Shown: positions 1 through 64,000, numbered from the stretch's first letter. The stretch is 64,000 bases of DNA from Hyphochytrium catenoides (GCA_900088475.1 FLMG01003327.1:4737-68736); one strand, 5' to 3'. Program-made: numbers and translations. The notes: generated by a model from the letters alone, not told the origin.

Positions 1-637
1 GTATCGCACGCAGCTTGGTTCTTGCCACTGTCAAATAGCCAACGCTTGCTTTAGCTCTACTGAAGAAGCTGAATGGATGTGTTCTAAAGTATTCGTCAAA
101 GATTAGAATGGAAAGGAGGGGAGAACGGGCTATGAGCTCTGACGCTGGAAGCTTGGTGACGGTTAAGGATCATCCACATGACCCCCGCCTACTGGACCTC
201 TTGAGGGTGTTGGGCATTACTTTATTAGTGAATGTCATGCATCCTGGGGTAGTCCCTCTGGCATGTTCATAACAACGTCCTGATGGGCTGGGATGCCCGT
301 CCAATATATTAAGCGACTCTTCAGCTTCGTGCTTGAGAAAAAGGAGCTGGTAACCCTTCATCTATCACACCTCAAGGCGTGCTTGCATGTAGACGCTTTC
401 AGCCTTCAATGTCTTCCTTCCGCAAAGCCCTGATATGCGTAGGCAGCAGCTGTGTGAAGACTCAGAAGCTCACACCCATAAAGTATGTATAGCTAGAGAA
501 GATCATCGCCACCGTAATGAGGTAGATCATTCCCCGGGAATGACGGTGCTTGGTGTCGACCGTCAATGGAGTTGCACCTTCCGGACACGTATGAGGCACT
601 AGTAATTGTCGGCTCCCTTTGCTTGATCTGTATTCTA

Positions 638-3600
638 TTAGCTCGGGTTATCGACATCCGCTGCGGCGCCTCCACGAGGTGAAGCGGGGGCAGCTGGCGA
701 TATGGAAGGTCTCTCCCATCGTGATTCTCCTGTCGTAGGGTTATGGTAATAAATATATCCGTCCACGTCATGAACCTCCTCCCAACCTGCAAAGGTGGAT
801 GGAGAAAGTGAAGAAACTGTTAGCCTTACTTTACGCCTTGGAGGCAAGGCAGAATGTCGGCATCGTCAGAAGAGGATCGTAGACCACATCAATATGAGTA
901 GAAACTAAGGAGAGGTATGGGCCCACGAGCACTGGCATCATGGAGCCTAGCTAGTGACATAATAGCTTGAAAGCCAACAGACCTGGCTCTAGATCATCGC
1001 TGGCTGGTGTTGGGCTCACGAAGTTGTTTGTGCTCCCAACTCTGGGGGTTTCGTATTGTGACTGGCCAGTAATGAGGTTATAATAAAAGCGATTTCCCTT
1101 CTCGTCTAACGCTTCCTCCCAGTTCTCGAAGACCTTCCCACCTCCATCCCCTTCTTTGTTCTTTAATAGCACCCCCTCGTCCTCAACAGAAGATGCGGTG
1201 GCTTTCTCTTCCTTGTGGGAAACAGACGCCTGAGTATCTCCTCCTTGGACTTTGCGCCCCGTCCGAGACGGATCACCCTCCTTCTCATCCTTCTATCATT
1301 TCGAGCACGAATGCACAGTTAGGTTTGGTCCACGGTGCAGAAAGTTATGGGAAATGGCAGCTGTCATAATGCGGCAAGCAGGTTGACAGAAAGTAAGATG
1401 GCTGGCTAAACGGCGACTGCTTCGTAAACGGTAAAGGCACCAACTGTAAGAAGCCACTCAACGCCATACCATAGGCAAAATGAGAGCAGCCTCGCCAGTC
1501 CGGTTGTTCAGCCAGTACTCTTGGCCTTCCTCGTTCTCAGATTTCTCCTATCAACAAAAGAAGCAAGATTCTCAGGCGCTGAACTGCTAATCTTTCCTTT
1601 CCTGAGCCTATTCACTATCTCTTCCTCCCTCGCTCTCGTTTTGCCCCTCCTAATAAGACCTAACTGCAACCATGCTCTAAGAGTCCTTCTGCTGTACATC
1701 AATCCGCTGCAGCTACGTTGCATCTCTCCCTCACAAGGTGGGCCCTGGAGGGACTCACCCAAAAGTTAATCACCCTTGTTTGATCGCTAACCGAGGAGGA
1801 GGTAGAGAGCCTTTTCTTGACTCCAGGAGAGCTACTAGACGCTAATAACGATGGGGTAGAGGTGCGTTTGAAGCGGGGAGGGTGCCATTGACTGCTCCCT
1901 GGACAGAGAAAAGTTGGATGGTGCAGATCACAAATATCGAAGCAGTGTGAGGTGACTGTGACTTATCAGTATCGGGTCCTGACTATGAGCCATTGGGCCG
2001 ACCAGGATAGGGCGCCAGGGAGTGCACAATGAGGATACGAGATATGGGTAACCACTAGCAGAGATAGTCAAGAAGGGAAGACAGCTAAGAAAGCATTACA
2101 CGAATTAAGGGAGCAAGGAATGACTGCTGAGAAACAAACGAATGAAGGGCATACCAGTCTTGAGGTTGTAGAAGTAGGTTGTCTCCTCCGCCTGGCACTG
2201 CTCCCAATCCTCGACCGCCTCGGTACCCTGCCACCACTTTACTGCCTCTTCAAGGCCAATCGTCAGCCCCTGCAAGGAAGGAAAGAGTAAGAGATGGTTA
2301 CCGAAAAGGTAGTCAAAAGAGTGAACTCGTGTCCTCGACCTTGACAAGACACGACCGCGGGGGAAAGCGGTCAATAAAAGAATAATGAAACGCCAGGACA
2401 AGACAAGCTTACTATAGTGGATGAGCTAACTGGTAGCCAACAATGTGGGTAGTAAGGGATTCCCCAGCGTCCCGCGCTTTCCAGCAGAAAGCGAAACAGG
2501 CGAGGAAAGAAGAATAAGGAAGCGTCAAGAAACATGCACAAAGAGCGCTACGGACCAACCAAAGAAGCACTATGAGTAGAGGCAGAAAATAGACTATAAA
2601 CAGAGATGGGTAAATGGAGTCAGCAACAATCCTTACGTCTCCATATTCCTTAAGATAACTCTGTACATCCGACAGCCGAAGATTCTCCCCACAAGCAACG
2701 GTAAGCGCGGAGAACTTTTCTTCCGAGAGACGAACTGCTAGTTGCCCTCCTTGCTCTTGTCCCCCGTAGAAGCGGAAGGCTGCTCTGAGCCCTTCCTCAT
2801 CAATAACTACAGGCTCACTTCTGAGTAGCGCAAGGTGGAACAATGATAGGGTAAGAGGCAAGATGCCAAGGCGCTAGCGACTAATAATATGCACGAACAG
2901 GTAGGAGATGTCAGCTCGGAGGAAGGAGCATGCCGGCATCGAGTGGTCAGAACTTCAATGACAGGGACTGGAAGGGTTTGAGGAAGCAGAAAAAGAGGAG
3001 TAGCACAGGAGGCAAAGAAGTAAATCTTGATGAAATTTATAAAGCAGGAAGCGCAGGAAGATAGAGACACCCGACGTACGGCAAAAGCTTTTTCGTCCTT
3101 GTACTTATCGCCGGTGCTTCCCACGTGCTTACTCCTGTCTTCGGGTTATACCAGTAAGATGGCTCTCCCTCTTGCTTCACCTCCACCTGCCAAATCCAGG
3201 GGGAAGAGAAGACATGAAGAGACAAACGAGCGAGGATGCGGTGGTGAGATTGCCAGGAAAGAACGCGGCGACTGAAGAAGAAGAGATGGTGGTCGTTCAA
3301 ATTTCCTCGAAAGTAGAATCCAACCTTACCCATTCGTCATCCTCGGAGGAGCTCTCTGCCACGTTTCCTTGGTCGTCTGTATCCTCGAGTTCCTCTTTGC
3401 CTCTGGGAGACTCGAGACCAGCCTTGATCCTCTTCGCACGCCCTCTGCCCTGGTTTCCCCTTGTCCAAGCTTGAAGTTTGATCGCTGCCTTCTCTCTTTG
3501 AAGCTGTAGTTGCAAAAAACAGAGAAGCGCAAGAAAATAGAGAAAGAAGGTGAGGGTGGTTGCAAGCACTGACCACATCTCAGACCATATCTCAGAGCGA

Positions 3601-6600
3601 GTGGAGTGAGATTGTACACCAACACTTGACAGAGTATGGTGACAAAATAATGGAGGACAGGAGGATAGAAAGCGAGGGGAGCAACATAGAAGAATAGGAA
3701 GGACGCTAGCCAGCTAAGAAAGAGAAGATTACGGGTCAAGCCATGCATGAGTCACAGCTGAGTAGTCCCTACCGTTGAAAGTTTCGCATTAACTTTAGGC
3801 TCCTTCTCTGCTTGTTCGGCCAGAACTTTCTCCCTTTGATATTCCATAAATAGCTCGACGCCACCCTTTTCCTGAAAACATACACAAGAGAAGGGAACAG
3901 CGGAGAGAAAGTGTATAGGCAAGAGACCTTAGACTCTCTATTTGGGGTACCTTGGCATGATGGATTTTGTTCTGTGCCCCTTATGTCCACCCCCACATCG
4001 CTTACTGGGTTCGTTAGATACTGCACCCATCATCATGCAGAATTATCTCTGCCATGTCTCTATATTCTCTGTCGGCCTTACGCACCTCCCCTTTGAGCTC
4101 AAGCAAATGGTTGAAGTTTTCCAATATCTTGGGGTTGGCGGGTTCGAGCTCCAGTGCCCGTAGATAATGTTCTTTAGCTTTCGGATAGTCTCGATACACG
4201 TACTGGGAATGATTGATAGCAGGATGAGTGCGTACGGTAAGGAGACATTGTAAGCCAAATGAAAAAGAAGTGCGATAATTAGCTTGCATGTTGACACTGC
4301 GGGAAAGGGGATTCCGAATGCGACGTAAGCAGGCAAGCCGGCCAGACGAAGTCTAAAGGAGGAAGACAGCTTATAATGCCTTAGTCGGCACCCTATGTGG
4401 GTCTTATTTTCAGTCGATCCCTTCTTCCGGGCAGGCTGTGTCTAATCTTGCCCTACCTGTCTACAGAGCGCATAGTTATAGTGACTCTGTCCACTGTTGG
4501 GGTTTAATACTATGGCATGACGGTAGAAGCCGTTGTACGCCAGAGAGTAGCTCTGAGTGTTAGGGTTGGCGTCTCGAGCGCGAGCAGCTAAGGAATGGAT
4601 GACTTCCCAATCATCTTCCAAGTTTACCGCTAGGAATATTGCATAGCTGAAAGGGACATGCCGTCGAACGGGAGAAGTTGGAGATGACAAGTAATGAGAT
4701 GACCTTGAAAGGGTATAAAGAACAGCCACGGAACGAGAGGCTTTCGATAAAGAGGAATGGTAGTAGAATTCGAGAAGAGTTTAGGGATAGTGTCAAGTAG
4801 AGAGAAACATGTCACCAGATCTGACTGACCTCCAGAGTATAAATGCGTTGTCAGGTCCCCGATGCATCATAAAGTCCATAGCCTTCGCTGTATTACGAAC
4901 GAAACAGGCAGGAGAAGAAACCGGTAAGTGAGACACTATCAAAGCATAAAGCCTACAGACGGAGGGATCTCTCGAACACTTAGAGTGACTACGTAAACAA
5001 AGAAATCATGCAGGAGTCATGTTAGATAGTGAGGTGACGACTGACTATAGAGAGGTCTGGCTCGATCGTATTCATGCTTGATGACATGTAGATAGAGCAT
5101 GTAGTTGCAGTGCTTGACAATATTGGTTGGGTCCGACAGGTACTCCTCCTCACATCCTTTCATCAGCCGGACACCCTTCAAGAGTCCCTAAGATAGGCGA
5201 GAAGAGCTATGAGAAGATCGCATTTGGAAGTACAAGTGAAGAGGGCTGGATCTGATCGAAGAAATGACGCAAGAGATGTACCATCCGATACAGATCATAA
5301 GCATATAAATTCCTAGCCCTGTTCTTTACTTGCCCGAAAGTGCTTCTTAGCCTTTCGAGCTCTCCATAACGCTTGGAACTTCTTGGCAGTGGCCTCCATC
5401 GCAACGGTGAACCCTTTTTCGTGGAACATTATTTGATCCTTCAACTATACATGAGGGAGAGAGCCAAGGGAGAGAGCCAAGAGAGAGAGGGATGGGCAAG
5501 GTTACCATACACCTCAATGAAGTCCGAGTGCTAGTCGTGCTAGTCACTGGGTATCTCGGGAAAATTTCTTTGCTCATGAGGCATTATCTTTGCTCGTGAG
5601 GCGATAGTGGAGACACCATTTAGCAGCAACACCAAGGAGCACTACACAAGAAAGGAGAAGCAGGAAACGCGGGAAATGCATACCTTCTCAATGTCTTGTC
5701 GCGCCCAGTGCTCTGGCTGATCCCATTGATACCTCTTCGTAGCTCTATGGCAGTAAAATTTGACATCCAGAGTGTTTGGAAGATAATGCTCGTCCCATAC
5801 GCCATGACTGCGGAGGATATGTATTAAAGGCAGGTTGTCAAACACAACTCTAACCCAGCAAGTGACAGCGGAGAGACGATAGGAGAAGATAGAATACACT
5901 AGTTAGGGCGCCAAGAAGAGAGATACCTGTCCTGGTCCGGTAGAACCACCGCGGTGGGGCAGATACCACCAGGCAAATGACAAGACCAGAGTATAGACGA
6001 CAACTTACCTCCTGGCGACAGGACATTGTAGCCTTAGTTTATTCCATTCTTCAGAAGTCTTGGGTCCATCCCTCTTTGCTCTTTCTTTTCTAGCCAGCTT
6101 ACGCGCCAGGTGACCACGGATCACTCTTTGGATCTTCAAAGTATCTAGTCGGCGCTACATAGAATCTATGAATAACCAGTTTGTGCACCTGACAGAGGGG
6201 CCAATGTTCTCGTACTATCTCCGCTCACGTCTCAGGGGTTTGCCGGACACCTGCCGAGCCTACTCATCCTCATGGCATGCATATGTTTTGACGTCTGATC
6301 TATCACGTTTCCCCCCTTCTCAGTCTGCAAATCTGTACCTGTCTATTCGTCCATCGCTCATAATAGTTCTCCGCCTCGCGCTTCCTAGTCAGAACTCCGC
6401 GGACAACTTTTTGTATCTACACGGGTTATCTGTGAGTGCGGATGCTAAGGTGCCGTACGGGGACAACGAGAACACTCAGACGTGAGGTCGATGGCCATGA
6501 AGGGGCCAAGAGCTCTGTATAACATCTGATCTGTACTTGTACTTGTCCCTCCTGCGTTTGGTGTGGGGGCCGTCCTCACCTGTGTCGCTGCTTGGTGTTT

Positions 6601-9600
6601 TTCTTTTAGCTTCTTGACTAGTCTTCTGGCCAAGAACCCCCTCACTACCCTCTGAATCTCAATGGAGGCTGCATGCTTCTCTTTCAGTTGACGAAGGCCC
6701 TGTAGCGAAAGCGGTAGAGGGAGAGAGGGGAGAGCAAGAAGTTAGGGTTACTGCGAGGCCTAAGTATAACTTTCAGAAAAGCTACCCATAGCCCATAGCC
6801 GATGAAGCACAAGTCAAATGAGGGGTCTTCGTAGAATACGTAGACAGGCAAAAGCAGCAGAGGACTACACGTGCATAGTATCGAAGAATAGAAGCCCACT
6901 CAAAACCGGAAGGAAAGCGGGCTTTAACCTGCATGGCCTTGTGTCGACGAAAATGCTTCTGTACAATGGACGCGGCCCATTCTTGCTTCCGCATCTCCAG
7001 CATCGCCTTTTTCTCTTCTCCCCAATAGGCCTTATAGTCCGCAAAGTTTGTTCCTTCGCTATCTTCTTGATCTTTTGCCCAATAGCGTTTCACTTTTCTC
7101 CTCATCCTCTTCCTTTTGCGAGCCGAGGACTCCTCTGCATATTTCTGTGAAGATTAAGAAAAATTGTCAAAGCCTTGAGTATCACCTCTGGGACGTCTAA
7201 TGGAGCAAAAAAGATTGCAGAAAGTCTTTTTGATTGCACTAGAGAGACAAAGGTGAGCAAGTCATCTTCAAGAGAACAGACATCCTGAGTCGGGTGATCC
7301 ACCAGATGGAACTCTAGGGGCTGTTTCTCTCTTCCTCGGTCTCTCACGGTTCCACCTCCACGCGCGTACCTGGAGATTCTCTGGCCTAGCGGGCGGAGGA
7401 GTGTCTCTCTTTTCTCCGGTCACTTTATTCTCGAAAGTAAACCGCCCCAAAGCCTGGTTCCACACATGCTCCCAGTGGTCTTCGATGCCAAATCGGGCGA
7501 TAAGGTCCAAGGGCGGCTCCCAAGTATAGCTTTCCTGCTTGACATCGTAGTAGAAAGGAGTGTTTCCTGCGAAATGCAGGTAAGAGAGATGGTGATGTAT
7601 GGGGATGGGCACTTCAAGACCGGCCCAAAAGAGGGGTAATCAGCAGAAGACCATTGTAGGGATGATTGTGCTTACCGACGCCTTTGTCGATATACTTCCT
7701 ATAGCCATCACACTCAACGATGAAAGTAGAGAAGATTAGGTTCTTGTCCCACGCCTCCTTGGTACGTTGAGGTAGCTCTGCCGTCTCTTCCCCGTTCTCC
7801 CCTGGCTCCTGGGCTGGATCCTCCTCCACAAACTCCTCTGCAAGAGCAGGATTGGTGAACAAGAGGCGTAGAGAAGAGGAGAGGAGGGCCATTAGTTCTA
7901 CAGAGACTCTCACAGGTGAATAAGTTGCGTGAGCAGGGATACGTCGGTACTCTTCTCTAACAAGAGCCTCTTCTCTCTTGTCGAGGGTCGAAGCCTTTCT
8001 TTCTTGAGATGTGCGTTATCTCACCCTTTATCATCTTGATGATATCGCTATGCCTCTCCATCCTGGCGAGCCCCAGAGGAGTCTTTCTTAAGTAGTTCAT
8101 CTTCATCATATCCGCCCCGTACTCGAAGAGGAGGCGAAGAAGGTCTCGGTGACCGTTCGCAGCAGCATGATGTGCAGCCTTAATAAAAAGGCAACGGAGT
8201 AGGAACAGGGAAAGTGGAGAGGTCAGCCAAAAAGAGAGAAATGATAATCAGTAACTAAACAAGGGAGAAGGAAGCAAGAGGTACGGGTCATAGGAGAAAG
8301 GGGCAAGAACGGATGTTGTCAGGAGTAATAGTATACGAGACGCATGAAATACTCTAAGGATAAATGCATTGGAGGCTGGGCTAAGACCTGGCTCCCTAGC
8401 TTGTTCCTCTTAGCTGGGTCTGTCCCGTAAGTGAGAAGCATCTCCGCTAGTTCGTAGTTTCCCGCTTTGCAGGCGTACATCAAGGCAGTATCTCCGTCGC
8501 TGGGAACAAGCACATCTCTTAGAGTCCACGAATGTGACAGGCAAGCCCAGATGTTGAAAAGCCAATACATACTGAGCACAGAAAGGAAGATAATCTAAAT
8601 ATAAAGAGGAAGATAATTGGGACAGTCTCACTTGTCTGCCTCATTGACGTCCATCCCGTGATCTACCAGGAGATGTATGACCTCAGGGGTGCCACCGAGT
8701 ACACAGAAATGCAGTGGTGACCGCCCAGCTTGGTCACGTAAACTCAGCTTAGAGCCATTTGCTATCAGTTGTGTGGCCATCTAAGAAGAATGTATCAGGT
8801 AGAAGGGTCCATCAATTTCAAGGAAACATGGCAGGAGATCAAAAGAGAAGAAAAGAGTTGCGCTTCGACGAGCTGACGCTATTCAGAAAGGGCACTTCAA
8901 AAGGAGTATTGAAGTCGCTTGCTCTAGGATCCAGAGTCCCGAGGGATAATAAGAGCAGTGGCAAGCAGTGACCTTGCACAGGATACAGACAACAAATTTA
9001 CCAACAGTCAAAGTTTTCGCTGCACATAGCTCCGAGGACAGTAACTGATGGCTAAAAGGCCAATGAAGTCTCACCTCCACTTGTCCCTCTGCTATTGCAT
9101 ACATCAGAGGGGTGCAGCCCTCCTTGTCTTGGATATTAATATCAGCAAGATGGGAACGTAGTAGGTCCATCATCAAGATGTTGCCTTGAGATGCAGCGAT
9201 ATGGGCAGCAGTTCCTTCCTCTGTGGCCGTGTCGTATCGCAAAGCAAGGCGTTCAATTGAAAACAGAAGGGCATTAGCAAAAATACGTGCCCGGGATGGT
9301 TGAAATGTGAAAGAGAAGCTCAGAGGCTTACCCTTATCTCTCATATCGACCGGCAAACCCAACTCCAGGAGAAGCTTGGCCACCTCATATTGGTCATTAT
9401 TGACCGTCACGTGCAGCAGCCCTAAGCCTTCCTTATTTAGCTTTACATAGGAGCGGAGAAAATCGAAAACGTAAGTGAATATGATCGATCAGAGAAGTTA
9501 TGGGTTGACGGTTCTGTCAAGGTATTATGAGTAACAGCGCTATGAAGAACAAGAGTCAGAACAGTCAGGGACCACTAATTAGAGCAATAGCACAGACATC

Positions 9601-12600
9601 GTAAGATGAACGCTGAGGGACTGAACCTTACCAAAGAGACATCCGCCCTCTTTCTTGCGAGCATGTTCACCATATCCGTATCTCCCAGCCTGGCTGCCAA
9701 TAGTATAAGAGAGTTTCCATCACCATCCAGCGCATCTATGTTGGCTCCCTGGGTTAACAGCCAGCGCACGTACGCTACACGGTTGCTGAAAGATGTGAAG
9801 ATAGGGAGGGAATTTATTACGATCCGTGGTAATGATAACAAGAATAGTCTCTGCTCGATGGGTCACACACTCCTCCTTCACTCACCTCTGCTTTCCTAGC
9901 AACGCTAGATGAAGTGGCCTATTTCCCTGGTTGTCCTTAAGATTGACGTCGAAGCCCACAGAGAGGCAGAGCTCCGTTGTGGTCTTTGAGCATCCGCATG
10001 CTGCACAATGGAGCACTGACAGGCCCCTGGAATCGGATATGCTGAAGGCCTCTTTCCGTCTAAAGCCCTGACGAAGAGAGAAGAAATCTCCGTGCTCCGC
10101 AGCATAGAAGTACTTGGCACACTGACAAAACAGAGACAGAAGTGTCAACTACTTGAAACCTCTTTTTGAAAAGAAGGAATACGGTAGGTGGAGTATTTGG
10201 CCACAGGACATGCATGGGACAGCTTACCCTCAGTCTGTACGCCTCACATCTAGCCCTGTACTTTCTCCAGAGACACTGGATGCTAACAGCAGCCTTTCGC
10301 AATCTCCGCAATTCCGCCAATTCTCTTCGAGCCAACTAAGAAAAGAAAGGCACCAGTCAGGGAAGCTAAGCTTTGAGCGTTATGTCGCGTGCTAGCATTT
10401 GCACCTCATGCAAAGTGGGGTGATAAGAAGATGGAATATTGGAAGGGATGAGAGTCTGAAAGAGATGCTCGACGATGGACTTACCTTTCCTTTCCAATGC
10501 TTCTGAATCATGACCGCTGCTCGATGCTGCCTTCTAACAGGATAGTACCGTTTCTATTGTGGAACCCGACACATGGGATCTCAGCGGTAGTCAAGACCTT
10601 ACTGCTATCTCTTGGATGCTTACCCGTGCTGCGTACCCTCTCCACACAGCCTGAATATCCGTCGCTGCGTCATAGTTTTCCTGCTTGCGATTCAGGGTCC
10701 ACCGTCTCCATCGAGGAAAGAGACGTCTTCCCAGCTTTACTGATGAGGAAGGGGAAAACAAAGATGGGAAAATAAGACGCTTCCTTCCGAACAATGAAGA
10801 TAGGGATCTGCGGAAGGTTCGAGAGATGTAGGGAGGGCAGTGGATCCCGGGCACACGTAAAGAAGGGGAAACCAACCCATAGCACTGTTCAACAGAGAGA
10901 AGACTGATGTCTAGTTCTCCAAACCTCTTTTCCTGTCTCTCATTCTCTCCGCTCTTCTCCTCGCTAGCGCCCATCTTTTCCACTTTCTGAAAATTTGGAT
11001 CTGAGAGCGGTGATTCAGACGGCTGAGTGCCCTCTGCACCGCCTTCTCATTCTGACGCCTTCGCGCCACAGCTTTTTGCCTGGTTAGCGGGGGCGCAAAT
11101 AAAGAGGGCAGGGTTAAGAAGGTGAAAGACTAACGAAGGTTAAATTTGCTGCAGCGAAGAGAGCATTAAAGAGCTGTGCACCGACCAGGTACTGTGGGAA
11201 ACAGCCTCAAGGCACTTGTTGAGGGATAGAGACCGAGATGGCGGAAAATCGTTTCGTCTCCGACTACAGGTGTACCTTAGAAGTTTGTCTTTGTACCAGC
11301 GCAGGGTTTTCTGTATGCAGCGCGCAGCCTTGTCCTGCTTGAGGAGCACCTTGTAGGACTTACGCTTGACATACCCCTTCCAGTGTTTCTGCATAAGGAG
11401 GGAGGGAACAATGTGTGATGACGGCGAAGACAATTCAAGCTCTCAGGTAGGAAGGAGAGCATGACAGAGTAGAAAGGCTATATATATATGGAGAACCTGA
11501 ATGGTGATAACTGCCTTTTGTTTTTCCGCTCGAGCAGCCTCGTAATATTCGACCCAGCGGATAAAGCAGCTCTGCATGTCAGAGTTCAAAGCTCTCTTCA
11601 TCATGCGAAGAATCTTGTTTTGACGCATAGGTCAGGCGTATTATCGAGTGCAAGCATCACACAGGTGATTAGGGTGGTGAGAAAAGTTTAGACGTTAGTT
11701 TGGGGCCGAGAAGAAGCAGCTGGACCGCTATCATGAGGACTAGCCAGATTATCGAAGCAGTTAAGGCAGAAGACACCTCATTATAAGTACCAGAAGTTGT
11801 AAGAAAATGCGGTAATGAAGACGACATAAGAAGAGCAGGCATTCGCACAGCAGCGCTGAGACTAACCTTCTTGTTGAACTCGTGCTCTTCTTGCCAAATG
11901 GCAAAGCATTTGTACATGGTTTTATTCCTGAGTCGTAGCATGAATTTGGACGTCTTCTGGATCCTCTCCTTCCGCCGTTGGTTATGATGTTTTGCTCTCG
12001 TACGACCCCGGTGGCCACGGTACACTGCGGAAGTGTGTCAGGTGCAATTGTTGACGAGACCAAATTGAATAGGCAACGGAACATGCCCAAGTTAGAGGAC
12101 GAGGGGCTGCGGCGTTGCCTCCGCAAGGCGAGTTTCAAAGCATGACTCTCCCAGCGCAGCCAAAGCAGATGGAGCAGAAGCACAAGAGATGCGAGCTAAC
12201 AAAGGTGATCTGCCTTTACCTCTCTGTATCGTCATTGCTGCTCGATGGGCTCGCACTTGCTGCTTGGCAGCAGCCTGCCAGACTGCGAACCGTTCCCTTA
12301 GCTCCTGAATTATAGCAAGACATCGCCTCAGTCGAAAGGAAGACTTCTGCCACTCTGAATAAAGACTTCAACGCTCATAATGGACTCGAGGAGATAGCTT
12401 CCGCAAATAGAATTGACACTCAGACTCTCCAGCTACCAGTCCGGCTCATCGAGAGAACAGTACGAAGAGAGAGACATAGCAGAGGTCGAAAACCATGCCA
12501 CGCTTACCCTCTTCCTGACACTTCTAAATCTCTTCATCGTTGTGAGATAGAGCTTCCACCGCATAAAGCAAGGTCGAATGGCCACATTATTCACGAGCTA

Positions 12601-15600
12601 CGGGTGAGATATTAAATGTGAGCCTTTGAAGGCAAAGGAAATGCTCATGGAAGGGGAGTTGTTCTTTGCGGGATGGCAGCTCAACAAAGAGACCTCAAGG
12701 TCTAGAGAGAGAAGGCAGGACGAATAGATTGTTACCCTGATTCTTCTTTGTATCTCTGCTTCGCGGTGCTCTCTTAAAAGTTTTCTTTTATCGACGGTAC
12801 CACCTGTCTCTTCCATGCGCCTATGAAAGGGGTTCGTCAGAACAAGAGCTGTTTAGAAGAGGACAGAGTTCCAATGTGGCGTCACGAGAAGGAAAAATTG
12901 ATGGCTCTTCAGAAAGAAAGCCCTCGAGGAAGGGTGATCTTCAGCGTCCCAGAGACAAAGGCTTACTTCTTCTTGGCTGCCATTCGCTCCAGATGCCTCA
13001 TAGCCTCCCTCCGACGGATCTTCTCTTCTCTAAGCATCTCTTTTCTCTTCTCTTCCTGCACCACTAGAGTTAGGCACGTTCTCATAGGCACTGACAAAAA
13101 CTTCAGAAGATGTGTTCAATGTAGGGCCGCTAAGTAACCCTTAAGAGAAGGGGCAAATGCGAGAAGGATGAAATTCTAAGAGCCTACCTGCTCTTGTCGT
13201 TTCTTCTCCTTTAGCTCATGGAGAGAGAGAATAGCCTCTCGTTTGGCCTTCTCGGCCGCCATAATCTTTCGAAGAGGCGAAGAGTTAGACAAGATCCTTA
13301 ACCTACTCGTTCCCGTGATTAATCGCTATGGCTCTTCTATGCCGTCCCTCGTCCATTGTCTGCTAAGATTAGCAACAATCTCATCGCATTATTCTCGCTT
13401 GGCTCCTCTCGTTCCAGCGGAAGATTTATGGAGAACTTGCATCACCCTTGTCATCAGCTCTCTCTTCTACGTGAGTTTCGTACCTTTCGGTACCACTTCT
13501 GTATGATCTTTGCCGCATTCTGCTTCAGATTCTTGATATCCTTTTTCCAAAGGCTTCGAGCAGCCATCGCGCGCTGAACTTTTTGCTAGTGGATATCCCA
13601 AAGGTTGATAAGAAAAAGCCAAACGACGTAATCAAGTGAGAGTCAACGGCATCTAATGCGTCTCAAAAACAAAGAGTTCTGACTACAAATGGTATAAAAG
13701 CTATTGAAGAGCAAGTCTGGCAAAGGAGGACTATTCTAGGACCAACAACGACATAGAGAGTGACGTGGCGGAGCGCTATAGCGAAACTTGGGAAATGAAG
13801 GAAAAGGTGGACAAAATTGCCGTCGAAAGAGAACGAAATGAGTAAGATCGGGTAGGAATGAGAATAATTGACTTGGCAGCCCAATGCACAAGCTTAGGGG
13901 TAGGAGAGTTAGGCCAAGGGACGGTGATCGGGATAGATATTAGTAGCAATCCGGGGGCGGAGTGAAGGCAACGGGCAGGGTTTGATAGCATCAACGGCGG
14001 AAGGGCTGAAAGTACCTGAATATGGAACTTCCCCTGGCAACGCTCCACGTAACGCCGGAAGGCGCTGAGTGCCATCGCTGTCGCTTTCGTTACTTCTTTC
14101 TCTTTTTTGACGCTGGCCCCTCTTTGCTTCACTTTTAATCCCATGACCTCTGCCCAAGTCGCGTCCATCTAGGACGATTGGAAGAATGAGATTCAGAAAC
14201 GACTTTTGAACGCCAAGAGAGAAGTAGTTATGATGTGAAAGAGAGCGCTTTAGATACCGAAGAAAAGGAATGGGGAGAGACATCAAAGCTACACTGCGCT
14301 CGCACCTGAGAGTCCAGCTGCTGAAGCTTTAACTGGACGCTGCGCAGCTCTTGCTCCGCTCTGACAACGTCATTCCGAGCAAGAAAGAGAGACGTGCGAT
14401 AGGCGCCGTGCTCTAGTTTTTGATTATGACGGCAAAGACATGGAATCGTTGGGCAACAATTTGAGATGGGGAGATGATGGTTGAGGGAGGAGAATGGATG
14501 AGCGCTAATTAGAGATTACAGCGGATGAGGTGATGAGAAGGCCGGTCAAACCTCACGGAGCTATCTACAAGACACAATGTTCTACGGATAAACGCATGAG
14601 CATCTGAAGCAAGGGAGAGTAGAATGAGCCTGAACGTTGGCCACGTCAACTCTTATTAAGGCGCAAGGAGAACGGACCGAGCTCCTCCTTCTTTTCAAGC
14701 TGTCGACACTTGAACTGGAAGTCTTTCAAGGCTTTGAGCCTCCTTTCCTCTTCTATCTCAAGGGCTTTCTTCTCATCTAAGCCCTCCATCGTCTCTTGCA
14801 GCCGGCCCAACATGTAGAGCCGTGTGCCTAGACATAGTATTGCAGCGTGATAGCATTAGCTACGTTGCATTGAGAGCTCACGGAGAGAGCAGACACTGTG
14901 ATGGTCTTTCAAGAGAAAATTGAAACGACAAGAAGACCATCGGGACTCAAAATACGGAGAGACAACAAACCAAAGGCAGCAGAACGAAGAGGTTGGGACG
15001 CAAACAAAAATGAACCAAGCTAGCGACTTGGTCCAAACAATCAAAAGCCATTGAAAAATCTTTCGTGGTGCACAACAGAAAGCCGAGATACTTTAACCAG
15101 GCTGTGAATGGGAGGCACAACTGTAAAGATTTGCTACAATTAGCGCCTTACCGTCATCTTCGAATTTGAACTCGGCCACTATGTCATCGTCCATGTGAAG
15201 AAAGACATCGACAGTGCCCGCTAAAATGACACTCAGCTCTCCAAATCGAGGAGGATGTGTGCATTCCGGCGATCGCGGAGTATATTCCGGCATCTGCAGA
15301 ACAGAGTGAGGGCCTAAGCTCAGTCAAAGATAGCAATTCAAGAGGATCGAGCAGGACCACACATTGAAAGAAGAATGACTGTTGGCTATGAAGCATGACG
15401 TGAAGCAGCCTTAACAGACAAAGCTGCACGCTGTTGAGAGTTATAGAGTGATGTAAGTCAAAGAACCGTACGTAGAGAGGAGAGACAAGGAAAAGAGAAG
15501 AGACATTTGCATGGTGGGATGCTGACCTGATGAAAAGTCTTCTTCATCATCTCATTTACCAGGTAAGTGGCCAGAACCTCATCATGAAAGAGTCTGTGGA

Positions 15601-18600
15601 AAACTCGCACGCAGGCAGGCATGGCGCAGTAGATGATCTGAAAGATTCGAAGGAGTGGAGACCAGAGAGGGTAAAGGCGTGCACAGGCTGTTAAATGCCA
15701 GACAAAGAAAGATCTCTTTAGGCCCATAACAACTCTGGTTACTGAGCTTGCGCTACTTTGTCGTGTCGAGAGGTAAAAGGGGAAGAATCTCGGAAGAAAC
15801 TTATGACATAAGGAAGCAACGATGGGACCTTCAGGCCGTCTGGCACTTTTGGATGATCTTGAAGGTAAATGAAGTCCAATGGTGCCGTCTTCCACTTGTT
15901 ATCAAAGCTTAGGACCTATTAGGGACAAGGAAATGTTACATAAAAGTCTTAGTCGCAGCTCAAGAGATCCTTTCGGAGCCATATGGCAGCACTCCAGATG
16001 GCGTAAAGATGGTAGCACTAGGTTGGAAGGCAGCCACTTGAGACGTTCTGAGTGGAACTACCTTCTCTTTGCTGGCCAGTCGTAGCGCATACTCGTTCTC
16101 GAACAGTGATCGGATATGGAGGAAGAAGAGCAAAGTCTCGAAATCATACATCTCACTCAGGAACATGCAAAACAGTTGAACCTGGAAGAAGTAAGAGTGA
16201 GCGAACTATGGAGGCCCATAGAGAAACGCTAAGTGGGGCTCTGTGGCATAACCAAAAGTAGACGATAGGAGAAATGCTGATCTTATGCCCATACTTTCAC
16301 TAATTAAGGGATGTCAGATTTTAGGTTATTGACGGAAGATGAGGGAACGAACCTCCGGGAACTCTCTGGCATTGGCCTCTAGACCAAACAGAAAGTCTGC
16401 AGCGTTCTTTTGAGCCACAGCGGGCACTCCGTATGTTTGCAGTAGGTAACTCCACACGATCCGAGGCATTTCCACAGTGGGCTCAGAGATCACTTGAACG
16501 CCCAGGTAACAGAAAAGGACAGATGATGTTAAGGACGGGAAGATGTACCGGATGGGTATTTGCCTCCTTTAAGTGTTCTTCTTCTATTTGGTCCTATGCC
16601 TCAAGACTCTCTAGCTGTCAATCGCCGTCGTTGATTCTCTTTCTGTTAAGCCCATGATCGGTACCAGCCGCACCTGTGCTTTGGTCTTCTCCCTCATGGA
16701 ATCCTTCGCTCTCCGCAGGAAGCATGTAAGAGTACTTGAAGGGCTTACGCTCCTTTGGATGATCTCCAAATTGAGTCTCCAGCTGCATAAATCGGAGCTT
16801 ATTCAGAAGTAGTCGGTAGCAGACCTCTGTTCGCCAATGAGTAGCAACTTTTTTCTAGGGCTTTTGCAGGCTATGTTGAGGCGTGATATGAGTTCTTTCT
16901 TTGGCTCCCTTCCGCCCTCAACTCTTTGGTTTTTCTCCCCTCCATTACACCTGCTTTCTGCTTCAGAGGTCTGGTTTGAAAGCTACGACCTCTGACAATC
17001 CTCCTGGTTGCGGCCTATGGTGCTGTATGGTTTACCTTATGGCACATGTCGTATATCTCTTCTATGCTTTGCAGGATCCATATGATGGGCCTCTCTTGAG
17101 GCTCAAATTTACCTGAGTGATTTTGAGCGGCAAGTTTGAGACAGGGCTTCATAGGCTTTACCTTCCAGATAGAATGGGAAAGAGAGGACCACCATACGGT
17201 AGACACCATGCTAGCAAAGTGGATCTGGCGAGCCAAGAATTAAGGAAAAGTGCTCGAAAGGTTCTATGAGCATGCGTTGGCAGAAAGATGAAGGTATTGA
17301 AGACTTTTACCTTCGAATTTAGGGCCAAAGCCTTCAACGAAGCGAGGGTATCTCACACGATATTTCTCCGTATAAGATGGAGGCAGCAGGGTCTCCGGGC
17401 GACTATAAAGATAGGCGATAACCCGTTTTAGGCTCAAAGTAACTTACAACCAAGCCAAGTGTGTGAAAGACACTTGGAAGAAGGCAAGGAGGCAACCTGC
17501 TGCCGCCACTTGAAGTAGATGTCCTCTGTCTCTTGTGGGAAGGGGAACTAGGAGACACATTGATCCCGTCCTCAGTAACATTATTCGCTGGTAAAGAAGG
17601 CGATTGAGTCGGCCCATGGGAGGAAGATTCTTCATTCTGCTGTAGATCCTTTGCGCCTTGGCCTTGCTTTTTAAGTCGCTCTTCCCTTTTTCTGTGACGA
17701 CAACATAGGGAAAATGAGCACCTTGGGGCAATGATGTCTAAGGATAATAAACGTGGTAAACTGGCGTTGGGTGGGGGTGAACACTCGGGAAAGAAGAACA
17801 AAGAGTCAATGGCAGGTGGAAACAGCTGCACTCACTTGATGTGGAGCCGAACATACTCTATCTTGTCAAGGTAGGGCAGCATCAGCTTTTTCTGTTCAAG
17901 AACTTCGGGAGCCAGAAGCTGAACAAAACGAGAAGTCCAGGAGCAGTGATGTTTAGAACAAAAGGCTTAGCATGCATCGCAAAGATGTCTCCAGACATGA
18001 AGTAAGTACCGAGTGAGACGAAGGACATAAGCTCAGGGTGAAATGGTAGACGTATAAATGAGGGCACGAACTAGACGTGTAGAGGAAAAAGCTAATATCA
18101 TGTGTACCCTACCGACGACCTCTCGTCCAAACTTTCCAGCGGGCGCTGAGTATACTTGGGGCTAAGAGGCTCAATTTGAAGAGGACTACCAGGTCTGGAG
18201 GCAATGGTAGGAAGGGATAGGGCAAGATCCTTTTTGCCCACCGCATTGGTCTCAGGACGGATGAGGTCCTGCAGCTCCTTTTCAAAGAGAGCGAGCTAGC
18301 ACAGAACACATCATGATACTGCAGAACATTGGTGTGCTTTTAGTCTTACATCAACAGCTTGGCTTGTGTCATGACGGCTAGTGTCCTTTCGCTGCCTTTT
18401 AAAGCGGTTCTTGATGTCACCTAGACTCTGGTCTGCTGCTTCATAGGGACTTGCCGTGTGTTGGGCCCTAGGTACGGCAGAGTCACCCTTTGCGAGTTTG
18501 GCTTCATACGGCGGATACGGGGTAACATACTCTAACTTATTTTTCCGCTTTTCGATGGCGAGTGCGATTCTATCCTTCGCCGTCAGTGCTTCAGGATGAC

Positions 18601-18616
18601 CCTGTCTATGGCTCAT
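638..18616 (-). CDS. Very large multi-exon protein (~45 exons): helical N-terminal domain, coiled coils, many IQ motifs, ankyrin-repeat block, TPR-like repeats, degenerate EF-hand and ~8 WW domains
   Basis: ATG at 18616 (MSHRQGHPEALT...); stop TAA at 638 after GWEEVHDVDGYIYYHNPTTGESRWERP...NPS. The exon junctions I traced stay in frame, e.g. AAMTIQR|VYRGHRGR and INFW|EKSENEEGQEYWLNNRTGE. IQ motifs: IQAVWRGYAAR, IQCLWRKYRAR, LQAWTRGNQGR, FQALWRARKAK. Ankyrin: GNRPLHLA, GCTPLMYA, GRSPLHFC, GDTALMYA. TPR: AKEHYLRALELEPANP. It could be two genes if an untraced junction hides a stop/start. Confidence 0.75.
8028..10121 (-). other. Ankyrin-repeat block (about 8-9 repeats) of the large minus-strand gene
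   Basis: Spliced exons read GLSVLHCAACG, GFDVNLKDNQGNRPLHLA, GANIDALDGDGNSLILLAARLG, GLLHVTVNN, GTAAHIAASQG, ADINIQDKEGCTPLMYA, GMDVNEADNDGDTALMYACKAG, AAHHAAANGHRDLLRLLFEYGAD. Confidence 0.9.
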
Positions 18617-19199
18617 TGTCTCGCCATATACTTGCCAGAGTAATTGCTCCGCAATCTGCAGTGGCTCAGTACTTGTCGCCGGCGAGCTGATAGTGCCGTA
18701 CGCGTCATCCTAAACGCGCGAGAGTGCTAATTAATAGTTCTACCTTACGTAACAACGAATAAGGGACTCGTTCTCTGGCCCCTGCCATGCTCAACCGTCT
18801 GTAGGTAAGGTGGCTCTAAGGGCCAGAAAACGCCGCTAGAGAGACAGAGAACCCTGCTATAAGGCATCGTTCTATAAGGGTCTGAGCATGAGAAGTAACG
18901 CTAATGGAGGCTTCATCATCTGTGACTCAAGGAGGAAGAAGCGTCAGAAGTCATCAGAAGGCAATGCTGCTGCTGTGCTGCTTGCGCTTGGAGCTGTGAT
19001 CGGGGCCATCATCGCCTCGCCATCATAACGCACTTCCTGCTCTCGTGGTCAGGTCTGTCCTTTCGACACATATCAAACGCCAAGCAGTACGGAGAAATCA
19101 GATTCTGATACTAGATGAAGGGATCATGGCGAGATAATCGAGGAGATGCTTGCTTGGTTATCGAGTCCTTACTCCAACTGCTATCGTGATGCTTCTCTC

Positions 19200-19750
19200 C
19201 AGTGTTGGGTTTAAACGGTGTCTACAAAAGCAATCAACGTTTAAACCTTGTTTAAACGTTTAAAGTACCTGTTTAAACGTTTTATCCCGTTTAAATATAC
19301 TCGTAGCTCTTTTAAAGGCTGTTACAACCTTCCATAGGTAGCATAGCGCTTGTGTGTGGATAGCTCCGTCGTTCTTCAGTGAACCACCACACCAGCGCCC
19401 CATTCTGGTCTTTAGAGCGCATATACGTGAAAGTTGGGCACACCTAGGAGGAGAGGAGACGAAAGGCAGAGATCCTAATCACCGTTTAATGACGTTTCTT
19501 AGCTTGCAATCATCAAGCTGACCACTTGACATCAAGCTTCCGTCACTCAATACAGCTTTGATGGTCAAGCCAAACGGTAAATTCACGAAAGCTATATGAA
19601 ATATATCAGAAATTAAGGGAACTTTGGGTAGCTTTCATGAAACCTTCAATAGTTTAAACGCCTCTCATTTTCAATGAACGTTAAAACGGTGTTTAAACAA
19701 AGTAAAAACGTTAAAACATTTTGGGGTATAAACGTTCATTGCCAACACTG
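19200..19750. mobile_element. Non-autonomous DNA transposon (MITE-like), 551 bp, TIR CAGTGTTGG, 7-bp TSD TTCTCTC
   Basis: Left end CAGTGTTGGGTTTAAACGGT (19200). The reverse complement of the right end is CAGTGTTGGCAATGAACGTT (ends 19750): 9/9 terminal and 15/20 overall match. TTCTCTC flanks both sides (19193-19199, 19751-19757). AT-rich ends with repeated GTTTAAAC; no transposase ORF. Confidence 0.8.
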
Positions 19751-21006
19751 TTCTCTCATCATGCTCCCATCGATGATGTCCTTTCGCAGTGAGGTAGTAA
19801 GGTAACTTGGAAGGGCAGAGCTCTAAGATATCACTTGGAACAGACGTAGTAATAACCCTATTCGATCTTGAAAGCTTGTTCTGCTCTTCCCTCACTATTA
19901 CTAGAGATGCACCGCAATATACACACAGGGTAAGCGTATTGTTAAGTAGGTATTACTACTGCGTTGCAGAGGACTGGGGTCTTCTCTCTCCCTGCTTGTG
20001 TCCCCTTTCTTCCTTTCCCTGCCTCGCACAGTTCTGTTTGCTGCCGAATTTACAGAACCGTCCCAAGAACAGCACCGTTACTGCGTCACCTCTGTCTTTT
20101 ATTTAGTCGCAGTGCTACAACCGCTCGCTATCTCTTTTTCTCACATCCTCCTCCTCCCACCTTCCTGTCGTTCTATCAATCTGTCTGTTCCTCTTTTCTT
20201 CCTCTTTTCAGCTTTTCTGTTTCGAAAGGATCCGAATTTCCTTCCTTTTTTTGGGGTGAGACGGTACATATGAGAGAGATATTTCTCAACGAGACAGAGA
20301 GACAGAGAGAAGAACGGCGTTGCACTTTGTAAAGAGGGTTAGGTGAGAGACAGAGGACAGAGAGAGAGAGGGAAGAGTGGTTTTGATGTGGGATTCTGGA
20401 AGAAATGACAGGAGAAAGGATTGTGCACGCCTGAGCGCGGCGATGCCGCGGCACAGAACCTTGTTGTTTGGCGCTGAGTGAGAGTTGAGAGGCTGGAGAA
20501 TGGAGACAAGGCACCCTCTTTAGTTCGGTACTTGCTTCTCCGTTCATGCGCTGGCCATTATTATTCCTTTGAGGTTTCCAGCTGTAAGCTGTAAGTGTAA
20601 ACTGGTCCCCTACTACTAGTATTAGCTCCGGAAAGGCCTGGTTTATAGAGGTCTCTCGACCAACATAAGATTGAGACGCTGCAGCTCTACCTGTGTAGAG
20701 GAATAGATAGATTTATATCCAACCGTACTACTTCGCCCAAGGGAGTGAGTTCTTCGGAAAAGAGAAGCTAAAAAAGCAGTGTACAAGGAGAGAAAGACGC
20801 AAACTGGACCCATCAGAATGCCAAGTGGCATAGCTCTTATCCAGCATCACACCTTCCCTTTCTAACTTAGAGATTTGATCAACCGACGCGCGGGTGCCTA
20901 TTGACGGCTCGATGTAAGGGCCTGCACGGGTGCACGAGCCCTTTTCCCCTAATGAAGTCGTACTAGGATTAGCAAGCGACTTGACGTCGAGCTAGCAAGG
21001 GGCAAC

Positions 21007-22595
21007 ATGGAGGTGACGGGACCCTTAGAGTGGGCTTCCCTGTCCTGTTGTGCCTCGTTGGTGCTGCTCATGCTCTTCTCGGTGGGCTACTGCTGGCGGG
21101 TCTACGTGGTTCCGCCACTGCAGAATTTCTATGTCCGGTTTTTTATAACCTTATCCTTACTTAGCGGTCTGCACCTGTGGACAGTCATGGGTGAGCTCAC
21201 CTTCCGCTACACATTTGCTCTAGATCTATTTATTAGCTCTCTGCTGGAGGGCTATATCCTCTTTAACTTCTGGGTACTAGTGGTTATGCATGTGGGCGGA
21301 ACCAGTGCTGTCGTGGCTATTATAGAACATAGACAAAACTGCACAAGGTCCTCCCTTAGCAGGAAACGCTGTTCATGGTCCTACGTAGTCTTCGATGTGC
21401 TCAGGTTCAGTAATGCCCTTTCTGAATATCGAGCCCTGCGTCTGAGCTTCATACAGTGGGCAGTCATTAGGTGAGTTGACCATTGAGTCTCTGCCCGCAT
21501 TTTTCTCAGCCTCTAATCGGTCTCTCCCTCTTGAAAGGCCATTTATTGCAGGAGGGTTGGCATTCACCGCGGTTTCCTATAACACGGAAGAGCCTTACAT
21601 TATTGTCATTCAAGTAGTGCTCTACGTGCTAGAATATTTATCCTTTCTCCTGGTAGCGATGGGACTAATCAGGACAGTGTTGACGTGCATGCCCAAAATT
21701 GCGAGGTAACCCTTTGACTGCACTCACCTCTTGGTTGCTACCTTTCCCTGCTGCCGTCGCTCTTAGCCACCAAACTCTGGGTAGCTCCTTCATTCGTCTA
21801 TTGGTATCGCGCTGATGAGTTTTGGAACTTTCATTCGCTGACACCGCTGTCTCTCATGACAGGAGTGTACGAGTCTACCAAAAATTAGCCATCGTCCTTA
21901 TGGTCGCGTACATACCATGCGTACAATGGACTATCGTCAGCTTTATCACTGGATCGTCGCCGGGCTTAGAAGTGGTTCGCCTCTCCAGTGCTATCATTAT
22001 TTTCGAGTATGTGGCGTTGCAGAGCTGGATGACATGGATCGTCTTGACTGAGAAGTATCAGAGGGGAAACAGCCTTCTCACGGAAGTTACAACTGTCAGA
22101 GACAGTGACGGCAATACGCTGCATACGGAAGACCTCCGAATGTCCTCTCAGGCGGCAGGTGCCTCTACTAGGCGGAAGCCACAAGCCCCGAGGCGGCGAT
22201 GGTGGAAGGACTCTAGATGCAGTTTCCTCTGTCTTTGCGATATTTTAGCGGATCCGATCCCTGAGGTGCCAGCATTGGAGGATGCATTCGGAGGTCTCCC
22301 CGATCCCATTTTTGGTATAGAGATGATGGGATCCTGGGCTGCATCGCCCTTTCGGAGCAGAGTGGATAGCTTCTTTGTCACCTTCCTAGACCAGCGAGGG
22401 CTGATGTCTGTTACCTCAGAACGACATTTGCCATCGTCCAACTCAGAAAGGGCCTTCCCGTCTGTCGCTTCAGAAAGGGCATTCACCTCAGTGGCATCCG
22501 AGAGGGGTCTGACTTCGCTGACCTCCTATCACGACATTCTCTTCACTTTTAGGGATGAAGACTCCTCCTCTTCTCGGACGCATAGATGTTTATAG
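21007..22595 (+). CDS. Organic solute transporter alpha / TMEM184-family membrane protein (3 exons: 21007-21470, 21538-21705, 21863-22595; 454 aa)
   Basis: Multiple hydrophobic helices. SSLLEGYILFNFWVLVVMHVGG and spliced QWAVIR|PF resemble the family motifs (YEAFVIYxFxxLxxxYLGG, QYxxxRP). Both introns are GT-AG and frame-preserving. Confidence 0.75.
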
Positions 22596-23281
22596 TCCTC
22601 CCTCCTTCTCTTGCAAGGATGGCCTTTCCTGAGGTCTTTTACAAATAGAACGTTAGGTAAAGTTCCTTATGTTGAATTTTCTGTGTAACTCTCGCACTTG
22701 GAGCCGCCATCGATCGGGCATTACTTTTTTCAAGAGTCCGACAATCATACTTGGTCATTTGCCTATCCCACAATAATAGAAGTCGCCAAACCTCTCCTCT
22801 GTGCAATGGCCGCCATCTATGACAGAAGAAGTCTTGTGTGCTCGAAAACCACATCTTTCTTCGCCCTCCTTTCCCTCCCGGTGATGAGGACCGAAAGACG
22901 GAGCTATTTTATGGTGCTGGCAAGAGATAGACCATCGTGGTGGAAAAGCTCCGGGACCTATCTTATCGAGGGAAGCGACCAAGGAACTTGAACACTAGAC
23001 ATGATAGTGAAGAACTTCGAAGGGGAACTGAGCTTCGCCAAGCTAACGACTTTCCTCCTTCTCTTCTCCCGCTATCTAGTACTGGGATGCAGAGGTAGCT
23101 GCCATCTTCATGATTTCTATCACTAGTCGTCATTAGAGCGGGACTCAAAGTGAGTTTTGATGATGATGGGCAAGGGCACACAACATCCTCTACGTATTGA
23201 AGGACTGCTACATTTATTTAGTAGCACTCCTTTGCTGCTGAACTATGTATTCTCTTTTTCACTACGTAAGGCCTGCTGCAT

Positions 23282-24022
23282 TTAGCCCTCTTCTTCTGCT
23301 AAGATATCCCCCTTTTCACTATCGTCATCCTTTTGAGGCTGAAAGAAAATGTACGTTGTGTCGTAGGGCACCTTCTCATACTGATCCGTGCTCGCAGCAG
23401 TACATTTGACCCCATCCGGTGCTACCCCACCCTCGGTGTTCACACGCAATACGTACGTAGTAGCGCTGAGGATGCCATCTAAAGATGCTCCCGTCTTCTC
23501 GGTTTGCAGCCAAGGTATATTCTTGCTTGCATCGGGAGAAGGAAGAGTCACCAAGGCTTTCGTGGTTACCAAGCTCTTTTCAGCTGTCAGTTCCCAAGTC
23601 GGTCGACCGCCATTCGCATCTTTGACTGGCAGAAAGTAGTGGATCCCTAGCGCAATCTTCTTCAAGGACTGATTACCGTGCCGATATAGCTTGGCTTCTG
23701 GTTGATCGAAGATCCAAGCGGTGCCATTACATCCTGGTTGAAGCGGAAGAGGGAGGGCATTTCGTAAGCAGTGTTATGTGCTCGCACTGGCGCACATCTA
23801 CAATGGCTAAAGAAAGAGCGATTTTGACTTACTATAGTTCTGAGTGCCCTTGGCATAAAGCTCCAGGAAGCAATCATTCCCAGCCGGTGGTATCAAGGAA
23901 GCAGGAACGGAGGGGAGCACTTTGCATTTGGCTGGTCCGGCAGATACGGTCCCTAAATGCTGCTCACCCACAATCACAGCTAGTGCTGCCGCAAAAGCAG
24001 CTGGCAACTTGAAGAACTTCAT
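23282..24022 (-). CDS. Secreted DUF3455-family protein (2 exons: 24022-23833, 23733-23282; 213 aa)
   Basis: Signal peptide MKFFKLPAAFAAALAVIVG. The spliced product reads LYAKGTQNYRCNGTAWIFDQPEAKLY...GIHYF...PTWE...NIPWL...TYVLRVNTEGGVAP...C...VPYDTTYIFF, the DUF3455 signature blocks. The intron is 99 nt, GTAAGT..CCAG. Confidence 0.85.
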
Positions 24023-27000
24023 TTCTCCTTCCAGTGGCTAGTGTTGCCTGCTGCTAGGGCGCCGGAAGTCGATTCAACTTCAGAAATGTTTGCGTGGAGA
24101 CCGACCAGGATGAGGGGTTGGCGCTGCGGCTGCTTTTTGCTTGCTTCCGAGGTGGCCAAATGCAGAGTGAACCTTTACGTAAAGAGCTTCCATCCCTATG
24201 AAGTAAGAGTAGTCAAGGGTGGACGAGACTGTGTAGGTGAAGGAGGAAGACAACATATGTAGAACGACTAAGGCTTCTTGTTAAGCACGCAACCTTGGGG
24301 AATCACACTTTTGCCGAAGCTTGCTACTTAGGGGCCATACTACCCATCAGCAGATGGGAACTGCCTGATGAAACGAAATGATCACTCCTCCTACTTCTTA
24401 TTGCCCATGGTATGCTCACATCCTTCAATTTCCCACTCCTATCGGTGCGTTCACTGTGCTCCTTCTGCATGTGTTGCTCTCTTCTCGCAGCAGTAGCCAA
24501 CCTGCTGGCACTGTCTATGCCATTTGGGGGGGCATCTATCCCTCCTTATGCTGACTAGCAAGAGCAAGCACTCCTTAGAGGTAGGACAGATCAGAGGATC
24601 TACCAGGTCCACCACGTCGTAATAGACGTATCAGATTAGGGTTAGAGTACTAATAATAACGATAACACGAAGCTGTTGCCGCCTATCAGTTTGGCTACGC
24701 TTCCTTGGCCTGCCAATAGCCACCATTCTCTTTCTCCTCCTTCTCATGCGGTCAAGAGAAAAGATGATTGGACAGCCCCCTCATCACAAAACAATGCCAT
24801 TCAATGACGATGGACCCACCATCAACAAAGTGCCTTGCCTACAAATCAGTGGACTGGCAATATCTTATCCTACGTCCTCAAGCATCACATTGATCAAGCG
24901 ATCACTAGGGCTTGTGGAGCGCTTCTCAGTCCGGACCGCCCACCTCAAAATGTAATGGGTTGAATCTTTCTAGGGTCTTACCATCATTGGAAGTGCTGGG
25001 ATTGAAGAAGAAGGGCCAAGAGAGGAATAATCAAATCTATAAATAGATCATGATGGGGTTTATACCGTGCCCCCTGCTGGTTGGTTGGCGGCGCCCACAA
25101 TGAACAAGCTTTCATAAGGGAATAGTGCAAGTCAGAAGAGCAGACTCTATTCTCCTCCTTCCAAGCCTACTAAGTCGACATCATGTTCCAACCCTTAGTC
25201 TCTCCCGCCTGATTGATCTGCAGCGAAGGGTCTGATAAGATTGTGGGCAACATCGAACACGCAATGGCTACCGTAGTAATAAAGAGCAACATAGGCAACC
25301 AGTCAAAGTCAGTGATCGGAAGACGAAGAACGAGGAGGAGGGGCCTGACGACGAGTGAGGAGGCCACCGTCGTCCCTCAAGCCAAAGCACCAGCACAGGC
25401 GTGGGCTCCGTCTGATGATGATGATGGCGATCGTGCGTTGTGCCAAGTGGACCTCTTCCTTACTGCAAATGGAGGGAAGCTGGCAGCAGAGGCTCTCTGC
25501 ATGGTTAGTGCACTAGTAGGTCTGAGAAGGAGGAAGAGAGGAAGGGGGTGGATGTTGTTCGTTTCAGTTCTCATATGCTTCTAATCCAGGAGGACTTCTG
25601 GGGAGTCCCTGATAACCTTTGAATGACTTACAGTATATACATTTGATGATGAGCTGCTGCTGCTGCAGTAGGCTGAGCTGATGGCTCTACCAGTAGTAGT
25701 AACTCATAGTCAACAATGAGGAGATTATGCAGATCTGCATCAGATGCCAACAAGAAGTCATCATGAAGATTAGTCTTATTGGTCAGTGCATCTAGTAGCT
25801 ATTACTGGCCTTATGCGTCCATGATGCACGCAGCACCAGCATTGCTATCGCCATACATGCTGAAGGACAGACAGTATGTAGTGCCCTCTACTTACTGTTA
25901 TACTAATCAAATCATTTGAGTTATTAGATGATGGTCTCAACCTCCTCCTCAACTCTTCTTCTTGGGCCATGATGTAAGTAGTTGGTGGTGCGTGGCGGCT
26001 CCTCTGGCAAGGTGCGGCCTTTCTCCTTCCCTCGTTGATCGTCGGTCCCTTTCTCGTTATTAAGGCTGACGCGACGAGGAGGTCGCATGGAGTGGCAGAG
26101 GAGGAGGAGGAGGCCACACCACCACCATAATACGTTGCTTGTTTTTATTTTCTGTGCTGCCTCTTCATCTTCTTCTTCTTCTCTTTTGTCTCAGTTCTTC
26201 CTCTTCTCCTGCTAGCCTTTCGCCTTTCTTCATCTTCCTTCTTCTTCTCCTTTCGCCTCAATTTTCCTCTTCTCCTGCTCGCGTTGCGTCCTTCGTCTTC
26301 CTTCTCTTTTGTCTGATAGAGTCCCCAGCTTTCTTTGTTCAGTCTTCTTTCGCAATAGCATAACAGATAGAACCAAATGCTTTATCCCTACTATCAACGG
26401 TGATAAATGGAAACAGGAGGGAGGGCAGTGGGAAGGAAATCATATTCGGTATAGCGGTAAGATCTCCTCATAGCGCCAAACGATTGCAGCCAAAGACAAT
26501 GCACGGATGGTATGATTAACCGGTGGAAGTTGTAACGCTTGGCAATCGAAGAAGAGGAGAAGACTGCCTGCTGGTCATTGCAGCTTCTCGCTTGCGAAGG
26601 GAACTCCTCGCCATTCATCAGTGTGATCAAAAGACCAGTAACCATAGGAGGACTACACTGCTTCTTCCCATATTTTTTGATACTCTGCTGAAGACTATGA
26701 GCATTTTTACTAGCTCAAGTAATATCATCACATTGTAATTGGCGTTTGCCGTCCATCATTCCTATTCTACTCGTTGTACCTACAGCTTCCTAAGTAAGCT
26801 CGGGTGGTCAACTTCTGGTATTAATGAGCCGATTTGTCCAAGGCTAGCTGCTACTTCGCTACAGCCAAAAACTATATACACCTACAAGACAATTCTGTAC
26901 GCCCTCCTTCTGTGAAGACAAGAAGGGAGAGCAGGAGGAACAGGTCCTCCGCATCTCCCGATCCTTCTAATAATCTTGCAACAGGGGAAGAGAGTGAGAG

Positions 27001-27072
27001 GTCTCGGAGCAAGTTTACCAATCAACCAGAGACAATGTTGTTACGTGGACTATTACTTTCGTAAGCGTGGAC

Positions 27073-27364
27073 TTCCTGACAGTCGGGCCGTCTCCTCGGA
27101 GGTTAAGAAGGTGGTAAACGACGGATTCACCATCATTCTTAGAGAAAGATGAAAAGAGAGTAGAAGAAGTTCCTGACATTCGGGCCGTCTCCGGAGCTTA
27201 AGAAGGTGGTAAACGACGGATTCTTCACCATCATTCTTAGAGAAAGGTGAAAAGAGAGTAGAAGAACTTCCTGACATTCAGGCCTTCTCCTCCGGGGTTA
27301 AGAAGGTGGGTAACGACGGATTCACCATCATTCTTAGAGAAAGTTAAAAAGAGAGTAGAAGAAG
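27073..27364. repeat. Tandem repeat, 3 copies of a 97-98 bp unit
   Basis: Units start at TTCCTGAC (27073, 27170, 27268) and share TTAAGAAGGTGG.TAACGACGGATTC..ACCATCATTCTTAGAGAAAG..AAAAGAGAGTAGAAGAA with few substitutions/indels. Confidence 0.95.
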
Positions 27365-28464
27365 AGAACGAGCAACGGTAAGGAGGACAGGACTAGGAGG
27401 GGCAATGACTTGATAATAATAATAATAACCATCATCATCAGCGCCGACGATGGACGCCGGTGTTTGTATTTGACAAGCCACCAGAATAGGTTCTCCCCCC
27501 CAACGGAGACTACCACCAACAAGTAACTTACAGCTTATTAATAGTTGACAGAGGGAGCGCTGCCGCCGCCGGCCGGCCATCATCGAGCCGACAATGAAGA
27601 AGAAGAAGCGACAACAACAACAACAAACAAAAGCCCACTATTATCCTTCAAACGAACAGCTGGCTCTTTTGCTGCTGCTGATTCAAGAAGAAGTAAGAAG
27701 ACCTTCAGTATCTGTAGACAAACAAGTATGGACTAAGCTAACAAAGAGTAGTAGATGGTCAATATAGGGCAGCAGGGCAGCATCTCTCCAGTCTGTGACG
27801 ATGATGACAAAACCAAACTGCCGACGAAGAGCGGAAGCGACACTCCCACTTTCTCCCTCCCTCGGCGTTTACAACGCTGGTTCTGACTCTTCTTCAGAAT
27901 ACATTCACATTAGTGCTACCTATTCCTGACATGCACGCCAAGTAGGCCGAATCCTAAATCAACAGAGCAATATGACACCCAAATATCTCCAGATAATAGT
28001 CCGCTAACTTGTTAAGAGGAGCATTGTATTATTTACCGTGATAAAGAGTACAGTAACTCTGAAGAGACCATTATCTATGGCCAATAAAAAGCAGAAAGGC
28101 GGAGTTGTGCGCCAGCCATCATCAACTCTTTCTGACTGTCCCTTGTTCCGAACCTCAGGGCGCTGGCTCTCAGCAGCAAAGATTGTATGGCAGCTCCATC
28201 AGCAGCAAGCAGTCAGCACTCGGCACAAGCAGATCATTCTCCCTTCCACGGCCTGCCTAACCAGCACGTAAGATTCGCCCGCTCTCGGAGTTGCCGGTAG
28301 CCTGAGTGAAGCCTTCCTTTATTGAGACTTGGTAAGTGAGAGGTGGTAGAGTCCTATAATCCTTTCTTCGCACCAGCCAGAAGATCCTTGACGTGCGCCG
28401 TTCTAGTAGCTGGCTGACCCTCGCTTTCGTGCTCTCTGGCTATTGGCTCTTTAGTTTAGACATC

Positions 28465-29658
28465 ATGAACGTGGCCAGATCTATAGCAAGAATCTCCTGC
28501 CGCCGCGGGGTGCCTAAGTCCGCGAGCAACCCTGTCCGAGCTGGCGCGCGTAGGCCAATTACCACTGCTGCTAAGGACTCCAACAAGGGTCGTGGCTTCA
28601 ACTGGCGGTAGGAACCGTGATTGATGACCAGCACTGCTTTTCTCCTAACGACACCAATCTGTTCTCCAGTACTGGACTGGGTGTTGCTGCGGCTGGACTC
28701 GGATGCGGAGGAACGATCGCTTTAGCTGCTGCAGAGCATGAGGGAGAGAGCGGCGTAGTTAGAATCTCGGTATATGACGTGGACCTGGGCAACAAGTACC
28801 CGGAAATAGTCCCCTGTTTCATCGAGGTGTCTCAGGGCTCCAGGAACAAGTATGAGTGGGACAATGAGCTTGGGTTTCTGAAGCTCGACCGCATCCTCCA
28901 CTCCGCTGTCTTCTATCCTCACAACTACGGCTTCATTCCACGCACACTTTGCGGCGATGGCGATCCCCTGGATGTCCTCATTATTGGTGGCGGTGCAATC
29001 CTGCCAGGTATGGCGCTGGCAGCTGGTCAAGGCCGTCTCCCTTCTATGCTACTCTCTACTTCCCGGCGTTGGCAGCCTCTCCTCTATGCCTCTTGGTTCA
29101 CCCTTACGCCTTGCTAAATCCTCCATGCCATGGTAGTGCTACCCATACCCTGTGTCGCTTATGTTTCCCTTACTTTTTTGTTATCTTTGCTAGTCTTGAA
29201 TTATTACGATTATCCTTTTGTCGCTTGTCCCTTGCCACCACCTCTTGGCATCGTGTCCTCCTCTAGTGGCGGTGCTGCTGTGCCTAACTCACTCTTCTGC
29301 AATCATCTGCGGTTGGGTGTTGCTTTGTTATTCAATAGGTTCCTGGGTAGATGCCCGTCCAATTGGGTACATGGTCATGGAGGACGAGAAGGGATTTGAT
29401 GAGAAGGTTCTGGCTGTCGCTTGCAAGGACCCACGTTATAACGACGTGCAAAGCCTGGATGACGTCCCAAGCCACACTCTGCAGGAAATCGCACAATTCT
29501 TTGAGACGTATAAGGCCCTAGAGAGAAAGAAGTGGGTCAAGGTGGGAGGCTGGAAGGGCACGAGAGACACGTACAAGCTGCTAGAGGAGACTCACAAGAA
29601 CTTCCTTGAGGCCAAGCAGACTTACAAGGAGGGCAACATCCCGTACTCAAAGAATTGA
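28465..29658 (+). CDS. ppa: Soluble inorganic pyrophosphatase (family I, prokaryote/plant type) with an N-terminal mitochondrial-type presequence (exons 28465-28607, 28670-29007, 29339-29658; 266 aa)
   Basis: [46 protein letters not shown] (DxDPxD motif), [23 protein letters not shown]. Arg-rich N-terminus [15 protein letters not shown]. Confidence 0.95.
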
Positions 29659-29989
29659 GAGCCTTTATAGCAGCTTAGAGACCCAGAGCGTACGTGAGAG
29701 AGTAAGAGAGAGACGTTAGCGAGAGGGTTGCAGACTACGGAGCATTGACAGATGTATAGCTAAGTTTGCAGCAAGAATATAGCCTAGTAACCTTGATGAT
29801 GACCTTAAGAAACGGCTTTTGACAGTTATGGAAGAGTGGGCCTTGTGGTTCAACGGCATCGTTTCTTATGGATGAAGGAGTTAGCTAAGTCGAAGCAGCT
29901 TAGCAGTCATTGTCCTTCCGAGAGCTCCTTGTCGCCTGCCTGGCCTGACAGCAGTCGCTTATGGCTGGCTCTAAAGTAGGCGTTACCGG

Positions 29990-32900
29990 GTGTGTCGATG
30001 CAAATCCCTTGAATCCCTTGAAGTAAGGAGCTGTTGTTCCACTTTTCTGCTGAATGTCTTTCAAGATGCGCAGGATGATGGGGACCATGCCGATGCCGCC
30101 ACACTTGCCCACACTTTGACGGCTGCCACCGCGGTACTGCACCTCCATCTTGCATTCTGTCCAGCTATAGCGCTTGGACGAGAGCTCGACCACCGCGGGT
30201 TACAATGGGGCTGCCGAGCTCCAACGGTGCTAAATGGTGAGGAGGACAGAGCATCTCACGCAATGACTGAGAAGTTCAACTCCCGTTCCAACGTCGCCCA
30301 ACGCTTGGGCTGGGCGTTTGTGTTGCCTTGCTCTCTTCCCAACGAGGGTGGTGATGACTGCAGGAGCTCCACTACGGATGATGATCCTTGGGCAAACACT
30401 CTCAGGGTTATGGTAGGAAGGCGAAAACGTACAATGACACAAGCATCGATTTGACTCTCTCCTCCACAGCTCTCCAAGGCAGAGGCCGATGCCTTAGGAA
30501 TGCAAGGTACTCAGAGCCCGCAGCCCTGCGACCCGTAGCTGCACTAGTACAGTCATGATCCTTAATTGACTTTCGGCCATGGCCTTGACACTGATAGCGT
30601 GCTGTCCTCTAATCGTGCGACCGGCGCATTGCCTCCACCTCTTTCACTGGCATGGCTGTGTCAGCCTCCTTTCATTCGCACTCATTTGTCATTTGTCATC
30701 GCTTCGATTGCACGCAGAGTATATTTGTTGCCCTGAAGACGGTGACTACAAGGAATTTTTAGTAAGGGCGGTCAGGAAGTCCGGACAAGGAAATAGACTG
30801 GAGTAGGTTATGTTGTGGCCTTTTATTTTCATTTTGCTATGCTGTCAGGGGCTCAGGGGCTCGGTGGCCTTGAATGTTGTCCGGCACATTCCCCTTTCAT
30901 CTGTCATCTATTTGCTTCTGTCTCTGTTGCGCCTTGTGATGGTTAGTCTATGAAACTCCCGCTCCATAGTTTCTTCCCAGCTGGTCACCGCACCTTTGTT
31001 TACGGTTTCATGGTTCCTGTTGCCACCTCCGCTGGCCCTGGGATCTTTGCACTCATTACTATCTCGTTGCACCCCGACTTGGTCCTCGACTAACAGTAAA
31101 TCCATGTTCTGTTTCATATAAGCGCTCGACATGTCTCCGTTACGGAGCCTGAAGAGGACGAGACGCACTGCAAAGAAAAAGATGGGAGCCAGAACAGCTT
31201 TAGTGTAGAGTCCTATCTGGAAAATGTTCTGGCTATGCCAAGCAGCAAGTCTTTGGTGCTTCCGCCTCGACCAATCTTCCAAGTTTCCGGTCGCAATCAA
31301 AGCCCACAGACAACCCAGGTAATGCACTCGATTAAGTGCTTAGATGGGTTCGGCTTTACAAGCAAAAGCTAATGTGCTCATATATGGGGCCGTCCAACCC
31401 TATCCTTGAGCAGGATCAGGTCTTTTGGATCATGGATAGACTCTACGAGTTGCGAGAGGAAGCCTCTGGATCAATAAAGAAGGCTCCGACGTCTGCAGCA
31501 CCAAGTGAGTGACCACTCCGCTATGAATCTTGCGGGCATGAGAAGATCGACTTACCTGGTATTGGCAAGGTCTCGCATACATCGTAACAAGTTGCAGGCA
31601 CCCGAACCTTTTACCTCTAAAGCTCTTGCTAGAGGATGAATCACTTCTGTTTCTCGTGGCTGATAGGCCTGCTGTCACCTTCGGAGAGCTTCTAAAGGCA
31701 CATCGCCACTGTCTTGGGCTGGGATTTAGCGAGAGCTTTGTAAGATCCTGTCCCTTAGCTAACCTTTATTCAGAAAGCTGTACTAAACCTTACTCACTAC
31801 TGCCCTCTGTTTTGCTACTCAAACTCATGGCCCTCTTTACTGCTGGTGGGATCAGGGCCAGGGCCTAAGCACAGACTTACGGATCAGGTTCATACTTTAC
31901 CAGCTGCTAAAAGCCGTGGCCTTTGTCCGTCGACAAGGCCTACGCTTGAGAGAACTGACGCCTGGTAGGCTTGGTGTACGTTCTGTTATCTGGCGTGGGC
32001 TTCATACCTCTCTTTCCTTACGTCTCTCATTATAAGTCTCATCTCTTCTCTCTTTGCTCTTTCTTGGTAGTTTTTTCCTTTATTTGCTGTCTCGCTTCAT
32101 GTTTGACCCTTTCTTCGTTTAGATTGCCTTTTCTTGACGGAAAGGCTGTGGCTGCAACTCGATTGGACATCCTTGCTAAATAAGAGCCAAATGCCAGAAG
32201 CTAAGCGAGACCCGTTCCATAGCAAAAGCTACACTTGGGAAAATGACCTGCGAGAGATAGGGGACTTGCAGAGCCGAGAAACAGGAGGCGTTGCGCCAAT
32301 AGATAGGTTTCTTGAGCGATGGTCTTCCGACAATATGACCTCTAGGTGGTGTCGTGGGGAAATCTCCAACTTTGAGTACATCATGGCGATTAACAAAGCT
32401 GCTGGACGCACAATGGTGGGTTTAATTATATCCCGTTACTCTTCCTCTTGTGCCCCACACATGTTCCCAGAATGTTCGGTAGACGTCCTCAGGGCGGTCT
32501 GTTAAGCTTTAGTCAAAGGCACCACCCGTATGTTTCCTATTGCATCCTCCTTTGCCTTTTTCGTGCTCTTTCCTCGACTCTTTGTTCAATCTGACAGTGC
32601 TTCACGTGCCAGGCGAGTAGTTCCTTCCATCCTGTGCTCCCTTGGGTCACAGACTTTACGGTCCCTTTTGGCGGCTGGAGGGATCTCCACCGAAGCAAGT
32701 TCCGTCTAAATAAGGGGGATCAGCTCCTAGATAGGCTCTACGAGCATGCGCACATACCTCATCATATCACCGAGAGGTGAGTAGCTATCATGAACCCTTG
32801 TAGACATTCGTTTTGGCAAGCCTCTGTAGTATTGTAAGAGACGATATGCTGCCCTAACTGCTCGCAACTTGTAGCTTGTCCGAGATCACATACTACATCT

Positions 32901-35900
32901 ACACCGCAAGGAGAACCCCTATGAAGGTGCTGCAGAAGGTGGTTCGGGCCAACTTTGAGGGTCGGGAGTATCCTGGGACAATAGAGAGACTGTACGAGTG
33001 GACTCCGGATGAGGTAGGCCCATTTAGAGCCGTATTTGGACTTCTTGTATGATCTGTCTGTACCCGGCACTTGGTCCGTGTAAGCATCTGTTCCTCATTT
33101 CTCTGGATGTTTAAGTAGGTGTTGTCCTACAAATAACGTGCTTAATTGCAACCATACACTGATGCTCCTCCTTCTTTTGGCTCAGTGCATACCGGAGTTT
33201 TACTTCGATCCAGATGTCTTCAGGTCGAAGCATGAGAACCTCTCAGACCTAGGCATTCCCAGCTGGTGCCAGACTCCAGGTACGGCGCGAAGAGAGTAGA
33301 GTGGAGAGACAAAAGGAAGGAGAAAAGAAGAAGAGGAGAACAAGAGAGAGAGACAGAGACAGAGAGAGAGAAAGAAAGAAAGAGCGGGAGAGAGATAGAG
33401 AGGGAGAACCCTAGAAAGCTAGCAGAGAAGCGAAGTGCCAGAAGACTACACGGGAGAAAAGTGAGGAAGAGACCGTACTAAAGTTATCTTCCTTCTGGCA
33501 CCCAAAGAGTTGATCGTGACTGTTGATGGTTCAGCTATGCTGGGAGTTGCCTAATAGTGATTGCTTTACTCGCTTCTGCAGAGGAGTTTGTTTACTATCA
33601 TCGGCGGATGTTGGAGAGTGAGACCGTGAGCCGTAATCTTCATCACTGGATCGATCTTAACTTTGGCTTTGCCCTTTCTGGAGCGGCTGCTAAGCAGAAT
33701 AAAAACATTCCTTTCCCCTTTCGTAAGAGAGAAAGGTAAGATGCTCCGATTGGTAGTGATAGCCTCCCAGCACATTGATCGCTACGCTGTCAGGGGGTGG
33801 TTGTCCGTGGATGTGAGATCATATACTGTTGTTTGGCACTTTGATTCCCACCTTATGCTCCAAAAGGAGTGCCAACTATTTAGCAGTGTCTCTCTTTGCT
33901 CATAGCTGGAAGCTCAGAAAGCGACCAGGCTTCGTTCAAATTTTCCAAAAGCCTCATCCAAGGCGTGAAAAGAGGGCAGGAGTATCGCTGTGGCCAGACG
34001 GTAGAGGTAGGGACTATGGATTTTTTAGAAGAGATGATCGACTAAGGTGGTGCTATTGATGGATAGTTGCACGAATGACTGCAGAAGAAAGTCCGGATGA
34101 TAGCCCCACTTTCAAAAAACTCCCTCCTGTCATTGACATAACAACGCCCTCGGCATCCCATCACCGGTATGACACTGTTTACGTAGCAGCAATCCTAGCG
34201 AGCGGTGCTTCGACGTCTTGCACAGTGTATCATCCATCCCTTTTGGCTAATTTTAGACCTCAGTCACCCTAACCCTGCTTCCATCGTACCAGATCTCCGC
34301 CCAACCGTTTCGGAGTTTCTACGGTCTCAGACTACTCTCAAGCCGTGTCTGAAGCTGTACATCAGCTTACCCCCTCACCCTCGTCCCCTGTACTAGCTTT
34401 CATGTCTAGCAGAGATCCGCCTTCCTTCAGGCATAGTGACGAATTATCAAGATCCGACCTTACTCTTCTGGCAGGTGACAAGAAGGCAGACGCAACTGAA
34501 AGTCATGGAGGACGAGAGACAGCAGGTGAGGTAGTTCTAAATGACTCTGCCGTTAGTCGCTCTATGTGGTTCGAAGTTGTCCTACTTCTTCCAGGTCATT
34601 ATCTGTCCATTCTGCTGCACACTCCCTGCTTGCTACCAGCCATGCTAAAGCGGCCCGATCCCTTTTCAGCAGGATTAAGGGCATCCATACACTCAAGCCA
34701 TCCGAGCCACAGCCATACGCATACAGGGGAACGAGAGAGAGAGAAGGGTAGCCCTTTCAATGTAGGGTTCCTAGCTCCACTTCTGCCGGGCTACCACCAC
34801 TTCTATGTAGTGAACAGAGAATGCTTGCTATCTCCACAGTCTCTCTGTGTTTCGCTTCCCTCGTGCCCTACCTGATTGTCCTAGCGTACGTTCTCTTGTT
34901 CCTCATTCTCCGTTACGCTCGACTTTATACCAGCTCCGTGGAAAGTTTTCTGGCACCACACCGACCAGCTCTCAGACTAGCCAAGGAGGGCCTACGGCAA
35001 ACACTTCAAACTCTTCTTCGTCTCCGTCTTATCAGGGTATGAGCTAGATGTATTTGATAGTCCCATGCATGACTTGCATACACCTTCCTCGGCTCCCTTC
35101 GCATGTGCCTCCCGTATCTCGTTCCCTGCCCTCCCTTTGTCGCTTAAACCCTCGTTAGCCGTCGTCCTGTTGACATCTTGCCTGTAATAAGACAAGAACC
35201 TTCTCAAGAGCTGGCTCGTAAATACCGCCAGACTGGAGCATCACGTGAGCCAGGTATCGTTTGGGTGGACGGTCACTGTCTTAATATGCCATCAAGTCCT
35301 TATCTAGAATTACTCATACCTTTAGGTTTGCTCGTTGCATCGATCAGCTCTTTCTTCCACAAAGCAAGTCACCTTGACTCTACATGTTTGTTATCACTTC
35401 ATTAAGGAGCCCGAGCGGTCAATCTCAATACCTGAAAGACTTAGCAAGAGTGACAGAGGAAAAACGAGTCCGGGAGGCCCAAATGCCCAATGCCTGTTAA
35501 ACATTCCTCGAGATGCCTCTCCAATTGCGCTGTCGTCAAACTCATCGCCGCTTGTAGCCGTGAGAATTCATCTGCCAAAGCAAGAACTGGAAGGGGTCAG
35601 GTAAGAACCAGAGCATGGAAGGTTAAGAGGGAGGGAGAATTGTTTACCTGCCCACTTTGAGCGTTTAGAAGGGTTACCAAGTAATGATGGCTAACGTACA
35701 CAAAGATTGGACCAGGTAGCTCCGGAGGTTCCGGCCTACGGCAACATGGTGGAACCAATGTTAAACCCGATCTACTCTCCTATGCAAGTGATGGAAGATG
35801 TTGAAGGGATACCAGGAATGAAGAAGGAAGAGAGAAGCGAGTTCGAAGAGGATGAAGCTTTCTCTGTTGGCTGTTTGCTAGCTGAGATGTACCTAGGTCG

Positions 35901-38900
35901 GCCATTATTCTCTCGGAGCCGCTACCTTACTTACATAGCATCCCTTGGTACGTTACGGTCCGCTACTCCAGATTCGCCTTCATCTCTGGATATGTGTCCT
36001 AAGCCGCTCCTATTATCTTCATGTTGCCCTGCTTTGTCGTTCCTCTTACACCTCTTTATCCTTGCATCCATAGAGAATCTAGGGGAAGGTGAGACGAAAC
36101 CGAAAGCAGCCCAGGGGACAAAAATCTTGACAGCACTCCCTGAACTCAGTGCGTTGCCTCCGTATGTGCAGGTAAATAGTTTCTTCTGGCTCTATAATTT
36201 CATGGAAACCTCTTGATAGCCTTTGCCTGAATACTTACGACCTCTATCGTTCATCGAGCTCACTCCTCTTCCGGCACTTCATGCCGATGTACGAGGCTTA
36301 TCTTTGGCTGTAGGTGCATGTCTAGTTACCCTGCTAAGCCGTCTTCAGGACCTTCTTGCAGGTTTGCTTGATCCGAGTGCTGAGAGGCGGATGAAGGCCC
36401 TGAGGTCCGCGTGTGCTCTAGTGGAAGGAGATAATGAGCATGCGGGTGGCCAAGTAAACACCCTGAACTATTTCTTCCCAACCTACTTTGAAGAGCTGTA
36501 TGTTAATCTGGTGCGGCTCCAATCTCAGGTATCTGACCCTTCTGGGCTATGTCAGGTTAAGAGTTCCACTTCCGCCAATAGCGCATTTGCTTGTATGTCA
36601 AGGACTCGGTGATACGATAACAGCCAAGGCAAGACTTTAACTGACCTCTCTGACGCTTACCTATTCTTGCTGTCTCCCACCAACAGCCATGTCTGGAGGA
36701 GCAGCTGAAGGTCGCGAATGACTACCTTCGCAAACTTCTGGCTGCGCCTAGTCCAGCATTCCATTTCCTGTTCCCTTATCTCCTTGACTTCTTCGACATA
36801 CCAACTCAAGGACAGCGAAAAGTTGTCATAGGTACGGCAGCTCTTATGAGAGTTCCTCCTCAGTCTCTCCCGCCAGTGTTAACGTTGCCCATCCTATAGC
36901 ACTCCGTTATTTATTTGACTCGCTGGCAAGGATCCTAGGGCCAGAGGAGACGAAGAACTATCTGTTACCCCCAATTGGTAGGGGCCTGTCGCTCACCAGA
37001 ACTCCTTTTCCGGCAGGATGTATCCCTCTGCGTGACGTGTGCTCTCATCGACACATGGCCAACATACCTAGACATTAGCAGCGTTCTGTTCTTGGTGCTT
37101 TGGTCGTAATCCCACCCATCATTTTGCTCTGGCATGAAAAGGAGTTCTCTATAGAGTTCAGCTTTTCTTTTGACACGCTTTCAATTTTCTGTTCTTATCA
37201 ATGAACAGCACAACTATTTGACAGCTCGGACGACGCCGTGGTGGTCCGAGCCCTTATTTCTTTCCCCCTAGTTCGGAGCGTTCTTATCAGGGCAGGCCCA
37301 AGTATCTTCTTCCAGCATGTAAGTAACCTCATTTCCGTTTGGTGGTAAGGCTTCCTTATGCGCTTGCTGGTCAAAGTCTGCTTGTACCAGGACTGATCCC
37401 TGGATACATCTTCCCTTTTTTGCCGTTCTTAAGAGACTTGACCTCTAATGTTGCGCGATGCGCCGATTCCTTTCATCTGTCGCTTCTGTTGAGCAGCTTT
37501 TACCATCAATGTTGGACTGGCTGTGTTTCCGATCGGAGGCAGATCACTCAGTCATGGAGGTGAGAAGTCTAATTGTCGGTATGCAGTCGGACAAGGCAGA
37601 GAGAGAGAGCGGGCATTGAGGGAGAGGAATCGGAGGGAAGCGAAAGGGGATCTGGTTGGGAGAAAGCCGGCGGGAACGACCAGGATGTGCCTCGTACGCT
37701 GCCCGCTAGCACACAGAAAGCTCTACAAAGAGGCAGTGATGGCGAGCGTGTAGAAAAGAATAGAAAAGGAAATTGACCCTAAATGAGGTTAACCCACAGT
37801 CAAGCGCTGATAACATTCGCTCTAGGTTGCCGCCCAGACTGTTCGGGACCTGATGACTGTGGAGACAATGGGCTCCGGGCTTACATCGCGGTACCTCTTT
37901 CCTGCACTGCTCTATCACCTTGGACGCGTCAAGCCAGGAAGCGAGACAAGATCGTTTAACACGTTAGTTAAGACTCTTAGGAAGTAGTTGAAGATGCTAT
38001 TCTCTTCTTTGTACTCTGATTCACCAAGGGCGCCCCTTCCAGTTCTCCATGTATCCGATTTCTCAACCCTAGTTCCCATCTTACGTCGTCCGTAGGGAAC
38101 TCTCTCATTCGTACGCAGACTGCAAGCTACTCATAGCTCCTCTCTGTACGACAGGCGTCATGAAGGGACGAGCACACCCGGGGCAGAAGAGTTCTTTCTC
38201 CTATTCCCTGCCGACTTCAAATATTCACAGGCCATGCTAGCAAGTGAGTACAGCATTTCTACCTGTAGGTTGTTAGAGGCGCCTGCCCGTCCCTGAGCTT
38301 GTCGGCTTCTACTTCTCCCTATTTGTCCCGAACACCAGCTCGATTCATGCAGCGCGAAGAAGATGCCATGCAGTACCATCGCTCTGACATTATAATGCTA
38401 GAAAGCAAACTGTCACAAGCTGCCCTCTGACATTTATCTGTTATATCACAGAAGCCATAACAGACGTATCGCTTCAACTGGGACTCGTACCGGTAGCCTC
38501 GGTCCTCATACCTCATGTTCTGAAGGTCCTACCTGCTCTTGCAGAGTCAATTGGTGGAATGAGCGTCGGTAGAACTAATTGGGTAAGAAGCATAGTGTGG
38601 AAAGCAGAGTCCTTGAGCAGAAGTTGTTTTCGTCTGTGCATCTCTTGAGATGTTGCTCACTTCACCCTTGCATCTGTTATCTGTGTTCGGTTTATTTGTA
38701 TATCTCAGCACTATGACCACCTCTTTACCAGGGTGAGCTGCGAGAAACCGCGAAGGCAATGTTGGCTGTTTTGGACGTAATAGAAGGAATCCTTCCTCTC
38801 CTGGACTCGAAGGTACTAAATCGCATCAAATTGCTAGGTGCAGATGGTGACGATCCTACTAGTTAATATCTCCTAGCCTCTATTCCTCCCAAAGGTCCTC

Positions 38901-41900
38901 TAAGCTTTGAGTCTGCGCAGTGAAGTCCCAATTGCTTGCTTCGCGTCCCGTACTTACCCTGTTCTGATTGTGCTGATCTCCTCTTGGTAGCAAACGCACC
39001 AATGCCATCTCTTCATGAGATCTTTATTGATCCCTATGCTGTACGCAACCTGTCGCTGACGCTTGTCCGTCTTTTGCCCTCTTTCTTCCGCGCCCGTGGA
39101 ATTCTCCGTCGGTTCCCTTAATCTACGTCCCTACACTATATGTTTCTTCACTTGTCCCTCTTCGCCAGACCACTGCATGGGAGCTGCTGTACAATACTCG
39201 TTATTCCATCGTTTCGCTACTCTCGGATCTGCCTTTTCCATCATATCGTCTCTCGCAACCAGGAGCCGTCCTGCCTCCAGGGACGCGTCTATACCCACTT
39301 CTGCATTTAAAGCTTGGCAAAATCATTCATGCAGCAGCCTCAAAGGTTGGAATCTCCTTTTGTTTCAGGCGTATTACTTGTCATATGCATGCCTTTGCGA
39401 TTGCTTCCTCAGCAGAGGTTCTTACGTGTCTGAATCTGCCAGCCTTCAATATTAGATAATCCCCAGTTGCTTTTGCGGTTGCTGACTGCTCTGCATATTG
39501 TTGCTCACTAAGCCTGCCTCTTACGTTACTCACCTTCACAGGTCGGCCTCCCAGACTCGAAGAAGACCATCTTCCCTGGTCTTGCTGCTCTATTTAGGAG
39601 GTTTACCGAACAGTTCGCGCAGGAGCAGGTATATGAAAAATAGAGACTGCTAGACATAAAAGAGTTCGGGCTTCACATAGGAAGAAGGCGCAAGGACCGT
39701 AAGAGCAATTAACAGTGTGTATGTGGTGAGAACAAGAGATATGTAGCAGAGGGGCGGCTTACGATATAGGAGCTTGCCTCGTCTTCTAACACTTCCAGCA
39801 GCGAGGGTCCCCAAATTACGAGCTCGGGGAGGTACTGGTCCTCTCGCTCTACTGCCCCTTAGTGGAACTCTTCGGGCGCCAGGTCATGGAAGAAAATGTA
39901 AGCTAGCATCGTCATCTCCGTGGAGTATTCAGATGCGAATGCAACGATGTCATCGGCTTGTGCTACAACATCATCCTCTCCCTCATTACTTGCCTGTGTA
40001 TCAAGCCTTTCTGCACCTAGCGGTAGCCGCTTCTCAATTTTCGTTTGTCAATAATGGTCGCAGATACCTACGCTCAACCCACGTCTCGTGTGGAAGTTCT
40101 CGAGCCAGCGAGAAGAAGTTTTACCTCCGCATTCTCTTCCTCCAACACTCCTGCACTCTAAAGAGAGCCGCGCTTCTGGTGTCCTTGATGAGCAAGTGGT
40201 AGAAGGAGGAACTGAGCCGTCCGGAGTGGAAAGGGATGGCGAAGAAGACCATCCTGATCACTCAGAGAACGAGTTTGAAGATGAAGAGCTCCTCCTTCCA
40301 GGAGCCATCCCGGACTCGGAGACGGTGGGGGGACAACAGGTGAGGAAATAGAGTTAAAGGGTGCTTAACGAGACGAGCAGGGCGGCACTTAGAGTTCTTA
40401 ACGAAATGACTTGAAGTGTGAAAGATCGGTAGTCCACACGCGAAGACAAAGGAGAAGGTTCAGGATGCTCTATGAGCACCGGCGAAGAGGGACAGATCTT
40501 TGCAGAATTGGGTGAAGGTAACCTTTAAACATGCTAACACCCTTTCGATGCTAGCCTGCGCTCCCACTGGCTACTCAGGCTGATGAACAGATCAAACTTG
40601 AAGAGCAGCTGGAGGCACTTTCAAGGCGCACCGGTATGTTAGGGATTGAGATACTGGGAGAAAAGCGAGTTATGTGCCTGTATACCTGAATATGGCAGCG
40701 CCCAGATAGATGATAGCAGTAGCGGTTTATGCCTTAGCTGTGAATGGGTAAGACTCAAAACGTTTATCGCGACGAGTGAGATAAATGGCGAGAGGAGTCG
40801 CGAGGAGGGATAAAAAAGTAAAAGAGAATACTTCTTTGATTATCTACTCTTTGGTAGGAATGGACCTATCTTCCTCCAGCCCAGCCCGCCATACTTCTAG
40901 GAATCGTCGACGCCGCCGCGCAGCAATTAATCCTGTCTGGCTGACGGGACCCGAGAAAACCTATGATCACAGATCATGGAGCAGGTAAGTCCACCTAAAA
41001 GGATAAGTGAGAATGCTAGCTTAGCTAAAGAGAGAAAGGCAAACGGCCTAGAACAGCTGCATGTTGAGTGTAAACATGCTTGTTATCTACGACAGAGTCA
41101 AAGAAGAGATTGTAATGGGTTTGTGCTGTGCTCTGTCATGTCGCTTATAACCTTTACTCTGCTTAGAACACACGAATCATGGACCTTAGGCACAGACACA
41201 CGTGACCAGTTACGTGCTCACTCTTCAGCCGTCCGATGCATGGCTGTCAACTCGTCCGAGTCCCTGCTCCTCTCGGGTTCATCTATCGGAACAGTTCGAG
41301 TGTGGAAGCTGACGGTACGTCATCCTCCCATAAGTCTCAATGTGCTAGTATCCTATGCTTGTGCCCGAAGTGGGCTGCGCTCATGTGCTTGTTCTATGAA
41401 TATCTATACTTTAGGATTACCCTGTCTCCCTCGAGTATTCCTTCTACAGTCAGCGGGAGCCAGTGTCTGCCGTCTTTGCGCTTCCCGGAACCTCTCGTAT
41501 CGGTTCGTGCTCCCGCTCTAGGGTGCAGCTCTGGGATATCAAGACTCAGCAAGTAAAGGCTTTATCTCTTCTCAAACCGAATTCCTACCCTCTGATGTCA
41601 AACCTGATTTTCGTCTTGGCAGGCAATCTACCAGCTCAGGGAGCAAGGAGACTTTTTCACCTGCGCTAGTCCGGTGCCAGTAGGTTCAGTGGTGGGCCTG
41701 GGATCGGATGTCCTAGCAAGTCAAAATCAGGTGATGATCTCCCCAAGTCTATGTCATAAGCGACTACTTTCATACCGCTGCTATTATTTTCTGATATCCC
41801 TCTCTTTTTCTCCTCCTCCACTACCACTTTCTCTTCTCCTTAGGTCCTGGTGGCGGCATTGGATAAGGTCTCCTGCATTGACTTAAGAGTTCCGAGCAAC

Positions 41901-43253
41901 AAAGCTGTCCCTTCCTGGTCGCTCAAAGGTCAGAGATAGCTTAGGTGTCACGGTAGTCTCAAGATGCGTTCCTATCAGATAATGGATACCAATCCCTGCC
42001 TAAGCTTCTTGCTTGGTTCTCACCCTAGTCCATTTGCTTGCATATTGCTGATATTAGCTTCATTCTCGCTCTTTTACGGTCTTTTCAGCTCCCGGTAGTC
42101 CGCCGACAGACTTAAGCCAAAATTTCATCTCCGCCCTGTCCCCTATGTCTGATGGCAAAGTGATTGCTGTTGGACAGAGCTCTGGCAACATTACGCTTCT
42201 GGACTCCCGGACAGGTCAGTGGAGGGTAGCTATGAGCGGAGGAGAAGTGAAAGGGACGTGGTCAATGGTTCGATAGCGGTACGAGCTAGCCTGCAAGGGT
42301 AACCTACACACAGGGCAGAAGGAATCCGGACATGCCAACCGACTAGACAGAAGAAGCAACCAAACAACCTAACGGCTCTTATCCTACATAGGAGGCTTCC
42401 TCCATCGTTTCTCGGCGTCAGAAAGCGATTCTGGTGTGTGTCGTCTCTTCTCTCTTCGTTCTAGACAGCTTCTCTCGGTAACTGCAGACAGAAACGTCAC
42501 GTTATGGAGCCTGGCAGGAGGAGGACGGGTTGAAGAGCGGAGTGTGATGGGAGGTAATGACCTAGGAGAACGCCTGACCACCAAGCGTTTATCCCTCTTG
42601 GGTCTGAAAGACACAACTGGAAACGATAGAGTACAGAGCTTCGATTGCAGTGTTCGAGAACACTCCCAAGGCTTCACCTTTTACTATGTCTCAGGTAAAA
42701 TGTCAAGGACACTTGCCTAGCGGTGTATGAGCCAGGAGGGGAGAGATGCTTAGGAAGATGGGGAAGAGAGACTGGGTGTGATGCCTGGGAAGATGATGAG
42801 TCATGGGGAAGAAGTGGCCGGTGCAGTAATAATTGTGTCTGAAGGCAGAGGGAAGGAGCAAGACCTCTCACATTAAGTAGGTCTTCTGTTGAGGTGGGCC
42901 GAGGCGCGAGACGAGCTACGTCTGGTTCTTTCCCGTCCTTGCTCTGTTTCTCTCTCTGCGTCTCCCTTCCCCACCTTGCCCACTCCGTTCCTGCATTGCA
43001 TTCTGGATCCGGTCGTGCCCTGGCTTGTGTCACTTTTTCCCTAACTCATAACACTTTCACAGGTGGGAAGTATGCTACCGCCACCGTCGCTGGGACTGAA
43101 GGAGGAGACGTTGCTGTGGAATCGCTACCGCTCTTTGTTAACGTGTCCCGAGGGAAGACGGAGAGAGCGAACGCCATCTCGTTTGCCCTGTTACCTCTGC
43201 GGCACATGGGGCTCGTGGGGGGAGATGATGGGATTATCCGGGTCATTTGCTAG
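29990..43253 (+). CDS. WDR81: WDR81/GFS12(BCHD)-like protein: pseudokinase + BEACH + WD40, multi-exon; 5' end approximate
   Basis: HPNLLPL...[21 protein letters not shown] is a kinase-like lobe lacking HRD. BEACH: [100 protein letters not shown]. Second kinase-like piece [19 protein letters not shown]40: [32 protein letters not shown]. Ends [11 protein letters not shown]. Confidence 0.88.
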
Positions 43254-44873
43254 TCATCTCGCGTGAAGCGCCTTCATGCTACTAAAGGGAGCCGCGGGAA
43301 GGGGCTGCGATCAGGTCCTTCAAATATCAGTGCTGGGCTATCACCGTGGTTGGCAAGATGGTCGTCTCTTCTTCGTCCACGTAATGGCAATCGATTACTG
43401 GCATGAGGGCCGTTCTCAAGGCGTAGGTCACGTCTTCTACTTTCTAGTCTATCCAGATGGGCTTTCAAGCTAGTACAATATAGACGTCGCAACAAGGAGG
43501 AACGGCGAAGACAACACCTCGCATGAATCCATTCAACTAACCTAAAGGAGCTGGGTTGACAAAGAACGTGTCCCAGCAAGCTGCGGGTTTGACTGTGAGG
43601 GAGAGACCTCCAGACCTTTGATGGTGAAGGGGGCAGTTTCCCAAGAAGATAATGCTTAGATAGCAGAGTGTATGGCCCCAAACTGTCCTCCACCTCCATT
43701 CGAAGCGTTCGCCCATAGAATGTGAAGACTCTTGTCTTTCTTCCATCTCGCGCACAGGTTCTTTTCTTCTTCATGTCGGTATAGGCTCAAGGAAGAAAGT
43801 CATCCAAACCCTACAACTCCTCATTGAAAGGCCGTGATTGCAAGTGCTCAACTTTGCCAGACAATGTAGATATAACTAGTTAAGTTAACAGGAGACCCTT
43901 CACTTCTCTAGCCCCATTAGTCCTCTCGCTCATATCTTACTGATCAAGCGACACTTCAAGAACTCTCTCTGGGTAAGACCATTATCTTGAGAAGTACCTC
44001 CATAGATATGCTCTGTGCTGGCTTAGTATGGAGCATCTTTCCATCATCGCGCGCTGAGCTTCAACGAACTTTTGTCTAGGTCTTTAAAGCTTTGACTTGC
44101 GTTCTGACTGACAAACGACCAACACCAATGTAACGTCATGCTTCTCTCTCCCTCTTCCCCCTTCCTACTCTACAACCCAACAAAAACGACAGTCCTCAGT
44201 CTAGAAGCGTACATATTGTCGACCGTCATGAGCTCATACTGAGAGGCTAGAACCTGAGTTCCCAAGCGTCTCCCTCATCTGCAGTCCGCAGTCTGCCCAG
44301 CATCTGAGTCTCTAACAGATTCTCAGTAAATTTCTGTTTTATGAAGCTTTCTATTCTAATTTAATCTTCGTCAACAGTCTACCGCCTAAGAGAAGAACAA
44401 GGAGAACTGAGAGCCTTAATGAGCCAGTATTAGAGATCAATACAAGGGTTATTAGAGATCTATCAAAACTACGTGTTTACTATTTAGAATGAGACACCCC
44501 TCCCACCCTTTGCATACATTTTGTTGTAAATAGTTCCAAGAGGCGGCGAATGTTTGAGATAGGAATCAGGTGCTGGGCTATGTTTACAATTAGGTTTATG
44601 GAGAATATATAGATTGGACTCCTCTGTACGCCCACCCATCCCGGCGCCATGATGACAAGGGAAGGGTCGAGCGGGCCGCAGGAACTCTGTCCGACGGCAC
44701 TTCATCTGCAGACTGAGACAGAGATCATTGCGGCGCTTTCCGAAGATCTCCGAAACAAGGATTGACGGTTGCTTGGAAGTGAATAAGACAAGTCATCAGT
44801 TCTTGAAGAGCTATAGAAGACTCACAACAACGCGGTTATTTCTAATTTGTCCTTAGCATTGCTCTTTGGAACG

Positions 44874-46032
44874 ATGATGGAGGTAAACAGAGCAGATATA
44901 GACAATCTTCAAGCATCAAATCTTATGCACTTTGCATCGTCTCCTTCCTCTATGCAGCATACCGACACTAGCCCCGAGGTTCACTCGGCTAAGAATTCCG
45001 TTCCTTCGGCTACTTCTAGCTCTGTAATTTTAACGCAGCCAACCGCGACGGTAGCCCCGGCAAGAGAGTCTTCCAATGAGTTTTCAGCGCAAGTCAAGGC
45101 CAAAGCAAGCATTGTCTATGAAGATTTGACCCAGCGTGTACAGAGTCAGGATGCAGCCGTTATCACGAAAGCTCTGCAGTACATGAATTTGAGCTACGCA
45201 GTGCTGCTGCTTGTCACCACCATCATGGGCTTTATGTCCGGTACCATCGTTGTCTCCCTATGTGTCCTGTAAGTGTATTGACCATCGACCTTGCTGGCAC
45301 ATTCAAGTGGATTCATTTTACCCTAGTTACGATTTAGTAGATCCATGCCTCTCACGCTGTAGAATGGCTCTTCTGCTCTGCTTCTTTTCTTCTGCATCTG
45401 GCTTTGGGTGAAGCCAAACCCCAGCAACGACTTCGTGCGATCTAACAAACGACATCTATTTCGTCTTCATTGCAGATTCTTTAGTCTCCTTGTAGTAGCG
45501 TTCGAGGTTCGGGAGATGCTTCCGTACAACGAGCACGTCGTCAGGAACTTTGGATTCCTCTTCACTGCGGGAGGCCGTGCCGGCCTGTTCTTCTAGTGCG
45601 TAGCGCTTCATGTCTCCTGTGACTGTTGTGCTTCTCTCACCTAGAGTTCCTCTTCATAGTTTCTTACGCACGTTCCTCCCGTTGGGTTGCATTCCCTTCC
45701 CTTCCTGGTGTTTAAATCTCTCTGTCCGCATGACCCTTTGTACTAACTGGGTACTCTTATTTGTTGTCGATCCAGTGTCGGGACCCTCGCCTTCGCTGTG
45801 TCTTCCATTGGTCTGATCACAATGCTTATCTCCTACGCCTTTGCTCTTGTTCAAGGCTTTGTCATCTGGAAGGTAAGTCTCCTCTGCTTGGTCCTCTTTA
45901 GATGGCCTCCAAGCAGCTCATATTCTTTCTTCTATTGAACACACTCTTTGTAAATTATAGCATCCCGAGTATCGTGCTCAGCTGGAAGCTGCCGTAGAGT
46001 ATCAGCGGCCTAGACAGCAAGGCAACGTCTAA
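44874..46032 (+). CDS. COPI-associated / TVP15-like Golgi membrane protein (exons 44874-45268, 45476-45595, 45776-45872, 45961-46032; 227 aa)
   Basis: Spliced FFSLLVVAFE...RNFGFLFTAGGRAGLFFYVGTLAF...KHP matches the COPI_assoc pattern (FGFL...GRG.F..F.G.L). All junctions are GT-AG and in frame. Confidence 0.75.
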
Positions 46033-46586
46033 GGCGCTGGCCTAGCCCGTAACTGGGTCCAGTTGGAGCTCAACGCCCTATCAATTTGCGACTGTAGTCT
46101 CTTCCTCTCACTCTCTGCTTTGTGTCTTGCAAAGCTCCGTTCTTCTCGTGACCTTGATTCATGACTATCAGGCGTAGCCTGGTAATGGGCTCACTCTACG
46201 AGTGAGTATTTACTGATATCTCTCATATATATGAGCCTTTCAGAATCGATCCTCTTAGGAGTCTGGGGCCAATTGACATGAGAGGATTTTAGCTATCAAC
46301 TTCCTGGCCTGACCTTCTTACTTCCCTGATGCGCACCCAGGAAATCCGTACCTTCCTTCTCACCTCTCGTCTCCTCTCTCTCTCTCTCACTCTTCGGCTC
46401 CAAAATCCTGCCGTAACTGATTCCCGTTGGAATGCTTAGACCACTCAGCAAATGATGCGACCTCTGCCCTAATCAGCTTCCCTGATAATCCTCGTGTGTC
46501 GTGCCGTTGGCTTCCGCAATCTCCATCAATATCACATCTCGCCTCTTCTCTTTCCTTCCTTTCCCTGAAAGCTTACTTCGCTGAGG

Positions 46587-47891
46587 CTATGCCCTGCTTA
46601 CGTACTCCTTTCTCTCTGTATTCACGATAATAGTATCCCCCGTCTCGACAAAGGGTGGTACTTTGACCGTCACGCCATTGTCTAGCAGTGCAGGCTTGTG
46701 CACAGCCGTCACCGTCGCATTTTTGATAATAGCTTCAGTCCGCTACATGGCGAGAGACAAGAGCAATCAACACACACAGACAATCACACAGCTAATGGTA
46801 CCGGGATACAGGGAAAGACTTGGGGTTGGAGATTAAAGAGAGAGAGAGAGTGAGGGAGAGAACATGCCAACACCATAGTGGAGACGGCAAGCAGGAAACA
46901 GGGTAGATGACCCTACCTGCACAACTGCCTTGATAGTGTCCGGAATGGTGATCTTGAAAGGTTGTCCCTTGTAGTTAAGCACCCTTACTTGCATCCCGTC
47001 GGTTAGGAACTGTGCTTTATCGCCTAACATCCCTACGTCAACCTCCACCTAGTAAAGAACGTAGGCGTTGCGCGGGACAAGGGTAACATGGAAAGTGAGA
47101 GAGCCACAATAGTGAGTCCGGCAGGGATAAGACAGTGTGAAAGACTCAAGACTCCAGGACAAATAAAGGAGTGAGGAGTAATAGCCTCAAGAGTTAGGGG
47201 AAACATAATCGACAAGTCGAGGGAACAAGCGAAAGAGGGTGAGAGAAGGAAGACAGGAAGAGAAGGAGAACAAAGAAGAGGGGACCAAAGAGAGAGAGGA
47301 AAGGAAGAGAGAGGATTCAAGAGAGACGGGGGAGAAGGGATTTCTTCTCTTTCCATCTCCAGGCCAACCTGTTCATAGGTGTTGGGCTCCATCAGCACAA
47401 GTTTCTTTCCCTCCACGTAGAGAACCTGATACGTCGTAGGATCTTCAAGCGATACCTTCTCTACCGACTCCGCAGACCTAAACCGATGGTTAAGTTTACC
47501 GCCTGTCTTCTGATCCTTCAGCTCCACCTAAGAAGAAGGAGACAAGGTTTAGGCAACATAAATGGTTCATCGACAGTATGCCTATCCTGGTCAAGCCAGA
47601 CGGCAAGCTCTACCGCCATCATTCTTGTGAGGATAGCAAGCTGCATAGTGAAATCGAGGCAAGGAATACCTGCATGAAAGCGCCGCCTTTGCCTGGCTTG
47701 ACGTGCTGAGCTTTGACGACCTCATACGTCTTATCGTTCAGCTCTATGGTCATACCGATTCTCACTTGATTGCCTGTGATTGAAATATACCGAGCTGGTA
47801 TGGCCACCCCGAGTCTCCTCCCTGCCGGCAGCCCTGACCCACTCCATGGCCCACAGCCTTGGATCCCTCGGACAGCTAATCGGCGGATCAT
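46587..47891 (-). CDS. efp: Translation elongation factor P, organellar (probably mitochondrial) (exons 47891-47670, 47527-47369, 47048-46917, 46742-46587; 222 aa)
   Basis: HVKPGKGGAFMQVEL, NHRFRSAESVE, MEPNTYEQ, KPALLDNGVTVKVPPFVETGD..VNTERKEYVSRA*. Arg-rich, acid-free 35-aa presequence. Confidence 0.95.
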
Positions 47892-48503
47892 TCTCTTGGA
47901 TTAACAGAGCTGCTGCTAACAGAGCGATGGCAAACGCAATGAAAATCTTCAACTGAATCTCCAGAAAAACTCCAAACTCCAGGACCATCAACTTCCTTCA
48001 TCCCGTCCCATAATAGTCGCATATGTCTCACAAACATTGCTGGCTACGCCGTATCGCTGTTCCTACTATGTACGATAACTCCCATTATTGGACCCTTGAT
48101 AGAAATAGACAATAGGATTTACACCCCTGAGCGACAATGTTGGGGTGAGGTAGGGTCTTTCTGTCCGTTAGCGGTAATGAGTGCAATTGGATCATCTTCC
48201 ATCATCAGCTGCTGCTGCTCAACTGGAGAATTGAGATGAAGATTAATCCTCTCGATGAAGGCTGGTCTCTCTGTCGTCCCATGCTCTAAGGGCTCATGAG
48301 GACTTACACCCGCCGGCGCATAGGTCTAGATAGAGTCTGTCGAGAGTGAGCGGGCTCACGAGCGCGTCTGAGGTTAGGGGAGAAGAGAGAAGGTCTTCCG
48401 TCAATGAGATGGAGACCTAATCATCCCAGTCCTTGGGAGTGCCATCCTCGTGCGAGTCTGCCTGTCACGCCATCACCGAGGGTATTTCTGTCTCCCAACC
48501 ACC

Positions 48504-50920
48504 ATGGCTCAGCAGGGCATACAGTAAGTGATGGCTTGGACTAAGGGTTTGCTGACGGAATACGGGCAAGAGGAGGAAAAAGAAGTAATCCGCGAAGAAA
48601 GAGAAGAGTTGGGGTCAAACAAATATAGAAGTGAGAGGAGGGACTAAGGCAAAGACGATGGAGCTGACAATAGAAGGCGATATTAGAGACAGAAAGCGAC
48701 AACACAGGGGGCCCATAAATAACCAGAGAAATGAGCTATCGGTGATAGAGCTGATGGGGTCATAGGTCTAACATTACTCTCTCATATCTGATCAACTCTA
48801 TAATAAGGCGGAAGAGGAAATGGGATCAGCCTGGAGTTTTACCGGCAACCTACGCGCAGGTAGCAGCTACCACGGTGATGCTATCTAACAAAGGAGTGCT
48901 GAAGGGAGACGAGCCAGATGTATTCACCATGGATTATGACATCAACAATGTAGGCAACAGGTAAGGGCATCCGCGCGGGCAGAGGAGGACATACCGCCAT
49001 TCCGAAGGCTGCGAAGTAGCCAAACAAGGCTGAACTGACAACAAGAACACCCACAGGGAGAAAGAGAAAAGAGAGAGGGAGGGGAAAAGAGGATGCAGCC
49101 CAGTGAAGAGGAAGGGAATGTGTTGAAACTAAGAGAACAACTTCCCTGTCGCCCTCCGTCCGAGAGCTTATGGCAGCCCACTCTTTCTCATCTTTTCTAC
49201 CCCTCACACCTTTGCTCTTTCCAGGCACATTCTCACGAAACGCGAGACCCACGATCGCATCAAGGAAGAGACAGGTGCCGCCCTTGTGGTGCGCGGCAGG
49301 TAATAGACTTGTGCAGCTGAGAAAGGTCGTCCATAAAGAGACAATAACGAAGGCAAAGTACCCGTCAGGGGTTGAGAGTTAGGAATATTAGCGGTCGCCA
49401 TGGATCCATGTATACTAGCGGAAAAGTTCTAGGTTATGCTGGATGGTGTTGCTGAGAGAGAGGAGGCAAACTTAGAGTTCCCACCTCCTGTTCACACTTC
49501 AATGCCTTTCCCAGGTTCAAGCCTCCTGGAGCTTCGGACCCTGCTCCCTCAGAGCGGCCGCTGTTTCTTCATGTCACAGCCGAAACCCAAGAAGCGTTGA
49601 ATAATGCAGCTACCTTGATAAGGAAGATAACGGAGATGGGCGCAGCAGCCTTTGGTGGTGAGTACTCTCTGCTCTGGGCCCTCTTCCTGCTTCCCTCTTT
49701 AAAACTCTCTGCTCCATGTGGTCCTTGTGCTATAGAATAAAGATGCAATTCTAGTGTCTCAGGCTCTCCTTCGCCCTGCCGCGCTATGTCTGTTGCGTAG
49801 TATCCCTCCCAATTCCCTTTGGAACTCCTTATTCCTTTTCCCACTTTTCTTTACCTAAAAGACTTCCCCAAGTCCTTTCTTGCTATCTTGCATTGCTATA
49901 TCTTAGTGACCGTTGCCTCCTGTATCGTGAAGTGCGTACTGCTGATATCTTCGTGCGCTTCTCACTAAGTAGATCTTTCTTCATTCGCCGCTCTTTGTCG
50001 GGATATCCCTTCTAGGCGGGAATGGAGGACGGATTGCAGCAGCTGAACCTCATAACACCTCGTCTGGCTCCCGATACCCATCCCCTCGCGCTCCCGGCGG
50101 ACGTCAGCAATGCACCATATACATGGGCATAGAGAACGAGCCTGTCTTCAAGCTCAAGCAGCGGCTGGTGGGAACGAAAGGGGCCTATCTGAAGTATATA
50201 ACTATGCTTACAGGAGCGAGAGTGCAAATCAGAGGCTTGACGTCAGGACACTTAGGTAAAACATGAGGTGGATACATCTGAGAGGTTGTTTAGGAGTGAA
50301 TCACGCATAGCAGGACGTGCCTGGCAAGCGTTTCATTTCGATTCTTCTTGGTTAGCAAACTCGTTCCAGATCTGTTTATCTTCTCATCCTTCGTTCTTAA
50401 CCCTGTTAGTTAGAAATCTCCTCTGTGGGTGGCTGCCACTGGTTCTTTGTTGCTCAACTGCCTTTATTGTGCTCAGTGCCATGGAGCTCTGGTCGTGGTG
50501 TTGCCTAGATTACAACTCCGCTTTCGGCTCTTGCGTAGAACCACCTTATAACCAAGAGGCACCAGAGCCTTTGCACCTGCATGTGACTTGCAATTCAGCA
50601 GAGGGTTTCCGAGAAGCTCGTGCGTTAGTGGAGAGCTTGGTCGAGACCGTCCGGCAGGACTATCGAGAATGGCATACAAAGTTTGGCGTCACACCTCCCA
50701 TCCTCCCAGACCTGTACAACCCCCACGGTATGTCTCCCCGCTCTCTTCTCAAGATCCTTTCTCCCTACGGCCTATCTTGCCCGGATTGAGTCTTTCTGCC
50801 ACCTCTGCAGCAATATCTCATCGGGATGGCGCAACTAAGAACAAGATATCTCTGTCCATTATTATAGGCCAGGCTCCTCATTCTGGCCAAGAAGGCCAAC
50901 ATGGCAACTGGCGGCAGTGA
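48504..50920 (+). CDS. KHDC4: KH-domain protein, KHDC4/BLOM7(RIK)-like splicing-associated RNA-binding protein (multi-exon)
   Basis: Spliced QRKRKWDQPG; DYDINNVGNRHILTKRETHDRIKEETGAALVVRGRF...ERPLFLHVTAET; LVGTKGAYLKYITMLTGARVQIRG..SG..EP...QEAPEPLHLHVT. These form two KH-like domains in the KHDC4 arrangement. Confidence 0.85.
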
Positions 50921-51262
50921 AGATTCTATCGTTTGACGGCTTTTCTGTTGGCGGGTTCTAAACATTCCTCCTCGTTTCCTCTGCCCGCTTTACAAGCTCG
51001 TTCGCTCGTTCCCATCTCAGCCACTTGCCACCTCTTGCAAGAGATATCTCAGGGGACGGAAAGATGGCAAGAATATCTTCCCCTGATAAATAGATTGGAG
51101 GCCCCGAGAGGAAGTGAAAGCTTAGAAGTAGGAACGAGCCCTCAGTTCAGCCTCAGGATCGCTTGGCTGCCAAGATGGGAAGAGACAGTAGTACAATAGT
51201 GGAGGTGGAAGCGGCTACTCCCGTGGTAAGGGATAACCAGATTATGTAGATAAAAGCGCAAC

Positions 51263-52970
51263 TTATATTTTAGAAGCCGCCCACAAGGCCAGCTTATAGC
51301 CGTACTTCACCGTCGATTGAAGGGATCCTGGAAGGGACTGCTTGAGGCCCTACTCAGATAAAGATCATGATTGAGAGCGCCAGAGGAACGGCGGTCAATG
51401 GGGCGGTAGGGACGAGGGAGACTGAAAAGATAACCTAGCAATAAAGTCTCGCCACTTACCTCTCCTTCTGCCTGCTCGGTGATGGACTGCAGATCCATAC
51501 CGACCTCCTTATCTCGGTGGGCTTTGAACATCTAAAAGTCGGTTGAAAGACGGGAAAAAAGCAATGAGCACTTTGCTAGACGAGCCCGTTCTCACCTCTC
51601 TTTCCTCAAGATCGCACCTTCCTCTGCGGAGGCCCTTCCTCTTTGAAAGCTTGGCAGCGAGATCTCTATTTCCGACTCACCTCTTTCAGTTCCTGCTCCT
51701 CTCCGTATTGGCTGTGTATCTCTCTGATTTGGTCGTTGTAGTACTCGCTTACTGCGCTTCTAACACCAGCTTCCACCGCCTGTGTCACCTGTGGACCCAG
51801 TAAACCTGAAACGCTACCTGCGCATTGAAGTTGGACGACAGTGAGACCCAGCATTTACAGAAGTAGAGACAGAGAAAGACACTTTGGCAGCTGACGCCGC
51901 CACCACCTGTGCAAGACAGGTAGAGCCAATTGTTCTTGACTATTGCCCAATACTCTCCGCTCCCTTATCTCGTCGTCTCTTTCCTCTCTTGATTAAAGAG
52001 CTAGTATTGATTCCCCTCTCACCTAGCACTGCGGTTCCTGCCTCTAATACCGGTAGAAGAGCGGAGGGTCGTACTCCTCGATCCCTAAGGACATCCTCGA
52101 TTCTATCCAGGTACAAAGGAGACCCAGAGCTAGGCTGTGTGAAGAGTTCAGTCACGAGAGTAGGAGGGTACACCATTTAGCAAGAGAGACAACATAGAAA
52201 AAGCTTCAGAGGTAAACGGAACAGTCAGACTGTGGAGGCAATCGAGCCATTGATGGGAGCACACCTGAGCTACCTCTGGAATTGTACCGAGGTAATCTGT
52301 CTTGCCCTGATAGGTGCAGACGACGTGTGTAAGAGAGCGAACGCTGAAGACGAGGACGAGCATAGGGAAGTGAACCCGAAGAGCAGGCAAAGAGAAGAGA
52401 GCAAAGGTAAGGCATAGAGCAGAGATTTAGCCAGGTTCCACTCAATCTAAGAAGGGCAGGCTGCCACCAAACTTAGTCATAATAACCTAGAGTCTACTGG
52501 TGCCCTTCCGCTGAGGCCAAAGGATGCAGTTTACCTGAGCTTCTGCTGCTTGAAGAGTGAGGACCTCCGCCGCGTGTGAGGAGCGGATCATCTCTTCCAG
52601 CTCCTCTCTCCTTGCTCTCTTCTGGCGGAGTTCCTGTATCGAATCCACCACCACCTCCGGAGCAAGGCGCTCAGATTCCGTTTGCTGGGTTTGCTTGCTC
52701 TGCTGCAGAGAGGTAGGGAGAGGAGGTTGGTCCCAACAAGTGACAGATGAGCCAAAGGCCATTCCAAACAGAGAGAAGTGAGACTGGAGCTTAACGTTAA
52801 ACGACAGAATGTAGCGCGTGAGAACCTGTTTCCGCCTTTCTACCTACATTTGGCCTAACTATCTTTCGCATCGGATTCTCATCCTGAGCACCTGTCCACC
52901 CAAGGGACCGAAAGCCCCTTCGTGCAGGAGTTAAAGACCCAAATAACCGAGAACTTCTTCTAGATAACAT
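51263..52970 (-). CDS. COQ7 (demethoxyubiquinone hydroxylase, ferritin-like fold) homologue with a degenerate di-iron site (7 exons: 52970-52848, 52702-52535, 52306-52265, 52134-52023, 51817-51681, 51531-51460, 51349-51263; 246 aa)
   Basis: Colinear with COQ7: MIRSSHAAEV..AAEAQ (IIRVDHAGEY..YAGQ), GVRPSALLP (RVRPTVLMP), LGSVSGLLG (LGAGTALLG), EYYNDQIRE (HYNNQIRT), HRDKE (FRDEE), VKYGYKLALWAASKI* (IQAGCRVAIYLSERL*). Presequence MLSRRSSRLFGSLTPARRGFRSL. Confidence 0.82.
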
Positions 52971-53583
52971 TGTATATAAAGACCAGCCGCCGAGGACTGC
53001 CTTATACTCTCACGGAGCTCAAACGGCAGCTCTGGAGAACTCTGAGACCTATACCTCAGCCCCTCAATCGCTGCCAGAGACGCAATGATATCGGGAAAGC
53101 ATACGCAGATTCTTCAGAAGAGATGAGAACCGAAAATGGACGTTAGCGGCCATTAAATCAGCCTAGCCGTTACCCAAACAGGGTAAGCCTGCAATGGGAA
53201 GGGAAAGTAGCCGTTGGCGCAGGTTGGTCGTTAGGAAGAGCGGGCTGCTGAGAGAGTAACAATGTTTCCTAGTTGGACCAAACGTCAGAGTGAACCTGTG
53301 AGGTTGGTGACAGTGCGTCTCTCCTCCAGAGTGGTAGGAGCTGAGACAGATGCTCCACCGAGTAGATGTGTAAGGTGTGCGAGTAGATAGGCGCGAGTAA
53401 GGTGTTCGTCGTCCTCCCTTGCCGCTTGTGGTCTGCCTTTGGCTATTAAGTGTGTTGGGATTCCGAGGTGGCTCCAGACCTGACGCATCACAGCCCCCCG
53501 AGACTAGAACATCGCGAAGCGGGGGGCAGTAAGGTGACAGCACCACCACTGAGTACTCCAGGGCCTCAGAATAGAGTTCAGCA

Positions 53584-54703
53584 ATGGCTCAGTGTCCTCA
53601 ATGCTGGACAGGGACATGTACACGGCACCGCAACCAGGACAGCGGCAGAGGGCTGCAGCAGAAGGTCCAGTCAACCGTCAAGAACCCAGCAGAGACCCTG
53701 AAAAAGATGTATGACCAGCTAGTAGCACCTCAGCTCGCCAAGCTAGAGAAATTGGAGCAGGCTGCCAAGTCGGAGGCACAGAACGAAGAGGGACATGAGG
53801 TGTACAAGAAGGTAGGGAACGCCTGTGACACTGACTGCATTCAGACGGTCAGATTAGTAAAGGCTAATGCCACTTACGTTCTGTTTTATCATTGTACAGA
53901 AAATAGACAAAGAGAGAAAGAAAATTCAAGAGAAAGGGCTTTCGAAGCGCAAGATGTCCTCAAAGGAGCTCAAGCTACTTCAGTCCGGTCTGAATGCACA
54001 GAGTGTCTCCATGCTAGCTCAAGATGACACGGACAGTGAGGGCGACCGTCGGAAGAGGAAAAAGTAGGGTCTTACTTGATTCCTGTCCCTACCTGGTTTG
54101 CTCTCTCTCTTATCTGTAGACCAGCTTTGTCTCAAATCTCTGTCCTATCTACTGGCTTTAGATTTTTAAGGTGCCTCAGTGCGGCGGCATCTGCTCATCC
54201 TATCTTCCTTTTCCCGTTCGTTCATTCTCGAAAACACCCTCCTCATCCCTCTTAAAAGCTCTTCGCTCTCGTGCTTTCTAGCAATTCACCGTACTGATGG
54301 TAACCACATTCGCAGGAAGAAAGAGTCTTCAAGATCTAAGAAGGATTCCAAGAAAAAGAAGAGCAAGGAAGAACGAAAGAAGAAGTCGAAAAGAAAGAAA
54401 CGCAGTCGGGCCGACGAGTCAGAGGAGGATAGTTCCAGTTCTTCTGACTCTGAAGGAAGCACTACTGACGGTTCCTCAAACGAGAAGCGGCAGAGGTCGC
54501 GCAAAAAGGAACGAGAACGAAGTCCCCCATTCAAACGAGCTAGAGATAGAAGTAGAAGTCGAGATAGAGGCCGAAGTGATAGCAGGGAGAGGACAAGTCG
54601 ACGAAGTAGAAGCCGAGATAGAGACAGAGGTCGAGACCAGCGTAGCGAAAGCAGAGAGAGAAGAGTCAGACGAAGTAGAAGTCGTGACCGAAGCCGCAGT
54701 TGA
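53584..54703 (+). CDS. SR/RS-rich nuclear protein with an N-terminal CxxCx4CxxH motif (exons 53584-53811, 53900-54063, 54316-54703; 259 aa)
   Basis: MAQCPQCWTGTCTRH, then a coiled coil, a Lys-rich NLS-like block and a C-terminal RSRSRDR repeat tail. Junctions are GT-AG and in frame. Confidence 0.75.
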
Positions 54704-55825
54704 AAGTAGACAGGAAGGGCAAGTGCTTGGCGAGGTGATCGGCTTTTATTGATGAGCTGGAAGGACTTATTATATGGTATCCATAAACGCCCTCCAGAAC
54801 CTCTATCAGGCCTCTCTATCGCCAAGAAACACAACTTCCTTCTAGAAGAAGCCGAGTAGAACACACCCACCGCTGTCTACGTTGCGAAGCAGGATGCCCA
54901 GAAAGTATGGACAGTCACGTCGCCGAACTCTCCAACACCATGCTTGAAGAGGTAGACATCATGGCAAACCACGCGCCGTCGTATAACCTCTACACTTGAT
55001 CAGCAGCAGCTTACCACCAACGTACGAAGCAGCGGCCAAACGTCTGCAAGAACTTTCATACCTCGCGCTTTATACCTTGAGCTCCGCCTGACATTATGGT
55101 ACAGGAAACTCTATCATGAAGATCCAAGAATCAACAGAGGCACTTCCCCCACAGTTCGCCTATGGACGTTACCGGCCTTCTGTGTGAAAGTTCCTGAGAT
55201 ATTTGAATTTTAGCATCTTGATTATTTCTTTGGGCGGTGCTGAGGTTGCAAAGTGGGTTGTGCTTTCAAAAAGTTTTTCGGTCACAGTGACCTGTCTCTC
55301 CTGCCCCGTCTGCCATATTATTACTTTCTGATCCTATTCGTAAGAGGAGTAATAGTGGTACATCATTGTGTATACTACTAAATCCATCACCAGGTCCAGC
55401 AGGCAGCACTTTGTCCGCTCAGTTCGCGGGCCGTCATTGGGTCATTGCCAAGGCGAAGGCACTCGCCATCATCTCATACTTTCGCTGGTCTTGATGTCGG
55501 TCTGCGGGACCAATAGCGGCATGTGAAGTCACAGAGACTCGTCTTTACGAATGCTTAGAGAGATAGGGGCCAGAGCGTGCATAAACAGCTACATCCCGCT
55601 TTTTCTCATGGTCGTTCGATCTTCCCATTCAGGCCCAGTGAAGACGCTTATAGTGCAGTAACAGTGCTAGCGTATTCTCGTCTGGAGGACGCTGGAAGCG
55701 GTGGCATAACAGTTTCTCATGCCCTTCTCGACGAGGCCTCCTGCTCGATCTCATTGATGGAAATCTGGATGGGGACCGAAGCGCAACTCCAGATCAAGGT
55801 CGACAGCTAATAGCTCTCAAGCAAG

Positions 55826-57048
55826 ATGATCATCCCAAAGTGTCCCATAATGACAGCGAAGAGCTTGAGTTTGATAAGTGCTGGCGCTGCGCCCCGTCTC
55901 CTCGGTGCAGCGCGTAACTTATTCAAGGAGTCCGCTGCGATTTTAGCTAGGAAGAAGCACACTCTAGTTCTTATCCGACATGGTGAAAGTGTTTACAATG
56001 ATCAGAAGCGATTTACTGGCTGGGACGATGTGCCCTTGAGTCCCAAAGGTAGCGTCACATTTACGGAGTCAACTTGCGCCGGGATGAGTTCTCACATTTT
56101 ACGCTCTTTGCTCTAGGTCATAGAGAGGCAGAAGCTGGGGCCAAAGCCTTGGCAAAACTAAATTTCAAGTTTGATGTGTGCTACACGTCACTTCTTTCTC
56201 GGGCTCAGACTACGCTATGGTATATCTTGCTTGAAACTGGGCAGCTCTCAGTGCCTGTGAAGACCTCTTTCAGACTGAATGAGAGGCACTATGGAGCTCT
56301 AACTGGGCAAAAGAAGGCGGATGCGGCGAAAGAATACGGTGAAGAGACAGTGCTGCAATGGCGTCGGGCTTACTCGGTCTGTCCACCTCTAATGGAAGAA
56401 TCTGACCCAAAATGGAGCGGTAATGACAGCAGGTAGAGCCAGACACTCATTCTTTAATTGTCTCTTTGGACGTCGTTTCCCATTTTGGGAGCTTTTTGAC
56501 CCGATCTCTCCTTCAACGATCATTTGGTTCGTAGGTATAGACAGTTGGTGCCCCCAGGAGAATTCCCCAAAGGAGAATCGCTAGAAATGGCGGGTCGCCG
56601 TCTTCTTCCTCTCTGGGTTGAGGAGGTTTCAGAGGACCTAAAAGATGGGAAGACTGTGTTGGTCTCTGCGCATAACAATATTCTGAGGGCCCTTATCGTG
56701 CTCCTAGAGGGAGCTTCACCAGAGGATATTTTCCAGATTAAGTTGCCCACGGCAGTCCCGCTAGTGTATCATCTTGATGAAGCCCTCTCTCCTCTCAACC
56801 AAAAGGATGAAGTCACCGGACTGAGAGCAAGCTTTCTTTGGCCGTCGGATACAAAGGACGTGAACCAATTATATGAACCTCGTCACCAGCTGATGTCTGC
56901 GGACTTCAACCATAAGGAAGTAGCGTTTGTTCCTTTAAGGACGTGGGCTCCTTGGCAGCCACGGAGTGCCACAAGGAAGAGTGTTTCCTCCAGAGATCTC
57001 TCGACTCAGCTTGGCATCGGCGCCAGTTTTCCCAATAGGGTTTCATAG
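55826..57048 (+). CDS. gpmA: 2,3-BPG-dependent phosphoglycerate mutase (dPGM) with an N-terminal mitochondrial-type extension (exons to 56048, 56117-56432, 56535-57048; start 55826 or 55850)
   Basis: [86 protein letters not shown]. Confidence 0.93.
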
Positions 57049-58205
57049 CGACTGTCGCAGAGCATAGTGGTTCATGGTTCCCGCATCCAGTCCGCTTTAC
57101 TCCCTTGGGGAACCACCCTCGCTTCAATCTTTCTATCTATTCCAGAAGGCGTGTGCCTCATTATTTATCGTACCTATTAGATTGTATGCTTGTAATGTAA
57201 AATGAGCATGGACGAAGCATCGCCTTGCGTTCCTTAAGTGTCTGATTGCGTGTCATAATAAGCCCGACAGCTTTCAAGCTAGATGGCAGCAAAGTTATGT
57301 CCTCAGTCGCCTCGAACATAACTTTTGGAGTAGCGGATGGCTTCTAATAAGTCCCCATAGCCTTTCTATTTACAAAGTGCCCAGAGAAGAAGCTAGATAC
57401 TGCATACCGCAGGTGAAATGAATGGTGGCTAGGGTGGAGGAGTCACTTCACTACTTCGCAGCGGAGGAAGCGCAACAGGATACGGTGCGGAATGGTCGTC
57501 AGCCAATCGAGTCCCTGATGGGTCGTCACTCCTTCGCTGCGCTGTCGCTGGAGGAGCCCTCACAGCACCCGATGGCTACGACGTACTGTACATTCTTTGG
57601 CGGTTCCTATGCAGCGGCTCCAGCAATGAGCTCACTGGCTCTGGACTTCAAAAACTTCAGGTGCCAGTCTCGGGATTATCTTTTTGAAACTTCCCGCATC
57701 AACGGCTCTTATTAGTCCGTTAGCAGCCCTGAGAGCCAGACCACCATCTCGGTAGCCGGCCGCTAACGGTTAGCATCTCCCTTGTGTTGTCATAGATTTA
57801 CTATGGAAAGAGCGACGGAGTTACAAAGGCGACTTTCTGACGTTACTGCACAAATTTCTACCATTTTTTGTCAGAATCTAGAATCCATCTGTGTCTTCGG
57901 AATTCTGATCTTCAGAATTGAGCTTTCGGTCTTAGTCTGAAAAAGCTTAGAGACAGATCATCGGACGTGGAAAGATCCTTTCAGACGTGAAGAATCTTTT
58001 ATGAAGATGTGCAACGGACATGGCAGTGGTGGTGGGCAGGGGAGTGGTAGTGTCAGGAGTTGAGGCAAGCCTCGTGTGCTATGATTTGATGCGCCGCTAG
58101 CTTCACTTATTGACGGCGTTCACCAAGAAGTATGTCCCAGACGAACAGACGAGATTGAGGGCAGCCGGATTAAGGTTGAGGAAGAACCGGAAGAGCTGCC
58201 CTCAG

Positions 58206-61200
58206 ATGGAAAACGCGTCTCCGCCTCTACTGCCATTTACGAGCTGTGCTGCCATAACATCACCTCCAGCTATGGAAGCCAAGAAGACGTCGCCACCTCC
58301 GGTAGAAAAGCGCGTCAAGAATGGTCAGATCTATTCCTGTTGCACTATCCTTCAGCGTTCCGGCCACTCACCGAATGACGTAATCTCCTGTAGGCTTCCT
58401 AACTTTCAGCACGGATACAGGGGTTGGCGCAAAACAGCTGCAGAATAAGTGTCACACTGTCAGGGCCAGAGCCAATGCCTTTGCGGAGCGCTTGATCTCT
58501 ACATTTTTGACGGGAGATAATGAGATTAACAGAGCTGGTGGCGACGGATGGGAACTATGGCAGGTAGTGAAAATGCGTCTTTTGACCGTTCACATTCCTT
58601 CTGCCGAGCACTAGACCTGTATGGGAGCTGGAAATGCGAAGTCCATGTTGTTTGAGACACTGTCGGTCTTCTCACTGCGCTCTGACTGGCACTTCTTCCG
58701 CAACTGACCTATCTTACAGTCCACTTCAGAGCTGGCAGTGTTCAGAAGGAAGCCTAGAGACGTTGCAAGGGCTCCTCTTGCTCCCAATCTTTATGAGATT
58801 GCTTTGGTGCTTGACATAAAAGAGACGGTGGATTCATACTGCGAGAGTCGAGCAACCATACCTTGCCTACATTCAGATCCCTTTGGCCTGTTGACAGGAA
58901 GGGGATCCGCCTGTCTCCTCTCCTGTTACAGCAGGAATGAAGAAACGGGGTTTAATGGCTTCATAGGCATAAAGAAAGCATTCATTCCGGAGGTGGAGGT
59001 GGCATCAGGTCTCTTCCAACAGCGATCCGTCTCCTATCTTGAGGTAAGCCCTTCCACCCCAACCGCAGCACTATATCCTAACGTGAAGGCATTGTGTCTT
59101 TCTTTTCTGGACTTCGGGATTTCCGTTAACACTTTCTCGGCTCTAGTATGTGGACATTTCTTTGCACAAGTCTCAGCAGATCGGTGTGCATTTTTTTGAG
59201 TCGGTGATAAGGGAGAAGGCCCGTGGCGAAGGGAAGGCTGGTTTGGCTGATTTATATGGCAGTGGCTGTGTACTTATCCCTCAAAAGTTAGGATCCAAGG
59301 TAAAGAGAGCTTCTATTCTTCGTCAGTCTCCTTCTTTTCTTTTGAAACCTTGACAAACTCCATCTTCTTCCCTCTGTTACCCATTTTCCTTATTATTAGG
59401 ATATAGAGTGACTAGGGTGCTTACTCACGTCCTGGTAGGCCATTCTATCGCTTTCTTTGGACATGAGGGGCCACTATCCCCTCTGGTTGGCCCATCACAC
59501 GTGCTATACACAGTTCTTGAAACAGGGCATTATAACCTCTATGTCAAAGGTATCCCCAACTGTCACTTCTAACTGCTATAACTGGCGTCCACTTATCCTG
59601 TATCGCGGCCCAACCTAACGGCACTGGTCTGACTTACAACCTTTTTGCTATCCAACGATATAAGAAGGAGAATGGGTCGACACGTAAGCGGCGTGGCATC
59701 AAAAAGCTGTCGAGGGTCTCTCTTAACTGGCTTTTCAACAGACTTCAGACGCCAGGTATCAGTTTTGCCGTAGACTCCAGCTCAACTTTTCTTTCTGAGT
59801 GCTCCTCAATCCAATCAAGATCGAATCGGGAGCCATCGCTTTCTTCTGCCTCTTTGTGGTGCTGACGAGCGGCCTAACTCACACAAGGGCAGGCGGAATC
59901 ATTTTAATAGATGCAAGACACACGGAGGATTTCGAATGCAATAGTGTGCAAGGAGCAATCAGTGTACCACCAGTTCAGGACGCCTTCGATCTTGATGATG
60001 TAGCGTCATCCTTGAGCACAGAAAGTTTGAAGTCTTTCTTTCAGAGGAGAAAGTTACAAGAGGTAGGCCTGGACACTAGCGTTTTGTCAAGGGTTTCTTT
60101 ATAGTGATGAGGTCAACTTCCACTGCTCTGGTGAATGTTGCTTTGTGTCTTCATATTTACAGTTAGTTCTGCCTGACGCGTTTCGATGAAAGGTCATGGT
60201 CTGCAGTGACCTGCCCGATCTCTGCGCTGAGGATAAAGTGCCGGGTTGGGCAGATGCAGCTCGATTGCCTTGGCCTCATAGCCTTGCCCTTATGTTTTTG
60301 GCCGAGGGACAAGTCTCTGCTGTGAGATACCTAGCAGGTATTAGAATGCTTACTCTACGAAACAAGAAACTCAATAACAGGACAAGTAAAGCTGACTGAC
60401 AGTTGTTTTTGCCTGGCTGTAGATACCTTTACCGCGTTTGCCGCCAGATACCCCTTTATGTGCACGAGGCTAGTTGAAGAACAGGCCACCGTGCAGACCG
60501 AAGGTGAAGTGACGGAACAAGGAGAAAGCCCAGCTGATCAAGCGCGGGTTGCATTCCGCATGAACCGTACTAGCAGTGGATTACATATCGTTCCATATCC
60601 TAACGAGATCATCGAAGGGTTTCTCTATCTAGGGAACATGTGGCAGGTATGGCAGCATCAATGATTCACTTGCCTAGCGCCCTCTATTTTAGCTCCCCTC
60701 CACCCGAAAGCAACTGCTGGCCTCTCTATCCGTTGCTAGCGTGGACGCTTCCTTTCAACTCTGTCTTATTTACTTCCATGAGACAGTAGAAATAGATTGT
60801 CCTTTCCTGCTGCAGGCAACACAGCGTGATATTATCAGATCTTTAGAGATCACGCATATAGTGAATGCCAGTCAAGACGTGGAAAACAAGTTTGAAAAGG
60901 AAGGAGTTCAGTACATGAAGGTATCCCGTTGTCCTTCTCGCCCCGTCGGGTCGACCTTCCAGGCGCAAAACTAAGGCTGTCGTTGCCTACTCTTTTTTGG
61001 CCAGGTTGACATCCCGGATAACGTAGAGGCCTCCATCAAACACCATTTTGATGCCACACATAGATTCCTGGGTAGGCAATACAGTCATTCTTAGTATCAA
61101 GACCTTTGGTCGAGACAGTGGACGAGGTTTACCTTGCTTTTGTCCACCTACGTGGTTGTGTTTCTACCACTCTCATTCTTATAACCTAACCTTATTACTT

Positions 61201-62483
61201 GTTCTGTCAGAGGATGCAAAGTGGACTGGTGGTCGCGTTCTGGTCCATTGCACACAGGGCATATCTCGTTCGGCATCGCTAGTCATCTGGTACATATGTT
61301 GTTCTTCAGCTTTATTACGCATTTAACTCTTTATCGCTTGGGGTCTGCGGCGTTTCGGACGACCCTCTCTTCTTCTTCGCTCGCTGGCTGGATGTACGCT
61401 CTTCTTCTTCATACTGTCTCTCTCTCTCCTATTTTTCCTTTCTTGGACGCCCGTAACTTCTGACGGTTGAGATCTTCAGGTATGTCATGAATGTATACAA
61501 GAAGTCGCTGGTTTCAGCCTACAACTTTGTCCTTTACCGGCGGCCAGTAGTCTTTCCCAATCTTGGCTTCATCCGACAGCTTATGGAGGCGGAGATAGAG
61601 CTCTATAAGAGCTCCAGGTACTCTCTTTGTTGGCGTATTCCTACCTATCTCCAACGTATTCACCATCACGCCCGTGACGATGTGTTGATAGTCTTAAAGA
61701 TTCGGAGGTGGATAGCATGTTGGCAGGGTTGCTTCCCGACAGAAAGCTGCCCACAGCAGTAGTTGTGCCGCCCCCCATTGATGCGGGCAACAAACAGTGC
61801 AAGCTCTGCTTAAGATCTTTCAACGTTCTTGTTAGACGACGAAGTAAGTTTCCAATAGTGGTGCTTATACCTTCCCTACCCTAGGACGTCTCTAGGAGTC
61901 TCCCACCTTTCTGTTCTTCTTGCAAGCGATACAGCTAGCGGAAACGTCTTTCTCAAGAGTATGGCTATCTATTGCACTGCATCTGCAAGTTTCATCTTGC
62001 TCTGTCTGCGTCAGGCTGTCACTTTTGCAGTGGGTTCGTGTGCTCCAGCTGCTCGCCTATTCGGCTTGTCAAGGCAGAGCCAGGCGCTTCTTCTTCGAAA
62101 AATAAGGAAAACGCTCACGGCCGCGCTTGCGTTGACTGCTTGAAGACAGGTATGTACGGTCTACATCTTGTTGGCGGGTTTCCTTGTTGCCTCCACTTAT
62201 GCGGATTTTTAACTCATGTTCCCTAGTGGAAGAGATCCACTTGCCGCCTAAAGGGGACAGCTCCTCTTTGAAAGGGAGATTCTTTACAGTCACTTGTGCC
62301 AGCTTTCAGAACCCAGACAACGAGAAAGTGCGAGTCAACTGGTACGAAGGGACAGAGTTGAAGACCGTCCTAGAGGTGAGTGTGGCATGGAAGAAGAGCA
62401 AGGATGGCAAAGTTTTCTTAAAACACTACAAACAAAGGGCAGAGCTAGAGGAACAGAGGCACGAAGCAACCTATAGGGCTTGA
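58206..62483 (+). CDS. Dual-specificity (MAPK-phosphatase-like) protein phosphatase with a rhodanese-like domain, a C-terminal FYVE-like zinc finger and an unassigned N-terminal domain (multi-exon)
   Basis: Rhodanese/CH2: IILIDAR..DF....VQGAISVP...VRYLA..F.AFAARYPF. DSP: YPNEIIEGFLYLGN, ITHIVNAS, VDIPD, RVLVHCTQGISRSASLVIWYVM, RRPVVFPNLGFIRQL. Zn finger: CKLCLRSFNVLVRRRSCHFCSGFVCSSCS...RACVDC. Confidence 0.88.
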
Positions 62484-63654
62484 GACCAGTAAGAGACAAG
62501 ACTTCAGCGATCATTCGCGATGGCGAAGTTTGGATGGGGTGACATTCTATTTTTTCTTAGTTGCCAAGAGTAGATCAAGACTAGGGCAAGAGAATAGTTG
62601 ATCAGATATTGACCTTATTTATCAATGGCCTCGTTACGATTTATATAGGCCATAAGACTGCGCTTCCATCCCTCGAAGCACGGAATCGTGGAGTTTTACG
62701 ACAGCAATCTGCGACGCGTGAACTTCCCAAGGACACATGACCCAAGGATGCCTCTGCTGGTGAAGTGCCTTGCAACCTCTAGGAAGGATAGTAACGCTCA
62801 GTCAACAGCAGACGATGAAGGTAAATATGCCCTGAAGACTAGTGGTGTAGCTCAGCGTTTCCTAATATGTCAATCTTTTCAATGGTAGGCAAGCGGCTCG
62901 GAGGCGTCCTTGCACTTCGACCGGCGCTAATGAGAGCATTCTCCCTTGGTGGCGAGAGAGGAATCCCAGTAAGTCCTTCTGTGTTACGAAGTCCTGATGG
63001 ACGAGTCTAACTATCTTGAAACAGAGCACTCCGCGAAGAGATCCTTATGTACACGTGTGGGAGAGACTGTATCCAAGGTTCTCTTGCATTCCTAAGGAGG
63101 ATATAGCGGGCCTCTCGGATTCTGCCAGCGTTGCGACCCTAATGTTGGGCATCTCCGCCATCTCATCAGGTATCGACCAACCATCTAGCAGTCTCTCTTT
63201 TCAATTCAAAAGCTATCTCTATCCTTCTTCTCTCAATAGCTTTGGTCGAGTAGATGCATCCGCAAAGGGGAAAAGCTGACCTCGTCTTCTTGGGTGGGTC
63301 GTCGACGTAGGGACCACGACGCTGGCTGGATTTCAGGCGGAACTGCGCTCTATGAATCTCAGTCAGAAGAATCAGCAGCGCATCATGCGCCTCTTGGCCT
63401 CCTCTATCAAGCAGCAGGATAAGGAAAGCGAAGGGAAGGCAGTACCGATGACGCCAAGAAGTCCTGCTATACCGCCTTTCTCTCCAGCCCATCACGCTTA
63501 GCTTCAGCCCGCCTATTTATTTTTCCAGCCACTCACTCTCTCTATTTATTGGCTATATTGGATCTGTCGAGGAAGACAAGGCCAAAGGCGTTGAATAAAA
63601 GCTCAAGATGCGGTCCTGCTATCTCTGTCGTCTCCTCTTCTTGGTTATCAACCT

Positions 63655-63741
63655 CGCGGTTCTCTGTCTCCTTCTCTATCTTCCTCTCTCCTCTCTCTAT
63701 CTTCCTCTCTCCTCTCTCTCTTCCTCTCTCTCCTCTTTCTT
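63655..63741. repeat. CT-rich ~21-bp tandem/low-complexity repeat
   Basis: TCTCTATCTTCCTCTCTCCTC-like unit repeated ~3 times. Confidence 0.7.
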
Positions 63742-64000
63742 CCTACAATATCGCGGCTCGCGGCTCTATTCTCCGTAAGCTTCGCCCTCCACGTTGGCTG
63801 AGTCAGCTCGGAGTTCTCCATCCTTCTCTGACTGACTCGAGGCCGCATATGAACGTCCCAGTGCCCACTCCACCATGACCTCGCCTCGTGGGGCCATGGA
63901 CCCAGAGTAACCTACGTTATTACCTTGGAATGCCCCTTTACACAGCATGCAGACGTTACTTAGTTACTTAGTCAAGAGGATCCTGCATGTGTCTGCTATG

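What the first reader, a model, noticed from the sequence alone, without database searches (positions are those of the whole stretch)
51263..52970. Intact mitochondrial-type COQ7 homologue missing 4 of 6 di-iron ligands: candidate COQ7 pseudoenzyme
Seen: seven exons with canonical splice sites give an open 246-aa frame that aligns almost without gaps to the COQ7 core. Established: COQ7 binds its di-iron centre through E60, E90xxH93, E142 and E178xxH181 (human numbering). Here E60 (HAAE, codon 52565-52567) and E178 (RDKE) are kept. E90xxH93 reads SPLY (52122-52111), E142 is Arg (GVR, 51759-51761) and H181 is Met (EVGM, 51496-51498). An alternative exon 3/4 model (ITSVQFQR) also lacks ExxH. Non-ligand motifs (VRP..LLP, LLG, YNDQIR, C-terminal amphipathic helix) and the presequence are preserved. 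Inference: this is selection for the fold without catalysis, e.g. a scaffold, quinone-binding or regulatory subunit of the CoQ synthome, or a heterodimer partner of an active COQ7/COQ9.
Basis: partly seen in the sequence, partly recalled or inferred. Interest (0 to 1): 0.8.

Follow-up and report, generated by a model that had tools for sequence, protein, structure and literature searches.

The report
Intact COQ7 homologue without iron site
This is an intact seven-exon nuclear gene for a mitochondrial-type relative of the coenzyme-Q hydroxylase COQ7 that has lost four of its six iron-binding residues, and the same kind of dead COQ7 is conserved under purifying selection in all sampled oomycetes, lineages reported to do this hydroxylation with the flavoenzyme CoqF.

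Summary
Seven GT-AG exons (52970-51263, minus strand) give a 243-aa protein. It scores 96 bits, nearly end to end, against a profile built only from ligand-complete COQ7s; the best of 1000 shuffles scored 5 bits. The six di-iron ligand positions read E-S-Y-R-E-M instead of E-E-H-E-E-H. No ExxH exists in any minus-strand frame of the locus. Four to five intron positions and phases match Phytophthora and brachiopod COQ7 genes, which validates the exon model.

The gene is not an isolated oddity. All sampled oomycete proteins annotated as COQ7 are also degenerate (Q-E-A-K-E-F or H-E-S/N-K-E-D), and so is an uncultured marine protist transcript (Q-E-Q-Q-E-P). All 37 full-length canonical COQ7s compared keep all six ligands. 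Phytophthora orthologues evolve at dN/dS 0.09-0.24, and a modelled one keeps the human COQ7 fold.

A neighbouring pyrophosphatase gene is closest to chlorarachniophyte genes. Chlorarachniophytes and oomycetes are reported to use the flavoenzyme CoqF for this step.

My best reading is a non-catalytic COQ7 retained as a scaffold or COQ9 partner. That mechanism is inferred, not shown. I found no paper describing it.

The parts
52848..52970 (-). Exon 1 (41 aa). Holds the start codon and a presequence-like N-terminus.
   Evidence: It begins at the first ATG after an in-frame stop. The first 29 residues contain 6 Arg and no Asp or Glu. The donor is GTAGGT. Mitochondrial targeting is inferred from composition only.
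52535..52702 (-). Exon 2 (56 aa). A lineage-specific charged linker followed by helix 1 with HAAE; the Glu equivalent to human E60 is kept at 52565-52567.
   Evidence: The phase-0 intron after this exon sits at the same alignment column as P. infestans intron 1.
52274..52306 (-). Exon 3 (11 aa, GKTDYLGTIPE). The least certain exon.
   Evidence: GT-AG, with phase 0 on both sides. Its 3' boundary lies within one alignment column of a phase-0 intron in P. infestans and in Lingula COQ7. Skipping it would also keep the reading frame.
52023..52134 (-). Exon 4. SPLY replaces the E90xxH93 motif (Ser at 52120-52122, Tyr at 52111-52113). The conserved VRPSALLP segment lies at 52074-52051.
   Evidence: Pfam COQ7 hit at profile positions 50-77. 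Ligand columns. The exon ends in phase 1 inside a Gly codon, as in Phytophthora and Lingula.
51681..51817 (-). Exon 5. AGVR places Arg (51759-51761) at the E142 position. YYNDQIR lies at 51743-51723, with Tyr at the H148 position.
   Evidence: Pfam COQ7 hit at profile positions 80-122 with 20.3 bits. Aligns to human COQ7 residues 127-163. Residue table.
51460..51531 (-). Exon 6. RDKEVGM keeps the E178 equivalent (51505-51507) and has Met (51496-51498) at the H181 position.
51263..51349 (-). Exon 7. Encodes the C-terminal helix (alpha-6 equivalent) and the TAA stop.
   Evidence: Aligns to the C-terminus of the canonical COQ7 profile. The intron before it is within three columns of a phase-0 intron in Lingula.

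Best explanation
The locus is an intact, intron-rich nuclear gene. The genome is probably that of a chlorarachniophyte-like rhizarian. The gene encodes a mitochondrial-type descendant of COQ7, the di-iron 5-demethoxyubiquinone hydroxylase, and this descendant can no longer assemble the di-iron centre. It is therefore a pseudoenzyme rather than a hydroxylase. It resembles, and in the ML tree groups with, a conserved set of ligand-degenerate COQ7 proteins found in all sampled oomycetes and in an uncultured marine protist. The literature reports that the C6-hydroxylation in these lineages is done by the flavoenzyme CoqF. The mechanism I think most likely is inferred, not shown. The protein keeps the COQ7 helical bundle, its hydrophobic membrane-facing channel and the RP(S/T) patch that contacts COQ9 in the human complex. 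It would then serve as a non-catalytic structural or lipid-access subunit of the CoQ biosynthetic complex, while CoqF supplies the chemistry. A basic residue at position 142 (Arg here, Lys in oomycetes) probably neutralises the remaining core carboxylates in place of the metal ions.
For: These points are shown by tool results.
- Full-length homology to canonical COQ7: 96 bits against at most 5 bits for shuffles.
- The ligand columns read E-S-Y-R-E-M.
- Other residues invariant or nearly so in canonical COQ7 are also lost: Y67 to A, H148 to Y, W115 to L, C207 to Y, A63 to T, I66 to A.
- No ExxH exists in any frame of the locus.
- The ORF is intact across seven GT-AG exons, and its intron positions and phases are shared with Phytophthora and Lingula COQ7 genes.
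- Thirty-four full-length oomycete proteins and P0007 are degenerate at the same columns, while all 37 full-length canonical proteins read EEHEEH.
- The window protein shares derived residues with every degenerate member at positions invariant in canonical COQ7: A140 to G and H148 to Y, plus I156 and K168.
- In the ML tree the window falls on the degenerate side of a branch with 100/98 support.
- dN/dS is 0.09-0.24 among three Phytophthora genes and one metagenomic oomycete gene.
- P0007 is a spliced transcript from the Narragansett Bay metatranscriptome SRR1810206.
- The AlphaFold2 model of the P. infestans member has pLDDT 84, and its best PDB match is human COQ7 in the COQ7:COQ9 complex, with TM 0.81-0.86.
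- Residues kept in the window, the oomycetes, P0007 and canonical COQ7 alike include R107-P108, P113, N150-R154, R175-D176 and E178. R107, P108 and T109 are COQ9-contact residues in the human structure (bioRxiv 10.1101/2021.11.15.468694).

From the literature: oomycetes and chlorarachniophytes carry CoqF (PMC8654299).

On the source organism: the pyrophosphatase gene at 28.6 kb is closest (68-79% identity) to proteins of five chlorarachniophyte genera.
Against: - There is no expression data for this gene.
- No close relative was found, so selection in its own lineage is untested.
- The source genome could not be searched, so the presence of CoqF or COQ9 and the absence of a canonical COQ7 are not shown for this organism.
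- The COQ9 contact residue R105 is Gly in the window protein and in P0007, and other interface positions vary.
- Plants keep COQ9 with no COQ7 at all, so a COQ7-like partner is not obligatory (PMC10385794, title and abstract only; PMC8654299).
- Toxoplasma lost both Coq7 and Coq9 (PMC13369981).
- Common origin with the oomycete clade is not proven. An AU test does not reject placing the window protein with a canonical group (p = 0.215), long-branch attraction is possible, and the window keeps E60 and lost E90 whereas oomycetes did the reverse.
- The fold was modelled only for a homologue about 35% identical to the window protein, not for the window protein itself.
Confidence: 0.55

Rival explanations
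1. The protein is a neofunctionalised COQ7 fold working outside CoQ ring modification. It might be a quinone or isoprenoid-lipid binding or sensing protein, or a subunit recruited into another mitochondrial complex. It would still be non-catalytic, but would not be a complex-Q scaffold.
For: The hydrophobic character of the channel positions is largely kept while the chemistry is lost. Sequence evolution after ligand loss was strong, seen as long branches. Pfam scores are 41-52 bits for the oomycete proteins against 212 bits for a canonical one. The N-terminal extensions are lineage-specific.
Against: The segments conserved with canonical COQ7 include the COQ9-contact RP(S/T) patch. The family is seen only in lineages that still make CoQ. 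Nothing links it to another complex.
Confidence: 0.25
2. The protein is still an enzyme or metalloprotein, with a remodelled site or a new activity. It might be mononuclear, or use Tyr and Met in place of His.
For: E60, E178 and Y149 are kept, and Tyr stands at positions 93 and 148.
Against: The replacement residues are not conserved between lineages. Position 93 is Y, A, S, N or Q, and position 181 is M, F, Y, D, P or I, so there is no common alternative ligand set. A cationic Arg or Lys sits at the E142 position in the bundle core. Y67 and H148 are also lost.
Confidence: 0.08
3. The gene is a decaying, unexpressed pseudogene in this genome that happens to be still open.
For: There is no expression evidence for this locus. 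No annotated protein matching it exists in the protein collections searched.
Against: All seven exons are open with canonical splice sites, and the ancient intron phases are preserved. The motifs that are conserved across the degenerate family and canonical COQ7 are intact. Homologues with the same type of loss are under purifying selection and are expressed. The ligand substitutions need two or three nucleotide changes each, so they are old, yet no stop codon or frameshift has accumulated.
Confidence: 0.07
4. The protein is a regulatory or heteromeric partner of a second, ligand-complete COQ7 encoded elsewhere in the same genome.
For: It cannot be excluded, because only 64 kb of the genome was available. 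Seventeen species with both CoqF and Coq7 are reported in PMC8654299.
Against: There is no second COQ7-like sequence in the window. None of the named oomycete hits is ligand-complete. Chlorarachniophytes are listed as CoqF carriers.
Confidence: 0.05

Closest known systems
COQ7 / Clk-1 / Cat5, the mitochondrial di-iron 5-demethoxyubiquinone hydroxylase (Pfam PF03232; human structures 7SSS and 7SSP)
   Same: Homologous over the whole domain. The ancient intron positions are the same. It keeps the RP(S/T), LLG, YNDQIR and RD-E motifs, has a C-terminal helix and has a presequence-like N-terminus. The fold is retained in a clade member.
   Different: Four of the six iron ligands are replaced (S, Y, R, M). 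Y67, H148 and W115 are also replaced. It should not be able to hydroxylate DMQ.
Oomycete proteins annotated as 'ubiquinone biosynthesis protein COQ7' or '5-demethoxyubiquinone hydroxylase' (Phytophthora, Pythium, Peronospora, Plasmopara, Bremia, Aphanomyces, Saprolegnia, Achlya; P0008-P0036, P0059, P0065 and others)
   Same: Both His ligands are lost. Position 142 is basic. The derived residues A140G, H148Y, I156 and K168 are shared. All four Phytophthora introns are shared. The window groups with them in the ML tree.
   Different: Identity is only about 35-39%. The window keeps E60 and lost E90, whereas oomycetes lost E60 and keep E90. The window protein has a longer N-terminal linker and two extra introns. 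There is no shared synteny. A single origin is not proven.
CoqF, the flavin-dependent C6-hydroxylase of plants, algae, apicomplexans and oomycetes (PMC8654299)
   Same: It performs the reaction that canonical COQ7 performs, and it occurs in the lineages that carry the degenerate COQ7.
   Different: It is an unrelated fold and cofactor. It is the presumed functional replacement, not a relative.
Pseudoenzymes derived from ferritin-like or other metalloenzyme folds, as a general class (from my own knowledge)
   Same: The catalytic and metal ligands are lost while the fold and the interaction surfaces are kept under purifying selection.
   Different: I found no described COQ7 pseudoenzyme in the literature searches.

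Membership tests
COQ7 (PF03232) sequence family | Significant, colinear similarity over the whole COQ7 domain | tested here: met
   96.2 bits against an HMM of 37 canonical COQ7s, covering HMM positions 17-205 of 205; the best shuffle scored 5.2 bits. Exons 4 and 5 hit PF03232 colinearly. BLASTP to metazoan COQ7s gives about 30% identity over about 215 aa. The spliced protein could not be submitted to Pfam as one sequence.
COQ7 as an active di-iron hydroxylase | The six di-iron ligands: E60, E90xxH93, E142, E178xxH181 | tested here: not met
   The window reads E, S, Y, R, E, M. All 37 full-length canonical proteins read E, E, H, E, E, H. No ExxH occurs in any frame of the locus.
COQ7 as an active di-iron hydroxylase | Second-sphere and charge-transfer residues Y67, H148 and Y149, and the channel Trp W115 | tested here: not met
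   The window has A, Y, Y and L. Canonical proteins have Y in 34/37, H in 37/37, Y in 37/37 and W in 36/37. The residue roles are taken from bioRxiv 10.1101/2021.11.15.468694.
COQ7 as an active di-iron hydroxylase | NADH-contact residues R51, R208, Y212 and R216 | tested here: inconclusive
   The window has E, K, W and K. These positions also vary among canonical sequences.
COQ7 as an active di-iron hydroxylase | DMQ hydroxylase activity or rescue of a coq7 mutant | not testable with these tools
   This needs biochemistry or yeast complementation.
COQ7 fold (four-helix ferritin-like bundle plus alpha-3 and alpha-6) | Predicted structure superposes on human COQ7 | tested here: inconclusive
   Met for the P. 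infestans homologue: pLDDT 84, with 7SSS_E and 7SSP_E as top hits at TM 0.81-0.86. The spliced window protein has no reference form, so it was not modelled.
COQ7 as COQ9 partner | Conservation of the COQ9-contact patch (N98, M101, V102, R105, R107, P108, T109, V110, M112) | tested here: inconclusive
   R107, P108 and S at 109 are conserved and P113 is kept, but R105 is Gly in the window and the other positions vary. Binding itself is not testable here.
Ligand-degenerate COQ7-like clade (oomycete type) | Loss of both His ligands, non-acidic residue at 142, and the shared derived residues A140G and H148Y | tested here: met
Ligand-degenerate COQ7-like clade (oomycete type) | Phylogenetic placement with the clade to the exclusion of canonical COQ7 | tested here: inconclusive
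   The ML tree places it there with 100/98 support. The branches are long, and an AU test does not reject placement with a canonical group (p = 0.215).
Processed or decaying pseudogene | Frame disruptions, lost splice sites or lack of introns | tested here: not met
   Seven open exons, six GT-AG introns, and ancient intron phases kept.

The most novel reading that the evidence does not exclude
A catalytically dead COQ7 arose once, early in the SAR lineages (stramenopiles and rhizarians), after CoqF took over C6-hydroxylation. It has been kept for hundreds of millions of years because COQ7 has a separable, essential non-catalytic role in the CoQ biosynthetic complex, holding or positioning COQ9 and extracting lipid intermediates from the membrane. 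Oomycete 'COQ7' annotations would then all describe a scaffold, not an enzyme.
Probability: 0.3. Interest if true: 0.75.

Novelty: new variant of a known kind. Interest (0 to 1): 0.66.

Why it matters
COQ7 is studied as a catalytic and regulatory hub of coenzyme Q synthesis, and it is a human disease gene. A naturally occurring, long-conserved COQ7 without its iron site would be a natural separation-of-function allele. It would show which part of COQ7 biology does not need hydroxylation, such as complex assembly, COQ9 partnership or membrane access.

It also qualifies the picture of mutually exclusive CoqF and Coq7 (PMC8654299). Some CoqF lineages did not lose COQ7 but disarmed it.

In practical terms, proteins annotated as '5-demethoxyubiquinone hydroxylase' or 'COQ7' in Phytophthora and other oomycetes are probably misannotated as active enzymes. 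This matters for pathway reconstructions in these crop pathogens.

Tried and rejected
- Single exons against the PDB. Only exon 5 found human COQ7, weakly (E = 1.2). Exons 2 and 4 found nothing meaningful.
- Exhaustive search of 1.84 billion representative proteins with exon 5. It gave six hits and no self-match. P0001 and P0002 are repetitive, unrelated proteins that match by chance.
- An alignment of exon pieces stacked by MAFFT (A1) was unusable and discarded.
- A word-index search with P0003 alone found only one further protein.
- No synteny exists between the window and the oomycete or protist loci.
- Two scans of metagenome contigs for closer relatives found nothing, and one call failed on query length. 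dN/dS could therefore not be measured in the window's own lineage.
- No Rfam or tRNA features helped to identify the organism.
- The supplementary table of PMC8654299 that lists species with both enzymes is not held.
- The UniRef name 'COQ9 domain-containing protein' for P0020 is not supported, because only PF03232 matches.
- I did not model the window protein. A spliced product has no reference form, and I did not type long sequences.
- Shared introns are not proof of a common origin with oomycetes, because most are also present in Lingula canonical COQ7. Only the intron at alignment column 145 is specific to the window and Phytophthora.

Full report
**1. What is in the sequence**

On the minus strand between 52970 and 51263 I rebuilt a seven-exon gene:

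| Exon | Coordinates |
|---|---|
| 1 | 52970-52848 |
| 2 | 52702-52535 |
| 3 | 52306-52274 |
| 4 | 52134-52023 |
| 5 | 51817-51681 |
| 6 | 51531-51460 |
| 7 | 51349-51263 |

- All six introns are GT-AG and 110-228 nt long. The product is 243 aa.
- The start codon is the first ATG after an in-frame stop.
- The first 29 residues hold six Arg and no acidic residue. This looks like a mitochondrial presequence, but that is an inference from composition only.
I did not reconstruct its model, so the source of the difference is unknown.

**2. Is it COQ7, and are the ligands really gone?**

- Exons 4 and 5 alone hit Pfam PF03232 in colinear order, at 11.9 and 20.3 bits.
- Exon 5 alone aligns to human COQ7 residues 127-163 with Arg opposite E142.
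The spliced protein scores 96.2 bits over HMM positions 17-205 of 205. The best of 1000 shuffles scores 5.2 bits.
- In a 121-row alignment the six ligand columns of canonical COQ7 read E-E-H-E-E-H in all 37 full-length canonical rows. The window protein reads E-S-Y-R-E-M.
- No ExxH motif exists in any of the three minus-strand frames of 51200-53050. No alternative splicing within the locus can rebuild the site.
- Functional residues are taken from the human COQ7:COQ9 structure paper (bioRxiv 10.1101/2021.11.15.468694). Further residues invariant or nearly so in canonical COQ7 are also replaced: Y67 to A, H148 to Y, W115 to L, A63 to T, I66 to A and C207 to Y. Y149 and the mostly hydrophobic channel positions are kept.

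**3. Independent validation of the exon model**

I mapped the introns of P. infestans, P. nicotianae and P. cinnamomi homologues and of Lingula anatina canonical COQ7 onto the same alignment.

| Gene | Intron columns (phase) |
|---|---|
| Window | 145 (0), 203 (0), 252 (1), 373 (0), 460 (0) |
| P. infestans | 145 (0), 202 (0), 252 (1), 373 (0) |
| Lingula | 202 (0), 252 (1), 294 (2), 373 (0), 463 (0) |

- The gene therefore descends vertically from the ancestral eukaryotic COQ7 gene.
- The small exon 3 is bracketed by conserved intron positions.
- Only the intron at column 145 is specific to the window and Phytophthora.

**4. It is one of a family**

- An exhaustive search with exon 5 found short ORF fragments with Lys or Gln at the E142 position. 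Their contigs led to two sources. One is an oomycete-like locus (L004). The other is a protist gene, P0003, whose relative P0007 is 75% identical to it.
- P0007 is a full-length 156-aa ORF from run SRR1810206, a Narragansett Bay eukaryotic metatranscriptome. It is spliced exactly at the conserved intron after LKE, so it is an expressed mRNA.
- A profile search returned the 'COQ7' proteins of Phytophthora, Pythium, Globisporangium, Peronospora, Hyaloperonospora, Plasmopara, Bremia, Aphanomyces, Saprolegnia, Achlya and Thraustotheca as best named hits.
- Their ligand columns are Q-E-A-K-E-F/Y in Peronosporales and Pythiales, and H-E-S/N-K-E-D in Saprolegniales. P0007 reads Q-E-Q-Q-E-P. No ligand-complete oomycete protein appeared among the hits.
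- Pfam scores for the oomycete proteins are 41-52 bits, against 212 bits for a canonical protein.

**5. Selection, fold and conserved surfaces**

- Nei-Gojobori dN/dS among three Phytophthora genes and L004 is 0.09-0.24, with dS 0.6-1.2. This is clear purifying selection on ligand-less proteins.
- An AlphaFold2 model of the P. infestans protein has pLDDT 84 and pTM 0.77. Its two best PDB matches are human COQ7 chains 7SSS_E and 7SSP_E, with target-normalised TM 0.81-0.86. Generic ferritins and Dps proteins follow far behind.
- Columns identical in the window, the oomycetes and at least 85% of canonical COQ7 are R54, H57, R107, P108, P113, G123, Y149, N150-R154, L167, R175, D176 and E178. P0007 shares all of these except H57 and Y149.
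- R107, P108 and T109 belong to the COQ9-contact patch in the human complex. However, R105 is Gly in the window protein.
- The window shares derived residues with all degenerate members where canonical COQ7 is invariant: A140 to G and H148 to Y. It also shares I156 and K168.

**6. One origin or several?**

- In an ML tree of 89 rows (LG+C20), the window protein, P0007 and the oomycetes lie on one side of a branch with 100/98 support, and all canonical sequences lie on the other.
- The branches are long. An AU test does not reject grouping the window protein with a canonical subgroup (p = 0.215).
- The window keeps E60 and lost E90, whereas the oomycetes did the opposite.
- A single ancient origin is favoured by the shared derived residues, but parallel decay after replacement remains possible.

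**7. Source organism and pathway context**

- The window is eukaryotic: 47-52% GC, many short introns, and housekeeping neighbours.
- The pyrophosphatase exon at 28617-29117 is 79% identical to a cluster that contains a Bigelowiella natans protein and 77% identical to Amorphochlora. Norrisiella, Lotharella and Partenskyella follow at 68-70%. The next named taxa are stramenopiles at 62-66%.
- I therefore take the source to be a chlorarachniophyte or a close rhizarian relative, and not B. natans itself. This rests on one gene.
- Xu et al. 2021 (PMC8654299) report CoqF in Chlorarachniophyceae, including B. natans, and in oomycetes. They also report that eukaryotes generally keep only one of CoqF and Coq7, with 17 exceptions.
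- Toxoplasma lost both Coq7 and Coq9 (PMC13369981).
- I could not test the source genome for CoqF, COQ9 or a second COQ7. The window holds no second COQ7-like sequence.

**8. Interpretation**

*Shown:*
- The gene is intact and is COQ7-derived.
- It lacks the di-iron site.
- Homologues with the same kind of loss are conserved, expressed, and modelled to fold like COQ7.

*Inferred:*
- The protein is mitochondrial.
- It is non-catalytic.
- It is kept for a structural, COQ9-associated or lipid-access role in CoQ synthesis while CoqF performs the hydroxylation.
- Arg or Lys at position 142 compensates the charge of the remaining core carboxylates.

The rivals, with my probabilities:

| Rival | Probability |
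|---|---|
| A role outside CoQ synthesis | 0.25 |
| A remodelled metal site or new activity | 0.08 |
| A silent pseudogene | 0.07 |
| A partner of a second, active COQ7 | 0.05 |

**9. Novelty**

Full-text searches found no paper describing a ligand-less COQ7 or a COQ7 pseudoenzyme. I searched COQ7 with pseudoenzyme, with Phytophthora, with oomycete, and with CoqF and stramenopiles. The oomycete proteins are in public databases but are named as active enzymes. I rate this a new variant of a known kind.

Noticed in passing
window 28617-29658 (+): A two-exon soluble inorganic pyrophosphatase gene (Pfam PF00719, 81 and 97 bits). Its best named relatives are chlorarachniophytes: a cluster containing a Bigelowiella natans protein at 79% and Amorphochlora at 77%. 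This is my only evidence for the source organism.
   Followed up: partly
window 46833-47891 (-): A multi-exon gene for an elongation factor P-like protein (EFP_N and EFP OB domains) with an Arg-rich N-terminus. It is presumably organelle-targeted.
   Followed up: no
window 55826-57048 (+): A multi-exon histidine-phosphatase or dPGM-type phosphoglycerate mutase gene (His_Phos_1 hits in three consecutive ORFs).
   Followed up: no
window 54179-54870 (both strands): An Arg/Ser- and Lys-rich low-complexity ORF resembling an SR protein, about 1.2 kb upstream of the COQ7-like gene. Long ORFs on both strands here are a composition effect.
   Followed up: no
window 27071-27363: A tandem repeat of a 97-bp unit, three copies at 88% identity, just upstream of the pyrophosphatase gene.
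   Followed up: no
window 8883-9410 (-), 40976-41521 (+), 50268-50789 (+): ORFs with ankyrin, WD40 and KH (KHDC4/BBP-like) domains. The KH gene is convergent with the COQ7-like gene.
   Followed up: no
L004 3875-5869; L009 2080-4369; L010 2135-4390: In the oomycete loci the degenerate COQ7 gene sits in a conserved order: LSM protein, COQ7-like, dynein light chain. A protein kinase with a faint ABC1 signal lies upstream. None of this synteny is present in the window.
   Followed up: partly
P0020 / P0251 (Peronospora belbahrii): UniRef names this 218-aa degenerate COQ7 a 'COQ9 domain-containing protein'. Pfam finds only PF03232 (51.9 bits), so the name looks like an annotation error.
   Followed up: yes
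L011 3001-3959 (P. cinnamomi): The annotated first intron of the P. cinnamomi homologue can be mapped only with a GC donor instead of GT.
   Followed up: no
P0002 (1101 aa): A repetitive, apparently bacterial surface-type protein carries three copies of a 'KAISEFYNDMV' segment that matched exon 5 (47 bits). I judged this a chance or compositional match unrelated to COQ7.
   Followed up: no
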